Source: a virus (lineage: Duplodnaviria; Heunggongvirae; Uroviricota; Caudoviricetes). Taken from it: a DNA stretch of 64,000 bases. The notes under the pieces were generated by a model, which was not told where the DNA came from, searched no databases, and saw nothing but the letters and a program-made list of their open reading frames with translations. Where the stretch lies: positions 32,001 to 96,000 of the IMG/VR virus record IMGVR_UViG_3300049460_000121; one strand, 5' to 3'. Positions 1 through 64,000 of this stretch are shown one piece after another. Position 1 is the stretch's first letter, and each line of letters starts with the position of its first letter. The translations under genes were made by a program, and so were the position numbers.

Positions 1-97
1 TTCTTCTTCGCGTATTCCAAATGTTGATTCATGCTAGACCTTTAATCACGGTGAGAGACACACTACAGTTCGTAAGATACGTGCAGTGTGTATTCTT

Positions 98-577
98 TTA
101 CTCTCTACCGCAAAGTCGCATGAAGTCCGTGTATTCCTCGTGAGTCTTGAAGTGATCGTGGATAATGGCGTACGAGGTATCCTTGTTATTGATGAGCTCG
201 CGTAGGATCACCGCGTAGGCGTAAGGGCTTGGGTTCTCAGCCAACTCATCGATGATCCCTAGGGTGTAAATCCGATCCTCAATGGGCGGGACTGTCCCTT
301 GGATCATCCAACGGGTTCTGTCGAAGAGGATGGTGTTCTGCGGTTCCAGCCCCAAGCGCTCACAGACGCGTATGAGGTGGATAGCGAACACCAATGAGTA
401 GTCATCGCCGGTATTACCTAACAACTCCCCTACGACCTCTGGTGGGATATTTTCACCACCTCCATACTTCAGGGTTGCTTTCCTCAACCTTCTTTTGAAC
501 GCCATCTCATCGAGTCGGCGGAGGAGGTGGTCGATACGAATTTTCACGAACAGGGCCAAACGTTGCAGTAACTGCAT
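98..577 (-). CDS. hypothetical protein (probably early)
   Basis: 159 aa ORF with a GGAG SD and a TACATTAC promoter-like motif ~40 nt upstream; no recognisable domain. Confidence 0.7.
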   Translation of the reverse strand: MQLLQRLALFVKIRIDHLLRRLDEMAFKRRLRKATLKYGGGENIPPEVVGELLGNTGDDYSLVFAIHLIRVCERLGLEPQNTILFDRTRWMIQGTVPPIEDRIYTLGIIDELAENPSPYAYAVILRELINNKDTSYAIIHDHFKTHEEYTDFMRLCGRE

Positions 578-616
578 AAAGGACTCCTTACATTACCGTA
601 GCGGATTTACACCACG

Positions 617-636
617 GTAATGTATTGCTCAAGAAT
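617..636 (-). promoter_or_regulatory. putative early (virion RNAP) promoter, TACATTAC
   Basis: minus strand ATTCTTGAGCAATACATTAC; the core recurs at 10547, 48009, 52914 and 62336; resembles the phiKZ early TATATTAC consensus. Confidence 0.55.
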
Positions 637-637
637 G

Positions 638-1684
638 TTACTCGGCCGATCCCTTCGGAACGGACACATGCTCGACGATCGAGATGATACCGCCGATTAC
701 AACGTCGTAACTCTTATCCAGAGCACCGGCGTCGAAACCTTTGACAGATCCCGCGAATGGGAAGTGGTTCAACATCGGACCCCATTCAGCATCCTCGTCT
801 GGGAAGTGGTGGGCCCACCATTTGACCTCGTCAGTATCGTCGAGAGTCCAGTAGTCTTCGTACGGACTGTCGCGCTCAAACAGTTCACGACCCAAGGTCA
901 TCAGCTGCGTAATCTGAGATTGCGTGGGATACTCACACATGACGCGGAAACCGAGAGCGGGCCCAAACGGATGACCGTGCGTCTCACCATATTGGTTGTC
1001 GTTGTACGAGAAGTCAGCCAATGGGAAGTTAGGCTTCTCAGGAGCGCGGGCACCGAGCTTACGCATCTCGGCATCGGCGTAGGCTTTGGCTTCTGCCGGC
1101 TTCATGGATTCGCAACGCTTATAGATGCGCTCACAATCCTTGGTGTACTTGTTGACCGCAGCGATATACTTGGCAGACGACTTGACGTACAGGTCTACCT
1201 GATGGATGAGACCAGGCCAGAACGTCGACTGAGCTGATTTCAGTCGCAGCGCAGCAGCCAGGGCTGTGAAGTCACTGGTACCAGTCTTGACCACCCGAGG
1301 CTCTTTACCTGGATACAGGAGATCGTAGTCGACCTTCTTCGCAGCAGGGGCGGCAGACTTGTGTTGTGCTGCCTTACCACCGACTACCGAGGAGTAGAAC
1401 GCTTTGAACTTCTCGGTCAGGGATTCAAACGACGGGTGGACTTGTTGGTCAACGATCAACGGGATGTAATCCGGGTTGTACCAGACATCACGGGATTCCA
1501 TCGAGTGACCACCTGCACGGTCTGGAAGTTTATCAGCCCAGTGCTTATCCTTGGCGATGTGTTCTTCATCCTCGTCCAGGATACCGCGTGCAACGTCCTG
1601 ACTCATCTTGCGCGATTTGGCAAAATCGCTATCCGCTACGACCTTAATAAGGAACGCGCGCTGGGCCTTACTCTTCGATGCCAT
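638..1684 (-). CDS. hypothetical protein with a basic N-terminal MASKSKAQRA segment (DUF3008-like start)
   Basis: start moved to ATG 1684 because the longer ORF crosses an intergenic hairpin; phage-typical codon usage. Confidence 0.6.
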   Translation of the reverse strand: MASKSKAQRAFLIKVVADSDFAKSRKMSQDVARGILDEDEEHIAKDKHWADKLPDRAGGHSMESRDVWYNPDYIPLIVDQQVHPSFESLTEKFKAFYSSVVGGKAAQHKSAAPAAKKVDYDLLYPGKEPRVVKTGTSDFTALAAALRLKSAQSTFWPGLIHQVDLYVKSSAKYIAAVNKYTKDCERIYKRCESMKPAEAKAYADAEMRKLGARAPEKPNFPLADFSYNDNQYGETHGHPFGPALGFRVMCEYPTQSQITQLMTLGRELFERDSPYEDYWTLDDTDEVKWWAHHFPDEDAEWGPMLNHFPFAGSVKGFDAGALDKSYDVVIGGIISIVEHVSVPKGSAE

Positions 1685-1745
1685 GTCATATCGCCTTGAC
1701 TGTTCTATTATCTCCCTGCTAGAGGGTCCATAGAATCTCACAGCA

Positions 1746-1789
1746 CAAAAAAAGAAACAGATACCACGGAGCTTGCGCTCCGTGGTATC
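1746..1789 (-). terminator. intrinsic terminator
   Basis: GATACCACGGAGC/GCTCCGTGGTATC stem followed on the minus strand by TTTCTTTTTTTG. Confidence 0.8.
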
Positions 1790-1806
1790 CACTCCCTTAC
1801 CAGCGG

Positions 1807-3003
1807 TTAATCCTGAGGCGTACGACTCTCATCGATGCAATGCATCACGTAGTCGGAGATCGATGACACGGCGTATTCGCGAGGCACCCCTGCGATGCCG
1901 TATTGGTTGCAGTACTCGCAGATGCCCCACCGACCGTCTTTGGTGATGAACAGATCCACCGACTGCATTGGACCAATAACTTCGTCCAGCAGTTGTTTGA
2001 AGACGTCCACTTCATTCTGCCCGCCCATCAGGCTGACTAGTGACGCCTCATCGATCCCGCAGATGTTTTCAAGCATCACGGTTGCACTGGTGGCTTGCTT
2101 GTAGACATCGCCGATGCGATTGCGGATGCAGGCAAAGCCGATGTCCCGTACGTGGTTGGTGAGTACGCGGATCTCGTACTGGATGTCATCCACGTAACGC
2201 TGGAAGGTGAAGTTACCCTCTTCCTTGACCTGCTGGGACTCTTGATCATCCCAAGCCTGGCCATGCGACAGATGGGCGTGAGGAGCGTACTTCTCAGCCA
2301 TCTCAGCGACCGTGGTCTTGCCGTAGAGGTCACGCAGGAACGGACCTACCGACACTTGGTCAAAGTCCACCACGAAGTGACACAGGCCACGAGCGCCGTC
2401 TTCTGGCTTGACCACGATCTTGCCAGTCAGTTCAGTACCCAGGTAGGACGGGTGGTAGTTGTCGCCCCAGTTACTGCCGTACGTTGGAACGATCAGCGCC
2501 TTGTCGGATTTGGCTTGACGCAGGAACTGGTTGATCGCAATGGCTTGACGCGTCTTGCTCAGACGCTTGGTCAGGAACAGACGGTCCTTAGGCACGATAC
2601 CGACCCACTTGTCATCGGCCGTGATGAGGATGTCGAAGTTGAAGCACGGCAGACCTTCTTGCATGACCCACTTCGGATCACTGTGCACGCTCACGTCGTA
2701 CCAGGCGCTCTGGAAGCGCGGTGGAATCATGTTGAACTGGTTGATCGAGTGAGGATCATCGATGCAGACCACGACATGGTTGCTGGACATGATAGGTCGA
2801 CTGTCGCCATCTTTTATGCCACTGAATTCAAAGCGTGGCATGGCATTCTTGATCGGTTCGGCTACTTCTGTCATTTCTGGTTCTTTCCAGATGAGTGGGT
2901 CAATGGGGGTGGTTGGTTCGACGCGGTTGATGTTTCGAGCGTCTACGGGATTCTCGACCGTCTCCCACTTGATCGGGACAAGGTCTACACGCAGTTCGGT
3001 CAT
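1807..3003 (-). CDS. ATP-grasp ligase (RimK-like C-terminal domain)
   Basis: VVKPEDGARG, FQRYV..YEIRVL and SVDLF...ICEYCNQYG match ATP-grasp motifs. Confidence 0.75.
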   Translation of the reverse strand: MTELRVDLVPIKWETVENPVDARNINRVEPTTPIDPLIWKEPEMTEVAEPIKNAMPRFEFSGIKDGDSRPIMSSNHVVVCIDDPHSINQFNMIPPRFQSAWYDVSVHSDPKWVMQEGLPCFNFDILITADDKWVGIVPKDRLFLTKRLSKTRQAIAINQFLRQAKSDKALIVPTYGSNWGDNYHPSYLGTELTGKIVVKPEDGARGLCHFVVDFDQVSVGPFLRDLYGKTTVAEMAEKYAPHAHLSHGQAWDDQESQQVKEEGNFTFQRYVDDIQYEIRVLTNHVRDIGFACIRNRIGDVYKQATSATVMLENICGIDEASLVSLMGGQNEVDVFKQLLDEVIGPMQSVDLFITKDGRWGICEYCNQYGIAGVPREYAVSSISDYVMHCIDESRTPQD

Positions 3004-3019
3004 GAGTCATCCTTGCGGG

Positions 3020-3694
3020 TTATTCGTGAGTGGTGGAGAGCTCACTGATGATGCAGATCGACCCATCACCTTCAGGCGTGGTGTCGGAGTAATCGATCTG
3101 GTTATAGACACCACCGTGGAACTGCAAGACCTGGTCGAACCAGGAGCTGTCCAGCTTCAGCGGGATCTTTGTCGACAACAGCCCTTGACAAAGCACGTTC
3201 AACGAGATCGAACCGCTGGCAGTCACGCCGATGCTGATCTTGAACGGTACGCCCAAGGGGACGTAACTGTGGATGGTGGTGTTGACGATCTCCGGATCGG
3301 CGAAGCTGGCACGGAAACCAATGGTGATCTTGCCTTTGCTCCAGAACACCTTCAACGGCGGGGTAGTGGCATCCTTGACGTGGATCTGTGCGATAACCAC
3401 TTTCTGTGCCGAGTTGACTTTGGTAACAGTCATCTCTTGTCGACTCCAGTGTTTAGTAGCACTGCCAATCGCCCAGTACTCAGGTTCCTTCCATTCGGTA
3501 CGAGTGCGCTTGGTACTCTTACTCGACGCACCCTTAGTAGGGGCGGTGAACTGGACCGCCCCGTCTTCCAGTTGCTCGACAACCCCAGGACATTCCACCA
3601 GGGCTAGCGATCCCATGAGCTCCAAGGCTACTGGGTTTGTTTCAGACACAGGGAGTGGTGTTGCGATGATGTAGTTGCTGATATCGACAAACAT
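3020..3694 (-). CDS. polysaccharide lyase family 7 (alginate lyase, PA1167-like)
   Basis: RTRTEWKE, IAQIH and QFHGGVYNQ correspond to PL7 motifs R(S/T)ELR, QIH and YFKAGxYxQ; likely start MFVDIS. Confidence 0.85.
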   Translation of the reverse strand: MFVDISNYIIATPLPVSETNPVALELMGSLALVECPGVVEQLEDGAVQFTAPTKGASSKSTKRTRTEWKEPEYWAIGSATKHWSRQEMTVTKVNSAQKVVIAQIHVKDATTPPLKVFWSKGKITIGFRASFADPEIVNTTIHSYVPLGVPFKISIGVTASGSISLNVLCQGLLSTKIPLKLDSSWFDQVLQFHGGVYNQIDYSDTTPEGDGSICIISELSTTHE

Positions 3695-3719
3695 GAGAGG
3701 ACCTTCAAGTAGGATATGC

Positions 3720-3746
3720 GACATAAGTAGGGGATCGCTCCCCTAC
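3720..3746 (-). terminator. hairpin followed by TTATGTC
   Basis: GTAGGGGA-TCGC-TCCCCTAC just after the GNAT stop. Confidence 0.55.
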
Positions 3747-3752
3747 CGATGA

Positions 3753-4181
3753 TTACCAAGCAATGGATTTCAGTACACGCTTCTCGTACTGGAGGTATTG
3801 CTCATCACCCTTACGGTAGACTTTACCCGTTTGGATGAATCCCGCAGCCTTGAACGACTTTCGACTTGGAGTGTTCGCGGGATCGATATACGCCCGACCG
3901 TTGCGACTCGCGAAGAAAGATTTGATGAACGTTGTCGCAATACCTTTACCGCGTTGAGCAGGATCCACGTAGATCGGACCCACCCGGTAGAAACCACTTT
4001 CCAGGCGAGGCATCGCAAAACCGATCAACTCGCTACCGTCCATGATAAGAATCATCTGGTCGGTCTTACGAGCGTACACGATGTCGCCTAGAAACCGGTC
4101 GTGACTTGCATCGGCCAGCATCTTCTTCAACGCTGGGGTGTCGTGGGTGTACTTCTCGTAGGTAATAATTTCAGACTCCAA
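3753..4181 (-). CDS. GNAT-family acetyltransferase
   Basis: IYVDPAQRGKGIA acetyl-CoA motif A and NTPSRKSFKAAGF motif B. Confidence 0.9.
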   Translation of the reverse strand: MESEIITYEKYTHDTPALKKMLADASHDRFLGDIVYARKTDQMILIMDGSELIGFAMPRLESGFYRVGPIYVDPAQRGKGIATTFIKSFFASRNGRAYIDPANTPSRKSFKAAGFIQTGKVYRKGDEQYLQYEKRVLKSIAW

Positions 4182-4954
4182 TCATAGACGTTGACCTGGA
4201 TACCGGAATTAGCGAAGACCTCATTGAGGATAGGGCGGACATCGGTCTCGTAATCCAACTGACCGGTTTCTTTGCCACACCCTACGCGTGGTAGATGGAC
4301 CTCAGTAATTCCATGAGCATCCAGGTAGTTTCGTAAACGGACGGCACTGCGATGTATTAATCGAGTGCAGGAAGCATTACGCCATTGATGCTTGGTGGGG
4401 AATAGTGCAACCCGAAAGGCTTCCTCTTGCACCACTTCCATATCGCCGGTGTTGATCTTCCCACTCTTGCACAGCCGCATGTACCGTCCAAGTGCTGTCT
4501 TGTACATGGTCCGCATGTATAGGGCAAGTCCTCTGCCATGGACACCGACCGTGTTGACTGGAATTGCTATGACAGACCCTTTGGGAGCAAGTTGTAACAT
4601 ACTCCCAGTTATGTCATTGATCACGGCACTCCTCCCTCTACAATCCAAACACACTGCCTGAGTCCTGACGCCATGTATCTCGGCTTCAAGGGGACCCTCA
4701 CAGGATGGGCATTCGGATGGAAGTGGTGGGGAAACTCTGTCGTCCATGTCGTTTGTCTCTACGAGGCTTTTAATAGCCCACGTCATTTCATCAAACTCAA
4801 CGACGTCACGTTCATCCAGTGCCAATTGCTGGTAACGGTAAGTGTTGAGGTAAATTGTGTGGTATGCACCGCCTGTTGCCATCAGCGTTACGACTGCGCG
4901 AAGGATGCCAGACGCGGTGACGTTGAAACGAATATTCTGTACCGTACCCTGCAT
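4127..4954 (-). CDS. macrodomain protein (DarG/Poa1p-like) with an N-terminal LigA-like OB and C4 zinc-finger region
   Basis: PVNTVGVHGRGLA, FPTKHQWR and LPRVGCG..GQLDY macro motifs; N-terminal PSECPSCEG...CLDC. Confidence 0.8.
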   Translation of the reverse strand: MQGTVQNIRFNVTASGILRAVVTLMATGGAYHTIYLNTYRYQQLALDERDVVEFDEMTWAIKSLVETNDMDDRVSPPLPSECPSCEGPLEAEIHGVRTQAVCLDCRGRSAVINDITGSMLQLAPKGSVIAIPVNTVGVHGRGLALYMRTMYKTALGRYMRLCKSGKINTGDMEVVQEEAFRVALFPTKHQWRNASCTRLIHRSAVRLRNYLDAHGITEVHLPRVGCGKETGQLDYETDVRPILNEVFANSGIQVNVYDWSLKLLPTRSTPTTPQR

Positions 4955-5063
4955 GATTGGCTCGATTTCGTGCTAAGTTCATATCCTCCCGACGAGCTGT
5001 AACGAAATATATGAATCAACCTCCTCATATGGGGGTTCAATCCACAACCCGAGTGACCAAGCG

Positions 5064-6206
5064 ATGAGTGAGTTCGGCGAAGCGATTAAAGAGTTGAAAG
5101 TGAAGGCAGACGCAGATGCCATCCCGAAAGATGTGGTTGAGCATTTCCAGGAAGAAGGCGAAGTCCTTCACGCTGAGATCAACAAAGACAAAGACCTCGG
5201 CATCACTGCTGAGAAACTGGCTGGCGTTGGTGTGTCCGTGGAATCGTTCATGGCGAACTTCCTCGAGCAAGTCTCCAACGAAAGCTGGGACGGCCGCACC
5301 GCGCGCCAGTTCGACATGGGTATCCAGACCATCCTCGGCGTCGCCGGGCTTGACGCTGCCACTGTAGGCTTCGAAGAATCGTTCGAAGCCGCTGGCAAGT
5401 TCATGGGTAAGGAAGAGCAGAAGGACCACGCTGAGAAAGGCGGCGAAGGCGTTCTCAAAAAGATCTGGGGTTTCCTGGTCAATGCGATCAAGAAGCTGGT
5501 GTCCGGCATTCAAGGATTCTTCTCTACCCTGGAGCGCATGGCTGGTTCTGTCGAGAAGATCGGCAAAGACCTTCAAGTCATGGTTAAGGGTCGTAGCTTC
5601 CGCACTGGCGAAGTAAAAGGCGCCTGGGCTCGTTACCTGCTGGTCGGCACTGGGACTGTCGGTCCGGTTGAAGCGATCAGCAAATCGTCTCAACTGCTGC
5701 AATCGATCACCGGCGCCTGGTCCAAGGACACTGCTGCTGCACTGGCTGCTGCCAAGACCAGTGGGAAACCGAAGCTGTCCGCGATCACCGCACTGCATTG
5801 GCCAATCCAATGGCCAGGCGGCACTACAATGAAACTGGAAGGTGGCGACGATGTCGGCGCTGCCAAGTTCTCCGCCAGCAAAGGCGAAGGTTCCAAGGGC
5901 AGTGCTGATGCGCTGACTCGTGTTGAAGCTGATGCGCTGGTAAAGGTCATCATCGGCTCCGCCAACATCATCCGTGGCCTGCGTACTGCGCTGAAGAAGG
6001 ACGTCGATCAGTATTCCACGATCGCCAACCAACTGGCAACGTCGCAGAACTTCAAACGCGGCGGTGACATGACTTCTGGTCGTGTAGCAGCTGGCCTCAC
6101 CAACAAGGCCCACACCGTCAACAAAGCCTGTGCATCCGTGATGCTGGACAACGTCCGCTCCGCTGTATCGCACATCAAAGCAAGTTTCGGGGGTAGTGCA
6201 GAATGA
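5064..6206 (+). CDS. internal head protein, phiKZ gp93/gp162-like paralog family
   Basis: acidic propeptide with SVES and GFEES S/A/G-X-E sites, then amphipathic VLKKIWGFLVNAIKKLV helix. Confidence 0.7.
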   Translation: MSEFGEAIKELKVKADADAIPKDVVEHFQEEGEVLHAEINKDKDLGITAEKLAGVGVSVESFMANFLEQVSNESWDGRTARQFDMGIQTILGVAGLDAATVGFEESFEAAGKFMGKEEQKDHAEKGGEGVLKKIWGFLVNAIKKLVSGIQGFFSTLERMAGSVEKIGKDLQVMVKGRSFRTGEVKGAWARYLLVGTGTVGPVEAISKSSQLLQSITGAWSKDTAAALAAAKTSGKPKLSAITALHWPIQWPGGTTMKLEGGDDVGAAKFSASKGEGSKGSADALTRVEADALVKVIIGSANIIRGLRTALKKDVDQYSTIANQLATSQNFKRGGDMTSGRVAAGLTNKAHTVNKACASVMLDNVRSAVSHIKASFGGSAE

Positions 6207-7630
6207 GTTCCGTATTCCAAAGCCTGGTAGCCAAGCACTTGGCTACTCTCTCGACTGAAAGTGTCGAGGTTGAGAAGGTGGCTGGTGAAGGTCCGAAGGG
6301 TGCTGACTTGGTTAGCGCCGACAACACCAACCTGCCAAAGACCAAGGACAACGCTGACGAAGGTAACGACAAGGTCCATGACCTCGTTGATGCCAAGATC
6401 ACTGATTTGCCGAAGACTGCCAACAACGCAGACGAAGGCAATGATGAAGTCCATGACCTCGTCGATGCGATGATGGACGAGTCCAAGAAGATGGAAGAGA
6501 AGCAGAAGGAATTCGAAGAGGGTGGTCGCGTCCACGCTTCGATGGAATCTCTGCTGCGCGGTACCCTGGACACTTACCGTACCAACGGCATGAGTGAACA
6601 GGCTCTGGCACTCTACTCCATCTCCGTCGAATCGGCCTTCATGGCTGCTGGCCTGGATCACCTGCCGGTCTCCATGGTCGTCCCATCGTTCGAAGCGGCT
6701 GACACCCAGCTGGCTGTCGTCGACAAGGTCGAGAAGAAAGGCCAGGGCATCCTGAAGACCATCATCGCTTGGGTCGTCAAGGCGTTCAAGTACATCGGTC
6801 AAGCACTGGCCAAGTTCGCCGGCCTCTTCACTGCCAACAAGAAGAAGGTCGCTGATCGCGCTGAGCGCATGATCGGCATGATCAAAGGTTCCGCTCCAGT
6901 TGCTGCTATCGGCAAGGACGAGGCGGACAAAGACAAGGCGTCTACGTCCAAAGAAGTGGCTGTGGCTTCTGAAGTCAAGGTCAATGATGCTGAAGCGAAG
7001 ATCATGTCTCGCAACGGCACCATCGCTTCCCTGGACGATGCAGCCAAGGCTATCAGCACCAACTACAACAAGGCCATGATGGCTTGGGGTACTGCGTTCG
7101 ACATGCTGGTCAACATGCCTTCCGTATCGGTTAACACCGACGCTGGCGAAGCGCTGAAGAAGCTGAACCAAGGCATCGCGTCCAAGGTCGGCAAAGGCTT
7201 CAAAGAAGACCTGAACGTCAACGAAGAGTTGGTGGTCACTCCTGGTAAGGACAGTGCCTACCCAATGATCGGTGCCGACGTCAAGGTCGTCGCGATGCAT
7301 GAAGCCAAAGCGGCTACCATGCAGGTGCCGAGCAAAGAGTCCCTGGTCAAGCTGCTGGAGACCATCAAGGAAGAACTCAGCGGCCAGAGCAAAGCCGAGC
7401 AAGGCCTGAACAGCGCCGTGGCTCACGTCAACAAGTCAGCTGATGAATATCAGAAGATCTCTGGTGAAGTGAAAAGCGCCGATGGCCTGGACGTGCAGAA
7501 AGCGACCAGCAACCTGATGTCCGCTACCTCGATCTTCTCTCGTGGTATCGCAGCAGCAGGCACCAGCTACGTGACTTCGTACAACACGCTGATGAACGTC
7601 ATCCAGCGTAGCGTAGACCACGCAGCGTAA
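6203..7630 (+). CDS. internal head protein, paralog family
   Basis: STE, SMES, SVES and SFE sites; ILKTIIAWVVKAFK helix; ATGA-coupled to the upstream paralog. Confidence 0.7.
   Translation: MSSVFQSLVAKHLATLSTESVEVEKVAGEGPKGADLVSADNTNLPKTKDNADEGNDKVHDLVDAKITDLPKTANNADEGNDEVHDLVDAMMDESKKMEEKQKEFEEGGRVHASMESLLRGTLDTYRTNGMSEQALALYSISVESAFMAAGLDHLPVSMVVPSFEAADTQLAVVDKVEKKGQGILKTIIAWVVKAFKYIGQALAKFAGLFTANKKKVADRAERMIGMIKGSAPVAAIGKDEADKDKASTSKEVAVASEVKVNDAEAKIMSRNGTIASLDDAAKAISTNYNKAMMAWGTAFDMLVNMPSVSVNTDAGEALKKLNQGIASKVGKGFKEDLNVNEELVVTPGKDSAYPMIGADVKVVAMHEAKAATMQVPSKESLVKLLETIKEELSGQSKAEQGLNSAVAHVNKSADEYQKISGEVKSADGLDVQKATSNLMSATSIFSRGIAAAGTSYVTSYNTLMNVIQRSVDHAA
6329..6469 (+). repeat. 75-bp in-frame tandem duplication (25-aa period)
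   Basis: NLPKTKDNADEGNDKVHDLVDA / DLPKTANNADEGNDEVHDLVDA. Confidence 0.85.
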
Positions 7631-7681
7631 CAAAAAAAAGAAGACGCATAGAGCCAGGGCGTAATGCCCTGGCTCTATGCT
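7631..7681. terminator. bidirectional terminator hairpin
   Basis: GCATAGAGCCAGGGC-GTAAT-GCCCTGGCTCTATGC between convergent genes; A-tract on the left. Confidence 0.85.
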
Positions 7682-7682
7682 G

Positions 7683-8123
7683 TTAACGTTCCATACGGCT
7701 GACGACATTAGCCATGTTGATCTCGCGAGTCACATTGAGACCTGTTGCAGGATTGACCACAGAGATCATGATCTCACCTGCCACGATACCCCGTTTGATG
7801 AAAGCTTCGAGGGTTAAGTCGAAGACCTCTTCCACGGTGTACTCGTAGTCCGGTTCCATCTTGACAGCGATCTCGTACTCGTACCCTTCACGCCAGACTT
7901 TACCGAGAACGGTTTCGATCTTAGCGTGAACCACTTCTTCGTTGATGATGTCAAACGCATCAGCTGACTTGGAGAGTGGGATGAGGGTAGCCTTACGCAC
8001 AGCGCCTGGAGCACGATCAGCCAACCGCTTAGCTGTTTCACACACGGCCTTGTTAGTGCCATGGATGATTGCAGCTAAGCCGAGGGTGACCATGTAGTTT
8101 TCACGTACTTGGGTTTGCATCAT
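7683..8123 (-). CDS. hypothetical protein
   Basis: 146 aa ORF, last of a coupled operon; GAGG SD. Confidence 0.65.
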   Translation of the reverse strand: MMQTQVRENYMVTLGLAAIIHGTNKAVCETAKRLADRAPGAVRKATLIPLSKSADAFDIINEEVVHAKIETVLGKVWREGYEYEIAVKMEPDYEYTVEEVFDLTLEAFIKRGIVAGEIMISVVNPATGLNVTREINMANVVSRMER

Positions 8124-8670
8124 CGCGACCTCTCACCATGTATTCCATCTTGTTTTCGATCACGATGTTGACTCCTTCCCTAACCATGGCGTAGGCGGCC
8201 GTCAGGGTTGGAGGAGGACCCATGGGGATAGCCGCAATTGTGGAGAACTCACCCTTCTTCAATCCGCCAGCAAACATAGCGCCACGCGGAGGATCAGACC
8301 ACATCTGGAATGGATTAAGTGGACCCAGTGGGATCATCAACTCTTCTACCGACAGGGACTTGCCTTCTGACCTTCCGGTCTGGAGCCTATAGTGACTGAA
8401 GTCGACCTGCCGTTGAGCGGCAGCGATCTTGGTCAGTTCAGCTACTGTCGGAACAGGCGGAAGACCCTCGGGCATTTCCTGCAACGCCTTAGCCCACTCG
8501 TTCAGCTCCAGGAGTTGCGCTTGGACCTCAGGAATGTCGCTGGCGATAAAGCGCGTCATGTCTACCTTGGTGCCGAGGTGGTCTTGACCTTCCACGAGGA
8601 AACGGCGCAGAGCGGCCAGGTCACGGTACTTCGGATGGATTTTAATACTGACTACTTTATTCTGGGACAT
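8101..8670 (-). CDS. hypothetical protein with a degenerate DnaB-like H1/H1a segment
   Basis: GAGGA SD; C-terminal GGLKKGEFSTIAAIPMG...IVIENKME. Confidence 0.6.
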   Translation of the reverse strand: MSQNKVVSIKIHPKYRDLAALRRFLVEGQDHLGTKVDMTRFIASDIPEVQAQLLELNEWAKALQEMPEGLPPVPTVAELTKIAAAQRQVDFSHYRLQTGRSEGKSLSVEELMIPLGPLNPFQMWSDPPRGAMFAGGLKKGEFSTIAAIPMGPPPTLTAAYAMVREGVNIVIENKMEYMVRGRDDANPST

Positions 8671-8857
8671 GTGGAGTCCTCGATTGGTCTGGATGGTAGG
8701 TGAAGCGCTTAACCATCGGGTTGAAGGTGTGTAGGCTGATTCGCGGAGGCTGTGGCTCAGTCACGACCTTAATCCAGTCAGCCATGAATAGGGTCCACGC
8801 TCGAGCATGCTTACACTTGAACTTCGGGTGATTCGAGATCGCTGTTACTGTTCCCAT
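8657..8857 (-). CDS. small hypothetical protein
   Basis: 66 aa, AGGAG SD, overlaps both neighbours; its N-terminus (VTAISNHPKFK) resembles that of 8101..8670 (VVSIKIHPKYR). Confidence 0.55.
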   Translation of the reverse strand: MGTVTAISNHPKFKCKHARAWTLFMADWIKVVTEPQPPRISLHTFNPMVKRFTYHPDQSRTPHVPE

Positions 8858-9608
8858 CCCACTGCACTCCTATCAGTTGCTGCCAGCGGGCTGACACCAT
8901 GTCCCAGTACGTACCTTCCAAGTGGTCGCCATAGGCGCCGATGGAGAACCCATCGTTCACTTCGACCAATGCGGTCTCGCCAGTTGAAAGGACACCGAAG
9001 TCAATAGCGTAGCCTGCGGGAGAACCATCGACCTTGAACTCGAAGACAGCGCGTTCGATTTCAGCGTAGTTAGGTACCAGATCCTGCGTGCCTGCATTTG
9101 CCCACCGTACAGCGCGGACACGCCCATCGACCACGTAGACTCGCCACTCGGTTAGAAACTCCACCACGTCCGATGTAAACACCGGTTGTTGGTTAGAGGT
9201 CCCATTGAAGCGGAAGTCGTCGCTGTGTTCTGCCACGAACCCGGTGAAGCACTTCCAGCCGTCTGGCTTGATGAAGAACTTCTGGCCTTGATCGAGTAGG
9301 TACTTGGCATCCTTCAACGAACGGATGTGACCTACGTTGCGATAGAGGAGGTGATTCAGGCACAACGGGTAAGGGGTGTGTTCAACCAGTTCTTTGCCAT
9401 ACGCACGCAGCGCATGCTTCATGAACATCACACCACCTACCACCAGGTCCGTGTCCTTGAACATGAAGAACCCACGAGAGACGATCTTCTCGGTAGTCAC
9501 GACAACCTGGATGCCAAGACTACGCGCCTTGCTGGCCACGAGCTCTTCCTCGACACCCAGTCGACTGTTGCGCTTTTCGAGGACTACACGCAGCGGTTGA
9601 CCCTTCAC
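8811..9608 (-). CDS. ATP-grasp protein, R2K/DUF4343 type
   Basis: FFIKP..KCFTG, EWRVYVVDG and YAIDFG...LVEVNDGFSIGAYG. Confidence 0.85.
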   Translation of the reverse strand: MKGQPLRVVLEKRNSRLGVEEELVASKARSLGIQVVVTTEKIVSRGFFMFKDTDLVVGGVMFMKHALRAYGKELVEHTPYPLCLNHLLYRNVGHIRSLKDAKYLLDQGQKFFIKPDGWKCFTGFVAEHSDDFRFNGTSNQQPVFTSDVVEFLTEWRVYVVDGRVRAVRWANAGTQDLVPNYAEIERAVFEFKVDGSPAGYAIDFGVLSTGETALVEVNDGFSIGAYGDHLEGTYWDMVSARWQQLIGVQWDGNSNSDLESPEVQV

Positions 9609-9769
9609 TTGGTTAACAGATTGAGGTAGTCAACCACAATCGGGCCTTTGAACTGGGGAGCCTGGTAATTAGGCATGCGGTCGTTCTTCAACTGCTGAGC
9701 AGTGATGATCGTGATACCGCGCATGGTCTTGCTAAGCTTACGTATCGTTTCCAACGTTTGTTGATTCAT
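9605..9769 (-). CDS. 54-aa protein missing from the ORF track, with DnaB-like motifs
   Basis: manual translation MNQQTLETIRKLSKTMRGITIITAQQLKNDRMPNYQAPQFKGPIVVDYLNLLTK; AGGAG SD; ATGA and GTGA overlaps with its neighbours. Confidence 0.75.
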   Translation of the reverse strand: MNQQTLETIRKLSKTMRGITIITAQQLKNDRMPNYQAPQFKGPIVVDYLNLLTK

Positions 9770-10422
9770 GAATGTACTCCTACCAGGGTGTCTAGGGATT
9801 GCGCCAATTCAGACCGGCCGATGTAGGCTCTAAGCGCCAAGTATTCATCGGGGTACCGTTCGGAAATGTACGACATTAGTTTTGCTTCGACTTGCTGTTG
9901 CAGATCAGGCGGGAAGTCAGCGCCACTTGGGCCAACAATGTCCAACGTGATCCAGCGCTCGACGTTACGGCTGCACGAAATGCACAGTTTGGCGTAACCG
10001 AGGGTGTAACCTTTCTCAACGGTCATCAGGTGGAGATCACCTTCAGGACCATCAAACTGCCAACAGTTGTTACGGACATCCTTCACGATTGCGTCAACCA
10101 TACGGCCACGGTCGTTCAGTTTGTCTTTGTAGACTAACATCACAGCTTCTGAGACGCGTCCTACGATGCCAAGATCGAGAAGAGCAGCCTCACACTCAAA
10201 CACCAACTCACGTTCCACCAAGAGCACTCCAAGGCGCTCATACACCTCTTCTGTCTTGTAGATCCCTTCCACCCGAATCTCTTCGAGTAAATCGCGGTAG
10301 TCGAACGGCTTAGCGACGATGTAATACTTGTACGTCAGCTTATCGTTCTCATCCTTCACTAGCACGTTGAGGATGTTCCCAAACTTTACAGTTGGGTTTT
10401 CAATTGACATCCGACCATGCAT
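9766..10422 (-). CDS. hypothetical protein, first gene of a probable early operon
   Basis: 218 aa, GGAGG SD, downstream of a promoter motif. Confidence 0.7.
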   Translation of the reverse strand: MHGRMSIENPTVKFGNILNVLVKDENDKLTYKYYIVAKPFDYRDLLEEIRVEGIYKTEEVYERLGVLLVERELVFECEAALLDLGIVGRVSEAVMLVYKDKLNDRGRMVDAIVKDVRNNCWQFDGPEGDLHLMTVEKGYTLGYAKLCISCSRNVERWITLDIVGPSGADFPPDLQQQVEAKLMSYISERYPDEYLALRAYIGRSELAQSLDTLVGVHS

Positions 10423-10546
10423 ACTTCCTCCGACTAACTCATTATCGATTCCTTTGTGGACAGTGACATAAATCGACTCCCTCCACCATCGGCAGAGGGG
10501 AGTCTTGCTACCGCTACTTCAGTACTCATGTTTGGTGTACACATGA

Positions 10547-10568
10547 GTAATGTATTACTTAAAATTTT
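10547..10568 (-). promoter_or_regulatory. putative early promoter
   Basis: minus strand AAAATTTTAAGTAATACATTAC. Confidence 0.6.
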
Positions 10569-11985
10569 ACAGAGCATCGATTTGCGGAGTACCCGAAACA
10601 GAGCCACCTTTAGCCACGAAGGCTTTGAAATCAGGATCCTCACGATCCAGGAACACTTCGATCATGGACTTACACGCCATCGCCCGGTTAGGGGTTGGGC
10701 CTGTGCCTTGTAAGACGTACTGACTCTTACAGCCGGTCAGTGTCCCACTCATGATCTTGATCTCACCACCACTGTCGTAGTAGACCTCCACAGCCATCGT
10801 AGGGATCAACAGGTCTGGGTTGGAACGTTCCCAAGGCAGCAACATGAACTGACCTTGACGACGAGCCATCTTCGACGCTTCGACGTACGGGTTAGCGCTG
10901 AAGGTTTTCTCCGACCGCTTGGCGTAGTGCGCACCATTCCCCACCACAGTCGTTGCAAACTCACTGTTGTTGGTACTTCGGTTCATGGTGTACTTGTTAC
11001 CTTCGGCTTTACCCATGCCACCGATCAGATTGTTAGCGTCCGCAAACCGAGTGGCGTTACCTTCGGTGTTGAGGATGTCCAGCGAATCATTGAACAGCTT
11101 AGGTGCACCCGCAGACCACACCGAGATGCAACGGCCATCATCAGTCCAGGTCTTGTCAATCCCGCTAGTCGCCTGAGACGGTGCCATGAAGATCTGCAAG
11201 ACCCGTTTAGCTTTGTCGAGACGCTTGGTGTCGTATAACGGCCAGGCGTAGACGAACTGCTGCTGGATGTAGAAGCCCAAACCCGAGGAGTAGATGCCAC
11301 CCTTCTCGTTTTGCAGCAAGTCAGGCAGGTCCACGTACATGGTCCCGTCTTCCAGCACGATGTGGTCGCGTGGAGCCTTGTTGCTTGCCTCCTCCATCTG
11401 GAATCCACTGATCTTGGATTCCACTGGAACCTGAATGGAATTCAAGGCATTGTTGATCAACGTCTTGAGCACCATGTAGGGAGGAGTAGCCCGTACGATC
11501 GTACCGATCGACATCTTCCGCAACTGTGTCACCGCCACTTCCTCCAAGACAAACGTCAGCGTCAACGTCTTGGAGCGGTTAGCGGTCTCACGGTCTTTGA
11601 ACTGTGGAGCGGCTGAGATCTCAGGACCTCGTGGGAGGTCGTCAGTGAGGTAAGCGGTGTAAGTCCTGGCCTCGATGGCTCCAGCCCCCTCACCGCCACT
11701 GACGCCCGTCAGGATGTGCTTCTTAATGGTGATCGTGAGGTCATCCTGAAACGGAGCGATGTCAAAGATCGCTGTACCCGATCCGTACTGCAACGTGACC
11801 GAGTGATCGTCCATGTAAGCGACTTTGTAATCACGATCCACGTCCATGCGCATCGTTTGCAGAGGGTGGAGTTGTCGACCCCCTGCGTTGACGAAGATCT
11901 CGAGTTTGTAGTACGGACTACCAGGCTTGCCAGTGATCCGTCTCAGCTCCAACCCGAGAGCCGATGACTCAACTGCGACTGCCAT
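10567..11985 (-). CDS. virion structural protein, phiKZ gp101-like (possible baseplate hub)
   Basis: size and position at the end of the gp89-gp101 structural block; LQNEKGGIYSSGLGFY segment. Confidence 0.6.
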   Translation of the reverse strand: MAVAVESSALGLELRRITGKPGSPYYKLEIFVNAGGRQLHPLQTMRMDVDRDYKVAYMDDHSVTLQYGSGTAIFDIAPFQDDLTITIKKHILTGVSGGEGAGAIEARTYTAYLTDDLPRGPEISAAPQFKDRETANRSKTLTLTFVLEEVAVTQLRKMSIGTIVRATPPYMVLKTLINNALNSIQVPVESKISGFQMEEASNKAPRDHIVLEDGTMYVDLPDLLQNEKGGIYSSGLGFYIQQQFVYAWPLYDTKRLDKAKRVLQIFMAPSQATSGIDKTWTDDGRCISVWSAGAPKLFNDSLDILNTEGNATRFADANNLIGGMGKAEGNKYTMNRSTNNSEFATTVVGNGAHYAKRSEKTFSANPYVEASKMARRQGQFMLLPWERSNPDLLIPTMAVEVYYDSGGEIKIMSGTLTGCKSQYVLQGTGPTPNRAMACKSMIEVFLDREDPDFKAFVAKGGSVSGTPQIDAL

Positions 11986-12610
11986 GTTCTAAACTCTCCA
12001 AGTAGCGTTCGATGGCATCCATCCGAGTGACGGACTTCGGTGTGGCTTCTGGTGGCGCTGTACCTTCCTCCTGATGACCCTGGTTGAGACCAAAGCTGAA
12101 CGAAGGACGAACAGGCATAGCGCTGTGCATCGAGCTGGACACCACCATGGAGTCGATGTCTTTGTTGAACTCTTTAGCCCATGGCCGAATGACCGTGGCG
12201 AACTCGGACATGTTCTTGAAGTCTTCAGGATCTGGAGCGACGTACGTGATGTTCGTCCGCATCTCGGCCAAGTGGAACTCCAGGTGGTCGACGATACGCT
12301 TGTACGCGTCAGCCGCTACCTTGTGGGTAGGGAAGCTGATGGAGGCGCCGTCTGCGAACAGATCGACGATCTCCATGATGGTCCCACCCGTCGGGATCAT
12401 CTCACCAGTCAGACGAGTCATGTCGTCGTCACTGCCGTCAGAGACGATGGAGATGTTCAGGGTCTTGTTACGAGCCCTGAAACTGACGTGGTCCAGATTG
12501 AACAGGACTTGGTAGTCCTTGTCGAACAGGAAGTACGCTGTCGACTTTGCACGGACCTTCTTAGGCGGAGCCTTATGAAAGCCAGACCGTTGGATGGGCA
12601 TCGATTGCAT
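11969..12610 (-). CDS. conserved hypothetical protein (phiKZ gp100-like)
   Basis: synteny; coupled to both neighbours. Confidence 0.55.
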   Translation of the reverse strand: MQSMPIQRSGFHKAPPKKVRAKSTAYFLFDKDYQVLFNLDHVSFRARNKTLNISIVSDGSDDDMTRLTGEMIPTGGTIMEIVDLFADGASISFPTHKVAADAYKRIVDHLEFHLAEMRTNITYVAPDPEDFKNMSEFATVIRPWAKEFNKDIDSMVVSSSMHSAMPVRPSFSFGLNQGHQEEGTAPPEATPKSVTRMDAIERYLESLEHGSRS

Positions 12611-13965
12611 CAGAGAACCCCAGGGGCTAATTTGATCAATGCCAAGATCACGGGGATGTAGTAGAAGCGTTCCAGGTTAGGAAACCGTGGAGCTTCCTCT
12701 GCCACACGCAAGAGGTCTTGGAGATCGGTGGATTCGGTATCGAGGCGGTCGTAGAGCAACCGTTCAAGGATACTCTTGTTACCGCCATCGTCGTAGAACT
12801 CATCACTGAAGATGTAGTTCTTGTCTTTGAGGACAGGATGGATCAGAGGAATCTCGCGAACACTGACCTCAGTGCCCTGCGTCAAGTCCAGGTGTGGCAG
12901 GAGGGCGTTCATGGTACCGCTACGCACGCCAGCTTCGATGAAGTCTTCCTGCCCATGCGCCAACTCAAGCTCAGAGTCAATGCTGAACGGAACGTCCCGC
13001 ATCGTCACCACTTGCTTAATGCCGCTGAAGTAGATCGAGTTCATCATCGGACGAGCACGGAAGGAATGGATGTCGCTGATTCCCCCGTAACGCGAAACGC
13101 TGGACAGCAAAGAGATGTCCATCCGCATGATTGCATCGAATAACGAGTACTGGTTAGAAAATACATCGTTCTGCACGCCGAGCTCAGTAATCTGCAACAC
13201 CAGCGGGAAGGAACGACTGTCCACGGTCGCACGAATGAAGCGCGTCATGTACGGATCGTAGGTCGGTACCAGTTGGCCAGGTACGCACAGGGTCTTGAAC
13301 TCGGTAGCGTAGAAGTCACGCAGGTACAGATGCGCCAGACGTTCGTAAGCACGACCCAGACGGCGGATGACATCCACCTCTTCTTCACGGATCAGGCATT
13401 GAATGCCGTTGCGCATGTTCTCACGGTCGAAGATGAAGGTGGCTACCGTCTTCTTCTTGAGACCGGCCATGACTTCGGCAGTGATATTGCGCGTGGCGCG
13501 GTAACTGATCTCTGTCCCGGATTCAGGATAGATGGTGTTACGTTTGGCTTCAGTCACCTGGAACAGTGCAGACGTCCCATTACCGATGTCGGCAATAAAG
13601 ATGTCACCCAAGTTCGGTGTCATCGGACTGTAGACCATGGAAGAGCCCGTAGACTCCCAACCACGACTGTCCTCAGCGTTCTGGCTGTGGGACAGTGGTT
13701 GTGTCACCACCAATTCCCAACCACGGATCAGGTGTAGTTGTTGCAAGGCCGCCAGCAAGTCATCCTGATAGGACGCTGCTGCGTTATCGCGCAGTTGGAC
13801 CTGGTTGTAGAAGTCAACAACCATGCGTTGGCCAGATGGGAACAAGGCCAGGGTGTCGTAACTCACCTTGCGGGTATCAACCACTGGCGATTGGTAGGTC
13901 TCTTCGTGCTTCTTGAGGTTCGGTACATCGGGCGCTTTGGCCACAGGTACTGTTGGAAGTGGCAT
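12610..13965 (-). CDS. virion structural protein (phiKZ gp99-like)
   Basis: start at MPLPTV after GGAG; PNLGDIFIADIGNG and ERFYYIPVIL motifs; synteny. Confidence 0.6.
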   Translation of the reverse strand: MPLPTVPVAKAPDVPNLKKHEETYQSPVVDTRKVSYDTLALFPSGQRMVVDFYNQVQLRDNAAASYQDDLLAALQQLHLIRGWELVVTQPLSHSQNAEDSRGWESTGSSMVYSPMTPNLGDIFIADIGNGTSALFQVTEAKRNTIYPESGTEISYRATRNITAEVMAGLKKKTVATFIFDRENMRNGIQCLIREEEVDVIRRLGRAYERLAHLYLRDFYATEFKTLCVPGQLVPTYDPYMTRFIRATVDSRSFPLVLQITELGVQNDVFSNQYSLFDAIMRMDISLLSSVSRYGGISDIHSFRARPMMNSIYFSGIKQVVTMRDVPFSIDSELELAHGQEDFIEAGVRSGTMNALLPHLDLTQGTEVSVREIPLIHPVLKDKNYIFSDEFYDDGGNKSILERLLYDRLDTESTDLQDLLRVAEEAPRFPNLERFYYIPVILALIKLAPGVL

Positions 13966-14097
13966 AACTGACTCCAAGTTAGCCATCCCAATGGATATAC
14001 CGAGCGATATACCCACTGAGACGCTCTGTAATGACGCACACAGCACGTTCTCTATAAAGACAAACGCATGTATACCTTTCGGCTAACAGCGCTGGTA

Positions 14098-15990
14098 TCA
14101 GCGCAGGGCCATGATGGAGAGGAACTGCACGTAATGAGGTCCACCGTTGGTACGGCTACGCACTCCTGGATCGGTGATGTCAACCCAACCAGGAGGATGA
14201 GGACCTACGCCACTACCGTCATTAGGCCAACCGCCATTGCCGGTGTTACCGCCTGGACGTGTATCGACCCAGTTACCGTCTTCGTCCCAATAGCCTGGAC
14301 TACCCCCGCCACCAGAACCATCCGGATTGCTGATCCCGCCATCGGACATATTCACTCGCCAGTTGCTACCGGTGTACAGACTCGGGTCACGAGGACCGTA
14401 CTGTTTAACCGCCGAGGCAAACTGCCCGCCCGCATTTCTCCCTACACCCGACAGACCACCCCGCCATCGATTGTCAATACCGCCTGGACCTTCGTAGCGA
14501 TGTCCACCCTGGTTAAACATGCCGTAACCATGAGCCATGATGAACTGGAAGAACCAGACCAGGTAGTTGGTCACGATGAACTTGCCATCGATCAACCGAC
14601 GCACTGCCCATTCGACGTCCAATGGAGGTACGACTGTTTGGAACAGCAGTAACGTCGCGATTGGGTTGGTCTTCATGTCCATGATGGCATCAGGCACGAA
14701 CAGACTGTAGTTGGTCACGAACGACATGCGCAGGTGATAGGTCCGACGCAAGTCCAGAGGCTTGGTGGTTCGAACACGCAGGTGCTCATCGATCACCAGG
14801 ATCTCTTGCGCCATGGCGGTGTCGTCACAGAACAGCGTGAACAACACCGGAGACTGACCTTTGACGGTAAGCTTCTGTGGAGCCTGTCTGAACAGCGTGT
14901 CGATTTCCTGGATGAACGTCATGTCTGGTAAGGCAGACAGGTCCAGGATGTCTTGTGGGTCGGTAGGATCGAGTACAATCATCCAGCTGATGATTGGAAT
15001 CGAGTAGACCGGTTGTGCGCTCTTCGGTGGAATCCATTCGTCGTAGTACGGCACACGCAAACCGCCCGTCGGAGCAGGATAGTAGTTCACCCACTCATTC
15101 ATGGTGTCGAGCGCCTTGATCCCGATCGATCCATTCTTGTCGAGTTCTTCTACAGAGAACTTGGCAGTCGAATCGAAGAAGTCAGCACCGACGTGTTGTT
15201 GATGGACGACCAACGGGTAAGCGAAGTACAGATGAGTGCAGCGATCGTATTGCAGCTGATAGCTGAATTCGATTTCCCACGTCGAGTTACCGGCCATCTT
15301 CCGTTCCTTCGGGATGTCGGTGAAGTCGAAGTAACCGGTGATTGCTACCTGCTTCTGTTTGACCATCATGTTCAATGTGTCTTGACGACCATCGACAGTA
15401 CCGATCAAGTGGAACGGTACACACTGGCAGGACTTGAACCACTCGGCGAACGTTTCACCGTAACCGGCAATCCCTTCCCGCAGTTCGTGGATGTGAGCCA
15501 ACGTCCCGAGCGTGCCATCAGCAATCGGGATGTCGTATTCGATCTCATGGGTGATGGACGTGCGGTTCTGCTTACGCTTGACCGCCATCTCGTCACGCCA
15601 ACGAATAGCTTCCTGTCTGGTAGCACAGGTGTACTTGAATGACAACACCAGGTCCGAAGTGACGAACACTGGACGGAGCGACAGACCCAGACGACGATCC
15701 TCGTAGAACGGAGGTTGTTCGTTGTCCATGACACTGCCAGTCAACATCGAGTCATTCTTGATGCTGTCATCAGCCACCACCACAAGGCGGCGGTCAGACG
15801 ACCAACGGATCTCTTGAGTTTCTCCGAGGGCGGTACCAGGCTGGTTGACTTGTTCAAACTCACCGGGCATGTACAGGGGAGTCTTCTGGTCAATATCGCA
15901 GATGCGCATTACATCGCGCGCAATCGACATGGCCACAGGACGTGTGATGTTTTCGTAATTGGTCGTTAAACCCAACGTGATCCGGGGCAT
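14098..15990 (-). CDS. virion structural protein (phiKZ gp98-like) with a Gly-rich C-terminal segment
   Basis: start MPRITL after AAGGA; YPLVVHQQ motif; synteny. Confidence 0.6.
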   Translation of the reverse strand: MPRITLGLTTNYENITRPVAMSIARDVMRICDIDQKTPLYMPGEFEQVNQPGTALGETQEIRWSSDRRLVVVADDSIKNDSMLTGSVMDNEQPPFYEDRRLGLSLRPVFVTSDLVLSFKYTCATRQEAIRWRDEMAVKRKQNRTSITHEIEYDIPIADGTLGTLAHIHELREGIAGYGETFAEWFKSCQCVPFHLIGTVDGRQDTLNMMVKQKQVAITGYFDFTDIPKERKMAGNSTWEIEFSYQLQYDRCTHLYFAYPLVVHQQHVGADFFDSTAKFSVEELDKNGSIGIKALDTMNEWVNYYPAPTGGLRVPYYDEWIPPKSAQPVYSIPIISWMIVLDPTDPQDILDLSALPDMTFIQEIDTLFRQAPQKLTVKGQSPVLFTLFCDDTAMAQEILVIDEHLRVRTTKPLDLRRTYHLRMSFVTNYSLFVPDAIMDMKTNPIATLLLFQTVVPPLDVEWAVRRLIDGKFIVTNYLVWFFQFIMAHGYGMFNQGGHRYEGPGGIDNRWRGGLSGVGRNAGGQFASAVKQYGPRDPSLYTGSNWRVNMSDGGISNPDGSGGGGSPGYWDEDGNWVDTRPGGNTGNGGWPNDGSGVGPHPPGWVDITDPGVRSRTNGGPHYVQFLSIMALR

Positions 15991-16021
15991 GGATAATTGT
16001 CCTTGGTAGAAACGATACACA

Positions 16022-16053
16022 GCATAAAACGGAGGCGGGCAACCCACCTCCGT
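16022..16053 (-). terminator. hairpin followed by TTTTATGC
   Basis: ACGGAGG..CCTCCGT stem after the stop of 16067..17395. Confidence 0.65.
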
Positions 16054-16066
16054 CTCATGGGCGTTA

Positions 16067-17395
16067 TCAGTCTTGGATGACCGATTCTTCAGCCAAGGTC
16101 AACACGCTGGAAGCAGCGTACAGAGTACGGGCAACCAGAACGTTGATGGTCCAAGACAAGCCGTTGATGACTTCAACGATCTCGTACTCGGTTTCCATGA
16201 CACGGCCGATGGTGCTGGTGGTTTCAGTCACGGTGGTGTAAGACGGACGACCGTCAGCATCAACGGTTTGTTGTTGCATCTCGCGATCGATCTGATACTT
16301 CGAACCGACACGCTCAACAGCGGTTTCAGCCGCCTTCAGAACGCGCATGGATTCTTTCTCGATACCACGGATGGTAGCAACGGCGCTGTCCAACAGCACG
16401 TCGATAGCATCCAGGTACGCAGACACCTGTTCTGGAGTCAGAGACTTCAGAGGCACAGCGTTCTTGGCCACCATGTCAGCGCTTGGCGAGGTGTCACGGA
16501 AAGTGACGATCATGTAATCGCCGTCATCTGGTTCGGTCATCAGCGACTTATTGCCCAGCAAGTGGGCAGGTTGCAACTTGATCGCCGCTTCCAGCTGTTC
16601 CAACACCTTGCCGAGGTCAGCACGGAACATGGCCGATGCAGGACGGTCAGTGCCCAGCAGTTGATCCAGACGGCTCGACAGGATGGACTCGATACCACCT
16701 TGAGCGCCCAGCAGGATTTGAGCCAGCTGAGTGTTCAGGGAAGCTTCGGATGCCATGGCTGCCAATGGATCAGTTGCGAAGCCATCACCTTGTACCAGGC
16801 CCGCTGCGTACTTGCCGAGTTTCAGTTCCTTGCCACCAGACCCTTTGCGGGAACCGATGCGAGCACGGATGCTGTTCAGGCGTTTGCGCAGACGCTCAAC
16901 GGTTACGAACAGGCGCCGCCACCACAGAGCGATGCGAGCAAAGAAGTTCTTCACCGACGCTTTGAAGGAAGAGGCTGCCTGACCAACCCAATCGCGCAGG
17001 GAGTCGATGGACTCCAAGGAGATCTGACCGTTGAGCTCCTGGTTCAGACGAGGAACTTCCACATCCAGGATACGTCGGATGGATTCGAGCGAAGCGTTGG
17101 CGATTGGCACGAAAGCGTCAGCCGATACTGCGTCAACAGCCGGAGCTGCATCAACGATCGACATGACAGCGCCCACGCCGCTGTTGATGGCGTCGGAACC
17201 AACGGCCGGTGCGTCAGCTTCGATCAGGCACTGAAGCTCTTCGTCGACTTCGTTGCGGTCTTCACGGATCTCGAGGATGGTTTCAGAGTCCATCGGAAGA
17301 TCGTTGGAGAGTTCGGTAGGAGCGGCCACCACTGCCGATTCAAAGCTGGCACTGCCCGCCATGAAAGATTTGAAGTCTGCTGCAAGTTTAGACAT
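16067..17395 (-). CDS. internal head protein (paralog family)
   Basis: SFES and two SLES sites; FFARIALWWRRLF helix. Confidence 0.7.
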   Translation of the reverse strand: MSKLAADFKSFMAGSASFESAVVAAPTELSNDLPMDSETILEIREDRNEVDEELQCLIEADAPAVGSDAINSGVGAVMSIVDAAPAVDAVSADAFVPIANASLESIRRILDVEVPRLNQELNGQISLESIDSLRDWVGQAASSFKASVKNFFARIALWWRRLFVTVERLRKRLNSIRARIGSRKGSGGKELKLGKYAAGLVQGDGFATDPLAAMASEASLNTQLAQILLGAQGGIESILSSRLDQLLGTDRPASAMFRADLGKVLEQLEAAIKLQPAHLLGNKSLMTEPDDGDYMIVTFRDTSPSADMVAKNAVPLKSLTPEQVSAYLDAIDVLLDSAVATIRGIEKESMRVLKAAETAVERVGSKYQIDREMQQQTVDADGRPSYTTVTETTSTIGRVMETEYEIVEVINGLSWTINVLVARTLYAASSVLTLAEESVIQD

Positions 17396-17399
17396 GGGA

Positions 17400-18581
17400 T
17401 TACCTTTGAGCTTTCAATGAAGAATGGCAGTAGTGAAGGACCGCCTTACATACCGAGATTGCATCGTTGCCCAGAGGGCGACTGATGTTTGTTGTCCAGT
17501 ACATCAACGCGTTGACCGTCTTACGAATGTAATCGCGATCACCTGCGCTCATCGCACCGTCTGAAGCAATGCGCATGCTGAAGTTTTCAGCCACGCTCTT
17601 CGCACGCTTGATCTTAGCGAGCGTTGTACTGTTACTTGCCCGACTGATTGCACCCAGGATCTCGACCAGGATCTCTGGCATCTTGACGATGTCGAGAGGA
17701 CCCAAGGTATCGAAGTCGCGTTGTGCGGCGTAGGTGAATTGCTCAATCGTGGAATCCGAATACACGAACCCATGGAAGCGCAACCCCACCGTACCCTTAT
17801 CACGCAAGTCCGATTGGAACAGGTACACCGTCTTACCGCCGATCAGCGGTGAAGTGCCCTGCACACCGTCGCGCCTGAAACGTTCGCGGGGAACAGGCTT
17901 CATGTTCAGTCGATTAGCGAGCCGTTGGAAGGGAATGGTTTCGACGATGTCAATACAAGCCGTCTTCTTATCCTCACCCGTCACCACGGTTGGCATCTTG
18001 TCCAAAGCACGCAACACGTCATTAGGCAGGTCGCCGAATGTCACGTTACATACGTTCAACAAAATCCGCAGTTCGTGTTCCATACGGATCGAGTCGGACA
18101 TGTAGTTGTGTCCGCGACGCAGATAACGGTGCAGACGGTTCAGGGTAACGAAGGGTTTATCCACCGTACGACCCCGAGCAGCAATGGCAGCCTTCTGCAT
18201 CATGAAAGCACGACGACGCAGGATGGTCACCATGATGTCGATCTCCGACATCCACTGCATGAAGCGTTTGAAGAACTCAGCGATTGCTCGACCGATAGCC
18301 TTGGCCACAGAGACCAACGCGTTCTCACTGGCTTCGAAACTCATGTCCACACTTTCAAGACTGATGTCCGTGCCTTCAACCGCCAGACGATAGACGTCAG
18401 TGGAAGCTTCACGGAACTCATGGTCTGTCATGTCTGGTTTAGCCAACACGAGGTGGGACAGAGCGTCGTGGGTGTCCAGCAAACGGACCACTGCCTCGAA
18501 ACTCTCGTCAACCAACCGGTCGTGTTCTCGTAACACGTCTACCGACTCATCGTCGTCGATAGTTTCAAGTTCTGACTCCAT
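17400..18581 (-). CDS. internal head protein (paralog family)
   Basis: SFE, SLES and SFEASE sites, then AIAEFFKRFMQW helix. Confidence 0.7.
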   Translation of the reverse strand: MESELETIDDDESVDVLREHDRLVDESFEAVVRLLDTHDALSHLVLAKPDMTDHEFREASTDVYRLAVEGTDISLESVDMSFEASENALVSVAKAIGRAIAEFFKRFMQWMSEIDIMVTILRRRAFMMQKAAIAARGRTVDKPFVTLNRLHRYLRRGHNYMSDSIRMEHELRILLNVCNVTFGDLPNDVLRALDKMPTVVTGEDKKTACIDIVETIPFQRLANRLNMKPVPRERFRRDGVQGTSPLIGGKTVYLFQSDLRDKGTVGLRFHGFVYSDSTIEQFTYAAQRDFDTLGPLDIVKMPEILVEILGAISRASNSTTLAKIKRAKSVAENFSMRIASDGAMSAGDRDYIRKTVNALMYWTTNISRPLGNDAISVCKAVLHYCHSSLKAQR

Positions 18582-18623
18582 ATCCTCACCACTGGTAGGT
18601 TAAGCTATATGATTCAGGAAACA

Positions 18624-18648
18624 GCATAAAGGAGGACCGAAGTCCTCC
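18624..18648 (-). terminator. cUUCGg hairpin followed by TTTATGC
   Basis: minus strand GGAGGAC-TTCG-GTCCTCC-TTTATGCTG. Confidence 0.75.
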
Positions 18649-18668
18649 CCTACACTAATTGCCGTACA

Positions 18669-20006
18669 TCAGACTACAGCGACGCCAGTACCTGGCTCCT
18701 TGTCTTCTTTTGTAGCAGCAGCTGCGCCTTTGTGCTTGGCAGCCGAGGCCATGCCCAGGCTGTAAGCTTGCTTGGCAACAGTGCCCATGAAGGCCACGTA
18801 TTGCGGAGCGTAGGAGGACACCTGCTTGACCAGGGACTGAGCAGTGCTGAAGAGTTTCTTCGCTTCTGCTTGGTCAGCTGCGTCGCCCGACTTGTCTGCG
18901 CCTTTCTTCGCAGCGTCGATTACCGCGTGTGCTTGGCGAACGGATTCGCTGCTGTCGGTAGCGATCTTTTCCATCAATGCGCCGATGGATTCCAGCTTGC
19001 CACCCAATGCCACGATCTGAGGACCGGTCAGTGGAGTGAAGTCTTCGCCGGCCTTAGGCGATTCGCCTTTGGTGATTGCGAACTTCGCTTTCAGTACGCC
19101 GTCGAGACCGCCGCCTTCGCCTGGAGAGAACTTGATGGCGTAGCCGCCGGTCAGGTCGTGATCCTGCTTGTGCAGTTTGGTGTCGATGGTGCGAGCGAAC
19201 GCGCCGATGGTGCCAGCGTCTGCTTTGCTCAGCGCGTTGACGATACCGGTGCTGATAGCACGCAGCTCTTTGGTCACGGTCAGTACGCCAGAGGTCCAAC
19301 CGGACTCTACGGCAGACAGCGCGTGATCAGGATCGACCTTACCGCCAACGACCAGGGCGCTGTAGGACGAACCTTTCAGCTTGCCAGTGGCTTCGCCGCT
19401 TACGCCTTTACCCACGCCTTTCAGCTTGGCACCGGAAGCCTTGACGGCCTTGGCGGATTTGCCGATGGTGTTGACCCAGTTGGTCAGGCGAGTGATCGCG
19501 CCCAGGACGGCAGTCTTCAACACGTTCCAGATGCGGGTCAGAATGTTGCCAGTCTTTTCCTTCGCTTCCGGAGCGGCGTCTTTGGCACCGTCGTGGCCGA
19601 TGGCCAGGGCTTCGAACGAGGCTTGTGCTGCCATCAGGTCGTCAGCGAACAACTCTTTCGGAATTTCACGGGCTTCCAGGGAAACCGCGACGCCTTGCAG
19701 GAACAGCTGCGATGCAGCACCGTCCAGAGGAATGCCGCGAGCTTCGAAGGATTCCAGTTGCAGCATGAACGATTCCATCGATTCGGTCGCGTCAACGAGC
19801 TTCTGCGCGCCAGCGTTCGATTTGTTCAGCTTGATGACTTCCTGAGCGGTTTCTTCGAGGGCTTCCTCGAGGTCACTGCGGGTGTCATCAGTCACAACGG
19901 TCAGCTCGGTAGCACCGGCATCGTTGAGTTCGTTGGTAGGGGCGATGACAGCGACAGCTTCGCCAGACTCCACCGCGTAATCCATCAAGGCTTGGCCGAG
20001 ATCCAT
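18669..20006 (-). CDS. major internal head / inner-body protein (phiKZ gp93-like)
   Basis: start MDLGQ after GGAG; AVE, SME, SFE and SLE sites; ILTRIWNVLKTAV helix; strong codon bias. Confidence 0.75.
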   Translation of the reverse strand: MDLGQALMDYAVESGEAVAVIAPTNELNDAGATELTVVTDDTRSDLEEALEETAQEVIKLNKSNAGAQKLVDATESMESFMLQLESFEARGIPLDGAASQLFLQGVAVSLEAREIPKELFADDLMAAQASFEALAIGHDGAKDAAPEAKEKTGNILTRIWNVLKTAVLGAITRLTNWVNTIGKSAKAVKASGAKLKGVGKGVSGEATGKLKGSSYSALVVGGKVDPDHALSAVESGWTSGVLTVTKELRAISTGIVNALSKADAGTIGAFARTIDTKLHKQDHDLTGGYAIKFSPGEGGGLDGVLKAKFAITKGESPKAGEDFTPLTGPQIVALGGKLESIGALMEKIATDSSESVRQAHAVIDAAKKGADKSGDAADQAEAKKLFSTAQSLVKQVSSYAPQYVAFMGTVAKQAYSLGMASAAKHKGAAAATKEDKEPGTGVAVV

Positions 20007-20118
20007 AATGAGACTCCAGGTTCTATTGGTTGTGCGGGGAAAGAGCTCCCCCGCAGTACACATGGTTACGTCTTGCGGCGTAAGGTATTCATACTAACTA
20101 CCTCACGCACTCCAGCTA

Positions 20119-20625
20119 TTAAGCTTGGATGTCACCGACGTAGATTTTCATGGTGCCGATCAGGTCTTCGAAACCGGCGGTGAGGATCCATTGCTGGATC
20201 AGCGCTTCGAGCGACAAACCTGCACACATCTGCAAGGTCTGTTTGGCCGCATCGTTCAGCTGTGGGGGACCCACGGTGGTGTCTTCGCACGGCTTGAGGA
20301 GTAACGCCCAATCCTGGAACGACAGACCGCGACGGGTTTTATCACCGTTCACGATCGCAGCCGTTTCCAGAACGAAAGACGTCACGGAAGCCGATACGAG
20401 TACACCGGGTTGCAACAGGTTGTCGAACAAACCACCAGCCGCAGACCAGGCACGCAGCACCGTCTCCAAAGTCTCGAGCTCCGCAGGGAAACTGATCTCT
20501 TGGTTAGTGGCGCTGCTCGCATACAACGCATCGATATTAGCGTCGTGATACAGAACAGGAGCGTCCTGGGTCTGTGGAGCTTGGTTGTTCGTAGGAAACC
20601 CGCTTACGGTGTAAACGAGGCCCAT
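20119..20625 (-). CDS. virion-associated hypothetical protein
   Basis: TAATG-coupled to the upstream gene; lies in the head block. Confidence 0.55.
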   Translation of the reverse strand: MGLVYTVSGFPTNNQAPQTQDAPVLYHDANIDALYASSATNQEISFPAELETLETVLRAWSAAGGLFDNLLQPGVLVSASVTSFVLETAAIVNGDKTRRGLSFQDWALLLKPCEDTTVGPPQLNDAAKQTLQMCAGLSLEALIQQWILTAGFEDLIGTMKIYVGDIQA

Positions 20626-21527
20626 TAGTTCCCCTCCATCGAGGCGATCTTCGCACGGACCAGAACGAGTTCACGTTCGTAGCCTTCGATGATCGATTGG
20701 GTGCGCGCGTCGGTAGCGCCGCGACCTGATTGGGTCAGCGCTTCGAGACGCATCTCGCAGGCACGGCGTTCTTTCTTCGCACGCTCGTAACGCTCGATAT
20801 CACGGTTGACGGAACGAATGCCAACCGAGGTAAAGAGGCCAGAGAGCAAAGGCACGACGCCGAGTTCAAGAGGATCACCGGCACCGCCCATCAATGCTGG
20901 TACCGGGATAGCCTCATGGCCACCGTTGGAAACCACCAACTCCGGGATGCCTTGTAACTTCCCCATGATCACACGAGGGTCGTCATACAAGAGCTCGAGG
21001 ATTCGGAAGTAGGCCGCACGGTTGTTGTCCAACCATTCGATTTCAGCTTTGCTCAATTCACCTTTCTCGGGAGACTGGAAGACCAATACGTTGGTCTCAG
21101 CCGTCACCAGCCGCAACATGAAGCGGCTGGTATAGTCACCGAAGAAGTCAAGGATCTCAATCAGGCGCAACAGCGTCACGGTCTGATAGGTGATGCCTTC
21201 CACATGGATGGTATCTTTCAACACCTTCGCCGTGTGATCGGTGAGTAGCTCACCGAGTTTGAGGGCATGGTCCTTGGCCTGCTCGATCGTCTCGAGCAGA
21301 GGGTTGCGCAGGTTGCGAATGCGCGATGGCACGAACTTCAGGAACGCCGCCAGGAATTCCTTGCCGTACTGCGAGGAGTACGTGGCACCAGGCAAGGCCT
21401 GGATGAGGTTCTCGAGGGCTGGACCGACGACGTCAGCCAGTTTGGACATTGCCAGGCGCAATTTCTCACGCACATCCTTTTTACCGAATGTAGGCAACAG
21501 ACGGCGGATAAACTCAAGGGGCTTCAT
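20625..21527 (-). CDS. head protein (phiKZ gp90-like)
   Basis: 300 aa, LLPTF N-terminus and C-terminal coiled coil; synteny. Confidence 0.65.
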   Translation of the reverse strand: MKPLEFIRRLLPTFGKKDVREKLRLAMSKLADVVGPALENLIQALPGATYSSQYGKEFLAAFLKFVPSRIRNLRNPLLETIEQAKDHALKLGELLTDHTAKVLKDTIHVEGITYQTVTLLRLIEILDFFGDYTSRFMLRLVTAETNVLVFQSPEKGELSKAEIEWLDNNRAAYFRILELLYDDPRVIMGKLQGIPELVVSNGGHEAIPVPALMGGAGDPLELGVVPLLSGLFTSVGIRSVNRDIERYERAKKERRACEMRLEALTQSGRGATDARTQSIIEGYERELVLVRAKIASMEGN

Positions 21528-21556
21528 AGTGGCTCGCTCGATGCAGGGGTGGGGAA

Positions 21557-22801
21557 TTACAGACGACCAGGAACGCGGCCTTCCATGAACATCTTCATAA
21601 CGTCAGTCAGGTCGTTAGACTTGCCGCCGCCTTTCAGATCTTTCATGGCGTAGACGCCAGCCTGTTCGATGTCACGGGTGTACAGCGTGACGGTGTCGTG
21701 GTCGGTGTCGATCACGAACAGCAGCATCATCAGCGAGTCGTCGAAGATCTGCTGGCGAACGCTGAAGTCGTCGATACGACCGTCGATGGTGTTTTCCAGA
21801 TCACGGATGGTGTCGCGGGTAGTGATAGCGATCGAGGACGCTACACCGACCGAAGTCTCACCAGTCATCAGGGTGGCCAACAGACCTTTGTTCGCACGCT
21901 TGTACGCCGAGCGGAAGTAGCCGGACTTGTCAGCCATGGCCGCTTGACGATAACGGTCGATGTAATCCTGGTTCATGACCAGATCACGCCACATCGAGAT
22001 TTCGCCCACACGCCATTTGCGCATACGAGCCGAACGAGAGCGATCTTCGCCACCGAGGGCCAGGATCTCTTTCATGACGTGTGGATCAGCACCGATGGTG
22101 CGCAGACGGATCTGCACAGGCAGAGTGGCTTTCTTGCCATTCTTCTCGATGGTCACGTCGACGATCTGACCAACGGCCAGGTTGTCGATGTCCTTCACGG
22201 TAGCAGCCGCAGCGTTGACGCTGATGCCAGTATCGCGTTGGTCGTCAGCACGAGCACCAGCCGCATCCATTACCTTGGAGAAGGCGCTAGGATTGGACTG
22301 AACCGACTGCGGAAGCGCGGCTTCAGTGCAGTAGTTGCTGTAGCGTTCCAGACCAGCAGCTTCGCCAACAAATGGCAAGCCGAATTGGTATGACTCGGTA
22401 GACAACAGGTTCAGTGTGGCCGCACCAGCAGAACGGTCCGGCGCGAACCGATCCAGGTACTTGGAGACCTTGATGCCTTCGATGGTGTTATCCGCAGCAA
22501 CTGCCATCAGGTAGTACGCAGTGAACAGGCGCTGAGCGGTGTTCAACACGTCTTTGATGTTGGCGTAGCGCGCGGCGCGTTGGTCGATAAGGGTGAAGGG
22601 TTCGATCCGAACCGATTGAGTGGCACGGACATAGTTACCAGGAGAACGCTCCATGGTAGTAGTCAGCGCCTTCAGTGCGGAATCGATACCGGTATCAACG
22701 CCTTTCTTGACGACAGCTTGAATCCCTGCATCGAGCGCGGATTTGGCGGCTGCGAGAGCAGTGGCTTTAAGCACATTGCCCACAATTAATCCGAGGGTCA
22801 T
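21557..22801 (-). CDS. head / inner-body protein (phiKZ gp89-like)
   Basis: RIEPFTLID, YYLMAVA, STES site and NLAVGQIVDV; synteny. Confidence 0.7.
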   Translation of the reverse strand: MTLGLIVGNVLKATALAAAKSALDAGIQAVVKKGVDTGIDSALKALTTTMERSPGNYVRATQSVRIEPFTLIDQRAARYANIKDVLNTAQRLFTAYYLMAVAADNTIEGIKVSKYLDRFAPDRSAGAATLNLLSTESYQFGLPFVGEAAGLERYSNYCTEAALPQSVQSNPSAFSKVMDAAGARADDQRDTGISVNAAAATVKDIDNLAVGQIVDVTIEKNGKKATLPVQIRLRTIGADPHVMKEILALGGEDRSRSARMRKWRVGEISMWRDLVMNQDYIDRYRQAAMADKSGYFRSAYKRANKGLLATLMTGETSVGVASSIAITTRDTIRDLENTIDGRIDDFSVRQQIFDDSLMMLLFVIDTDHDTVTLYTRDIEQAGVYAMKDLKGGGKSNDLTDVMKMFMEGRVPGRL

Positions 22802-22859
22802 GGGGTTCTCCTAGAGTGCGTAGGGGTGTTGGACATAAAATTTGAAGACGAGGTTCACG

Positions 22860-23930
22860 ATGGCAGCAAACACAGAGGATTTCCTCTATAAGGAAGTCCT
22901 GACAGCATTAGCCGCACAGCAGGGTCAGCAGAACACCTGGGATGTTGTCGATAACATCTCTAGGGCGATGGGTAGCGGCTCCGAGTACAGTCGTTACGGA
23001 GACTACTTCTACGGCCTCAATCGACTCCCAAACCTTGCACCACTCCCAACACATCAAGAGCTGCAAGGCCTAGTCCTCTTTACAAGGCCAAGCCTTAATC
23101 TGTCATACGATAACATCTCGTATCTCAGGCCGATGACTCACCTACTGACTCAGGATCCTCAGACGTACCAGTACGCGGTCCGCATGATGCTGGATACCAC
23201 GACCAACCGAGCCACTGTAAACAAGTCGCCACTGGTCGATCCGTACATGCCGTACCTGACTTTGCTGAGCAACAGTATCGTCACCATGAGCCCTCCACCC
23301 GACATGGGAATCAACACCTATGTCAGTCCGGAAGGCCTGATGAAAGAAGCGTGGATCATGAACGACTCTATCGCAGAGTATAATGGCCGCTACGACATCA
23401 CGGCCACGTTCAACAACGTGAAAGGCGGTGCGATCCCGATGATGTTCCACGCGTGGCTTTCCTACATGGGTGCCATCCGTATCGGTCCTGCTGTTCCTCA
23501 CGCTGAAGCGCGGCGTAAAGACTGTATGGATTACTTCACTCGGATTGAGCGATTCAAGTTCGACACGAGTGGTCGCTTCATCGAACAATGGTTCCACACA
23601 GGTGCCAGCGTTCCGACCAACATCTCGATCGGTAGTGCGTTTGGTTACAACCGGGAAGAAGGCATCGAGATGGAGAACAAACAGTTCTCCGTTCAGTTTG
23701 CCTCGGTGGGTGCTGTCTACAACGACCCTATCCAGTTGATGGAATTCAACCTGCGGATGGAGAACTTCAACAAGAAGCTGGTGGCTCCCGGTTTGTACTA
23801 CGTGAAGATCCCGCATTCTCTCATCGCCGCGACGAACTACTACGGCTATCCGTATATCAACCTCGCCACTTACGAGATGGAATGGTGGATCGAGAAAGAT
23901 CTTCTGGACAAATTGACGAAAGGGCTTTGA
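22860..23930 (+). CDS. virion structural protein (phiKZ gp88-like; tail-tube/baseplate type)
   Basis: FTRPSLNLSYDNI and DYFTRIERF motifs; divergent from the gp89-like gene; likely ATG 22860 after GAGG. Confidence 0.65.
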   Translation: MAANTEDFLYKEVLTALAAQQGQQNTWDVVDNISRAMGSGSEYSRYGDYFYGLNRLPNLAPLPTHQELQGLVLFTRPSLNLSYDNISYLRPMTHLLTQDPQTYQYAVRMMLDTTTNRATVNKSPLVDPYMPYLTLLSNSIVTMSPPPDMGINTYVSPEGLMKEAWIMNDSIAEYNGRYDITATFNNVKGGAIPMMFHAWLSYMGAIRIGPAVPHAEARRKDCMDYFTRIERFKFDTSGRFIEQWFHTGASVPTNISIGSAFGYNREEGIEMENKQFSVQFASVGAVYNDPIQLMEFNLRMENFNKKLVAPGLYYVKIPHSLIAATNYYGYPYINLATYEMEWWIEKDLLDKLTKGL

Positions 23931-23931
23931 A

Positions 23932-26865
23932 ATGAAATCCAGTGACATCCTTGCCCAGATGGCGGACTTGCGCTACGAGCCAACTCGCCTTCAAGGTTAC
24001 TTGATGGGATTGGTGGAAGACGTGTTTGAGGGGGAAGTTCTCCTGACTGACCCTGGCCTCCCCTTTCCGTTCCTGATGGAGTCTTCTGTTATTCTGACAG
24101 CGGCGGCCATCCAACGTGATGAAGTGTTGACGTCTCGCCAGTTCCCCAACATGGCCAAGACTGATGAAGACCTCTACCACCACTTGACCGATGCGGACTT
24201 CAGCAAGATGTTCGGTTCGGCTGGTGAGGCTTGGTTCTACATCTACCTGTCCAAAGAAGAAGTGCTGGCGTCTGCGGTGCAGGTCGGTCAAACCCGTACA
24301 CGTAAGCTGACCATCCCACGCCATACGTCGATCACGACCAACGGCATGGTCTTCACCATGCAGTACCCGATCAACTTCATCGTGAAAGCTCACGGTGGCA
24401 TTGACGTGGTGTACGACGCCTCCATCCCTTCTCCGTTGCAGACCCTCAAGGGCAACCGGGTAATCGTGGAGCCCGTCTGGTTGAAGATGGTGACGCCTGG
24501 CCAGAAGCCAGTGGAGTTCCTGCGGTTGAAGGTCAAGCTCAAGCAAATGAAGTTGACCAGCTACATCGCCGCCTTGACTCAGTCGACCTCCTTGAAGAAG
24601 GTCTACGAGCTGTCCGATAACTACTTGTACACTCGTGCGTTCTACATGCGTTCGGATGGCAAGTGGGAACCGATGCAGACCACGCACTCCCAACAAGTGT
24701 TCGATGCCTTGAAGCCTACGCTCTTGCTCAAGGTAATCGGGAACGAGTTGACGGTCGAGCTGCCGTACGTCTATTACCTCAGCGGTGCAGTCACCCGGAA
24801 CATTCGTATTGATGTCTACACCACCAAAGGTGAGATCAACATGAACCTGGGTAACCTGGATGCGAAGGCGTTCACGGCTGACTACCTCGATTTGGACAAC
24901 GATGACGCTGGCATCTATTCCGCTCCATTGGAAGTGATGTCCACCATCGCCATCATGTCGACTGACACAGCGTCGGGCGGTACTTCGGCTCCGACCTTTG
25001 CTGAACGTCGTGACCGGATGCTGAACAACGCTACGGGTCCTCAGGTGATCCCGATCAGTAACGCTCAGATGGATACCACGCTCGCCGATCTGGGCTTCAA
25101 CGCTCAGATGTACATGGATGACGTGTCGATCCGTACCTACCTTGCGTCTAAGGCTATGCCTAACAACGTGGGCGGTCAAGCGTCGACGGGTATCGATACC
25201 GCAGTGATGACCATGAAGACCACGCTCGAGCAAATCGCTGGGCTGGAAACCGTGATTGTCAACGGCGATCGGTACACGATCACTCCGAAGACCATGTACC
25301 GCAACATGGACGGCGTGTTGACCATCCTGAACGATACGCAGCGTAAAGCGCTGGAGTTGATGTCGGGTGAGCAACTGGTGAACGGTATCTCTGGCAAGAA
25401 CTTCTTGTTCACGCCACTGCACTACGTGCTCGATGCAACAGAGAATCGGTTTGTGGTGCGTCCGTACTATTTGGCTGATCCTTCGTTCGACCTGACCTCC
25501 TACTCGGCCAGTAACGACACGCTGGGTCTGACCATCAGTAGCTCTAACGTCCGCAGCATCAAGCAGACGGATGCAGGCTACGTGATTCAGATCGTCACTG
25601 ACTCCAACGATGTCTGGAAAGCGCTGGATGATGAGCAGTGTCATGTTCAGCTTGCATACATGCCGAAGTTCGAATCCAACTTTGCGTACCTCAAAGGCAC
25701 GTTGCTGGGTAAGACCGCGACCAATGAGCGGATCTACGAGTTTGTGATCGGCACCAACTGGGACATCGATGAGCAGCATCAGCTGACCACCCGTTCGTTC
25801 CAGATGTTCGATGACACGCCCCGTAACTTCAAGTTGGACTTGGACGTGGACCTACACCTCCTGTGGTCTGTCTCTGACTACACGGTGATCGGTTCTGAGT
25901 CTTCTGACGTGGACAGCTTCCTGGGCCGCTTCCAGCTGCCTTACGAAGTAATCGGTGTCTACCATGAGAACATTGGTTTGAAGTTCGGTGACGAGCTCAC
26001 AGGCCTTTGGGCGATGTCTCGCGGCATGGTGGGCGATCGTAAGCCGCTGGTGTACGACGAAGACGTTCCAGCCCGTTACCCATCGACGGTGTACGAGATC
26101 GATCCCGTCACTAACCGTCCTAAGGTCATCACTGACGGGGATGGTAAGCGGACCTTGGTCGTCAAGTTCGCCAAAGGTGAGTTGGAGAAGAACGAAGACG
26201 GGTCGCAACGCATGCGCTACTTCAAAGGTGAAGCGCAGATGGACGAATACGGGAACGTCATCTACGAAGGTGAACGTAACCTGCTTCGTTGGTGGGATGT
26301 CTGCCTATTCGACGCCGTGTACCGTTACAGTACTGACGTGCTCGACGTGGCGTACCTGCGGACCGTACCTGCGATTCTCGTGGAATGGATCAACGACCTG
26401 TTGGCTCCTATCCGTTCGTCGGTATTGGACCGTACCCTGTTGTACTACCAGCCGTTGAACTCGTTGAAGCACATCGACGTGCTGGTGGAAGACGGGGAAG
26501 ACCGTGTTATCTACGCCGCACAAGACCTGAAGATCGACTACTACGTCAGCAAGCAGGTCTACGAAGACTCAGGTCTCCGTTCCAGCCTGCAAGCCTCGGC
26601 AATCGCTGCCGTGATCAAAGGGTTAGACAAGGTTGTGGTGTCACGTAACGGTCTGGAGACAGACATCAAGGGCACAGCTGGGGCTGACGTGATCAGCGTC
26701 CGTGTCAGTGGTCTGGGTGGGTTGGAGAATGACTTCAACGTGATTACGATCAAGGATGAATCGGCACGTATGTCGGTGGCCAAGTCGTTGGGTATTCGTC
26801 CTGATAACACTATCAGTGTCGTGGACTCGATCAAGGTCAACTTCCTGCGTCACACCGAAAGCTAA
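23932..26865 (+). CDS. large baseplate protein (phiKZ gp87-like; probable wedge)
   Basis: 977 aa; DPGLPFPFLMES, EDLYHHLTD and ASGG...F..RR motifs; synteny. Confidence 0.65.
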   Translation: MKSSDILAQMADLRYEPTRLQGYLMGLVEDVFEGEVLLTDPGLPFPFLMESSVILTAAAIQRDEVLTSRQFPNMAKTDEDLYHHLTDADFSKMFGSAGEAWFYIYLSKEEVLASAVQVGQTRTRKLTIPRHTSITTNGMVFTMQYPINFIVKAHGGIDVVYDASIPSPLQTLKGNRVIVEPVWLKMVTPGQKPVEFLRLKVKLKQMKLTSYIAALTQSTSLKKVYELSDNYLYTRAFYMRSDGKWEPMQTTHSQQVFDALKPTLLLKVIGNELTVELPYVYYLSGAVTRNIRIDVYTTKGEINMNLGNLDAKAFTADYLDLDNDDAGIYSAPLEVMSTIAIMSTDTASGGTSAPTFAERRDRMLNNATGPQVIPISNAQMDTTLADLGFNAQMYMDDVSIRTYLASKAMPNNVGGQASTGIDTAVMTMKTTLEQIAGLETVIVNGDRYTITPKTMYRNMDGVLTILNDTQRKALELMSGEQLVNGISGKNFLFTPLHYVLDATENRFVVRPYYLADPSFDLTSYSASNDTLGLTISSSNVRSIKQTDAGYVIQIVTDSNDVWKALDDEQCHVQLAYMPKFESNFAYLKGTLLGKTATNERIYEFVIGTNWDIDEQHQLTTRSFQMFDDTPRNFKLDLDVDLHLLWSVSDYTVIGSESSDVDSFLGRFQLPYEVIGVYHENIGLKFGDELTGLWAMSRGMVGDRKPLVYDEDVPARYPSTVYEIDPVTNRPKVITDGDGKRTLVVKFAKGELEKNEDGSQRMRYFKGEAQMDEYGNVIYEGERNLLRWWDVCLFDAVYRYSTDVLDVAYLRTVPAILVEWINDLLAPIRSSVLDRTLLYYQPLNSLKHIDVLVEDGEDRVIYAAQDLKIDYYVSKQVYEDSGLRSSLQASAIAAVIKGLDKVVVSRNGLETDIKGTAGADVISVRVSGLGGLENDFNVITIKDESARMSVAKSLGIRPDNTISVVDSIKVNFLRHTES

Positions 26866-26867
26866 CA

Positions 26868-26902
26868 GCATAAAGCCACCTACCCCGCAAGGAGTAGGTG
26901 GC
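26868..26902. terminator. hairpin between convergent genes
   Basis: GCCACCTAC..GCAA..GTAGGTGGC with TTTATGC after it on the minus strand. Confidence 0.75.
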
Positions 26903-26912
26903 CTTGTGTCGC

Positions 26913-27698
26913 TTATGTTTCTGGGGACTCTTTCGCGAGCAGTTCCCGATCCTTCTGATACATCGCAGCAGTGTCGCTGGCGATCGCGTCTACCAGTTCG
27001 GCGCTTGGCTCCCAACGCTCCCATTTCCGCTTAGGGGTGTTGATGCCGATGGTGCAGAGTGGGAAAGGTTCCGCTTCCGTCTGCGCCGGGATCAGACGTA
27101 TAGTGGACGGCATGTCTGGAGCCTCGTCCTTCTCCCAGACGTACTCGAAGTTGTGACCGTACAGATGCACGTACTTACTGCGATCAAACTGAGCGGTCAC
27201 CCAGTTTACCACCGCGCGCCATTCGTAATTATCGACCGGACCCAGGAATAGGTACTCGCGAACATACCGAGGTTGGCCCACGGTGGTCGGACCTTCTTTA
27301 CTCATCCAGACCGTAGCAAACGTCAAGACCATGTGGACATGACGTTTCCTGCAATCGAAGAAGTACTGACGCTTGACCAGCTCTTCGCCTTCCTGCGCAG
27401 GGTCTGCGTGAGGGAAGAACGTCTCGGCAGGAGGCCGGCGAACGTCATGCTGGTTATAAGTGCCGTTGAAGAAGTGCTGGAACTGCGCTGCGATCGCCGA
27501 GAAGATCGGACTGACGTTGAATTCCTTCGGACCATCGGGCGTTACGATAGTCAGGCTAGTGGCGTAGTTAGCGCCATCCGGATTCAACAGACCAAGTAGC
27601 TCATTGATACTTTGTTTGACCAACGCCTGATCGGCTGTGCGGTGGACCTCTTCAACAGCGAGCTCCTCGTCGGTCTTGAAACGTACGTGTTCGGTCAT
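26913..27698 (-). CDS. hypothetical protein
   Basis: ATGA-coupled to the polymerase stop; GGAGG SD. Confidence 0.65.
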   Translation of the reverse strand: MTEHVRFKTDEELAVEEVHRTADQALVKQSINELLGLLNPDGANYATSLTIVTPDGPKEFNVSPIFSAIAAQFQHFFNGTYNQHDVRRPPAETFFPHADPAQEGEELVKRQYFFDCRKRHVHMVLTFATVWMSKEGPTTVGQPRYVREYLFLGPVDNYEWRAVVNWVTAQFDRSKYVHLYGHNFEYVWEKDEAPDMPSTIRLIPAQTEAEPFPLCTIGINTPKRKWERWEPSAELVDAIASDTAAMYQKDRELLAKESPET

Positions 27699-29488
27699 GC
27701 GGCCTCCATATCCAGTTTGGCTTGTTCGACCCATTGATCGAGAGTCGGCATCTTGCAGATCGTTTGCACGATTTCAAGACAGTTCTCTTGCGGGCCAGTA
27801 AGGTTGATCGATGCATGCCGCTGTACCTCACGACCCACACCACGGATTTTACAAGGTTCATTCATCGTCGTCTCTTTCGAGAGGTTCTGAATGATCTCCG
27901 CCGTAGGGTAAGTAGTTTCAACGTCGGCGTCGGAGTTGAATACGTGAATCATACTGCGGACGTCTGGCATGTCCTCGAAGAGGAACAGTCCACTGTCCAC
28001 CACGTTGTGGCTTGGGAAGGTTACGATCCACCCATCCTTGCCCATGACCTTGGCATCATTCTCGTCAGCCATTTGGTCAGAGGTGGAGCAGATGATCTTC
28101 TTGCGACGTTTCATGATGGAGAACATCATGTCGATCGCGTTGATGGTCGGTTGCGAGTTGAAGCGCGAGTAGTCACACGCACCCGCCAGCATGGAGATCT
28201 GCGACGACAAGTCGGAGTTCTTCTTGTCCAACACCCACAGACCCAAGGAGTCAAAGATGTTGTACACGCCGTAACGGACTTTGTGGTTCTTCTGCATGTC
28301 CATGTGCCAATGCAGAGTACCGGATGGGATCGCCGAGTCTTCGACATCGTACTTGATCTTACCAATACCCAACTGACGCGTCAGAACTGCGTCCAAGCCG
28401 TACCCGCCTGATTCCTTACCCTTTGCCTTACGCAACTGCCAATACGTCTGCATGGCATCCTGGATACGCCAGGAGGAGGTAGTCAGTGCAATGTCCCAAC
28501 GCTCTTGAGGATCCAGACGCATTTCACGTCCAGAGGCGGTGCGCTTGATTGCCTGCCCCTGTTTCAGGAACGTGTTACGGAACTCGTAAGGAACGCGACT
28601 GTCCGAGGTCAAGTCAACCATGTCAATGCCAGCATGTTGGCACGACGCTTCGATTACCTTGGCGTCGTACATGACGTTCCAACCGGTGACGATGTCAGGC
28701 TGGTCTTCATGCAGGTCGTTGATCATGGAGCTGGTGATACCGATGTGGTCAGCAGCCTCATGAACACGGACGGGCATCTTCATGATGTCGTCCAAGAACG
28801 ATGGATACTCACCGGACTCTTTGTTCTTGAGTTTGTTGATCACCGTCTGCTGCCATCCGACCAGAGCCAACTTGAACTCTGCGATAACCTGTTCGGTGAA
28901 GTCAGTGATCTCAGGACACCATTCACCCTGAGCCACGTACAGATCGATGCCATCATCGTTTACCGCCGACCAGAGGATCGGACGAGTCCAATCACCGAAC
29001 ACGTCGGTCTCGGAGTCGATCACGGTTACGCGGTTCGGGTGGAATTGATCCGGCCACTTCTGCGCGTAGGTTTGTTTCATGAAGACTTCAGGACCCGCAT
29101 CCAGTCCGTAGAGGTATTGGCTACGTGCCAACATCCTTACACCGTGAGCTGGGTTGCCGAAACCTAAGCGGAAGCAGATGTCTTGACGCAGGTTCATTTG
29201 CGTTGACTTGAACATGTCCACGCGAGCCAGGTCTTCGAACTGGATCTTGTCCGGGTGAGTACGGAAGTGTGGCTTGGTCACCCAGTACGGACGCTCGAAG
29301 TTCTTGCGTCGACGCAGGTTTGGAATGCGGCGCCCATCTTTGAGGATCAGGTATTCCTTGATCGTGAGCATGTCATCACGCGAACCCTCACCGCTCGAAG
29401 TGGTGTAGGTAATGTGCTTACATTCACGCGCCACGACATCGCCCGGTTGTAGGGAGGCGATAATGGCATCAGCTTCTTTACGTTTCAT
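27695..29488 (-). CDS. split family-B DNA polymerase, exonuclease-containing subunit (phiKZ gp82-like)
   Basis: ExoI IDSETD, ExoII TGWNVMYD, ExoIII YNIFD and Pol motif A DVETTYPT; later polymerase motifs absent. Confidence 0.85.
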   Translation of the reverse strand: MKRKEADAIIASLQPGDVVARECKHITYTTSSGEGSRDDMLTIKEYLILKDGRRIPNLRRRKNFERPYWVTKPHFRTHPDKIQFEDLARVDMFKSTQMNLRQDICFRLGFGNPAHGVRMLARSQYLYGLDAGPEVFMKQTYAQKWPDQFHPNRVTVIDSETDVFGDWTRPILWSAVNDDGIDLYVAQGEWCPEITDFTEQVIAEFKLALVGWQQTVINKLKNKESGEYPSFLDDIMKMPVRVHEAADHIGITSSMINDLHEDQPDIVTGWNVMYDAKVIEASCQHAGIDMVDLTSDSRVPYEFRNTFLKQGQAIKRTASGREMRLDPQERWDIALTTSSWRIQDAMQTYWQLRKAKGKESGGYGLDAVLTRQLGIGKIKYDVEDSAIPSGTLHWHMDMQKNHKVRYGVYNIFDSLGLWVLDKKNSDLSSQISMLAGACDYSRFNSQPTINAIDMMFSIMKRRKKIICSTSDQMADENDAKVMGKDGWIVTFPSHNVVDSGLFLFEDMPDVRSMIHVFNSDADVETTYPTAEIIQNLSKETTMNEPCKIRGVGREVQRHASINLTGPQENCLEIVQTICKMPTLDQWVEQAKLDMEAA

Positions 29489-29595
29489 TGATTCGGTGGT
29501 CCTGCTTGGTTAACTATCCAATGAACAGAGCTTGTAATTAATTAATGCGACTGCTGAAAAGGGTATGTATAAAACCTCATTCGAAGGACCCCACT

Positions 29596-30909
29596 ATGTT
29601 CGATCTTTCTGATCTGTCCGAGGAAGCGATTAGCGTCCAAGTGAACAGTGTATTCCCTAAACGCGTTGGGGAAATCTTTGCCAACTGCCTCGCCAACAAG
29701 GACGATCACGCGTTTGTCCTGATTGAGCTTGAGAAGCTCGCTAAGCTCACCTTCGATGAGACAGGCATCAACCTGTCCTTCGGTTACCTGAAGGCTGAAC
29801 TCATCGCTGGCAAGTACCTGTGCAGCATCAAGCAACCACAACTGAGTGCCTTCAACCCACTCATGCCGAAGATGTTGGCCAAGCTGGCAGCACTCGATTA
29901 CACCAACTTCGTTTCGGACGAACTGTTGAGCGGTAAGCTCGACATGCAGAAGGTCAAGGCGTCTGGCTTCTACAGTCAGATCCAGTTCCTGATCAAGTTC
30001 ACCCCTGAGATGTTTGATGGGCTACTCGATGCGAAAGAACTCACCTCGGTATTCATCCACGAGTGTGGTCATGCTTGGACCATCCTCGAGTTCATGGGTC
30101 AAACCGTGATCACCAACACGATCCTCGCTGAGTCGATCGGTAAGTTGGGTCCTGATGATTCAGCTGAACGCGTCTTCGAAGTCGGCAAGGCTGCCATCCT
30201 GATGGCTGGTGGTGAGGTTCCGGATGAAGTCTCTGACATGATGGACATTCTGGTCTGCATTCAACAAGGTCAGGAAACCCGTATCCAGAATCGCCTGAGC
30301 TCCAAGTACGTGGGTAACCGTCTGGTTGAGCGTGTAGCCGATCAGTTCGCTTCTCGCTTCCTGTTGGGCGCATCCCTGGTCACCGCCTTCGGTAAGATCG
30401 AACGCAACCGTAACCCACTCCTGGCGTCCTCTGGATACGACCCTAAGTGGGTGGGCATTACCTCCAACCTCTTGTCCGTCGTTACCTTTCCTTATAAGGC
30501 GCTGAATGCCGGTGCGTTCAAGTTGACCATCAGTATCCTTAAAGGTTACGCGTTGGCCACGGCTGCTCCGCTGCTCAAAGCTGCTACCACCGACTACATG
30601 AACGATCGCTTCGGCCTGGCAGATCGTGAGACGCCGTTGGAGCGTACTGCGTCGATTCGCCGTGAACTGGTAGGCTTCTTGAAGAACGGTGCCCTGGCTG
30701 ACGATGTACGCCGTCAGGTGCTGGCTGACCTCGCGACCATCGATGTGGAGATGCGCAACGTCCACAAATACGGTGACGTGATCACGAAGGCGTTCACAGG
30801 CGCCTATAACCTGGCGATTGGGCGTACTCATGCTGTGGGTCAAGCCACCGTACAGGAGTCTCTGGCCAACAACCGTTTGTATGAAGCCGCTGCATCCCTG
30901 AAAGGATAG
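29596..30909 (+). CDS. head protein with an HEXXH zincin motif (phiKZ gp84-like)
   Basis: FIHECGH and ERVADQFA; LSEE propeptide; likely ATG 29596 after AAGGA. Confidence 0.7.
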   Translation: MFDLSDLSEEAISVQVNSVFPKRVGEIFANCLANKDDHAFVLIELEKLAKLTFDETGINLSFGYLKAELIAGKYLCSIKQPQLSAFNPLMPKMLAKLAALDYTNFVSDELLSGKLDMQKVKASGFYSQIQFLIKFTPEMFDGLLDAKELTSVFIHECGHAWTILEFMGQTVITNTILAESIGKLGPDDSAERVFEVGKAAILMAGGEVPDEVSDMMDILVCIQQGQETRIQNRLSSKYVGNRLVERVADQFASRFLLGASLVTAFGKIERNRNPLLASSGYDPKWVGITSNLLSVVTFPYKALNAGAFKLTISILKGYALATAAPLLKAATTDYMNDRFGLADRETPLERTASIRRELVGFLKNGALADDVRRQVLADLATIDVEMRNVHKYGDVITKAFTGAYNLAIGRTHAVGQATVQESLANNRLYEAAASLKG

Positions 30910-30916
30910 AGTCACC

Positions 30917-31333
30917 ATGAACAAACTCGCCATCGCCCAAGAACTCGCCTCCCTCCCTCCAGGCGTCATGATCGAAAACCGGCGTCAGCGCATTACCGCA
31001 CAACTGGGCCTGGCATCTGGACTGATTGTACCCATGTCCAGTACCGAGCTCCCACCTGGCGAACAACGTAACTACTTCTACGCCAACGTGGAAGAAGTCC
31101 AATCCATCCTTTACCAGATCAACGAGTGCATTCCGTTCCACGTTGAACGTTCGTTGGAGATTGGTTACCGCGTCTGGGCTGACCGTCACGAGAAGACCTT
31201 CCGTCCGAAAGCCATGGATCTCTATGGCGATCCAATCATCCGGGTAATCACGCCCGAAGCCACCGACCTGCTGATCACAGCCGCAGACGTAGAACGCGGC
31301 GTTGCGATGATTCGCGAAGGTCTGTCTGTTTAA
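30917..31333 (+). CDS. virion protein (phiKZ gp85-like)
   Basis: 138 aa, in an operon between the gp84-like and gp86-like genes. Confidence 0.55.
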   Translation: MNKLAIAQELASLPPGVMIENRRQRITAQLGLASGLIVPMSSTELPPGEQRNYFYANVEEVQSILYQINECIPFHVERSLEIGYRVWADRHEKTFRPKAMDLYGDPIIRVITPEATDLLITAADVERGVAMIREGLSV

Positions 31334-31352
31334 CGTCGAAACATAGAAGGAC

Positions 31353-32690
31353 ATGAGCATGAACGCTGTAACCTCCCTCAGTACATTCTCGATCGAATCG
31401 GCTGAAGTCGATTTCAACGAACGTGTCGATGCCGAAGTTGGGTTCCGTGATCAGATCGAAAACCCGATCTTCACCAAAGAGTACGAAGACGCCGAACGGG
31501 TGTTCTCGACTTTCAAACGTATCAACGAGCGCGGCTTTGTTTGCCGGGCTGACATCAGTGGTGTTGCTGACCTCGCTGAGTCCTACCCTGCCATCAAGCG
31601 CATGCTGGCGCGTTACCCGCTGAACAGCTTCACCGAAGAGCCTAGCCGGGTAAACTTCGAAGTGTCGAACGAAAGCGTGATCCGTTCTGTCCTGACCGCA
31701 TTGAAGGAAGCCTTCTTCCGGATCGTCAAGTTCCTTCGTGAGTCGCTGACTCGTGTGTGGGATAACCTGATCAACGGGAAGAAGCGCACGGTCGAGGTGG
31801 ACAAGATTGGTCCACGCGTCGATGCGATGCAGCGTTACATTGTCGAAGTCGACAAGATCATGAGTGAAAGCAAGGTCGGTGAAGATTACGGCAAGTGGCA
31901 ACGCCGTAACATCAAGTCCGCTGCTGACAACCTCAGCAAGAACTGGAACGCCCTCAAGCACGTCGTGACAACTGACCAGGTCCGCAGTAAAGAGCTCGTC
32001 GGCGTGTTCGTCGATGCACTCGTCCTGCGTACAGTGCCAATGGCCATCATGATCGAAGAGTTCCTCACGGACCTCAGCGGTGCGAAGACTCCAGGCGATG
32101 TTGCTGCGGCTGTGACCAAGGCTCAGATGTTCAACATGACCACCGGTACCTTGGCCGCCTTGGCGAACCAGTGGGGTTGGAAGTCCAACATGCGCACTGA
32201 CCCACGCTTGACGCCGTTCAAGTCCATGGTCAGTTACATCGCTGGCACCTTCCGTAGCCAGAGCAACAACCGCGTCGATCTCGATCCGGCCGCTCTGACT
32301 GCCATGATGGGTGAGCTGCGCATCGAGCAATGGGGCGACCTCGTACCGGATCTGTCTCAGAGCCGTAAGCGTCTGGAAGCATCCCTGCACCAGTTGCAGT
32401 CGTACGACATGGACAAGCATCTGGACCCAGGTCTGGAAGCGCACTACACGGCCATCGTACTGCCGTTCATCAACCAGGTGAGTGTGAACGTGTCGGCGTT
32501 GAACGATCTACAGGCCACTGCCAGTATGATCATCACCACCCGTGACGTAGCCATGGTTGACGTAGCCAACGCCTGCTTGGGCGTGGTGAAAGGGATGGAT
32601 TCCTTCGTCAGCAAGAACCGTGCAGAGGTTTCTCCTGCATCGATGGTTGCGATCACTCGTTACAAAGCTGCTATCACTCAGTCGCTGTAA
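31353..32690 (+). CDS. internal head protein (phiKZ gp86-like)
   Basis: SIES, PLNSFTEEPSRVNFEVSNE site, then amphipathic helix. Confidence 0.65.
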   Translation: MSMNAVTSLSTFSIESAEVDFNERVDAEVGFRDQIENPIFTKEYEDAERVFSTFKRINERGFVCRADISGVADLAESYPAIKRMLARYPLNSFTEEPSRVNFEVSNESVIRSVLTALKEAFFRIVKFLRESLTRVWDNLINGKKRTVEVDKIGPRVDAMQRYIVEVDKIMSESKVGEDYGKWQRRNIKSAADNLSKNWNALKHVVTTDQVRSKELVGVFVDALVLRTVPMAIMIEEFLTDLSGAKTPGDVAAAVTKAQMFNMTTGTLAALANQWGWKSNMRTDPRLTPFKSMVSYIAGTFRSQSNNRVDLDPAALTAMMGELRIEQWGDLVPDLSQSRKRLEASLHQLQSYDMDKHLDPGLEAHYTAIVLPFINQVSVNVSALNDLQATASMIITTRDVAMVDVANACLGVVKGMDSFVSKNRAEVSPASMVAITRYKAAITQSL

Positions 32691-32692
32691 AC

Positions 32693-32734
32693 AGCATAGA
32701 CACCCCTGGGCGCAAACCCAGGGGTGTCTATGCT
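32693..32734. terminator. bidirectional hairpin
   Basis: AGCATAGACACCCCTGGG-CGCAAA-CCCAGGGGTGTCTATGCT. Confidence 0.85.
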
Positions 32735-32742
32735 CACCACCT

Positions 32743-33165
32743 TTAGGAGGGTAACGTATTGCCGTTCTTGTTGCCCCGTTTGCTGCCTTTCGGTTGCTGC
32801 TGCTTATTAGCAGCCATCTCCTCCAGGTTCTTACGCATCTTGGCTGCTTCTTCTTCCTCTGCCTTACGGACCTTCCTGCCATCTTCCAGGAGCTTGTCCA
32901 GGAACCAGCGGGGGAATTGCAACAGATCCATGAGTGAGGTATTCGTCAGCTCTGGGAGGCGGCACGCCACCAACTCTAAAGTCATCAACTCAAGCCGACT
33001 ACCCGTGATCGCGTTTTCAGCTGGATGCATCCCGATGATCGATAACGGATCGTCGAGCATGTGCGCATCGTGGTCGAAGATGCCGTAGTACTGATCGTAC
33101 GTCTCCATCATCGACAACTGAGCCGTCCAGTCATCCTTACCCTGCCACGACAAGAGGTTTTCCAT
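32743..33165 (-). CDS. hypothetical protein; probable -1 frameshift extension of 33252..35132
   Basis: its frame stays open upstream to 33345, across the T8 run; weak SD. Confidence 0.6.
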   Translation of the reverse strand: MENLLSWQGKDDWTAQLSMMETYDQYYGIFDHDAHMLDDPLSIIGMHPAENAITGSRLELMTLELVACRLPELTNTSLMDLLQFPRWFLDKLLEDGRKVRKAEEEEAAKMRKNLEEMAANKQQQPKGSKRGNKNGNTLPS

Positions 33166-33251
33166 AATCGGACTACCGTTGGCGTACGGGAACTTCTTGC
33201 GACCAAAGCCTAGCAGCGAGACGTGATGGTATTCACGCTTGCCTTCGAGGG

Positions 33252-35132
33252 TTACCCGCCAGCACGCTTGATTTTGTGGTGGATTAGGGTAAAAAAAACT
33301 TCGATTGGGTTGATGCTTACCAGGTGAGGGTGCTTCGACAGCGAGTCACCGGTGAGAGGAACACCGCACGAAGGGCAGGCAGACTTTGGAACCGCTACAG
33401 TGGCGAGGGTCATCGCGTTGATGAACTTCTCGATAGCTTCGGCAATCTTGGCTGTCAGCTCACCATCGTCCGCGAAGGATTCCAGCAGACGGTCCAGGTC
33501 CTGGTCCGCTTTGTACTGGAGTTCGAGGTCGTTGGCTTCGTCACCTTGCAGAACACGAGTCAGCTCGGTCACCAGACCATTTTCTGCGTTCTCGTCCACT
33601 TTAACAACCGCTTCGATCCAGTGGCTGTAGGCCATGACCATCGCGATGTTGTTGGCACGCAGCAGGTAGGTCTGACGGTCAGCCTCGTTCGCGTAGCTGG
33701 TCATCAGCACACGGGCGCGGTTGTCCATCTCGTCCATCCACGCAGTCGCCTGACGCTCGTAGTCAGCCAGCGTAGGAACACGCATCTTGACTTTGAGGGT
33801 TGGGCTGATGTCGATGTAACGGCTGACTTCAGGACGAATGCTCTCCTGATAGGCCTTGACCGTCTTGATGTCGACACGGGCAGAACGTTTGGCCATCAAC
33901 GCGAACTGGTTCTCGTCGATGCGGCTACGACGCACGAACAACATACGACGCAGGTTGACCTTACGGGTCAACGTTTCACCACAGCCGCCGTGAGTGGTCA
34001 AGCACGGACGGTCGAGGTTGTAGCCATCCGGGAAGATGGTCGCAGCCGCGGCCAGCGTCAGAGGCTCGAGGTCGGTCAAGAGGATGACCTTCTTCAACTC
34101 TTCCACATTGGTGGTGCCGATGGTGGACTTGGTCACGAAACCCAGGATGAAGTCAGCCACAGCTTTGTTCAGGTACACGGACGAAGCTGAGTAAACCAGA
34201 CCGTTGCTGTCACGCGCCATTTCGATCTTCTCATCCAGCAGCTGAGTTTCCAGGCGCAGTTGACTGAGGACCGGAGGACCTTCGAGGGTCAGGTGCATGC
34301 CGGAGTGCCAGAGCACAGCGTTGCCTTCAGTTGCCAGACCCAGTTGGCCACGAATCCGCATCACGGGGTCGTTGCTCTTCGCCGGGTTGTTGGCAGTGAT
34401 GGCGATCTTCTGGTCACCGTTGGTCGGCAGGTTGTTCCAGGTGTCTTCCTCGAAGATCTTGAAGCCGAAACCAACACGCAGCGACTTGGTGTACGAAGTC
34501 ACGTTGTTGATGGCATCGAGTTCTTCAGGGGTGAGGAACACGGTCTTCTGGTCCATGTCGATCCCGGTGAACGGGTGACGTTGGCCGGACTTGACGATGG
34601 CGTAACGGCTTTTCTGCGCTGCGAAGACGCGGCCGTAGACACCACGACGAATCACTTCCAGCTCATTCGCTTCGAAGTTCGACAGCGCGAGCGAGCCGAG
34701 TTTGGCGATGATGGTGTCTTCGAGGACTGGCAGAGTCTCTTCACAGTTCAGACGATTGATCAGTTCACCTGCCCAAGGTGCTGGAGCCACGGGAGCTGCA
34801 TCATCCGCTGGTTCCTCAGCTGCCTGTGCTTGCGCTTCAACCGACGCATCGGCGAGTGCTGGACTGGGAGCTGCGATGACGTTGGTGTTGAGATCTGCGT
34901 CTGTGCTGACAGAAGCGAAGCTCTCAGGTTCTACATCGCCAGCCGGCCATTCATGTCCGTCTTTCGGGAATTCGTTCAGCAGGCCCGAAGGTTGGAGTTC
35001 AACCTCGCCAACCTCTGTGAAGTCGCTTGGACGCGTGGGCTCTTTGGGGAGGTTTTCCCATGCGACGTGTTGTCCTTCAACGTTGCCGACGGTGACGGGC
35101 TCGTCGGCATTGCTCCCTTGATCATCGCTCAT
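33252..35132 (-). CDS. putative baseplate-hub/tail assembly chaperone (T4 gp26/gp51-like; phiKZ gp77-like)
   Basis: acidic N-terminus, CLTTHGGC and CPSCG Zn knuckles, MRVPTL, and PIEVFF near the end. Confidence 0.55.
   Translation of the reverse strand: MSDDQGSNADEPVTVGNVEGQHVAWENLPKEPTRPSDFTEVGEVELQPSGLLNEFPKDGHEWPAGDVEPESFASVSTDADLNTNVIAAPSPALADASVEAQAQAAEEPADDAAPVAPAPWAGELINRLNCEETLPVLEDTIIAKLGSLALSNFEANELEVIRRGVYGRVFAAQKSRYAIVKSGQRHPFTGIDMDQKTVFLTPEELDAINNVTSYTKSLRVGFGFKIFEEDTWNNLPTNGDQKIAITANNPAKSNDPVMRIRGQLGLATEGNAVLWHSGMHLTLEGPPVLSQLRLETQLLDEKIEMARDSNGLVYSASSVYLNKAVADFILGFVTKSTIGTTNVEELKKVILLTDLEPLTLAAAATIFPDGYNLDRPCLTTHGGCGETLTRKVNLRRMLFVRRSRIDENQFALMAKRSARVDIKTVKAYQESIRPEVSRYIDISPTLKVKMRVPTLADYERQATAWMDEMDNRARVLMTSYANEADRQTYLLRANNIAMVMAYSHWIEAVVKVDENAENGLVTELTRVLQGDEANDLELQYKADQDLDRLLESFADDGELTAKIAEAIEKFINAMTLATVAVPKSACPSCGVPLTGDSLSKHPHLVSINPIEVFFTLIHHKIKRAGG
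33291..33298 (-). other. candidate -1 ribosomal slippery site (U UUU UUU)
   Basis: mRNA GAA GUU UUU UUU ACC near the end of the 626-aa ORF. Confidence 0.65.
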
Positions 35133-35659
35133 TCACTTTTCTCTTCGATGGTTACAGGTTGGTTGTAGGCGGCTACGATGTCGAGCATCGTCTCCAGACC
35201 CTTCAATGTGTGATTCGCCAACTGGCGTGAGGCCAGCTTACGCTTGTGGCTGTCCGGAGCCCACGGTTGCAGGCGGTCGCTACGGGTGTTCACGAAGGAC
35301 ACAGCTACTGTGCCGTCGAAAGCACCTCCAGGCAAGGACGTGATCAGAGCAACCGTCTGGTTACCGATCTCGATACCCTGGATGCTCACTTCGTGGCGTT
35401 CGATGCGCACCACGGCCTGCTTGTTCACCATGTCCAGGAAATCTTGCACCGGGGTCATCATCGGGCCGATGGTGGTTTCAGGCGCAATGTGGTGCGAACC
35501 GATGAGGCGAACCAGGCTGGCCGTCAGCGGCTTCTCATCCAAACCGAAGATCGAAGCAACCTCAGTGACCAGCGCTTTGGTCAGTCCGTTCAGGACTTTC
35601 TCCGACACCGGGGTGGAGACCTGAGGGAGGATGCTGTATGTCACTTTCTTTTTATGCAT
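35129..35659 (-). CDS. hypothetical protein
   Basis: likely start MHKKK overlaps the upstream stop; ATGA-coupled downstream. Confidence 0.6.
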   Translation of the reverse strand: MHKKKVTYSILPQVSTPVSEKVLNGLTKALVTEVASIFGLDEKPLTASLVRLIGSHHIAPETTIGPMMTPVQDFLDMVNKQAVVRIERHEVSIQGIEIGNQTVALITSLPGGAFDGTVAVSFVNTRSDRLQPWAPDSHKRKLASRQLANHTLKGLETMLDIVAAYNQPVTIEEKSE

Positions 35660-36107
35660 GTGCTGGTTCTTCGCTCTTGTTAAGGATCTCGTCGTAGTCA
35701 CCCGCGGATTTAGTGAGGGTGGCCGTAATGCGATCGTTGAGGTCAATGTACTTGAGACCGTGCATCGTCAAGTCCATGTTGTGTTTTGACAGATCGGCGT
35801 TCTTGCTTGGCCGACCTTTCAGGATTTTATCGAACTCAGTATCGAGCACGGTACGTTCAGCGCTGAACTTGTCGAAGTCCTGGGCGATGATGGTACCCAA
35901 TGCGAGGATCTTCGGGACATCCTCGACGCGGCCTTGTTCCTTGAGCGTACGGAGAGACTCAGGCATCTGAACAATTGGTTCAGCAGCGGCGCGCAGAGAG
36001 AAAGTAACGGAATCTTTAAGACCGCGAGTCGACTCTTCGACCTCATCGATCTTCTTCTTGTGATTCACGTTTGACGTACGGTATGAAGGCGAGCGCTTCG
36101 AGGACAT
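35652..36107 (-). CDS. hypothetical helical protein
   Basis: GAGG SD; first gene of a divergent operon. Confidence 0.65.
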   Translation of the reverse strand: MSSKRSPSYRTSNVNHKKKIDEVEESTRGLKDSVTFSLRAAAEPIVQMPESLRTLKEQGRVEDVPKILALGTIIAQDFDKFSAERTVLDTEFDKILKGRPSKNADLSKHNMDLTMHGLKYIDLNDRITATLTKSAGDYDEILNKSEEPAHA

Positions 36108-36222
36108 GGTGTCCACCTCGTGATTATGGTCTGAGTCTTAGACGCAGTACCTCTAGTTTGATTAATACGACCTATATAAAAGATCGTTAGTATATTTATT
36201 TACATTCTGAATAGGAGTCGAC

Positions 36223-37119
36223 ATGACCGACGTCAATAACGACATTGAAACGGACGATGCGTCCCAGGAATTGCTGGCTGCATTGACCTTCGGTCAGTGT
36301 GCTCCTGAATTGGCTTCGAGCTACAGTCGCCTGGCGACCATCCTCAACGATGTTGACTTCACAGGTCATATTGATGAGCTCGAGCTGCTGTACACGCTGG
36401 TCAATGACCACAACATCGACACCACCGAAGTGGTTACATCTATCGATGCGATCTTCCGTGTGGCGGTCGAACGTTGCTTGCAGTCGGTCGGTGTAGCGCT
36501 GGACGCTGACACGCCGTTGGCGATGGTTGAAGATGCACTCAGTACATTGTTGCTGTTTGATCCGACTGATGCTCCGGCAGTATTCACGGGGATCGCCGAC
36601 GCGTCTGAGGACAGCACTGAGGCCTTACTATCAATTCTCGCTTATGTAGGTAATTACAGTGAAGAGGACTGGTTCCCGTACATCGTTGAAGTTAGCGAGA
36701 ACACGATTCGTCGCATCCGTGAAATCTCTGCCAAAGAAGATAGCCGCATACAGTCCCAAGCGGATCTTATCGACTCTGATGAGCTGAACCAGCGTGTAGC
36801 GCGTATGGCGGCTCTTCGTCCTGATAGCCTGGGCGTTGAGTTGGCTCGTGACAATGTCGGCGTAGGTGCGTCCCTGGAGAGCCTGTACGGCTGTCATGTG
36901 GAACGTTTGATCGACTTGTCCACTGAACAGGCTGTGGTTGAGTTGTTTTCCCTCGCAGCCATCTCTAATGAGAGTTACGACAAGCTGGATCAGTCCATCT
37001 CTGCCGCTCTCGATGACCTCTGTTTCGAAATGGATGATCGTCGTAAGGCAGAACAGGTGCGCCTGAACATGATGAAGTCGTACCGTCCAATCTTCGGTAT
37101 CGAAAATGAAAAGATTTGA
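36223..37119 (+). CDS. conserved acidic protein (phiKZ gp79-like)
   Basis: AGGAG SD; immediately precedes the vRNAP subunit. Confidence 0.6.
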   Translation: MTDVNNDIETDDASQELLAALTFGQCAPELASSYSRLATILNDVDFTGHIDELELLYTLVNDHNIDTTEVVTSIDAIFRVAVERCLQSVGVALDADTPLAMVEDALSTLLLFDPTDAPAVFTGIADASEDSTEALLSILAYVGNYSEEDWFPYIVEVSENTIRRIREISAKEDSRIQSQADLIDSDELNQRVARMAALRPDSLGVELARDNVGVGASLESLYGCHVERLIDLSTEQAVVELFSLAAISNESYDKLDQSISAALDDLCFEMDDRRKAEQVRLNMMKSYRPIFGIENEKI

Positions 37120-38401
37120 TTACTTTACCGGTGCGTTGCGGGCTAAGGCTCACTACCAGCGGGAATGGGTATTGCGGGCTATGTCGGTGGTACTCACCCC
37201 TCCAAAGGGCAATAACCCGTGGGGGTTGCGACAAACCAAGGAAGGGGCTGAAGTCTACATCCCTAACCTTGGTCAAGAGGGTGAGTGGCACTGGGAAGCT
37301 CTGGAGGGCGTAGGTCCTTACGAGATCCCCTTCGTCTACCACGATTGGGCTGGTCCTCTGAAACCAGGTGACGTCGAGAACGTGGTCGAGAACATCGACA
37401 ACGCGACCTGGGGTGACATCCTCTTCAACAGTCGGGTGTTGGTCTACTCCTGCGGTGATTTGATTCCTTTCGTCTTGGGTCCTGTTAACCTCGGCAGTAT
37501 CGAGGAACGGATCGTCAAGAAGATGGCGGACAACCCGAAGAAGGGTGAGGAACCTAAGCCTGGCCAGATGTACGTCTTCAACTACATGCGCTTCGGTAAG
37601 GCTGTAGGTGACCTGGCAGGTTACGAACTGTTCGTTCCCTCGGTGACTGAGCGGGCCTTGCAGCCTCCTCCTAACCGTACCGAGCTGCGCGACAGCCTGC
37701 TCGAGCAATACAAAGGCCAGCTGGAAGATCCGGTCGTACAGACCAAGATCCAGACGGCCATGGTGGACTCTTATAAGGACTGGATCAAAGGCGATCCGTC
37801 TGAAGGCTTCATCTACAAGAACAAATCGATCAACACCGCTCTCAAGCGGATGTTCCTTATCCACGGTCCAGAAGCTGGATTCGAGGAGGGTGGTCGAGCT
37901 ACGTTGGTGATCAATTCCCTTGAAGAGGGCATCGACGTTACTCACTACCCAACCATGGTGAACTCACTCCGTGCTGGTTCCTACTACCGGGGTGCGTTGA
38001 CTGCATTGGCGGGTGAAGACGTTGACTTGATGGCTCGTGTATTCCAGAACGTCCGGATTCTCCCGGATTTCTGCAACACTCACGAGACCTACGACGTCAA
38101 GATCACCAAGGACTACGTCGGCCGGACGCTGAGCATGAATCGTCAGCGTGTCAAGGTGACCGATGAGAACTTGACTGAGTTCAATGGCAAGATCATGCCG
38201 ATGTACTCCTCAGCTTACTGCAAAGCAACTCGCAGTGACGTCTGCGCCATCTGTGCCGGCGATAAGCTGGCAGCCTTCCCTGAATCGATGGGTTCGATGG
38301 TTGGCGACATCCCTTCTACTATGATGCTGACAATGATGGGATCCGCCCACGCCAAAGAGCTGAAGACCACTCCCATCGATATCGAAAACTTCTTGAGGTA
38401 A
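37106..38401 (+). CDS. rpoC: virion RNA polymerase beta' middle subunit (phiKZ gp80-like)
   Basis: SLEEG, NSLRAGSYYRGALTALAG bridge helix, and DFC / CKATRSDVCAICAG Zn site. Confidence 0.85.
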   Translation: MKRFDYFTGALRAKAHYQREWVLRAMSVVLTPPKGNNPWGLRQTKEGAEVYIPNLGQEGEWHWEALEGVGPYEIPFVYHDWAGPLKPGDVENVVENIDNATWGDILFNSRVLVYSCGDLIPFVLGPVNLGSIEERIVKKMADNPKKGEEPKPGQMYVFNYMRFGKAVGDLAGYELFVPSVTERALQPPPNRTELRDSLLEQYKGQLEDPVVQTKIQTAMVDSYKDWIKGDPSEGFIYKNKSINTALKRMFLIHGPEAGFEEGGRATLVINSLEEGIDVTHYPTMVNSLRAGSYYRGALTALAGEDVDLMARVFQNVRILPDFCNTHETYDVKITKDYVGRTLSMNRQRVKVTDENLTEFNGKIMPMYSSAYCKATRSDVCAICAGDKLAAFPESMGSMVGDIPSTMMLTMMGSAHAKELKTTPIDIENFLR

Positions 38402-38405
38402 TGAC

Positions 38406-40154
38406 ATGGCTACCAACAAAACCATCCGTCGCCAACAAGCCGCAGCTGCGGCCGCAGCTGAACAGGCGGTCGCCCCGGAAACCGTTGAAGAGGTGACTGG
38501 TGATGTACTCGATACGTCGACCGAATCCGAAGTTCCGGGATCTGTTGTCATTGATCAAGACTCGGGACTTGTGGAAGGGGATCAGCCGGCTGCGGACACC
38601 GCCGAAGGATCCGACGCGCCTGAAGGCCTCGCCGAATTCTCGGAAGGTCTGGTAGGCGATGAGTCTGATGGTCCAGTGACGCGCGAGCTTGGCGACATCG
38701 TCCCTGCACCGATCCTGGACGTTGCTCAAATCCTGGCCGATCGTACCGTCAAAGACATGTACGAAGGCGCTGACGACCAACCGGAAACTCCGGCCTCTGC
38801 TGAAGAACAAGCAGCCTCTACCGCTGCGCTGCTGGAACAGGAAGCACAGCCTGAGCCTGACGCTCCAGCGGCTGGTGGTCGCATTACCGCCCTGTTGGCT
38901 CAATACACCGAGGGCGAGCAACCTGTACTCAACCCTGATGTGGGTGGTCAGATGGGTTTCGACCCAACTCTCGCTCCGGCTGGCGATGCCAAGGTAGATG
39001 AGGGTTCGGACGAACCTGTTGGCGAGTTGCCTCCACCCGAAGGTGGTGCTGAAGGCGCCGACCTTACCGCGCTGGAAGAATCGGTTGAAGACGAGCAGAC
39101 CGTTCTGGAACACGGCGACCAAGCCGCGGAGCTCGTCTCCCTGGAAGAAGTTGCTGGCGAAGTGGATTACACCACCTACAGCGATGGCCGTCTGCGTGCT
39201 GTCCTGCTGCCAATGGTTGGTCAGATTCCATCCGAAGCCTGGTCTCGTGAAGACATGCTGTTGTACCTCATCAAGGGCGTCTACCCTTCGAAGACTGGTC
39301 GCAACAACTGGATCTACGACGCCCGTCGCAGTCACCGCGTCAAGGCCTGGACTGCCAGTGAGATCCTGGACTTCATCGAAGGCAAGCTTCAACTCGGCGC
39401 TCACGTCGACGAGACCACTGCCTGGGAAGAAGCCTACGCTCGCTACAAGGCTCCGTCCAGCTGGACCATCGAAGCGTTCAAGGAATATGTATGTACCGGA
39501 TCCGTTCCTGAATATACTGCGAACGGCGTTCTGGTCAATGATCGGCAGCGTGATCAGAAGCAGGTACACCACCTGACCTTCCGTGAACTGCGGGCGGCAT
39601 TGCTCGGTAACATCGCGACCCAGTTCAAACACGAACAGCTGTTGTCCCAGTACCGCAAACGCTTGGGCATCAGCGAGTCTTACAGCGAAGAGCGTCTCCT
39701 TGCCGAGATGCCAAACCAACCCGATGAGGTCTCCATGGATAACAGTATCCTGCGCGCCAAGCTTGACGAATACAAAGTCGCAATCAGCAAGAACCCAGGC
39801 ACCCTGACCGAAGCGACTGCCGGCGCTTGCCAAGGCATGCTCTACAAGGCGATCCGCCAGGTCACCAAGCGCGAGTTCAACGAGTTCGTTGAAGGCTGGA
39901 ACATCATCCTCGACTTCGTGAACGAAAACTACACCGCTCTGTTCGACCCGTACAAAGCGCGCCGTGGCTGGTCGGAAGTGGCACTGAGCAAATCTCAGCT
40001 GCAACTGTTCGAAGACCTGATGACCGTGATCATCTCTACCCGTGAACCGGGTAACCGTGCATCGTCTCTGTCGCACAACCTCGAAATCGTCCTGCGCCAC
40101 CTGCCGGAAGAAAACGAGCGCCAGAACTTCTTCATGTACTACGCGGCTCAGTAA
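38406..40154 (+). CDS. hypothetical protein with a ~250-aa acidic disordered N-terminus
   Basis: E/D/A/P-rich N-terminus, Trp-containing helical repeats, helical C-terminal domain. Confidence 0.7.
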   Translation: MATNKTIRRQQAAAAAAAEQAVAPETVEEVTGDVLDTSTESEVPGSVVIDQDSGLVEGDQPAADTAEGSDAPEGLAEFSEGLVGDESDGPVTRELGDIVPAPILDVAQILADRTVKDMYEGADDQPETPASAEEQAASTAALLEQEAQPEPDAPAAGGRITALLAQYTEGEQPVLNPDVGGQMGFDPTLAPAGDAKVDEGSDEPVGELPPPEGGAEGADLTALEESVEDEQTVLEHGDQAAELVSLEEVAGEVDYTTYSDGRLRAVLLPMVGQIPSEAWSREDMLLYLIKGVYPSKTGRNNWIYDARRSHRVKAWTASEILDFIEGKLQLGAHVDETTAWEEAYARYKAPSSWTIEAFKEYVCTGSVPEYTANGVLVNDRQRDQKQVHHLTFRELRAALLGNIATQFKHEQLLSQYRKRLGISESYSEERLLAEMPNQPDEVSMDNSILRAKLDEYKVAISKNPGTLTEATAGACQGMLYKAIRQVTKREFNEFVEGWNIILDFVNENYTALFDPYKARRGWSEVALSKSQLQLFEDLMTVIISTREPGNRASSLSHNLEIVLRHLPEENERQNFFMYYAAQ

Positions 40155-40155
40155 C

Positions 40156-40205
40156 ACAAAAAAAGAAAGGCATACAGCCAGGGCATGGAAGCCCTGGCTG
40201 TATGC
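40156..40205. terminator. bidirectional hairpin
   Basis: GCATACAGCCAGGGC-ATGGAA-GCCCTGGCTGTATGC with an A-tract on the left. Confidence 0.85.
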
Positions 40206-40208
40206 TGT

Positions 40209-40805
40209 TTACTTCTTGTACCAGGAAGACATCGTCTTGTCGAGGCTGCGGATATGGTCAGCCATCTCGGCCGTCAATATAGCCCCTTCAGTAGCATGGC
40301 CGGCTACGAAGAAACCCAACCACAGCTTCCACCGATCGGAATCGCGGAGATTGGCCTCGGATGCGCCTGGGAAGTGATCGTGGACGTAGAAGAACGCCGT
40401 CATGAAGTCCATCAGGTTATTGGTGTCGTTGCGAGAGACCAGTAGGGTGGCCTTCGGAACTAGTAAGACGATATCGCTACCCTCATAACCGCTCTTGGTC
40501 TTCAGGGTCTGAGGTTTGACCTTGTTGCTGCGGAAGACATCATTGGTCTCCAGCCATAAAGGGTTTGCTTCCAGCTCTTGAGCGGTGCAGATACCCAGAT
40601 TGACATCCAGATAATCCTTGGCCACCTTCACCGGACCGTGCTTGGCAAACAGGTAATGGAACTTGGTAGCCGAGACGGTGGCTGGGTTAATACGGCCTGC
40701 CAGTGGTTTCTTGTGTAGGGGGTGGTGATAGTAATCAGCACCTTCAAGGCGGATTACTCGTGGACTATCGTTGACGATGATGCGGTGCAGTATTTCACGA
40801 GCCAT
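40209..40805 (-). CDS. hypothetical protein
   Basis: 198 aa, AGGA SD. Confidence 0.65.
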   Translation of the reverse strand: MAREILHRIIVNDSPRVIRLEGADYYHHPLHKKPLAGRINPATVSATKFHYLFAKHGPVKVAKDYLDVNLGICTAQELEANPLWLETNDVFRSNKVKPQTLKTKSGYEGSDIVLLVPKATLLVSRNDTNNLMDFMTAFFYVHDHFPGASEANLRDSDRWKLWLGFFVAGHATEGAILTAEMADHIRSLDKTMSSWYKK

Positions 40806-40829
40806 GGTGTTTGTTCCTAATAGACGGAA

Positions 40830-41165
40830 TTAGTAGCGGTTCTTACCTTTACCACGACGGTAGGGTAAGCCATTGGTTTTGAGTCTGGGGTTCCTGCTCT
40901 CACCACGGACCCAGAAGTCGTTGTGGGTGACAGCGGCTTCTGTACGGAGATCTTTGCCGAAGAGCATGATGTCAGTCATGTCGGTAAGTTCTGTCTGCGC
41001 GCCAGCGGCGAGGTTCGCCAAGTATTCGGCGGTAATCCGCGTACCGACGGAGACAGCGATCTGACGATTTGGGTACTTCTTTACTGTTTCGAGTAGAATG
41101 GCCGGGTCTTCACCCTCCTCGAGGTTGACGATGATCATCCCCTCGGTTTCAATCACCTCACTCAT
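40830..41165 (-). CDS. hypothetical protein with a basic C-terminal tail
   Basis: TGATG coupling; ends PYRRGKGKNRY. Confidence 0.6.
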   Translation of the reverse strand: MSEVIETEGMIIVNLEEGEDPAILLETVKKYPNRQIAVSVGTRITAEYLANLAAGAQTELTDMTDIMLFGKDLRTEAAVTHNDFWVRGESRNPRLKTNGLPYRRGKGKNRY

Positions 41166-41761
41166 CAGGGATGTCCCTTACTGGCGTGATACGCCTTAAT
41201 GGCGGCAGTGTCGGCTTCGAGTTCGTCGAACATGATTGCGAAGTAGACTGCTACATTGCGGTCAGTCATCACGGTCATGATCGTCTTACCGGCACGGCAG
41301 TCGATTGTCGTAACCCAGCCAGCCTTCCTCAGATCCTCCATAAGGCCCAACACAGGCTTTAGGAGACAAGTGAGGCTGAGATGAGGATTCTCTTCCAACG
41401 TCTTCCTGAGGATGACAGGATCGCCGACAGAGCAGCTTTTGGACTTAGCGGCGTCTGGGAAGCGGTCGAACTCCACAGTAGCGAGTACCGGGGCTTTGAA
41501 ATCAGGAGTTTGCCGGTACACGGACTGAAGGAGGAGGTAGTCTCGTTCCTGTTCGATGAGTGACAGAACCGCACGCCGTTCAGGAGGAACTGACTCCTGG
41601 AACTTCTCCAGGTTGTTGGCCAGAGTATCGTAATAGAACCTGGCCGTGCGATGAAGTTCTTCACGGTGTCTGAAGTGACTGATCAGACGAGTGAGGTAAT
41701 TGTCGATGTGGTTCAGGTAGCGCTGGGCAATGAAGCTCAGGCCAGGTTCTAATGGTTGCAT
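41165..41761 (-). CDS. hypothetical protein
   Basis: 198 aa, AGGAG SD. Confidence 0.65.
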   Translation of the reverse strand: MQPLEPGLSFIAQRYLNHIDNYLTRLISHFRHREELHRTARFYYDTLANNLEKFQESVPPERRAVLSLIEQERDYLLLQSVYRQTPDFKAPVLATVEFDRFPDAAKSKSCSVGDPVILRKTLEENPHLSLTCLLKPVLGLMEDLRKAGWVTTIDCRAGKTIMTVMTDRNVAVYFAIMFDELEADTAAIKAYHASKGHP

Positions 41762-41763
41762 GG

Positions 41764-42135
41764 TTAACTCTCCTGCTTGATATCAGCAATGGCATAGATC
41801 AGGGCACGGGGTGGATGTTGATCCAACTCGAGTTTGACTTTGAGTTTCATGTTGGTGCACGGGGATTCCCGCCGACCAGAGTAGACGGTACTCATTATGG
41901 CCAGGTGTTCGCGAGCGCGCATCTGTTCGTATTCATTGAGGTCGTCGTAGTTCTCGACATGGACTGGGATGGTGTCGCCTTTCATGAACGTCAACAGGCC
42001 TTCGGCGTAACCGACCATGAAACCCAGCTTATTGGCGGATTCTATCGGGTCAGCGTTGAGGTTCATTTCCATCTGTTCGTTGGTAGTGTCACGACCGGGA
42101 ACTTCTTTGCGAATGCACAGCACTGGGTGAGTCAT
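41764..42135 (-). CDS. hypothetical protein
   Basis: 123 aa, AAGGA SD. Confidence 0.6.
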   Translation of the reverse strand: MTHPVLCIRKEVPGRDTTNEQMEMNLNADPIESANKLGFMVGYAEGLLTFMKGDTIPVHVENYDDLNEYEQMRAREHLAIMSTVYSGRRESPCTNMKLKVKLELDQHPPRALIYAIADIKQES

Positions 42136-42157
42136 TGACTATTCCTTGAGAATTGGG

Positions 42158-42183
42158 GCATAAAGCCGGAGTTTCCTCCGGCT
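42158..42183 (-). terminator. hairpin followed by TTTATGC
   Basis: AGCCGGAG-GAAA-CTCCGGCT after the helicase stop. Confidence 0.7.
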
Positions 42184-42189
42184 CTTGCG

Positions 42190-43710
42190 TTACACACTGA
42201 TCGGCGCTTGCTCAGTTCCATGGTACAGAACTTTTCCAGCGAAGGCGGCCAATTTTGCTTCGTGATAACGGACATGTTTATCGATCGAAGTACAGACGAA
42301 GTACAGGAATTGCGGGGTACAGTCTGGCCAGCCTTTCAGTCGCCGTGTCCGGCCAAGAGTTTGTTCGTTCGACTGCTGGGAGTTGATCGCCGTGGTCATC
42401 AGACCGATACGCAAGTTCTTGATATCTACAGCCGTACCGGCTGAGAGTACAGTACTGATGACGACATCGGATTCTTCAAACACGGACATCTTGTCGCCAG
42501 AGACATACCGACCGATGACCAGGTTCGGAAACTTCTTCTGGAGGTACTTCTGCACCAACGTACAGAACTTAACCGTACCACAGAAGACCAGCATCTTCTG
42601 ACCCTTCTCCATGACCTTGACGAACTTGTCGTCCACAGCCCAATGGATAAGATCCAGGTAGTTCTTGAGTTCCACCCGGTTCTTGGCTTGCATCATCGAG
42701 GCTTCGTACGCGGTGTGGTTGTAAGCCCCACCGAAACCTTTCCAACGCAGGTTCTTAGGCCGATTCAATTGGTACTTGATGGCAGTCACGTTGATGTACA
42801 CGTCGTAATAGTCGCCGTTAAAGCGCTCATTCCGAGGATACATCAACTCGTACATCTTGGTCATGAAGGCATCCATGGTATCCAGGGTTGCCGACAACGT
42901 GACGAACTTCGGGATGTGGGTGTAGCAAAACAGCTTCATTACCTGATGGGGGTTTTGATGCCCTTCGTCAAGTGCCGCCATCCCAATGTTCAGACGACTG
43001 AAGAACTCACCCGGCGCAATCGGATAGGTCTCCGTTACGCCGTGTTCCTCGAAGTCCTTGATGTACGCTGAATAGGTGTTGATGGAGATGAAGATAGCCG
43101 TGGCTCGATCCAACTCCCCATCAATTGCCATGTGCATGATGGCCGATAGCGATTTACCACCGCGTACCACCAGCAACTCACCAGCCTTAAAATGGAAAGA
43201 CTCTTCCATGTCAGGCGTCCATCGATCAATAAACCCACCCTTCATGAAGAAGCAAGACCGCAGCCCCAGTTGGTTCATGGAGTACTTCGTTAAGAAGGTC
43301 TTCCCTTTACCGGTCTGGAGTGTAACAATCTTATTGGTGCCCTCAGAGAGGATGTGATCGATGATCTTGGGTTGTGGATCCCTTGGCTCAGGGAGATCCT
43401 TAACTTTGAACTTAACCCTGTGCCGATCTTCCACGGCAAAGGAGTGTCTGTGGATCACGTACTCAGATTCGCGGATCTGGTTGTAGGAGACGTGGTCCAA
43501 GAACGGTTGAAGTGCGTTAATGTGTAAGCGATAGTAGTTCCGGCCGATGTCCGCCGATGCAAATACCTTCGCTGCCCGGTAGGACTTCACACCCTCCGTG
43601 ATCACCATTTCGAACTGAACCAACCCACGGCAGAAGGAATCAATCACCTTCTTGTGGATATGGCTAGGCTCTGTGATCATGAAGCAGTGACTATATACAT
43701 CGATCTTCAT
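42190..43710 (-). CDS. SF2 DExH helicase (phiKZ gp75-like)
   Basis: TGKGKT Walker A, DEGH, SAT and QTLGRTRR motif VI. Confidence 0.92.
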   Translation of the reverse strand: MKIDVYSHCFMITEPSHIHKKVIDSFCRGLVQFEMVITEGVKSYRAAKVFASADIGRNYYRLHINALQPFLDHVSYNQIRESEYVIHRHSFAVEDRHRVKFKVKDLPEPRDPQPKIIDHILSEGTNKIVTLQTGKGKTFLTKYSMNQLGLRSCFFMKGGFIDRWTPDMEESFHFKAGELLVVRGGKSLSAIMHMAIDGELDRATAIFISINTYSAYIKDFEEHGVTETYPIAPGEFFSRLNIGMAALDEGHQNPHQVMKLFCYTHIPKFVTLSATLDTMDAFMTKMYELMYPRNERFNGDYYDVYINVTAIKYQLNRPKNLRWKGFGGAYNHTAYEASMMQAKNRVELKNYLDLIHWAVDDKFVKVMEKGQKMLVFCGTVKFCTLVQKYLQKKFPNLVIGRYVSGDKMSVFEESDVVISTVLSAGTAVDIKNLRIGLMTTAINSQQSNEQTLGRTRRLKGWPDCTPQFLYFVCTSIDKHVRYHEAKLAAFAGKVLYHGTEQAPISV

Positions 43711-43789
43711 CTATCATCCCTTTCACCTAACACCTGTAGGACCCCCTGACGCCACCAGAGGGAGAAGGCGGGTTACCCCGCCATACTAC

Positions 43790-45757
43790 CTACAGAGGTA
43801 AAATCAACGGGTCAAGCAGGTGCTGAGGCCGATCAGTGTTCAAGTACTGTCCAACTTTGGTCAACTGTTCAGCGCCGCCCTGGTATGCAAACAACGCACC
43901 CAGAGAGCCACCATTGATGACCTCGTCGTATTTAGCGAAGCGGATAGGCTGACCTACCTCTGGGATCTTGTAATGCCCAGTGCCGACGGCAGGCACCATA
44001 AGCGCCAACATAACAACTGCCAAATGTGTGAAATGAACATGTACCTTTGGCTGGATCAAACCGTGCAGGTCCAGGAGTGCTTCCACCGGGTCCGTATACT
44101 GCCGGAGTTGGCGGAGCTGACCCAGGTGTCGGGATGAGTCATCGTGGGTGGACCGGATAAACACTTCAACTTCTGCTGCGAAGTCTTTCATGCTGACGTG
44201 TTTGTTCGGCAGTTCAAAGACTGGTCGAGTGAAGTCCCAGTCACTCAGATCGATGTGGTACATCGCATCGTCCTGAATACTGAAGCCTTTCTTCAAGAAC
44301 CAACGCAGGAACTCATTGGTCAAGTACGACATCCGTGCACCACGGCTGACCGATACGTGATAACGCACTGGTCGCTTGGTGTTGGAAGGGATCTCGAAGC
44401 TAATATCCCGGAACTGGGAATGTTTCGCCGCAGACATGCCTTCCTGAACGTCGGCCTTCTTGAGGATAGGGAGTTTCGATGCACACGCTGCCCGAGCCTT
44501 TGGGGTGCTCCGCAACAACAACGTAATTCCCTTTTCCTTGAGACGCGGGTTGAGGATGATCTGGTTGAGTTCCTTGCCGGGGAGGATGTACTCCCGCTCA
44601 CCAGAGTTGATCTTGATCGCTTCGGAGACCGTGGAGGATTCCGAGTGCTTCACCTTCAGTACCCGTTGGGATACCTCGGACTGCGTCTTGGTGGACGCGA
44701 TGTGACCGATGTTGGCCCCGTACGGGACGTTATACGCCAGATCACCGTAGCACACGGAGCAGACGCAGTTCATGTGGCGGTGACGGCAGTTGAACGCCAG
44801 ACGGAACTCGAGCTTCTGATCGATCAGTTTCCGATCAGTCTGTTCCAGTGCCCGCAGTTTCCCAGACATGGGGTCTCGGAAGTACAAGCCCAACATCGAC
44901 TTGAACCGATCTGCCGTGACTTCGATCTCGGACAGGTAGTCGGCGCCGCAGTCACCCATCACCAACAGATCCACCCGCTGGGAGGTGAACTGGAGTTTAC
45001 GGTTGGCGTATTCCGTTTGTTCCAACGGAGCGCCCGTAAAGATGATCGACTTACCAGCCAGGGTCGATTCCATCATGGCTTCTGCCGGATCGTGGATCCC
45101 AGCAAAGTAGTTGCCCATGATTGGCGTCTTATAGATGAAGTCATCGATGTCGGTGTTTGCACCCCGTACGCCGATGATCTGGAGCAACTGCTCCATCTTC
45201 ATGATGCCACACCGCAGGTCACTGACCACCGGGTTGCGAGAGATCGACATGTCGTGGAGAAGGATATCCTCCAGCAACTTCTGACCTTTCGCAATCGATG
45301 CATCATTCTTCTTGATGCCTTCCCGCGCCTCTTTGATTGGAGGGTGATTGTAAAGCCGCAGATAGTGGAACGAGTTCACACTCCGAACGTATTCGGAGTA
45401 GTCCACGATCGCGGTGTTGAACAAACGCTCTTCGGCCTTGTAAATCCAGTACCAGAGTTCCTCACGGTTGTAATTACCCGTGCCGTAGATCTCCTGCATG
45501 TCGCGGGCTACCGCTGACAGAAGACCCTGGACCACCTTGTTAGGCATCGGTCCTTTCGGAATAACGTGGCGTTTCAACAGCGGAAGTTGGTTGTACTGCT
45601 CGTGCGGAAGCCAGAGCATTTTACTGACCTCCATCCGAGCCGTTGTCACAACCTCGTTGGTACCATCATCGAATTCCAGCATGAAGCGTTCGTTGTATTC
45701 GCATTTCCACATATCGCGTGGGGTATCGAAGAAATGGCGTACATGGAACTGACGCAT
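43790..45757 (-). CDS. rpoC: non-virion RNA polymerase beta' C-terminal subunit (phiKZ gp74-like)
   Basis: GDCG, CRH..CVCSVCYG Zn site, and NIGHIAS...SQRVLKVKH trigger-loop equivalent. Confidence 0.88.
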   Translation of the reverse strand: MRQFHVRHFFDTPRDMWKCEYNERFMLEFDDGTNEVVTTARMEVSKMLWLPHEQYNQLPLLKRHVIPKGPMPNKVVQGLLSAVARDMQEIYGTGNYNREELWYWIYKAEERLFNTAIVDYSEYVRSVNSFHYLRLYNHPPIKEAREGIKKNDASIAKGQKLLEDILLHDMSISRNPVVSDLRCGIMKMEQLLQIIGVRGANTDIDDFIYKTPIMGNYFAGIHDPAEAMMESTLAGKSIIFTGAPLEQTEYANRKLQFTSQRVDLLVMGDCGADYLSEIEVTADRFKSMLGLYFRDPMSGKLRALEQTDRKLIDQKLEFRLAFNCRHRHMNCVCSVCYGDLAYNVPYGANIGHIASTKTQSEVSQRVLKVKHSESSTVSEAIKINSGEREYILPGKELNQIILNPRLKEKGITLLLRSTPKARAACASKLPILKKADVQEGMSAAKHSQFRDISFEIPSNTKRPVRYHVSVSRGARMSYLTNEFLRWFLKKGFSIQDDAMYHIDLSDWDFTRPVFELPNKHVSMKDFAAEVEVFIRSTHDDSSRHLGQLRQLRQYTDPVEALLDLHGLIQPKVHVHFTHLAVVMLALMVPAVGTGHYKIPEVGQPIRFAKYDEVINGGSLGALFAYQGGAEQLTKVGQYLNTDRPQHLLDPLILPL

Positions 45758-45788
45758 TCGGTAACTCCTTGGTGAATGGTACTCCCGC

Positions 45789-47972
45789 TTAGTCGCGGGA
45801 GATGTTCTTGCCGGAAACGATCAACTGGTGGATAGCAAACGCCAGAGGGCGATGTCCACCCAACTTGAACTTCTCGCGGTCGATGACACGTTCGATGTTA
45901 GTTGGCTGTTCAGCCGTGAGGATGTTGTAGCAAACCTCTTTGTGGGCAGTTGGGTTGTTGTTCAGGTCCATGATGTCGGCGATTACTTCCGCCCCCATTG
46001 CATGAGCCATGTTCCGGACAGTGGATTCGTCCATAGACCGGGTTACGGTCTGACGGCCAGGCGACGAGTACTTGTCCTGGTTGGTAAGACGGGCAGTAGT
46101 GCCGAAGTGGCTGGTCTTGGAGGAACTGACACCCGACCAGTCGGTCGCAGTCTTTTCCAGGATCAGGTAGTAGTTCGGACCGATCAGGATTGGCTCCTTG
46201 GTCGTTACCATCTTCCCACTATGGTCACGGTAGGTAACGCAGGTGATCTCTGGCGCGTACGGTCCATTCTCCAGCTGTTCCAGTACCTTGTCCATATGGA
46301 CGCCGGACGTAGATGGCAGGTTGAAGTAAGTACCCCACGGCTCGTCACCGTCTTTGATAACCTGAGCCAAGTGACGCAACCAGCGCTCGGTAGTCTTGAC
46401 GTGTGGCTTGGACAACGCCTTGAAGTTCTCGTTCGGTGCTACGATCTTGTACCAACCCATCAGGTACTCGAACCGTTCATCCGCAATGTCGCGGTTGGCT
46501 GGGTCAAACACCACGTCGTTGATCTCATCCATGGAAATGTATCCCATGTCTGGCAGATCGAATACACGACGGATACGCTTGATCACGTCCCGACCTGCCG
46601 CACCTACCATTTGTTCGTGGATCAGCCCTGGGTTCATCCGGTTACCGACTGATGTGCAGAGCGCCATTACCTCAGAGCGGTTGCCATTCTGGTCGATTGG
46701 CATGTCAGCATCAGGACGCACTTCACCGGACACCCCCTTGTTACCGTGCATGCCGGTACCTTTGGAGCCTTCCTTTACCTGAGCCAGGTATTCGTACGTT
46801 ACTTCAACACGATACTCGTCGAGCGTCTCGCCACGATAACGGCGGTTGACTTCCAGAGCAGCGGTTTGACCTTCATACGGCCACAGGCCTTCATCCAACA
46901 GATCTTTACCGCAGAAAGCGAATGCTTCGTACAACAAGGCATTCAAACGCATCGACAAGTTAGGACGGGCTGTCATGTACTTGCCGGAACGTTTCAGCGA
47001 GGTCTTGATGATTTCCATGTAGTAACGTTTGTCAGCCTGATAGTACCGGTCGAGTTGTTTCACCAACTCTTCTGGCAAGCGACGATCGCGTACCGACTCG
47101 TTGCGCACTACCTTGATGTCAACTACCACCGCATCAGGCACGCCATACACTGGCGTATCCATCCCGTACACCGGCTTCAACAGCTTCTTCGCCGACATGT
47201 ACACAGCGTCCAGGATCGGATCGTATGGACGCATGGCACACAGCAGGCCATTGGAATGGATCTTATCGCCTACATCTGGCAAGACCTTACATTCAGTGGT
47301 GGTGCCGTAGGCGTTGATCGGATAGTGAGTCCGGCCAAAGCCAAAGGTCCGACTTTCATAGCCAGTGGTCTGAATACGCTTGGCGTACGATTCGCTATAT
47401 ACCAGCGCATCTTCAGTTACCGCTGGATCAGTGATCAGGATGACGTTGGTTTCCAACCCTGGCATGTAGTCACCGTCTTCGGTGACGTTAGGACTTCGCA
47501 TCAGGATTGTGCCGGCTTCGAACGTTGGCTTGTTCGTGTTCCGCAACTTGTCCATCAGGTCTTCGTTTTCAACATAACGGAAACCATAGTGCTGGTGCAT
47601 TACGTGGAACTTCGACAACTCCAGCACGTCCAGTTGGCCGGATTCGTAGTTCTCAAAGATAACGATGTCCAACGGGTTGATTTTGAACTCCCCGTGGATA
47701 CCGTCATTCTTAAATCGGGGGATGACCGCCAATACCATCGCATCCACATCGAACTGGTGGCGGAAGGTGGCTTTGGCCAGTTCTTTCTCCAGCGCTGAAC
47801 GCTGACGTTTACGGGTACGTCCTACCACGGACAATTCTTGCGTGCGGTTACCGGTGTACATCACCTGCCGTGCTGCGGACACGTAAGGGAAGTACGGGTT
47901 AGAGCCGCTCACCGGGACCATCTCAATCGGGATTTCTTTCGGCGGCAACATCTCTTGTGACGAGTCCATCAC
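45789..47972 (-). CDS. rpoB: non-virion RNA polymerase beta C-terminal subunit (phiKZ gp71-73-like), uninterrupted
   Basis: GSKGTGMHGNKG, DMPIDQNG, NRMNPG and GPNYYLILEK. Confidence 0.92.
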   Translation of the reverse strand: MMDSSQEMLPPKEIPIEMVPVSGSNPYFPYVSAARQVMYTGNRTQELSVVGRTRKRQRSALEKELAKATFRHQFDVDAMVLAVIPRFKNDGIHGEFKINPLDIVIFENYESGQLDVLELSKFHVMHQHYGFRYVENEDLMDKLRNTNKPTFEAGTILMRSPNVTEDGDYMPGLETNVILITDPAVTEDALVYSESYAKRIQTTGYESRTFGFGRTHYPINAYGTTTECKVLPDVGDKIHSNGLLCAMRPYDPILDAVYMSAKKLLKPVYGMDTPVYGVPDAVVVDIKVVRNESVRDRRLPEELVKQLDRYYQADKRYYMEIIKTSLKRSGKYMTARPNLSMRLNALLYEAFAFCGKDLLDEGLWPYEGQTAALEVNRRYRGETLDEYRVEVTYEYLAQVKEGSKGTGMHGNKGVSGEVRPDADMPIDQNGNRSEVMALCTSVGNRMNPGLIHEQMVGAAGRDVIKRIRRVFDLPDMGYISMDEINDVVFDPANRDIADERFEYLMGWYKIVAPNENFKALSKPHVKTTERWLRHLAQVIKDGDEPWGTYFNLPSTSGVHMDKVLEQLENGPYAPEITCVTYRDHSGKMVTTKEPILIGPNYYLILEKTATDWSGVSSSKTSHFGTTARLTNQDKYSSPGRQTVTRSMDESTVRNMAHAMGAEVIADIMDLNNNPTAHKEVCYNILTAEQPTNIERVIDREKFKLGGHRPLAFAIHQLIVSGKNISRD

Positions 47973-48008
47973 TATCTCCTACTGCTTTAGTGAATGAGGT
48001 TCAATCTG

Positions 48009-48028
48009 ATAATGTATGTCTGCAATTT
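48009..48028 (-). promoter_or_regulatory. putative early promoter for the nvRNAP beta/beta' genes
   Basis: minus strand AAATTGCAGACATACATTAT. Confidence 0.65.
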
Positions 48029-48040
48029 AAAGGAGTATTC

Positions 48041-48376
48041 ATGGCCAGTACGTTAGATAACGCAATGATCACAGTCCCGTCGGAATATACCCTGTCGGAC
48101 GAGTACAAGGCGTTCGTGGAATCCATCATCCCCACACTGAGGAATGAGCCGTCCACAAACCTCTTGACGGTGCCAGTGGAAACGGGCTACTTGTTCCGTT
48201 ACGACCTGACATCCTTCTTACTCGATCAAAAAGTAGCCATTGAAGACCATCTGGTGATCATCCGGCTGAATGACCTTAACGGCCCTCAAGACTTCGACGA
48301 ACACACCACCAAACTATTGATCCCGGATCAGCAGTTTCTTGGTCAGCTCAAACAAGTCTATCGCACCCGTATTTAG
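48041..48376 (+). CDS. small LysM-like / T4 gp53-like baseplate protein
   Basis: AAGGAG SD before ATG 48041; IIRLNDLNGP...LLIPD pattern. Confidence 0.55.
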   Translation: MASTLDNAMITVPSEYTLSDEYKAFVESIIPTLRNEPSTNLLTVPVETGYLFRYDLTSFLLDQKVAIEDHLVIIRLNDLNGPQDFDEHTTKLLIPDQQFLGQLKQVYRTRI

Positions 48377-48425
48377 ACAAAAGAAAAGTGGATAGAGGAG
48401 GGTTTGACCCCTCCTCTATTTATGC
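48377..48425. terminator. bidirectional hairpin
   Basis: ATAGAGGAGGG/CCCTCCTCTAT; TTTATGC to the right, A-tracts to the left. Confidence 0.8.
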
Positions 48426-48435
48426 CGCTACCTGA

Positions 48436-49719
48436 TTACCAGGAACGGCCAGTTCCACGACGGCTGGTGTAACGGCTATTACGGCCGGTATCCCGCCCAC
48501 CACGGCGACCTTCGTCACGACGGCCACGGCCGCTGTCACGATCATCGTCACGGTCCCGGCCAGAACGGCCCAGGATTTCTGCCAGAGAACGACCGCCGCT
48601 GTCATCACGCTCTTCGTCACGGCTGCCACGATCACGCTCACGATCGCGGTCACGCTCTTCCGGTTCTTCACGACGGCTATCACGCCAGTTACGCTCGCGA
48701 GTACCTTCGTCACGACGGTTGCGTTCACGATCACGCTCGTCGCTGTTGCGGCGAGGACGATCTTCTTCCACCAGGCCCAGGTCATCACCACCCAGTTCCA
48801 GCGCTTCCTTCTTCACCGCTTCATCACGCTCTTTGCCACGGTTACCCGGAAGAACCGGGATAGCACGGCCATGGGTCGCTGCGAAGTTGGTGAAGTCCAC
48901 CAGTTGCTCAGTCCATGCCAGTTCAAACCGCAGACCGGACAGGCTGGAGACAGCTGGGGAGTGACGGTCAATCAACTTGTTCAGGTGAGTGGCCATTGCG
49001 TGGAACGACAGCAGCAACGAATGGAAGTATGGCGCCTCGCCGTCACTGGACGACTTGGTGAATGCCTTACGCTCTTCTTCGTTACCCAGGACGTATTCCA
49101 GCAGGTTGACGATCAGGTGCTTGTCCTTGGTCTTGCGAGCCATCTTCACGCCGAAGAACGTCGTGGTGTCTTCAGCACCAGCATCGTCCATGATCGGGAA
49201 GCTAACCACGCAGCTGCGCAGAGCACCGCCTTCGCCACCGTTCTTGAGGAACAGCGAAACCAGACGTTTCTCAGGAGCAGTACCCAGGGCATTGATTACC
49301 CGGACCAGAGTGTCCAGCGTCTTTTGGTCAGCTTCGACCAGCAGTTGCAGGAACTTCGCCGCATCAGCCTTCAGGCCTTTGTGACGTTTCTGGTCAATGG
49401 CCAATTCCATCAGACCGATGATGACTGCCTTGAAGGTTTCTTTCAGACGCAGCTGAACGTATTCCTTGTAGGCATTCAGGACAGGGCTTGGACCCTGGCT
49501 GATCTGCTCGGCCAACGGAGCGAACGCAATACGCCGTTCCCACTGACCGTCTTCCAGAATGGCAGCGGTTGGCAGGCAGAGACGTTTTGGGCCGATCGTT
49601 ACGGGTTTGGCGATGTCATCTGCCAGATACGACAGGAAACCTTCACCACTGGCGTCGAATACACCAACGTCTTTCAAGACATTGGCTTCGAACTCCAATA
49701 CAACTTCTTTCTTTGACAT
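48436..49719 (-). CDS. nucleus-block conserved protein (phiKZ gp70-like) with an R/D/E tail
   Basis: KRLCLPT, FAPLAE and PYFHSLL motifs; lies between the PicA-like gene and nvRNAP beta. Confidence 0.7.
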   Translation of the reverse strand: MSKKEVVLEFEANVLKDVGVFDASGEGFLSYLADDIAKPVTIGPKRLCLPTAAILEDGQWERRIAFAPLAEQISQGPSPVLNAYKEYVQLRLKETFKAVIIGLMELAIDQKRHKGLKADAAKFLQLLVEADQKTLDTLVRVINALGTAPEKRLVSLFLKNGGEGGALRSCVVSFPIMDDAGAEDTTTFFGVKMARKTKDKHLIVNLLEYVLGNEEERKAFTKSSSDGEAPYFHSLLLSFHAMATHLNKLIDRHSPAVSSLSGLRFELAWTEQLVDFTNFAATHGRAIPVLPGNRGKERDEAVKKEALELGGDDLGLVEEDRPRRNSDERDRERNRRDEGTRERNWRDSRREEPEERDRDRERDRGSRDEERDDSGGRSLAEILGRSGRDRDDDRDSGRGRRDEGRRGGRDTGRNSRYTSRRGTGRSW

Positions 49720-49735
49720 GGGGTATAGCTCCTAA

Positions 49736-51298
49736 TTACCAGACTGGCCGGCCGTCACGACGTCCGCGCGAATCGCGGCTGTCACGGGCGTCCGACACAT
49801 CTGTGCTGAGACTGATGCCGCGGTTGATGTCGACATGGGACGGGGTGGAATCATCACGGGCGTGACGAACACCTTCGGCCAACTTGACGATCTCATCGGA
49901 CAACAGGTCGACGGTTTGGATAGTGTTGCTGAGGGTTGGGGCTACCAACGAGTCAGCGGCGCTGAAGAATGGGAAGTAATGCTCCTCACCCCCGTCAAGA
50001 CTGATCCAGATTTCGATATCCTGGTCAATGTTGGCGTTGATGGTGCAGTCAATATCCATCATGCCACCGTGGCTGATAGCTTGCAGGATGACCGACTCAA
50101 CCGTGGATTCGAAATACTCCAAGGTAGAGGTGGCTTCCAGTCCCTGTACAAACGGCGTGCAGCGCCCAGCCAGTACCCGAGGCTCGCCCATGCGGGCACG
50201 AGTGTTCAGGATGAGGTTGTCAACCTTCGAGTACATGGCGTTGATCATCACCACCGGAAGGCTCTGGGCAATGATGGTAGCTGCCAGGCATTCAGGGGAG
50301 TCCGAGTTCCAGCTACGCGCTTCGGACAGGTTGATGGAGGACTTCCGCATTTCGTACGGCGTGAACGGCATCTGTTCATCTTCATTGAACTCAGGATTCA
50401 TGTCCATGAGCTCGCCAAAGGTGATGTAGCCAGAGTCCATGATGCCGCTGACGCGACGCAACTCTTCCAGGTACGGATCCACGTCCAGGCAGTTCTCAGG
50501 TGCCAGGTCGGAGGCCGAGGCCATGATCAGATCGTCATCTTCACGATCAAGATCGCTACTGCCACGGGCCGAGGTTGCACGGGAGTGTGCGGTCAGGGCA
50601 CGAGACAGGAAGCGGGATGGGTCATTGTTCTCACGGGTCGATGCCCGCAGCTGAGAGCTAAAGGAACCAGTGGTGTTCGTACCGATAGAACCGGACGACC
50701 GCAGATGGCTACCGAATGCAGACTCGGAACCTTTGCGGTTGAACAGATCCATTGGACGCAGGGTCACTGGGGTCAGGTCAGTGCGACGACGCTCGCCATT
50801 AATAGCCGAACGGTTGAGGATCTGGTCATGCGCCTTGATAGACGGCTGCCAGATCTGACTGCCGCCACGGTAAGTGGCTGCTGACATGTGGACGCGAGTG
50901 ATCGAGTTGAAATACATCTTCATCTCAGGATCGAACTTCGCCCGGCCGGACAACTGGCTGTAGCCGGAGTGGTCGGTGTAGCCAACGATGTATTCGTAAT
51001 GGCTGGAGGTACGGCTGGTTTGAATCTCAACCACCATCGCAAACATCAGACGGCGCTCGCCCCAACCACCATCGATCTTTGAATCCATCTTGAAATCGAT
51101 GGACGGAACGATCATGCCTTCGCTTGCAGAGATTGCACTGGCCAGACGCTCGGCGGTAACACTACGACCATCATCGGTCAGGTTAACCACGCGGTCGATG
51201 TCTGACTGGGTGAAGTCGGTGTCGAAGGGACGAATCACGCCCTGCGCGGCACCATTGGTCTCCACCACACTCAATTTCAACAGTTTCATGTTTCCCAC
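49736..51298 (-). CDS. picA: phage-nucleus protein import factor PicA/Imp1 (phiKZ gp69-like)
   Basis: IDGGWGERRLMF, GYTD and DPEMKMYFNS; directly after the gp68-like gene. Confidence 0.75.
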   Translation of the reverse strand: MGNMKLLKLSVVETNGAAQGVIRPFDTDFTQSDIDRVVNLTDDGRSVTAERLASAISASEGMIVPSIDFKMDSKIDGGWGERRLMFAMVVEIQTSRTSSHYEYIVGYTDHSGYSQLSGRAKFDPEMKMYFNSITRVHMSAATYRGGSQIWQPSIKAHDQILNRSAINGERRRTDLTPVTLRPMDLFNRKGSESAFGSHLRSSGSIGTNTTGSFSSQLRASTRENNDPSRFLSRALTAHSRATSARGSSDLDREDDDLIMASASDLAPENCLDVDPYLEELRRVSGIMDSGYITFGELMDMNPEFNEDEQMPFTPYEMRKSSINLSEARSWNSDSPECLAATIIAQSLPVVMINAMYSKVDNLILNTRARMGEPRVLAGRCTPFVQGLEATSTLEYFESTVESVILQAISHGGMMDIDCTINANIDQDIEIWISLDGGEEHYFPFFSAADSLVAPTLSNTIQTVDLLSDEIVKLAEGVRHARDDSTPSHVDINRGISLSTDVSDARDSRDSRGRRDGRPVW

Positions 51299-51309
51299 TC
51301 CTTACTTAA

Positions 51310-52887
51310 TTAACGGACGTGATCATTCAGCTTGATCAGGATTTCAGCCAAGCGATTGCGGACGCTAGGCGAGATATCCAGGTACTCTGAAAGATCAGCG
51401 CGGTTGTATTCTACAGCGAGCTGTTTAGGGCAGTCGATGAACCAATCGGACCGCATGAACTCTTTGATGATCTCTTCGATGCCCCGCACTGCCGAGTTGG
51501 CAATGAACAGTTGATCGTCACGCTTAGGATCAGGCATCAGGTACGGGTTGATAACATCCAACACGTCCCGGTGCGTTTGGCTAACTTTCGCCTTGCTGAG
51601 TTCAGTGGTGATTGCTGATACGTCCTTTCGGGCAGTCAGCATGATGGCCAAGTCCAGGAATCCCCATTCCCAGAGAATCGTCTGCGCTACAGCCATGTTG
51701 TTCTTCAATGTTTCCATGTCGAACATGTCAATCACCACACCGGCGATAACAGTGGACATGATCCAAGCGGCCAGGCCTTTCTGGGCCCGTGTCGGGTTGA
51801 AGTCTTCAATGGTTGCGATGTGAGCGATAGCCGCTTGCAAACGCTCCGGTTGGTAGTTCGGATCGATTGCGGCAGCGCAAGTGTGGTACTCGTTCACGTA
51901 CAGCTGGATGAGAGTCAACTCACCGGCGGTAATCGCTTCCTTCATCTTGTACATCGACCAGACGGAGGAGTTATCCTCAACTGGCCCAGCTCCGCTCTTC
52001 TTCTCGGCGACTTGCTGTTTGAACTCGGTAGCCATGCGGTCAAACCGGCCATCGATATAGTTGTACAAGATCTTCATCAGGTGATCACGCTCACGCTCAA
52101 TAGAGAGTGGGGCAATCGAGAGCTTACGGATAACGGCCAGAGCCAACAGGTACGTCGGGATTTCTTCCGACGACATGAAGTTCAGTGCCGCGGTGATGTC
52201 GTACGTGGTTTCTTTGAGATTAGCCCGAACGTACACGTCCAAGCGAGTAAACGCTGGGATCTTGTAGAACTTGCTGTTCATGATCAACTGGTAGGAGGTG
52301 AACTCCTTCATGTTGATGTTTGACTCTTTGCCTGCGATCGGCAGATAGAAACCCCAGATTGGGATCATCAGACGCAAGCCCAATGCCACAGCCACCAGAT
52401 CGATGTATTCCTGGAGGCGGTAGGTCAGGGACTTGTAGGTTGGGGTGATCTTGTCTTCAGTCACGTAATCGTCCGACAGTTCCTGCGGTAGCCGGATCTT
52501 CGGATTGGTGACGATGAATTCGCGCAACTGGTCGAACTTGACGATATTGTAGATACCGTTGACTTCACGCATGATGGCACGCGTCAGGTCGTCGATGTTG
52601 CAGTCTTTCGGGTTGGACTGAGTAAAGATACCTTCCAGCTTTTCGTAATGCAGGAACAGCTGGTCCTTCTGATCTTCGGACAAGTACTTCTGGAGAAACT
52701 GGTTGATCTCCGCGAACATGTCAAGATGGCTCCCAATCTCATCGTCCTCACGAACGGAAGCATTGGGACGGGCGGTCGAGTAGCCTCCTGTTGGGAAGAA
52801 CAACTCACCTTCCGTACCGGGTTCCCGCGTTAGCGACACCGCGGAGAAACTTCGTTCGGTGTAGGTAGAGATTTTAAATTCCATCAC
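51310..52887 (-). CDS. nvRNAP promoter-specificity (sigma-like) subunit (phiKZ gp68-like)
   Basis: 525 aa; TYRLQEYIDL..LRLMIPIWG and AQTILWEWGF; synteny. Confidence 0.75.
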   Translation of the reverse strand: MMEFKISTYTERSFSAVSLTREPGTEGELFFPTGGYSTARPNASVREDDEIGSHLDMFAEINQFLQKYLSEDQKDQLFLHYEKLEGIFTQSNPKDCNIDDLTRAIMREVNGIYNIVKFDQLREFIVTNPKIRLPQELSDDYVTEDKITPTYKSLTYRLQEYIDLVAVALGLRLMIPIWGFYLPIAGKESNINMKEFTSYQLIMNSKFYKIPAFTRLDVYVRANLKETTYDITAALNFMSSEEIPTYLLALAVIRKLSIAPLSIERERDHLMKILYNYIDGRFDRMATEFKQQVAEKKSGAGPVEDNSSVWSMYKMKEAITAGELTLIQLYVNEYHTCAAAIDPNYQPERLQAAIAHIATIEDFNPTRAQKGLAAWIMSTVIAGVVIDMFDMETLKNNMAVAQTILWEWGFLDLAIMLTARKDVSAITTELSKAKVSQTHRDVLDVINPYLMPDPKRDDQLFIANSAVRGIEEIIKEFMRSDWFIDCPKQLAVEYNRADLSEYLDISPSVRNRLAEILIKLNDHVR

Positions 52888-52913
52888 GGACTCCTAGGTG
52901 AGTGGTCACTAGT

Positions 52914-52936
52914 ATAATGTAGCATTGTAAAGTTTT
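52914..52936 (-). promoter_or_regulatory. putative early promoter for the gp68-gp70-like operon
   Basis: minus strand AAAACTTTACAATGCTACATTAT, then ACTAGTGAC as at the chimallin promoter. Confidence 0.65.
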
Positions 52937-52947
52937 ATCATGAACGG

Positions 52948-52997
52948 GCATAATTTCCTCGATACAGGCCCCAAAGGGACCTGTACCTTAGATCGAG
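52948..52997 (-). terminator. imperfect hairpin followed by TTATGC
   Basis: CTCGAT.ACAGG.CCC/GGG.CCTGT..ATCGAG after the ChmC-like stop. Confidence 0.5.
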
Positions 52998-53022
52998 ATA
53001 CCGTGGTTTACTTGGTTAGACC

Positions 53023-53820
53023 CTAGAAAGGGATATCGTCGTCGAAGCTATCGGACGCTGGGGCCGGTGCTTGTTGTGGACGAGGAGCTTGTTGCTGATT
53101 GCCGCCGTTGTAGTTGTTACCGCCACCACCGCCGTTGTTTGGACGATTGTAGTTGTTACCACCACCGCCACCTGGACGTTGGCCACCGTTGGCCTGAGCA
53201 TTCTGCATGCGCTCAAGACGTTTCTTCTTCTGGAACTCTGGTTCTTTCCAGTTCACCGCGAAGTTGGTGTTGTAGATGTCGCCCAACGCTTTGGCCCAAC
53301 CGGCCGCTGCAACTGGGGAGGTGATCTTCAGAGGAGCCGGCTGGCCGTTCTGAGTGATCGGGTGGAAATCACCTGGCTCGAATACGAACTCGACCAGTTG
53401 CATCTTCTTGGCAGCCAATGCGATGGTAACAACGCCATCGGCGCGCTTCTGAACCTGGGTCTTCGAAATGATGACTCGGTCTTTGGAGCGAATGGACTTG
53501 CCCTGATCGCGGTCCCAGATGAACGGGTGACCCCAGTTCTCGACTTCGAACGAAATCTCGTTAGGGTAGGCCGCTACCTTTTCCAGAAGGATCAGCAGAG
53601 TGTTGAACTCTTTTGGATCCATCGGGCCCTCGATTTTCATCGGGTAGCCTTTCTCGGTTTTCATGCCGAGGTCGACTTCGATGCAAGGGTTGTTTTCGAT
53701 CAACTTGATGCGCAGGCTTGGTGGGTATGCGCCTTCCTGGATTGGTTTGCCATACAGACGCAGCTTACTGTCATCCATGCAGCCTGGGTCACGACGAGCT
53801 TTCTCTGGTGCGTTCGACAT
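53023..53820 (-). CDS. chmC: nucleus-associated nucleic-acid-binding protein ChmC/Imp6 (phiKZ gp67-like) with a G/N-rich tail
   Basis: beta-rich domain, G/N/Q low-complexity linker, C-terminal DSFDDDIPF; immediately upstream of the gp68-like gene. Confidence 0.65.
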   Translation of the reverse strand: MSNAPEKARRDPGCMDDSKLRLYGKPIQEGAYPPSLRIKLIENNPCIEVDLGMKTEKGYPMKIEGPMDPKEFNTLLILLEKVAAYPNEISFEVENWGHPFIWDRDQGKSIRSKDRVIISKTQVQKRADGVVTIALAAKKMQLVEFVFEPGDFHPITQNGQPAPLKITSPVAAAGWAKALGDIYNTNFAVNWKEPEFQKKKRLERMQNAQANGGQRPGGGGGNNYNRPNNGGGGGNNYNGGNQQQAPRPQQAPAPASDSFDDDIPF

Positions 53821-53882
53821 TAATACTTCTCTTGACGAGTGGGGAATAGTGCAGTGCAACTAATGCGCACGACATGTAAAAT

Positions 53883-54740
53883 TTAAAAGCGGTAGAGGTC
53901 TTTCACCAGCGCTTCGAGTGCCGGATCACGATTCTGCTCCACACAATAGATGACGAAGTCTTTCGTCGTCATTGGTGTCCATTTGTTCTTCTCAGACAGC
54001 TCGATCAACTTCTGACGAACCTTGAGATTCATAGGAGTGAACGTGACGTTGTCACCGAACATTTGGACCGTCATCCGGTCAAACGGAATGCGCTCCAGCT
54101 CTTTGCCGTCCTTTAACTTGGTGTTCCACAGGGATGGCGGCTTAACGGCGCCTGTGTGGGATTCCAGCAAAGTCAGGCTGTCAAACTTGTAACGCTCAAG
54201 TAGATCCACAGGATAGTGAGAAATCAACAGCACCTTGCTGTGGACCTCTGGAAACTTCCGGGTCAGGGTCAAATACGGGATATGGCCCTGGTACTCACTA
54301 TCGATCACCTTGAGGACTTGTTCCTCGAAGATGTGTGAAGCTTTCTGCCCTGGTGACGTTGGGACCTTGAGGATCGCCTTGTTGAAGGTGTAGGTCAGGT
54401 CGTTGTAGCTACATTTATAGAAGGCTACATCAAACCGACCATCCCCATGCTCCACGCAGACCGTTTCAATCGCCCGCATCTCATTGACGATGTACTCAGC
54501 CACCGTCTGCTCAGTGAGGTGCTTGCGGTCCTCGGTCTTGATAGAACCCATCAGGTTACGGATCAGTGTCCGCATATTAACCCAGAGGGTGTCGTGGTCC
54601 TGGATAGGCGGGTGAGCGTTGGGGGCGTCTGGGAAGATGCCGATCAACGACTCAATAGCCAGGGACGTGGAGATGGAGATGGGAAACTGACCAACCGCCC
54701 GATTGGTCAAGAGTTCCCGCGAAACTGATTCTAAGGACAT
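53883..54740 (-). CDS. conserved core protein (phiKZ gp66-like)
   Basis: GQFPISISTSLAIE, LLESHTG and QMFGD; synteny. Confidence 0.7.
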   Translation of the reverse strand: MSLESVSRELLTNRAVGQFPISISTSLAIESLIGIFPDAPNAHPPIQDHDTLWVNMRTLIRNLMGSIKTEDRKHLTEQTVAEYIVNEMRAIETVCVEHGDGRFDVAFYKCSYNDLTYTFNKAILKVPTSPGQKASHIFEEQVLKVIDSEYQGHIPYLTLTRKFPEVHSKVLLISHYPVDLLERYKFDSLTLLESHTGAVKPPSLWNTKLKDGKELERIPFDRMTVQMFGDNVTFTPMNLKVRQKLIELSEKNKWTPMTTKDFVIYCVEQNRDPALEALVKDLYRF

Positions 54741-54761
54741 GGGATCACTCCTAATGAGCGA

Positions 54762-54962
54762 TTATTGGTTACCCGGCCAAGTGACGGCGTCGGCTTTACC
54801 GGTGAAGACCATCCAGGCAAGTTTGATGCGGCGGACAATGCCGCCATAGCCCAGTGGTCGTGCTGGAACCCATTGATTCCCAATGTTGACCGAATTACCT
54901 ACCTCACCGGTAGTGGATTTGATCAGTTGGGTCAGGGTGTACAGGCGTGGGGTGTTCTTCAT
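54762..54962 (-). CDS. small phage protein (WVPARP...AWMVFTGKADA type)
   Basis: 66 aa from ATG 54962, ATGA-coupled to the nuclease stop; GGAGG SD. Confidence 0.7.
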   Translation of the reverse strand: MKNTPRLYTLTQLIKSTTGEVGNSVNIGNQWVPARPLGYGGIVRRIKLAWMVFTGKADAVTWPGNQ

Positions 54963-56146
54963 GCAGCCTCCGCGAGGATTCGTTTGATACAGTCGAGTAC
55001 GGGTTTCTCTACATCTTTCACACGCGACCACAGGAGGTCGTTGATCGTATCAGGACGGATAGCCACGATGACTGGCCGTTCGATAAGCTCGGTTGTGTCT
55101 GGCGTGTAGGCATCAGCTTCCACCACCTTGGTCGTGATGTTGAACTGAGGGAACCGGGCCTTGATCTCAGCCAGGGCTGCGTACACGGGATCCTCACGAC
55201 TGATCTCCAACCGGATATGGCTACCGGATGGGAGGTTCTCACGACCCTCCAGGAACTTGTACGCAGCTTTGATCTGCACACCCTTGAGGTCGAAGGTCGA
55301 GAAGATAGTAGCGTCGTCATTGACGATGAAGAGTTCGTTAGCCGCTGTCCAATCTTTACAAATCGTGAACTGGAGGTGGCCTTTGTCCTCCTCCTCATTA
55401 TGCCGCAAACGCTCAGGGGAGCCGGGCACAGTGATTCGCCCACAGGTGGTGTGGGTGTGGTGGTGGCCGATGTAGATCCGCTCTGTCACGATCGAGTGGT
55501 AGTTCTCCACATTGTGGCTGACCACGGTGCGGATTGGCTCTTGGTACGTGAACATGCCGTGCATAAACGCATATTGTACCTGAGGGACTCCACGTTGACG
55601 CAGGAGCTCGTTTACCTGCATCCAGGTAACACTGGCGTCGTGGTTTACTTCGTCCGGCACATAAAGCGCCAGAGGCCCTCCAGCGTACAACTCATCAATC
55701 GCCAGCGTGCCGTAGTACTTGATGTCGAGGTTGATGTTCGACACTTCGTTAATCAATGGCAGCCAACGCGACTGTTTGTTGTCGTGGCTAGGGGTACCTT
55801 CCAGAATCCGTACAGCGACGTTGTGTTTGGCGCACTGACGGAGGAAGATCTCGATCCACCTGGTGATCAGCAATGCATCATCGCTGTCGTAGGTCAATCG
55901 TTTGTCGAATAAGTCACCAGTAATCATGATCATGTCAAGAAGCTTTAACCGCTCCTCGGGGAACATGGTCATCAGGGTCTTGATCACTTTGCTGGCGTGG
56001 ACTCGTCCATGTCCCAAATGGACGTCGCTGATCAGCGCCACGGTATAACCAGCCGCTACTTCACGGATGGCAGCAGTTATACCGTTGAGCTTAACGCGGA
56101 GGATGCGAGTCTCAGTAGATGAGGTCATCGTCTGAGGAGTCGTCAT
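54959..56146 (-). CDS. sbcD: SbcD/Mre11-like metallophosphoesterase nuclease (phiKZ gp65-like)
   Basis: SDVHLG, GDLFD, GTPSHD, MHG, GHHH and PGS motifs. Confidence 0.9.
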   Translation of the reverse strand: MTTPQTMTSSTETRILRVKLNGITAAIREVAAGYTVALISDVHLGHGRVHASKVIKTLMTMFPEERLKLLDMIMITGDLFDKRLTYDSDDALLITRWIEIFLRQCAKHNVAVRILEGTPSHDNKQSRWLPLINEVSNINLDIKYYGTLAIDELYAGGPLALYVPDEVNHDASVTWMQVNELLRQRGVPQVQYAFMHGMFTYQEPIRTVVSHNVENYHSIVTERIYIGHHHTHTTCGRITVPGSPERLRHNEEEDKGHLQFTICKDWTAANELFIVNDDATIFSTFDLKGVQIKAAYKFLEGRENLPSGSHIRLEISREDPVYAALAEIKARFPQFNITTKVVEADAYTPDTTELIERPVIVAIRPDTINDLLWSRVKDVEKPVLDCIKRILAEAA

Positions 56147-56762
56147 GGGTCTCTTCTGGTTGCGGGGCTGGTAGTGCCGCTTGTGTGGTATTGCGTTTCT
56201 TGGCCAGTGCCAGGATCTCGTCAGCTTGAGGTCCGAGCAGTTCTTCCATAGGTATCTGGTAGAACTTGTAAATATCTACCAACAACATAATCGCATCGGC
56301 GCGATGATGCATTTCGGTTTGAGGCTTATGGGCCTCGTAGATACCGTCTTCGATAGCCATCACACCGCGCATGTCGCCGTTGACGATCATATCGGTCTGT
56401 TGCTGTACGATGTGGTGGGTTGTGGTGAAACGACCCTCAGGCGGCGTTGTCTTGAGCTCAATGTCAATGAATGCTGGTGGGCAGACAAACAGCAACTCAC
56501 CGGAATCATTGACGATGTTCATCGGGTTGTTCAGGCCATCAGCCGTGTTCAACCAAACGCCCAGGTCTTCACAGACCTCGTTACGTACACGCTTGCGTAC
56601 GATAGGCAGTATGACCGCCTGGAAGTACTTCTCCCGCACGTTACGGATTCGGGCTGAGCTACCGGCGTTGATCGCGGCAACCGCACTGTCGAAGCCTTCC
56701 AGGCCCCGACGTACGATTTCTTGATAAGTGTGGTCGGCTTGGGCTTGGGTGAATTGGGTCAT
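56112..56762 (-). CDS. conserved hypothetical protein
   Basis: likely start MTQF after AGGA; GELLFVCPP motif; acidic tail. Confidence 0.65.
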   Translation of the reverse strand: MTQFTQAQADHTYQEIVRRGLEGFDSAVAAINAGSSARIRNVREKYFQAVILPIVRKRVRNEVCEDLGVWLNTADGLNNPMNIVNDSGELLFVCPPAFIDIELKTTPPEGRFTTTHHIVQQQTDMIVNGDMRGVMAIEDGIYEAHKPQTEMHHRADAIMLLVDIYKFYQIPMEELLGPQADEILALAKKRNTTQAALPAPQPEETHDDSSDDDLIY

Positions 56763-56778
56763 AAATGAATTCCTGTCA

Positions 56779-56804
56779 AGCTGGAGGGTTTTCACCCTCC
56801 AGCT
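56779..56804. terminator. intergenic hairpin
   Basis: AGCTGGAGGGT/ACCCTCCAGCT; no clear U-tract. Confidence 0.5.
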
Positions 56805-56822
56805 GTGATTGTTACGGCCTAA

Positions 56823-57422
56823 TTACTGAACCGCTGCTGCCACAGTCGCGGCTTCAGAGGATTTCAGCAGTTCTTCAGGACTGGCGCTGTCCAGCTTTTC
56901 GCGCAGAGCTTCGGTAGCCTGGAACATGTCGGTCATGGCTTCCATGTGCGCTTCGATGCCGGCGGCGGTAGTCACGTAGAAGACTAGACCTGGCTGCACT
57001 GCCTGAGACAGAACCAGCTTGGACAGCATTTCCAGAGGAGCAGCTTCCAGAGGCATTGCTTTCCAGACCGGACGGGTCATCTGCACGCCATTCACTTCGT
57101 GCGGTTCCAGGACCAGCTTGCCTTCGGCGTCTTTGGCTTCTTCTTCGAACTTGACGAAGAACTCACCTTCGTTGATGCCGACGGTTGCACGAGCCGAACC
57201 GCGGTAGTAGGTGCCGACTACTACTGGACGGAACTGAGCACGCTCGTCCTTGGCACGACGTTCCTGAACCAGGCCCAGCAGGAAGCCCAACAGGGATTCA
57301 GCCTGGATGGCCTTGTTTTCAGGGATGCTCAGCACTTCGGTCATGGTACCGGCTACGAAGGCACGCAGCTCTTCGGTAGTTTGTGGGAACGCGATCGGTG
57401 CAGGGGTTTGAACTTCAGACAT
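56823..57422 (-). CDS. hypothetical protein
   Basis: AAGGA SD, strong codon bias. Confidence 0.7.
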   Translation of the reverse strand: MSEVQTPAPIAFPQTTEELRAFVAGTMTEVLSIPENKAIQAESLLGFLLGLVQERRAKDERAQFRPVVVGTYYRGSARATVGINEGEFFVKFEEEAKDAEGKLVLEPHEVNGVQMTRPVWKAMPLEAAPLEMLSKLVLSQAVQPGLVFYVTTAAGIEAHMEAMTDMFQATEALREKLDSASPEELLKSSEAATVAAAVQ

Positions 57423-57451
57423 GGTACTTCCTTAATAGGCGGGTTTTTTGA

Positions 57452-57877
57452 TTACGAGGCGTAAACGATGGCACCATTACTAACGTTTACAATGGACTTG
57501 AGGGCTGAATCTCGAGTCGTCAGCGCGTACCCAACACTGGTGCTGGTGGTGCCTGCTGCTGTACTGTCGGTCACCGTCGCCTCAACTTTCAGGTTGATTC
57601 CAGGATCGTCCCCATCGTTCTCGACGGATACGTTCACTGTGGCGCTGGAGAAGAATTTTGCCAGGAATTTCTGGAGTTCCGCTTGAACCTCACCCGGAAT
57701 GGTTAGGTCATCATCCCCGTAGAGTTGAATGATCTTGGCCAAAGAGGTGATGTTGCCACGGTACAGAGTGGTCTGGCTATGTTTTGCGAAGAAGAAACAG
57801 CACATCAGGTAGTCGATCTTGATATCGATATCAGCGATGACCCCTTCCTTGCCTAGTCCTAGGATGCTCGTGGACAC
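57452..57877 (-). CDS. conserved protein, possibly a gp25-like baseplate fold
   Basis: SQTTLYRGNITSL, then helix and beta strands; the fold is a guess. Confidence 0.55.
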   Translation of the reverse strand: MSTSILGLGKEGVIADIDIKIDYLMCCFFFAKHSQTTLYRGNITSLAKIIQLYGDDDLTIPGEVQAELQKFLAKFFSSATVNVSVENDGDDPGINLKVEATVTDSTAAGTTSTSVGYALTTRDSALKSIVNVSNGAIVYAS

Positions 57878-57914
57878 AGGATGATACCTCGGCCATGGAA
57901 TACATCCTATTACG

Positions 57915-57953
57915 ACAAAAAAAGAAAGGGAGTAGGGGAGCCGAAGCTCCCCA
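57915..57953 (-). terminator. cUUCGg intrinsic terminator
   Basis: GGGGAGC-TTCG-GCTCCCC then TTTCTTTTTTTG. Confidence 0.8.
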
Positions 57954-57958
57954 GTCCT

Positions 57959-58582
57959 TTACAACGTCTTGCGGGTTGGACTGCCAGGATCCTGCTTGCC
58001 CCGGTCCAGAATCTCTGCGAGAGTCCGGTGGGTGTCGCGGGCGGCATCTTTCTCGTTCTGGTTGAACTTGGCGTCGCCGTGTTCATCCACAATTCCAAGG
58101 TAAGTAACGAAAGTATCTTCGCCCTCTTCACCTTCGGCATGCACACCGTTGTAGATCTCACGGTACATGTCGTGTTCCCGACCGATGCTGTCGCGCTCGT
58201 CGTCTTCGTACAGACCGTCGTACCCATCTGCCTGACCTTTATACCACAGGGCCCGGTAGCGTGGGAACGCCATGACGATTGCGCGGTTACGCGGTTTGGC
58301 ATTCTGGAAGTCGCCCAGGTCCACCAGGGGAAGAATGCGGTCTTCATCCCAGCGTTTACCGAAGCGATCCCGCATACCTTCCACACGATCGCGGATGGAG
58401 CTGAAGTCGAAGTTGTCCAACGCTTCTTTCGCGCGGCCCAGGTACCGTGAAGCAAAGTTCCCAGCCGTGCGCGCGACTTTGTCGATACGATCCCGGAAGA
58501 ACTCCAGGTCGTTACGCGACATCATCCCGTGTGTCGATGCGTGTATCACATCGGCGTCACCGTCGCTCACAATGTACGCCAT
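57959..58582 (-). CDS. conserved core protein (phiKZ gp59/Imp3-like)
   Basis: 207 aa, follows nvRNAP beta'-N; QADGY and DPGSP motifs. Confidence 0.6.
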   Translation of the reverse strand: MAYIVSDGDADVIHASTHGMMSRNDLEFFRDRIDKVARTAGNFASRYLGRAKEALDNFDFSSIRDRVEGMRDRFGKRWDEDRILPLVDLGDFQNAKPRNRAIVMAFPRYRALWYKGQADGYDGLYEDDERDSIGREHDMYREIYNGVHAEGEEGEDTFVTYLGIVDEHGDAKFNQNEKDAARDTHRTLAEILDRGKQDPGSPTRKTL

Positions 58583-58587
58583 GATAG

Positions 58588-60078
58588 TTAACCCTCCAAT
58601 TCAACAGAATAATCTTCACCTTCCTCAAGTCTAGCGTTAATGGTTGACAATACCGGAGCCGGGATCATCGCATGGTCGCTCACTTGGAAAGGTACGTCCA
58701 AGTCCATGATGCCAGTGCTAGGGGCCATCCGATCGAAAGCGCGGGCTGTGAAATTATCCAGCGCCAGTTGACCAGACATGTAGTCGCCGTCGAAGTCGGC
58801 GTTTGGTGCCTTGAGGCAGAGTACCGAGATACTGGTACTCAGTTGGTTCGGATCACGCTTGATGGTTCTGATGTAGAAGCGCTGAGTGGAGCCACGCTTC
58901 AGGGACGGGAATCGCGTGAATGTACACGGTATCCCTTTGCCGCCAGGCGTTTCCGCGATCAACTGATCGAAGATTCGCTCCAGCTTGTGGTGAGTTCGTA
59001 GAACGTTGTCGTAGATGAGGGTGAAGATCTCGTTGGGAGTATAACCTTCTCTACGTAATTTGTTCGCAATGTGAAGTTTTAACGTTAAGACCGCAGTGCC
59101 CCAAGGAATGTCGAGTTCTTCGTGGTTATGCGGCGTGTGTTTGGAAGTGATCACCGTCCGGAAAGTCCAGTGCGGATCCACCCCGTAGGCCAACTTGCGG
59201 AAGATCCCCTTCTTCGGGAAGATCTTGTTCTTTTCGTTCTCCTGATAGTACATCACCAGGTTAGCCAGAGATCGAGCCACGCGGGACTCTACCTGAGACA
59301 TGGAACGTTTGCGGGCACGTTCAGTGTTCGCAATGGACAGCAATGCGTTCAACGCAGGAGCCATTTTCGGATCCGCGTAGATTCTTTCCCCTACGGTCTC
59401 CAGAATGAACCCGATCTTACTCGGGAATGGCAGGTATTTGCAGAACACCACGTTACGGATCATGTCGATAAATCGAAGCATTTCCTTCCCTTCTTTGTCA
59501 GCAAAGAAAGTCCGTGTGCGGCATAAAGCAGTAATGATGGCGTCAAAGTTGTCATGGAACGAGGTCAGACCACGTTTGAAACCCATACGGGTAACGACAG
59601 CTTCAACGGGACAGTCCTCTTTCAAGGCCTGATAAGACGGGTCCAAGAACCAGTCCAGTGCAGAGAATCCATTCTTTAACAGCTTCTTGCGGAGCTGCGT
59701 ATAAACGGTTAGGTTTAGGAATCCAGGGATCCCATCCGGTACGCGTACCCACACCAGAGGTTCAATACTCTGTTCAGTTACGGGCAAGCATTCAAAACCA
59801 CAGTTCGGACACATGCGATGAACCAGGTGCCCACCTTTTGTCTCGCGGCAGGGGCAGGAGGGAACGTTAGAGAACACGTCACCATCGTAGCTACTGTACA
59901 CAAGACGGTTAAACCGGACTCGACCTTCTTCCGTCGACAGGTCAATGTCGTTTGCCAACACTGGCTCGGTACCCAAACGGCGAAACAGATCGTCGTAATC
60001 TACGATGATCGGATAGATGCCCTTACGTCCAATGTACCGGAATCGGGGCTCTGTAATATCGCCTGTAATGAGTTCCAT
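58588..60078 (-). CDS. rpoC: non-virion RNA polymerase beta' N-terminal catalytic subunit (phiKZ gp55-56.1-like), uninterrupted
   Basis: NADFDGD catalytic motif, RFPSL, and CPC...CPNC Zn finger. Confidence 0.95.
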   Translation of the reverse strand: MELITGDITEPRFRYIGRKGIYPIIVDYDDLFRRLGTEPVLANDIDLSTEEGRVRFNRLVYSSYDGDVFSNVPSCPCRETKGGHLVHRMCPNCGFECLPVTEQSIEPLVWVRVPDGIPGFLNLTVYTQLRKKLLKNGFSALDWFLDPSYQALKEDCPVEAVVTRMGFKRGLTSFHDNFDAIITALCRTRTFFADKEGKEMLRFIDMIRNVVFCKYLPFPSKIGFILETVGERIYADPKMAPALNALLSIANTERARKRSMSQVESRVARSLANLVMYYQENEKNKIFPKKGIFRKLAYGVDPHWTFRTVITSKHTPHNHEELDIPWGTAVLTLKLHIANKLRREGYTPNEIFTLIYDNVLRTHHKLERIFDQLIAETPGGKGIPCTFTRFPSLKRGSTQRFYIRTIKRDPNQLSTSISVLCLKAPNADFDGDYMSGQLALDNFTARAFDRMAPSTGIMDLDVPFQVSDHAMIPAPVLSTINARLEEGEDYSVELEG

Positions 60079-60093
60079 ACTTCTCTCCGGTGG

Positions 60094-60137
60094 GACATAA
60101 ATAAAAAATAGAGCAGGAGGGGTTTCCCCCTCCGCTC
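60094..60137 (-). terminator. terminator after the chimallin gene
   Basis: GGAGGGG/CCCCTCC stem then TATTTTTTATTTATGTC. Confidence 0.75.
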
Positions 60138-60163
60138 CAGGTTTACGCTACCACTAAAGGAAC

Positions 60164-62149
60164 TTAGTAGTAGTTGCCACCGCTGTACGGACGGCGACGG
60201 CGATCAGCGCTGTCGTCGGAACGATTGCGGCGAGTACGACCGATTTCGCTGGTTGCGTACTGGCTGTAGCCATCGTGACCGATCGAGCGACGAGTCGACA
60301 GACCATCGTTGGACGAAACGTGCGGAGACATCTTCGCACCATCCAGCGAGTCTTGCAGAGCGATCAGGTAGTCCAGGTCGAAGGCCAGTTGCTCGGCAGT
60401 GCCGGTAACGTGCAGACCAGGAACCACTTTACGCAGGATCGCGTAACGCTCAGCCAGGTTGAACTCGATCGAACGACGGGTGTCTTCGAAAGTAGCCTGG
60501 AAGTCCTGTACCAGGTCCAGGTTCTTCTCGCCAACACGAGTCAGCAACGCAGGGACGTTCCATTCACGGATGTCACGGCGGTTCTGGTTCTCGTCCAACC
60601 AGGTGCCCAGCAGGGTGCGGCTACCGGTAGTGTAGACCGGACGGTAGTCGTTACCCAGGTTACGCTTGGCCAACGCATCGCTGAAGCGATTGCCGGTCAG
60701 AACGTCTGCCGAAGCATGCAGCAGGTCGATCAAGTCGTCCAGCTCGGTGCCAGGCTCTGCGATCGCGATGCGCTCGTAGATGCTCAGTACCCAGGACTTC
60801 TCGCCCGAGGATGGAACGGTCATGCCGAACGCGACGTCAGGCTTGACGGTCAGGTCGAGGTAATCGGCCAGATCGTTGTCGCTGATGTTCGGACCGATGT
60901 CCTTGGCTACGCAGGCAGCTTCTTCGTCCGGGTTCATCAGGAACAGATGGCCCAGGGAAGTCAGAGGCTTGAGACCTTCGGCCAGAGTGGCGCGAGGACG
61001 CAGCATGGTTGCCCAGCGGTAGTCGTTGGACTGTTGCACTGCCTGAGCGATCAGGAGTTGTGCCAGTTCCAGCGAGTACGGGAAGTCGCCCGAGCCAACA
61101 GAGTTGATGTTCAACACTGCTTGCCAGAACGGGCTCTCGGTATCACGACCACGACGGCGACGGCCGCCGAAACGACGCTGTTCGCTTTCGCCCTTCTCGT
61201 CGTAGGAGACGAACATGTCCAGGCCGCAGCGGATGTCGCCCATTTTGGTACGGGAGAACAGGTTGTCTTCGCCGTTCGGCTCGGAGTAGTACAGGTTGGT
61301 GGTCACGTCGCTACGAACAGGCAGACCCGAAGTGTCGATGATCTGCTTGCCGGTGTAGTCGAACGCGATTTCCAGACGGGAGCCTTTACCCATCTTGTCC
61401 GGGCTAACGCGGAACTGCGAGGAACGAGTGCCCGACTTGGCGTCGATCATGTTCTCGCGGAAGCCGCAGATGGCCTCCATCGCGTTATCGTAGATGTGAG
61501 CAACGATCTGCTCCATCTCTTTCTCGGTACGGTGGGTGAAGGTGTCAGCCAGGATAACCTGATTGCCAACCACACGGGCAGTACCGCCAACGGCCGCTTG
61601 AGCCTGATCACGCACGATGTTGATGTACGTTTCGGTCAGGTGATCTTCTGGCAGAACCAGAGCGTCGAAGGTTTCGCCACGCTCAACCAGCGGACGGGTT
61701 TGCACGTCGCCGCTTTGCTCGATCAGCAGGATGTAGGTCAGGGCGTAACGCTCGGCACCGATGGTGGCCGGCAGAACAACCAACAGGCTGGATTGCGAAG
61801 AACGCGCCAGCGAGCCATCCATCGGGATGACCTTGAACAGGTTACGCTTGGTTTCAGCAGGAACGCCAGGCTTGTCGTAAGTCTTGGCGTTCTCGAAGGT
61901 ATTAACCAGCAGAGACAGAACCGCATCGCTCAGGCCGCCCATGGATGGACGAGCTTGGAGGCGGGACATGTCAGCGAAGGTCACCTGAGTTTCGCGGTTT
62001 TCATCGCGACGGCTGCCACGGCTGCCACGGTCGCTGTCGCGGGAATCACGCTCGTCACGGCTACGATCTTCACGCAGTTCGGAACGGGTGTCTTCGCGAC
62101 GCGGCTCTTTAGCATTGTCCGGGGCGTCGGTTACAAAAGTATCGCTCAT
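60164..62149 (-). CDS. chmA: chimallin, major phage nuclear shell protein (ChmA/PhuN, phiKZ gp54-like)
   Basis: 661 aa directly upstream of nvRNAP beta'-N; GLPVRSD, GTWLDE..RRDIR and TGTAEQLAFD motifs; strong codon bias; own promoter and terminator. Confidence 0.85.
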   Translation of the reverse strand: MSDTFVTDAPDNAKEPRREDTRSELREDRSRDERDSRDSDRGSRGSRRDENRETQVTFADMSRLQARPSMGGLSDAVLSLLVNTFENAKTYDKPGVPAETKRNLFKVIPMDGSLARSSQSSLLVVLPATIGAERYALTYILLIEQSGDVQTRPLVERGETFDALVLPEDHLTETYINIVRDQAQAAVGGTARVVGNQVILADTFTHRTEKEMEQIVAHIYDNAMEAICGFRENMIDAKSGTRSSQFRVSPDKMGKGSRLEIAFDYTGKQIIDTSGLPVRSDVTTNLYYSEPNGEDNLFSRTKMGDIRCGLDMFVSYDEKGESEQRRFGGRRRRGRDTESPFWQAVLNINSVGSGDFPYSLELAQLLIAQAVQQSNDYRWATMLRPRATLAEGLKPLTSLGHLFLMNPDEEAACVAKDIGPNISDNDLADYLDLTVKPDVAFGMTVPSSGEKSWVLSIYERIAIAEPGTELDDLIDLLHASADVLTGNRFSDALAKRNLGNDYRPVYTTGSRTLLGTWLDENQNRRDIREWNVPALLTRVGEKNLDLVQDFQATFEDTRRSIEFNLAERYAILRKVVPGLHVTGTAEQLAFDLDYLIALQDSLDGAKMSPHVSSNDGLSTRRSIGHDGYSQYATSEIGRTRRNRSDDSADRRRRPYSGGNYY

Positions 62150-62335
62150 GTTGCATCTCCAGATGTGTATACACGTTTTATTAGCGAGTGGGACTATTCC
62201 CAGAATTCAGTACGATTCCTTCGTATCGCTATTGAAGGTTCCCAGTGGGATTTCTACCGTCGTAGACACTGGGCCTACTCATCCGTTGTACTAGCGGACT
62301 GCGGGTTAACAACAGTTGCGGTCTGTGTCACTAGA
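62150..62335 (-). promoter_or_regulatory. structured 5' leader of chmA
   Basis: nested inverted repeats between the promoter motif and the GGAG SD. Confidence 0.5.
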
Positions 62336-62358
62336 ATAATGTAGGTCTGTGAATTTTT
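62336..62358 (-). promoter_or_regulatory. putative early promoter of chmA
   Basis: minus strand AAAAATTCACAGACCTACATTAT. Confidence 0.65.
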
Positions 62359-62496
62359 ACAACGAGATCCTTCATTCTAGGCAATACCACGATAGACGCA
62401 GCATTGGTGCTTGCCCGGTTGTTACACCAGGCTAGTTATTTTACATACTATACACACGAGTATGTAAACTTTTACATCATTCAATGGATTACTGAA

Positions 62497-63573
62497 ATGC
62501 ACACGAGTTTTAACCGCACCAACGGATTCGATGACAGTCCGTTTCAGTACGCCCGAATGACCTATCTCCAAGGTCGGGTAGCTGAGAACCTCAAGAAGTA
62601 CACGGATCTCAGGCAGCAGGTATCTGGCCGCTTGAATTCCTCACACCTCCTCATGAAGCTCCTGTCCACCCTCACCACTGAATTCCGTGGGGACCTGCTG
62701 AGTTACATCGATCGCGTCACGTCTGATTGTGAACGAATCTGCGGGACCCTCGGGATTACTTCTGCTTATAGTCGTGGTCGTGTTCACAAGGAAGGGCACT
62801 TCTACGACAACTGCCCGGAGATCATTACCTTTGTCCGGTCAGAGAACTGGAACTGGATGGACCTCTGGCGAGATTGGCGAGCAGTATCAGCCATCGAAGT
62901 GTTGGAACACCCGGTGACAGAACTGACCATCTACGAACTGGGCGTCATGAATGAGGCCAGAACTTCGAAGCGTGGACTTGCGGTGGTAAATATCGACATC
63001 CCACTTCTGGCGTGTCAGTGGCGGATGTGGAAAGCCGCTAATCCATTCGACAACAATGAAACCTTCATCACCACCGTACTGCTACCAGGGATGATGAAGA
63101 GCCACCTCGATCAGGTGATGTTCAACAAGATGCTGGTCAAGTGCGGACTCCGTAAGGAATGCTCCGTCAAGACCAACCTCCTGTTCACTCAGACCCCTAC
63201 TGACACCCATGCCGACGAAATCATTGAGGATGCCTACAACAAGACTCTGTCGCGCCGTATGACGGCCAACCAGATACTTGCCAGCATTCCAACTCTTTAT
63301 AGTCGGGACGCGTTGGAAGCAGGTGCGTTCCCCAATGTAACGCCTACCCACCAAATCCTCTGGGCTATACTGACCCAGAAAGAGTCCCGTGCGGCTTTGG
63401 CCATCTATTGGGCAGATAAGGTGGGTGAGGAGAAGATGCTGCCTACGATGATCAAGTTGCGCCGTACGGTAATCCGTGCAGAGCAAGACAAGACGTTCAG
63501 CGCAGGGCAGACTTCTGACAACGCCGCTTGGTTAGAAGACCGGTTTGTCCGTTACGTCTCTTCGAAGCTGTAA
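62497..63573 (+). CDS. conserved core protein (phiKZ gp52-like)
   Basis: divergent from chmA; HLLMKLL, DIPLLACQW and MMKSHLD motifs; likely ATG 62497. Confidence 0.65.
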   Translation: MHTSFNRTNGFDDSPFQYARMTYLQGRVAENLKKYTDLRQQVSGRLNSSHLLMKLLSTLTTEFRGDLLSYIDRVTSDCERICGTLGITSAYSRGRVHKEGHFYDNCPEIITFVRSENWNWMDLWRDWRAVSAIEVLEHPVTELTIYELGVMNEARTSKRGLAVVNIDIPLLACQWRMWKAANPFDNNETFITTVLLPGMMKSHLDQVMFNKMLVKCGLRKECSVKTNLLFTQTPTDTHADEIIEDAYNKTLSRRMTANQILASIPTLYSRDALEAGAFPNVTPTHQILWAILTQKESRAALAIYWADKVGEEKMLPTMIKLRRTVIRAEQDKTFSAGQTSDNAAWLEDRFVRYVSSKL

Positions 63574-64000
63574 TAGCCTGGCCAGAGTGTCCCGAACGAT
63601 TCGCTGTAGTAGCGACCAAAACCGCCAATCTTCTTGGCGGGTTCCAGTAGCCTGGCAGGGACGCCCATGGCTTCGATGATGCCGGTACGGAGTTTAGCGT
63701 AGAAGTCCAGATCTGGAGCGTACATGGCCTTCAGGTCAGGAAGCACGAACGCGCAAGTACCCAGTGGGTCAGGATCAGTTGGGTCTAGTTCGAAGGCCGG
63801 GGTGTGGATATCTTCCAGTTTCCAGATCTTGCCGCCACAATTGATGGCACAGGACTTAACGCCTGGGTCAATACCGATGACGATACCCACGTCACCGGAG
63901 TCTACAGTACTCTCGGAGATGAAACCCAGTTCGTGTAGGCCGTGCTGGTGACGTACCGGCTTTCGGGTTGCTTTACGGGATACGGCGATACCAGGCTCCA
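63552..64000 (-). CDS. hypothetical protein, 5'-truncated by the window edge
   Basis: frame is open from the window end to 63552. Confidence 0.5.
   Translation of the reverse strand, partial: EPGIAVSRKATRKPVRHQHGLHELGFISESTVDSGDVGIVIGIDPGVKSCAINCGGKIWKLEDIHTPAFELDPTDPDPLGTCAFVLPDLKAMYAPDLDFYAKLRTGIIEAMGVPARLLEPAKKIGGFGRYYSESFGTLWPGYYSFEET

Follow-up and report, generated by a model that had tools for sequence, protein, structure and literature searches.

Conserved -1 frameshifts are found in the tail assembly chaperone genes of many tailed phages: lambda gpG/gpGT, P2 E/E+E', Mu and others. Slips of the same kind are known outside this gene family, in gene 10A/10B of T7, where the ribosome slips at G_GUU_UUC, and in the dnaX gene of E. 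coli, which yields tau and gamma through A_AAA_AAG assisted by an upstream Shine-Dalgarno (SD)-like element and a downstream stem-loop. The Chimalliviridae (phiKZ, 201phi2-1, PhiPA3, RAY and others) have been heavily studied, and their gp77 is a conserved protein of unknown function. We report here on a homologue of gp77, called A below, carried by a stretch of 64,000 nucleotides of a tailed phage (positions 32,001 to 96,000 of the IMG/VR record IMGVR_UViG_3300049460_000121; hereafter the window). From its sequence and that of its relatives, we consider it likely that gene A is decoded in two ways, by a -1 ribosomal slip at a run of T, giving proteins of 626 and 796 aa.

As in lambda G/GT, a morphogenesis gene would be recoded by a -1 slip towards its 3' end and yield two proteins, one short and one long, that share their N-terminal part; in both cases the site and the frame are conserved while the sequences diverge, and two ORFs are usually annotated. 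It differs by the size of the gene—about 4 times larger in the gp77 family, and without sequence or fold relation to the chaperone families—and by its slippery site, a U-run read by tRNA-Phe instead of the lambda-type G_GGA_AAG. T7 10A/10B is similar in that tRNA-Phe slips by -1 on a U-rich heptamer, a short way from the stop codon of a gene for structure or assembly; its long form 10B is a minor product, as proposed here. However, the extension in T7 is of about 50 residues and concerns the capsid gene of a podovirus, whereas here it is a conserved domain of 150-180 residues in another protein family. The likeness to dnaX lies in the homopolymer-like heptamer, in the X_XXY_YYZ phase and in two products of one gene made in a set ratio; the slip of dnaX truncates the protein and needs two stimulators, while here the product would be lengthened, and the search for stimulators found none. 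T4 finally offers a comparison of another order: its gp26/gp51 family and that of A both have Cys pairs of the CxxC type, and gene 26 is annotated with two nested products, 26 and 26'; but A is 2-3 times longer, the second product of gene 26 comes from internal initiation and not from frameshifting, and we know of no B-like domain in T4.

The proposed slip site and its frames in the window

The coordinates of the locus are collected in Table 1. What the initial annotation had read from the letters of the window (the T8, the phase of the heptamer, the 12 codons left to A, the open -1 frame, a product of about 796 aa and the gap of 86 nt) was entirely reproduced.

Table 1. Features of the gp77-like locus (positions in the window)
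Feature	Position	Strand	Remarks
Upstream ORF, at the position of phiKZ gp78	35129..35746	-	4-nt overlap between its stop and the start of A
ORF A, 626 aa	33252..35132	-	homologue of phiKZ gp77 (phrog_4585)
Four Cys codons of a probable Zn site	33366..34004	-	within A
T8 run	33291..33298	-	heptamer over both Phe codons (F613 F614) of the invariant FFTL
B-ext, -1-frame extension, 182 aa + stop	32743..33291	-	would be joined to A after the slip
Putative dual-coding overlap	33252..33290	-	0 frame: last 12 residues of the short form; -1 frame: YPNPPQNQACWRV, predicted long form
Apparent intergenic gap, 86 nt	33166..33251	-	coding in the -1 frame; family-invariant His and Phe-Gly inside
ORF B as gene-called, 140 aa	33165..32743	-	-1 frame, within B-ext; phrog_12109; homologue of phiKZ gp76.4
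Perfect hairpin, 16 bp	32695..32732	-	directly 3' of the B stop, between convergent genes; read by eye

The in-phase U_UUU_UUU occupies 33297-33291 (minus strand) in the X_XXY_YYZ phase, the codons of ORF A being GTT TTT TTT ACC. Past this site ORF A goes on for 12 sense codons before TAA (33254-33252); its C-terminus reads ...NPIEVFFTLIHHKIKRAGG*, and these last residues are part of a predicted C-terminal helix (609-625). The -1 frame is free of stops from 33345 to 32743 and has no ATG, GTG or TTG before 33165. A slip after F614 would thus give 614 + 182 = 796 aa with the junction ...PIEVFF/YPNPPQNQACWR, and the predicted diagnostic tryptic peptide of the trans-frame product in this phage is HPHLVSINPIEVFFYPNPPQNQACWR.

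Runs of A or T of at least 7 are rare, only five in the whole window, and the other A8 (7632-7639) was rejected as a recoding site, since it lies outside the genes, with a stop codon on one side and a hairpin on the other; this places the slip site of A beyond chance. In the long ORFs of the window, TTT makes up 24% of the Phe codons and TTT-TTT 5/64 of the Phe-Phe pairs. As for the limits of the operon, the upstream ORF is translationally coupled to A, its true start being probably an internal ATG, and the hairpin that follows B is likely the terminator; a scan of 32400-36400 for sigma-70 promoters and T-tail terminators gave no hits and did not call this hairpin. Megablast of the locus against phage records found no near relative.

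Conservation of the frames, of the T-run and of the gap

The loci compared were the window, 30 distinct IMG/VR loci and those of phiKZ, PA1C, FLC9, Xoo-sp14, Viktualia, RAY, Eowyn, RP31, CR5, Proteus phage 10 and Totoro. The T-run and the open -1 frame, which the initial annotation had proposed from the window alone, are both conserved in 38/38 loci. In every one the ORF that follows A is shifted by -1 relative to it, and its frame is open across the FF site, as an ORF of 162-272 codons, the +1 frame being short. PhiKZ itself has the same layout, gp77 followed by gp76.4 after an annotated "gap" of 218 nt. The slip site takes the form N_UUU_UUY in 38/38 loci, with N = U in 27 of them, and the base before the T-run is A or G in the other 11/38; the run varies from 5 to 9 T (5 or 6 T in 14/38) while the frames are unchanged.

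Since the FF(T)L motif found at this site is invariant in all loci compared, the T-run is partly explained by the protein, and only the choice of codons is left to account for. Phe1 is TTT in all loci, TTT being the minority Phe codon in most genomes compared: its local share of the Phe codons ranges from 10 to 71%, mostly 20-35%, and these local frequencies, multiplied over 22 distinct loci, give 10^-12.6. Besides, the place left for a shift is narrow. In one locus (L006) the -1 frame opens just 4 nt 5' of Phe1, and in three others (L004, L017 and L018) A stops 8 codons past FF, so that the T-run stands alone within the tiny interval permitted to all. The 0-frame tail of the short protein (TLxGQK...) is likewise conserved, and is modelled as a helix.

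The sequence separating A from the gene-called B behaves like a coding one. His23 and Phe29 of B-ext are invariant and Gly30 is conserved to at least 90% in 21 aligned sequences, all three lying in the gap. The gap His was found in 32/32 loci; it is preceded by no ATG, GTG or TTG of the -1 frame in 19 of them, and by an ATG in 6. The first ATG of the -1 frame occupies widely differing alignment columns from one locus to another, and in phiKZ conserved coding sequence reaches 85 codons upstream of it. Among close relatives, the substitutions in the gap are distributed 80:66:180 by -1-frame codon position; between the window and its relative L005 the ratio is 1:1:9, the changed codons being 8 synonymous and 3 non-synonymous. 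The gene-called starts of B are scattered from profile positions 1 to 58 across 1459 homologous clusters, which is expected if B has no real start. Altogether, these patterns indicate that the "intergenic gap" is coding.

Protein A, its family and its neighbourhood

The initial annotation had guessed a chaperone resembling T4 gp26/gp51, and the resemblance was borne out at the level of the fold, together with a weak sequence match. Residues 256-626 of A are predicted to form a folded gp26/gp51-like domain, residues 1-137 and 208-255 being predicted disordered. Searched with Foldseek on BFVD, a comparison with predicted models on both sides, A(256-626) finds more than 15 models of baseplate hub subunits or hub assembly proteins among ranks 19-40 (E 2e-5 to 9e-3, probability 0.99-1.00, target TM 0.45-0.59), many models so named reaching E 2e-5 to 1e-3, probability 1.00 and target TM 0.50-0.59 over about 340 columns. 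PF12322 (T4_baseplate) is the top Pfam match of A, below threshold (12.1 bits, E 0.16, for a cut-off of 24.5); two of 21 A homologues match it, at E 0.11 or worse, compared with 216 and 178 bits for T4 gp26 and gp51, and it occurs in 16% of the members of the ESM-Atlas neighbour cluster of A. Hhalign of the A profile against the single T4 gp26 or gp51 sequences gave a probability below 5%; NCBIfam has no family for A or B, and none for T4 gp26/gp51 either; among solved structures neither A, nor B, nor the A profile had a sequence match below E 0.5, and Foldseek against the PDB with models of A and B-ext gave none at E <=0.001. VIA-align wide aligned generic, uninformative helical pieces throughout (Z at best 5.8 with A, 5.2 with B-ext), and the ESM-Atlas fold search with B-ext stayed at TM <=0.32. 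The BFVD models suggest that A is a distant structural relative, at the fold level, of the T4 gp26/gp51 baseplate-hub assembly proteins.

The four cysteines of the probable Zn site of A (C377 at 34004-34002, C384 at 33983-33981, C586 at 33377-33375 and C589 at 33368-33366, minus strand) are kept in an all-or-none manner, the four being present in 16/21 aligned homologues and all absent in the other 5. On the side of the long form, complex prediction of A(256-614) with B-ext scored 0.38, the best of 3 controls being at 0.00, with runs sharing at least 78% of contacts and a partner pLDDT of at least 59. The mark used is reached by 58/80 solved complexes and 2/110 mismatched pairs, and scores <=0.60 among those passing it are found for only 7/80 solved complexes and for both passing mismatches, so that the predicted docking lends weak support to the reading of A and B-ext as one protein.

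A lies between the virion-RNAP beta subunit and the DNA-polymerase block; its surroundings also include the gp78-like ORF, a gp79-like protein and helicase-side genes. In the phiKZ record gp79-81 are marked structural, while gp76.4, gp77 and gp78 are unmarked. A homologue of lambda G/GT by synteny was considered and rejected, A not being beside tube or tape-measure genes, and neither A nor B has a Pfam or PHROG match to tail assembly chaperones at E up to 1. Of the G/GT-type pair put forward by the initial annotation, the short and long forms, the common N-terminus and the 3'-proximal -1 shift are retained, and the family, the fold and the synteny are not: absent both homology to lambda G/GT and neighbouring tail genes, the label holds as an analogy only. 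We infer that both forms of A act in tail or baseplate-hub assembly. A proteomics study of phage Churi (PMC11849849) lists the gp077 homologue with the early-detected proteins; a role confined to late morphogenesis agrees poorly with this.

Proposed mechanism, rival explanations and meaning for the family

Most ribosomes would pass UUU UUU, add the 12 residues that complete the C-terminal helix, and stop. A fraction—presumably modest—would slip by -1 with tRNA-Phe on UUU-UUY, re-pair perfectly with the preceding U's and go on to read the gap and ORF B in the -1 frame. In the resulting long form the terminal helix would be swapped for a Pro-rich linker followed by a conserved, mostly helical domain, the whole extension being of 182 aa; the gp76.4-type "gene" would then be mainly or only the C-terminal part of the second product of A. 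In the loci with A or G before the run, re-pairing in the P site would be imperfect for a slip of two tRNAs, while a single-tRNA slip from Phe2 re-pairs fully. Of possible stimulators, none was seen: no SD-like element upstream of the slip site, and no shared helix downstream in pseudoknot-free folds of 90 nt from 24 loci (MFE z -2.4 to +1.7). A stem-loop or pseudoknot at this place is frequent in programmed -1 frameshifting without being obligatory. We found no annotated slippage at the A/B locus in the genome records examined; the literature searches returned no description of a frameshift in the gp77 family, in agreement with the initial annotation, which knew of none in phiKZ-like phages.

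The lack of a stimulatory structure in the 24 folded loci could be turned in favor of another enzyme. If the phage or host RNA polymerase added one U at the run, A and B would be in one frame in some mRNAs, and this one-base insertion would yield the same -1 frame and the same short and long proteins; the window and L007 are among the loci whose runs reach 8-9 T, and these phages rely on RNA polymerases of their own, multisubunit and unusual. However, 5-6 T is a short run for the stuttering of a bacterial polymerase, and 14 of the 38 loci have no more than that. Moreover the run is strictly codon-phased, NNU UUU UUY in all loci, which counts against a polymerase slip since the phase matters for the re-pairing of tRNA and not for polymerase. 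Transcriptional slippage therefore seems unlikely to us, and slipping by the ribosome is what we infer.

That B is an independent gene, initiated at ATG 33165 or, further upstream, at a non-canonical codon, while the T-run and the frame are by-products of the conserved FFTL and of tight gene packing, appears very improbable. Public records do annotate two genes, some loci (6/32) have an ATG ahead of the invariant His, and in the subclade of the window—itself, L005 and L007—a Met stands at the same column; some independent initiation of B may thus exist besides frameshifting. But conserved codon-phased coding sequence lies upstream of every canonical start in 19/32 loci, and over 85 codons in phiKZ, the positions of the starts are not conserved, and no SD-like sequence was seen before 33165. 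An independent B would moreover fall in the -1 frame in all lineages with a chance of (1/3)^n, and it leaves Phe1 = TTT unexplained. As to the possibility that one gene was split, by a sequencing error in the homopolymer or by a frameshift mutation of recent date, the initial annotation had itself named an assembly error among the things that could undo its proposal, and T8 runs are indeed error-prone on some sequencing platforms. Such an error is excluded, as the independent metagenomic relative L005, 89% identical, repeats both GTT TTT TTT ACC and the frames of the window. More generally, the identical split, frame and site recur across 38 genomes that were sequenced independently, whose proteins are 17-89% identical and whose runs are of 5-9 T, and decay does not account for the conserved, helical 0-frame tail. 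No in-frame fused A-B protein, which would have proved such a fusion functional, was found among 8000 long candidates, and the best 150 of 1459 profile matches of B are all of 102-191 aa, each being weak evidence against fused forms. Artefact or decay is hardly credible, and we keep to the -1 ribosomal slip on gene A.

The gp77 family is a core gene of the phiKZ-like nucleus-forming giant phages. We lean, if only slightly, towards a frameshift that is both obligatory and common to the whole family: all nucleus-forming jumbo phages would make a fixed ratio of short and long forms, and gp76.4-type genes would not exist as genes. If it is so, the recoded morphogenesis genes of tailed phages would gain a second and independent class beside that of the tail assembly chaperones. 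If the slip itself is true, hundreds of records mis-annotate the locus, listing a small gene that is a phantom, odd gaps of 40-220 nt or overlaps of 136 nt, for which the in-phase T-run beside FFTL offers a simple annotation rule; knock-outs of gp76.4 or Tn-seq hits in it would be hits on the long form of gp77. The making of an assembly factor with two C-terminal versions by a -1 slip would then extend from the tail-tube chaperones to a hub-assembly family, and the ratio of short to long form would be a testable control point in the assembly of the tail or baseplate.

Conservation of the proposed slip site and of the -1 frame

All the elements from which the initial annotation had proposed a -1 frameshift were reproduced: the two ORFs A and B (homologues of phiKZ gp77 and gp76.4), the T8 run of A, a U_UUU_UUU heptamer that, on reading the sequence, falls in the X_XXY_YYZ phase, the 12 sense codons that separate the run from TAA, and an 86-nt gap between the A stop and the B start. 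In the -1 frame, the open stretch begins at 33345 and contains no ATG, GTG or TTG ahead of 33165. A slip after F614 would join 614 residues of A to 182 residues of the -1 frame (B-ext, which includes B), giving the expected 796 aa instead of the 626 aa of A. The window (bases 32001-96000 of a 267,467-bp record, G+C about 54%) contains chimallivirus genes, and the A/B locus is flanked by those of a virion-RNAP beta subunit and a DNA polymerase.

Features of the A/B locus and of other positions in the window
Feature	Position	Strand	Description
ORF A	35132..33252	minus	626 aa; C-terminal end NPIEVFFTLIHHKIKRAGG, then stop
T8 run	33298-33291	minus	from codons GTT TTT TTT ACC of A
ORF B	33165..32743	minus	140 aa; -1 frame relative to A
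A residues 1-137	34722-35132	minus	predicted disordered
A residues 208-255	34368-34511	minus	predicted disordered
C377, C384, C586, C589 of A	33366-34004	minus	four-Cys set
gp78-position ORF	35129-35746	minus	stop overlaps ATG of A by 4 nt
Hairpin	32695-32732	minus	perfect, 16 bp, CATAGACACCCCTGGG / CCCAGGGGTGTCTATG, 6-nt loop; 10 nt past B stop
Second hairpin	near 7650-7680		similar; after a stop codon
A8	7632-7639	plus	directly after TAA stop, before hairpin

At the borders of the locus, the TTG listed as start of the gp78-position ORF is in doubt, and the ATG located 29 codons further inside (MHKKK...) looks the likelier start; this ORF has no match in PHROG, Pfam or NCBIfam. The hairpin following B, located between the convergent minus-strand operon and a plus-strand gene ending at 32690, is likely a bidirectional terminator missed by the T-tail scan. 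The A8 is the second 8-base homopolymer of the window; it was ruled out as a recoding site, no long ORF spanning it in any frame.

A and B belong to phrog_4585 and phrog_12109, two families whose function is unannotated, and tblastn matched A in 215 records of jumbo phages. When the entire open -1 frame served as query, 11 of the 12 matching records gave one unbroken alignment that covers the 3' end of the upstream gene as well as the beginning of the downstream one, a first sign that the "gap" is translated. The comparison covered 38 loci, taken from the window, from 30 distinct IMG/VR loci and from the phages phiKZ, PA1C, FLC9, Xoo-sp14, Viktualia, RAY, Eowyn, RP31, CR5, Proteus phage 10 and Totoro. 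B lies in the -1 frame of A in every one of them. The comparison across homologues that the initial annotation had suggested, of the T-run and of the open -1 frame, found both kept in 38/38 loci, the -1 frame being open across the FF motif (F613 F614) near the C-terminus of A and the +1 frame being short. Across the aligned homologues F613, F614 and L616 never vary, and 18/21 keep T615.

The -1 frame opens only 4 nt ahead of the first Phe codon in L006, one of the loci read, and in three loci A terminates 8 codons past FF; the T-run is the only feature inside the interval common to all 38 loci, which pins the slip site to it. Its length is 5 in one locus, 6 in 13, 7 in 16, 8 in 7 and 9 in one; the site has the form NNN TTT TTY throughout (38/38), preceded by T in 27. 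The first Phe codon of FF is always TTT, usually the rarer Phe codon (24% of Phe codons in the window, 10-71% elsewhere), and the local TTT frequencies multiplied over 22 distinct loci amount to 10^-12.6. These 22 loci are partly dependent, but their protein identity is only 17-50%, so that synonymous sites are saturated. The protein motif accounts for Phe-Phe, not for the choice of TTT.

Coding of the gap and probable mechanism of the proposed slip

When the -1 translations are aligned starting at the slip site, His23 and Phe29 of B-ext are invariant and Gly30 nearly so, all three codons lying upstream of the ATG of the window (33165), which has no Shine-Dalgarno-like sequence upstream. The His is found in 32/32 sequences, 19 of which have no ATG, GTG or TTG between the last -1 stop and this residue. 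The first ATG of the -1 frame occurs at widely scattered alignment columns, in phiKZ 85 codons in. Between close relatives, the substitutions in the gap distribute as 80:66:180 over the -1-frame codon positions; between the window and its relative L005 they are 1:1:9, the changed codons being 8 synonymous and 3 non-synonymous. The B-ext profile matched 1459 protein clusters, and in the best 150 of them the called N-termini spread over profile positions 1 to 58, as gene callers would behave where the true start is absent. Judged on these patterns, the gap is protein-coding in the -1 frame.

In phiKZ (locus at NC_004629 71442-73504), gp77 (73504..71903) has ACT TTT TTT ACT at the site, and gp76.4 is annotated as only 80 aa, leaving a 218-nt gap. 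The -1 frame there is continuous between the T-run and the stop of gp76.4, and no start codon occurs in it ahead of the annotated ATG. In the RAY annotation gp266 overlaps gp267 by 136 nt; public records of the locus disagree, the others showing gaps of 41-164 nt. All these forms are explained by a missing frameshift annotation, and a joined A-B CDS is annotated in none of the records read.

Most simply, ribosomes would slip by -1 with tRNA-Phe re-pairing on UUU-UUY. Every locus allows perfect re-pairing in the A site or of a single tRNA, and those with U ahead of the run allow it for two tRNAs as well. Insertion of one U in the U-run of the mRNA by transcriptional slippage would produce the same long protein; however, the run is held in strict codon phase and 14 loci have only 5-6 T, both of which argue against it. 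For the ribosomal slip, neither a conserved RNA structure downstream of the site nor an SD-like element upstream was found, so that the heptamer seems to stand by itself, from which a modest frameshift efficiency would be expected. The best 150 matches of the B-ext profile and 8000 long candidate proteins included no in-frame fusion of A and B, and this lack, if real, suggests that both the short and the long forms are needed.

Predicted nature of the products

A(256-626) was modelled well by AlphaFold from a 21-sequence alignment, with block pLDDT mostly of 75-94, the last 17 residues forming a helix; the slip would cut this helix after FF and put YPNPP... in its place. The two segments predicted to be disordered have pLDDT below 50. 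The N-terminal third is acidic and Ala/Pro-rich, and the extra length of A (about 610-626 aa) is common only to the subclade of the window (L005, L007), most relatives having about 480-560 aa. The four cysteines are all present in 16/21 homologues and all missing in 5. This all-or-none pattern resembles that of a structural Zn site, and suggests that the site would be dispensable and bridge two distant parts of the chain. B-ext is modelled as mostly helical (mean pLDDT 72), with a long helix at 128-164. A predicted complex of A(256-614) and B-ext scored 0.38, the best of three controls scoring 0.00, with contact agreement of at least 78% and partner pLDDT of at least 59 over the runs, a weak support. 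The mark for such predictions is reached by 58/80 solved complexes and 2/110 mismatched pairs, and at 0.60 or under by only 7 of the 80, plus both passing mismatches; the predicted complex carries little weight.

The initial annotation had guessed a chaperone like gp26/gp51 of T4. PDB searches with A and B gave no convincing match. In a Foldseek search of BFVD, the A model first finds its own family, followed by more than 15 models whose names are baseplate hub subunit, hub assembly protein or hub assembly chaperone, and which come from myophages, T4-like ones and others (E 2e-5 to 9e-3, probability 0.99-1.00, target TM 0.45-0.59). PF12322, to which both T4 proteins belong, is the top Pfam match of A, far under threshold (12.1 vs 24.5 bits), and is carried by 16% of the members of an Atlas cluster neighbouring A; hhalign of A against single T4 sequences was uninformative. 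The guess is thus favored by the predicted fold, not by family scores: A probably works like the gp26/gp51 hub-assembly proteins and is probably remotely related to them, while its PF12322 score does not reach formal family membership. In T4 itself (NC_000866 115802-117228), gp26 and gp51 are divergently transcribed neighbours matching PF12322 over their full length (216 and 178 bits), which makes them paralogues; a nested product, 26', is annotated there as well.

Comparison with lambda G/GT and significance

The label "G/GT-type" holds for the logic of a 3'-proximal -1 slip giving a short and a long form. At the opposite, A matches no chaperone family, is about four times larger than its lambda counterpart, and is surrounded by RNAP, helicase and DNA-polymerase genes instead of preceding a tape-measure gene. 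The likeness is one of analogy, not membership. As a caveat on function, proteomics of the phiKZ-like phage Churi placed the gp077 homologue among early-infection proteins (PMC11849849), which could mean that the gene is expressed early or that the protein is carried in with the virion.

Full-text searches of the literature on phiKZ, Chimalliviridae and jumbo phages, subscription-only papers lying outside them, found no description of a gp77/gp76.4 frameshift, in agreement with the initial annotation. The mechanism itself is familiar, and the novelty lies in the gene family and the phage family.

Follow-up and report, generated by a model that had tools for sequence, protein, structure and literature searches.

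What does a phage gain from a nucleic-acid-binding protein that ends in the C-terminal peptide of a bacterial SSB, although its core is predicted to be unlike that of an SSB? The question is raised by one gene in the window, by which we mean the whole stretch of 64,000 nucleotides analysed here, representing bases 32001-96000 of an IMG/VR virus record that is 267,467 bp long, was judged complete and has a G+C content of 53.6%. The original prediction, made from the sequence, had pointed to positions 53023-53230, which span the linker, the tip and the stop codon of this gene, as the end of a ChmC/Imp6-like protein with a G/N/Q/P-rich linker and the ending DSFDDDIPF. To our knowledge, conservation of ChmC/Imp6 extends to all nucleus-forming jumbo phages, and the protein is both essential and very abundant.

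Translation of the open reading frame bore out the linker and its ending: the product of 265 amino acids, encoded on the minus strand from the ATG at 53820 to the TAG at 53023-53025, ends in ...PAPASDSFDDDIPF, in which DDDIPF is, as had been claimed, the exact SSB C-terminal (SSB-Ct) peptide. An ending of this acidic-hydrophobic-Pro-aromatic type was found in 1 of the 2256 stop-to-stop frames that have 50 or more amino acids in the whole 267,467-bp genome, and that one is ChmC, which excludes a chance match. The gene is present as a single copy. The second in-frame start is a TTG at 53859, and the N-termini of the homologues (MS... or MA...) coincide with the ATG at 53820, favouring the start of the 265-residue product. 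The gene call of IMG begins at Met15 and gives 251 amino acids (P0275), so that window positions 53779-53820 encode an extra N-terminal stretch.

Identification of the gene as the ChmC/Imp6 orthologue of an uncultured chimallivirus

The gene product matched phrog_3284 of the PHROGs collection across the full ChmC length, and a tblastn search of cultured phages retrieved gp176 of Goslar (33% identity, E 7e-13) together with PA10_00155 of Pseudomonas phage pPa_SNUABM_DT01 (DT01). When the DT01 protein was used as the query, PhiPA3 gp61 and the phiKZ-type gp67 were reached, with 90 records. These are the proteins known as ChmC (PMC11077065) and Imp6 (bioRxiv 10.1101/2024.03.27.586873). A Pfam scan of the protein returned no family at E values up to 1.

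The gene order also matches that of the phages that carry chmC, with genes for an SbcD-like protein, a gp66-like protein, ChmC itself, a gp68-like protein and PicA/Imp1, followed by RNA polymerase beta-like subunits and a helicase (Table 1). SbcD occupies the same position in DT01, two genes upstream of chmC; the gene that follows KTN4_089 is annotated as encoding a non-virion RNA polymerase (nvRNAP) subunit; and gp174 of Goslar is the protein named PicA (PMC13648698). A megablast search of the locus against phage records gave no match, so that a close relative in culture is absent among them; the nearest cultured relative is the P. aeruginosa phage DT01, which provided the best match of the nvRNAP beta subunit, at 38% identity. 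Homology, synteny in the nvRNAP gene block and a predicted Whirly-like core, described below, agree that the gene is the orthologue of Goslar gp176, PhiPA3 gp61 and phiKZ gp67, as had been predicted, and a divergent member of the ChmC/Imp6 family. The source is an uncultured nucleus-forming jumbo phage (chimallivirus) with only distant kinship to cultured phages.

Table 1. Features of the chmC locus, with positions in the window.
Feature	Positions	Strand	Basis
chmC/imp6 orthologue	53023..53820	-	Open reading frame; phrog_3284, E 2e-34; Goslar gp176, 33% identity; DT01 PA10_00155; 48 homologues
Predicted Whirly-like nucleic-acid-binding core, residues ~12-211	53188..53787	-	AF2 model and structural comparison
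Disordered G/N/Q/P-rich linker, residues ~212-256	53053..53187	-	pLDDT, composition, likeness to SSB linkers
SSB-Ct-type acidic tip DSFDDDIPF, extreme C-terminus	53026..53052	-	Sequence; unique in the genome; family consensus
phiKZ gp66-like conserved protein, upstream neighbour	53883..54740	-	phrog_3229; synteny
SbcD/Mre11-like nuclease, position of phiKZ gp65	54959..56146	-	phrog_100, E 2e-42
phiKZ gp68-like nvRNAP subunit, downstream neighbour	51310..52887	-	phrog_3209
PicA/Imp1-like import factor, position of and homology to Goslar gp174	49736..51298	-	phrog_3141; BLASTP E 3e-10 to Goslar_00174
12-bp hairpin, which may end or stabilise the transcript	52962..52988	-	Stem in both the MFE and the centroid structure

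Two further frames of the conserved block, of 689 amino acids (60275-62344, plus strand) and 227 amino acids (56112-56795, minus strand), are without a PHROG match at E 1e-5. The hairpin in Table 1 is perfect and GC-rich and lies about 38 nt 3' of the chmC stop codon, inside an intergenic gap of 135 nt; it is without a U tract and is not called by a simple terminator scan. A scan for promoters and terminators around chmC gave counts that were not above those of shuffled sequence.

The core of ChmC is predicted to be Whirly-like

The structure was modelled with AF2 using 41 homologues; in the model, pLDDT exceeds 90 in residues 12-211 and drops under 50 at about residue 218 and beyond. In an exhaustive structural comparison, the top match was StWhy2 of potato with a Z score of 8.4 over 134 residues, followed by PBF-2 (Z 8.0), MRP1/MRP2 of T. 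brucei (Z 7.5) and Pur-alpha (Z 6.7), and the top rows of a Foldseek search were the same Whirly-type proteins, with weak E-values. The Z scores are moderate, and the assignment is concordant with published work in which PhiPA3 ChmC was given the Whirly fold on the basis of AlphaFold. An OB fold, the canonical form of which had been named beforehand as the refutation of a non-SSB core, was absent from the structural matches in both comparisons, and a profile of the N-domain found no match among PDB sequences, so that a solved structure of ChmC is lacking in the set searched. The core is thus confidently predicted to be Whirly-like and non-OB, in agreement with the original prediction of a non-SSB protein.

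Among the six basic residues needed for nucleic-acid binding in PhiPA3 ChmC, two (R35 and K59) have a basic counterpart in the present protein (R37 and K62); the comparison covers residues 32-66 (window 53634-53728) and relies on an uncertain alignment of about 25% identity.

The SSB-type tip across the ChmC family

Nearly all of the 48 homologues retrieved by the first homologue search have a C-terminus that closely resembles the tip. For a census of tips, we used a profile of the N-domain only, to avoid bias from the tail of the query, and searched 1.84 billion representatives, of which 1207 were assigned to the family at an E value of 1e-3 or below. Among the best 150 of these 1207, 93 end in [DE][DE]-hydrophobic-Pro-[FWLMY], 16 end in the exact hexapeptide, and the remaining members are mostly one position off. 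The frequencies at the last seven positions of 192 members were 38% for F, 62%, 72% and 78% for the three D residues, 47% for I with 23% for L, 82% for P, and 68% for F with 14% for M and 7% for W, giving a consensus of F-D-D-D-I-P-F, which is that of SSB-Ct. The tip occurs in members down to a core identity of 20-30%.

On a tree of the N-domain with 193 members, the strict tip is present in 128, and the non-canonical state required 51 changes, compared with 52-57 when the labels were shuffled. This distribution indicates that the deviant tips arose in many independent small steps away from a ground state that is canonical, and that they are scattered across the tree. Such departures include those of the cultured members, as phiKZ, PhiPA3 and PA1C have an inserted residue that separates Pro from Phe, DT01 ends in Val-Pro-Leu and the end of Goslar ChmC is quite different. 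This drift is probably the reason why the resemblance has gone unnoticed. The end of ChmC has been described as an S/D/E-rich 'electronegative cluster', with SSB unmentioned (PMC11077065), and no link of SSB to ChmC, Imp6 or chimalliviruses was found in the searchable literature; the family is known, and its SSB linker-and-tip module is absent from that literature.

The description as an electronegative cluster leads to an explanation in which the end of ChmC has an internal role only, binding back to the basic nucleic-acid-binding surface of the protein and thereby tuning solubility, condensation and the binding of RNA, and needing no protein partner. It is in line with this that the acidic tails of SSB, T4 gp32 and T7 gp2.5 compete with nucleic acid for the core. 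Removal of the C-terminal region of PhiPA3 ChmC, in the same report that proposed this interpretation, ended condensates in vitro (PMC11077065). However, negative charge cannot account for the selection of a hydrophobic residue, Pro and an aromatic residue: the last three positions, which are not acidic, are the best conserved (P in 82% and F, M or W in 89%), so that a pure-charge reading of the tip is insufficient and was rejected. An internal role also leaves unexplained that the tip is invariant while the linker varies freely. In the relatives with a core identity of more than 90% (P0004-P0009 and P0275-P0284), the linker has undergone indels and substitutions with gain and loss of G/N/Q repeats, the full-length calls among them ranging from 256 to 265 amino acids overall, and F-D-D-D-I-P-F is nevertheless unchanged in all of them. 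Judging from this conservation pattern, the tip is selected as a specific peptide and not merely for negative charge. As SSB uses the same residues for self-binding and partner binding, the internal role is perhaps part of the truth, and we consider it quite improbable as the whole of it.

Resemblance to the linkers and tips of Pseudomonadales SSBs

When bacterial genomes were scanned with a degenerate DNA pattern for DSFDDDIPF followed by a stop codon, at least 120 places were found. Among the matches listed, 95 of 120 were in open reading frames of 160-199 amino acids, 75 belonged to Pseudomonadales (60 of them to Pseudomonas) and 20 to Cellvibrionales, and all 12 frames that were examined start like canonical SSBs. 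The statement in the original prediction that Pseudomonas SSB ends in DSFDDDIPF is correct and, among the matches listed, applies likewise to other Pseudomonadales.

The ChmC linker consists of two GGGNNYN-type repeats followed by a Q/P/A-rich stretch, and its composition is 27% G, 22% N, 16% Q, 12% A and 12% P. The linker without its tip scored 108 against the Pseudomonadales SSB linkers among the matches listed, compared with 67 +/- 6.6 for shuffled linkers, none of 200 of which reached 108, and with 79 for the same linker reversed. The order of motifs common to the ChmC and SSB linkers is GGGNNY-type repeats and then a Q/P/A stretch of the QQAPRPQQ type. No comparable excess in the score against the SSB linkers among the matches listed was found for the linkers of phiKZ, Goslar and RP12. 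By these sequence scores, the linker of the phage's clade resembles Pseudomonadales SSB linkers beyond composition.

One way to explain this resemblance would be a recent capture, in which recombination gave the lineage the 3' end of an ssb gene from Pseudomonadales, and ChmC would then have a host-derived tail specific to its clade. The identity of the nine terminal residues to those of Pseudomonadales SSBs and the excess of the linker score, seen here and not in phiKZ, Goslar and RP12, are what such an event would leave. However, a blastn comparison of the last 213 nt with the 3' ends of the 120 ssb loci among the matches listed, which had been selected by the tip itself, showed similarity only over the tip (21-31 nt). 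Across the family, at core identities of 20-30%, the tip moreover occurs together with a linker rich in G and N, and linkers of low complexity with fast evolution by indels can converge easily. Recent capture is unsupported because the DNA likeness stops at the tip and because the tip is present in these distant members; it was rejected as the main explanation, and we regard it as very improbable. The notion that capture or mimicry is particular to this gene is not supported either, since the family as a whole has the tip as its ground state. The likeness of the linker and the tip to those of SSB could also have arisen by convergence or have an ancient origin.

The tails of ChmC had further been proposed for a comparison with host SSB tails, and among cultured phages they do not track them: four P. 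aeruginosa phages have four different ChmC tips, none of which is identical to the host tip of the DSFDDDIPF type, and the tip of Goslar ChmC differs from that of E. coli SSB. The Pseudomonas host that had been read from the tail is accordingly only weakly indicated. The tail alone is a weak host indicator because the tails of cultured phages mismatch the SSB tips of their hosts, and a Pseudomonadales host is plausible.

ChmC as a possible analogue of SSB

The published properties of ChmC provide the background for interpreting the tip. PhiPA3 ChmC forms a homotetramer, binds ssRNA at 58 nM and ssDNA at 184 nM, is described as an mRNA-binding export factor with an affinity for RNA higher than that for ssDNA, and was first detected by proximity labelling from the recombinase UvsX (PMC11077065). 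Its C-terminal region drives condensates, ChmC lacking this region does not rescue the titre of Goslar, a phenotype attributed to condensate loss, and knockdown of chmC results in small nuclei with less DNA (PMC11077065). Association with the nuclear shell and binding to Imp1 also belong to the properties described for the family, which are known from the proteins of PhiPA3, Goslar and phiKZ. The mechanism of ChmC is unsettled among mRNA export, a role as an import cofactor and a role as a condensate scaffold.

The whole genome was searched for SSBs of the PF00436, gp32, DUF669 and Enc34 types, and none was found. The searches with PF05037, PF10991 and PF08804, which cover the DUF669, gp2.5-like and gp32 SSBs of phages, had no match anywhere in the genome, and the bacterial control genomes were likewise without a match to these three. 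The genome is thus without a recognisable SSB. The replication proteins described for chimalliviruses comprise a polymerase, a helicase and an RNase H-clamp, with no identifiable sliding clamp or primase, and SSB is not mentioned (PMC13648698).

Because the Ile-Pro-Phe end is conserved beyond charge, because of the published data on ChmC and because the genome is without a recognisable SSB, we favour, with a little better than even confidence, the interpretation of ChmC as an SSB analogue of the Whirly fold, with a tetrameric core, a linker and a docking tip. Its three modules, namely, the Whirly-like domain, the disordered linker and the acidic tip, would then copy the logic of SSB with a different core. 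By analogy with SSB, we infer that the tip could act as a short docking peptide, the terminal Pro-Phe and the free carboxylate of which would occupy a pocket of the partner, and such docking may bring partners to single strands that ChmC coats, at the phage nucleus or inside it. The tip probably also folds back onto ChmC's own basic surface when nucleic acid is absent. Points that speak against this interpretation are the published attribution of the deletion phenotype to condensate loss, the higher affinity for RNA, the altered tips of the best-studied members, the absence of gp67 from the phiKZ Rhc screen described below and the small number of aligned basic residues shared with PhiPA3.

As for the class of partner, we favour phage proteins of replication, recombination or transcription in the nucleus over host enzymes, as the drift of the tip in several lineages would fit partners that co-evolve with it. 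Proteins of the host SSB interactome are still candidates because the bacterial consensus is retained in most lineages. The canonical SSB-Ct pocket cannot be the partner in every lineage, since the tips of phiKZ, PhiPA3, PA1C and Goslar are altered.

If the host proteins are given the leading role, the tip would mimic that of host SSB, and abundant ChmC would recruit RecQ, PriA, ExoI, RNase HI, Pol III chi and TopB, among others, to the phage nucleus, or titrate them and thereby cripple host replication and repair. We judge such a hijack to be unlikely. The family consensus equals the bacterial one across very divergent lineages, as if host SSB fixed the pocket, and the clade of the present phage combines the exact nine-residue Pseudomonadales ending with an SSB-like linker. 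ChmC of PhiPA3 is highly abundant and partly cytoplasmic (PMC11077065), and import into the phiKZ nucleus is known for at least one host protein, TopA (bioRxiv 10.1101/2024.03.27.586873). However, the phage nucleus excludes most host proteins, the text of a genome-wide screen for host factors of a nucleus-forming phage does not contain priA, recQ, rnhA, topB or sbcB, and the mismatch between tips and host SSBs in the four P. aeruginosa phages and Goslar is not what mimicry would predict.

The analogy with SSB can be extended to a more ambitious proposal, which we offer tentatively and consider possible but doubtful: ChmC might be the 'missing' ssDNA-binding protein of nucleus-forming jumbo phages, that is, a protein that replaces SSB with a Whirly fold, coats ssDNA and nascent RNA inside the phage nucleus and, through its tip, organises the phage replisome and the recombination machinery. 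If so, the tip would organise the Rhc RNase H-clamp, the split DNA polymerase, the DnaB-like helicase, UvsX and SbcCD, possibly also with selected host enzymes of the SSB interactome that are imported, and the phenotypes in mRNA export and import would be partly downstream of a role in replication and R-loops.

The DNA polymerase of Goslar has Rhc as its RNase H subunit, and pulldown of Rhc recovers ChmC; for phiKZ, an AF2 screen that paired Rhc with every protein of the phage does not list gp67 (PMC13648698). An Rhc-type protein of 491 amino acids with 76 homologues of similar length is encoded outside the window (G000:C1:157037-158512; L010 586-2061, minus strand), and it has an N-terminal RNase HI domain (PF00075, E 1e-25) and a long C-terminal domain. 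A complex prediction for this Rhc homologue and ChmC residues 206-265 gave a score of 0.00 (mark 0.32), which is neither for nor against binding.

Comparison with known systems

The protein shares with the cultured ChmC/Imp6 proteins (PhiPA3 gp61, phiKZ gp67, Goslar gp176 and 201phi2-1 gp123) the phrog_3284 assignment, the Whirly-like core, a C-terminal region that is disordered and N/G-rich and leads into an acidic end, and the position of its gene between the gp66-like and nvRNAP subunit genes with PicA/Imp1 next. It differs from them in that the identity is only 27-33%, in that its tip is canonical SSB-Ct, whereas those of the studied proteins are altered, and in its Q/P/A-rich distal linker like that of SSBs.

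E. coli SSB phase-separates through its linker. PhiPA3 ChmC shows the corresponding behaviour (PMC11077065). The ChmC family is also like the bacterial OB-fold SSB (PF00436) in having an oligomeric core for single-stranded nucleic acid, the oligomer and the binding being known from PhiPA3, a G/Q/P-rich disordered linker and a terminal acidic Ile-Pro-Phe peptide; with the Pseudomonadales SSBs, the window's ChmC shares the last nine residues. The core is in contrast predicted to be Whirly-like and has no PF00436 match, and ChmC has a published preference for RNA over ssDNA and a known role in mRNA handling and import.

A precedent for the combination of a non-OB core with the bacterial tip is provided by the DUF669 SSBs of prophages, which carry the DDDIPF motif (PMC13687109). 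These are likewise phage-borne proteins that bind single strands; however, they belong to another core family (PF05037, without a match in the present genome) and act with host machinery in the cytoplasm, whereas ChmC is a protein of lytic nucleus-forming phages.

The occurrence of a family-wide SSB-type tip on a tetrameric binder of single-stranded nucleic acid means that protein recruitment is separable by experiment from the condensate function, and work on the tip could tell an analogue of SSB from a protein that decoys the SSB interactome of the host. The ChmC of the window, with its perfectly canonical tip and SSB-like linker, is a good test protein for this purpose.

Proteins of the Whirly fold are tetrameric binders of ssDNA or RNA, and those of organelles have roles in genome maintenance. 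Those that gave the best core matches (plant WHY1/StWhy2/PBF-2, T. brucei MRP1/MRP2 and Pur-alpha, with Z scores of 6.7-8.4 over 121-140 aligned residues) have a sequence identity of about 10% to the ChmC core, and we know of none among them with a linker and tip of the SSB type. Within the ChmC family, five members of 404-466 amino acids (P0058, P0094, P0124, P0130 and P0136) are matched twice by the N-domain profile and, hence, represent tandem double-Whirly forms; apart from P0094, these have kept the Ile-Pro-Phe tip, which is thus present in four of the five.
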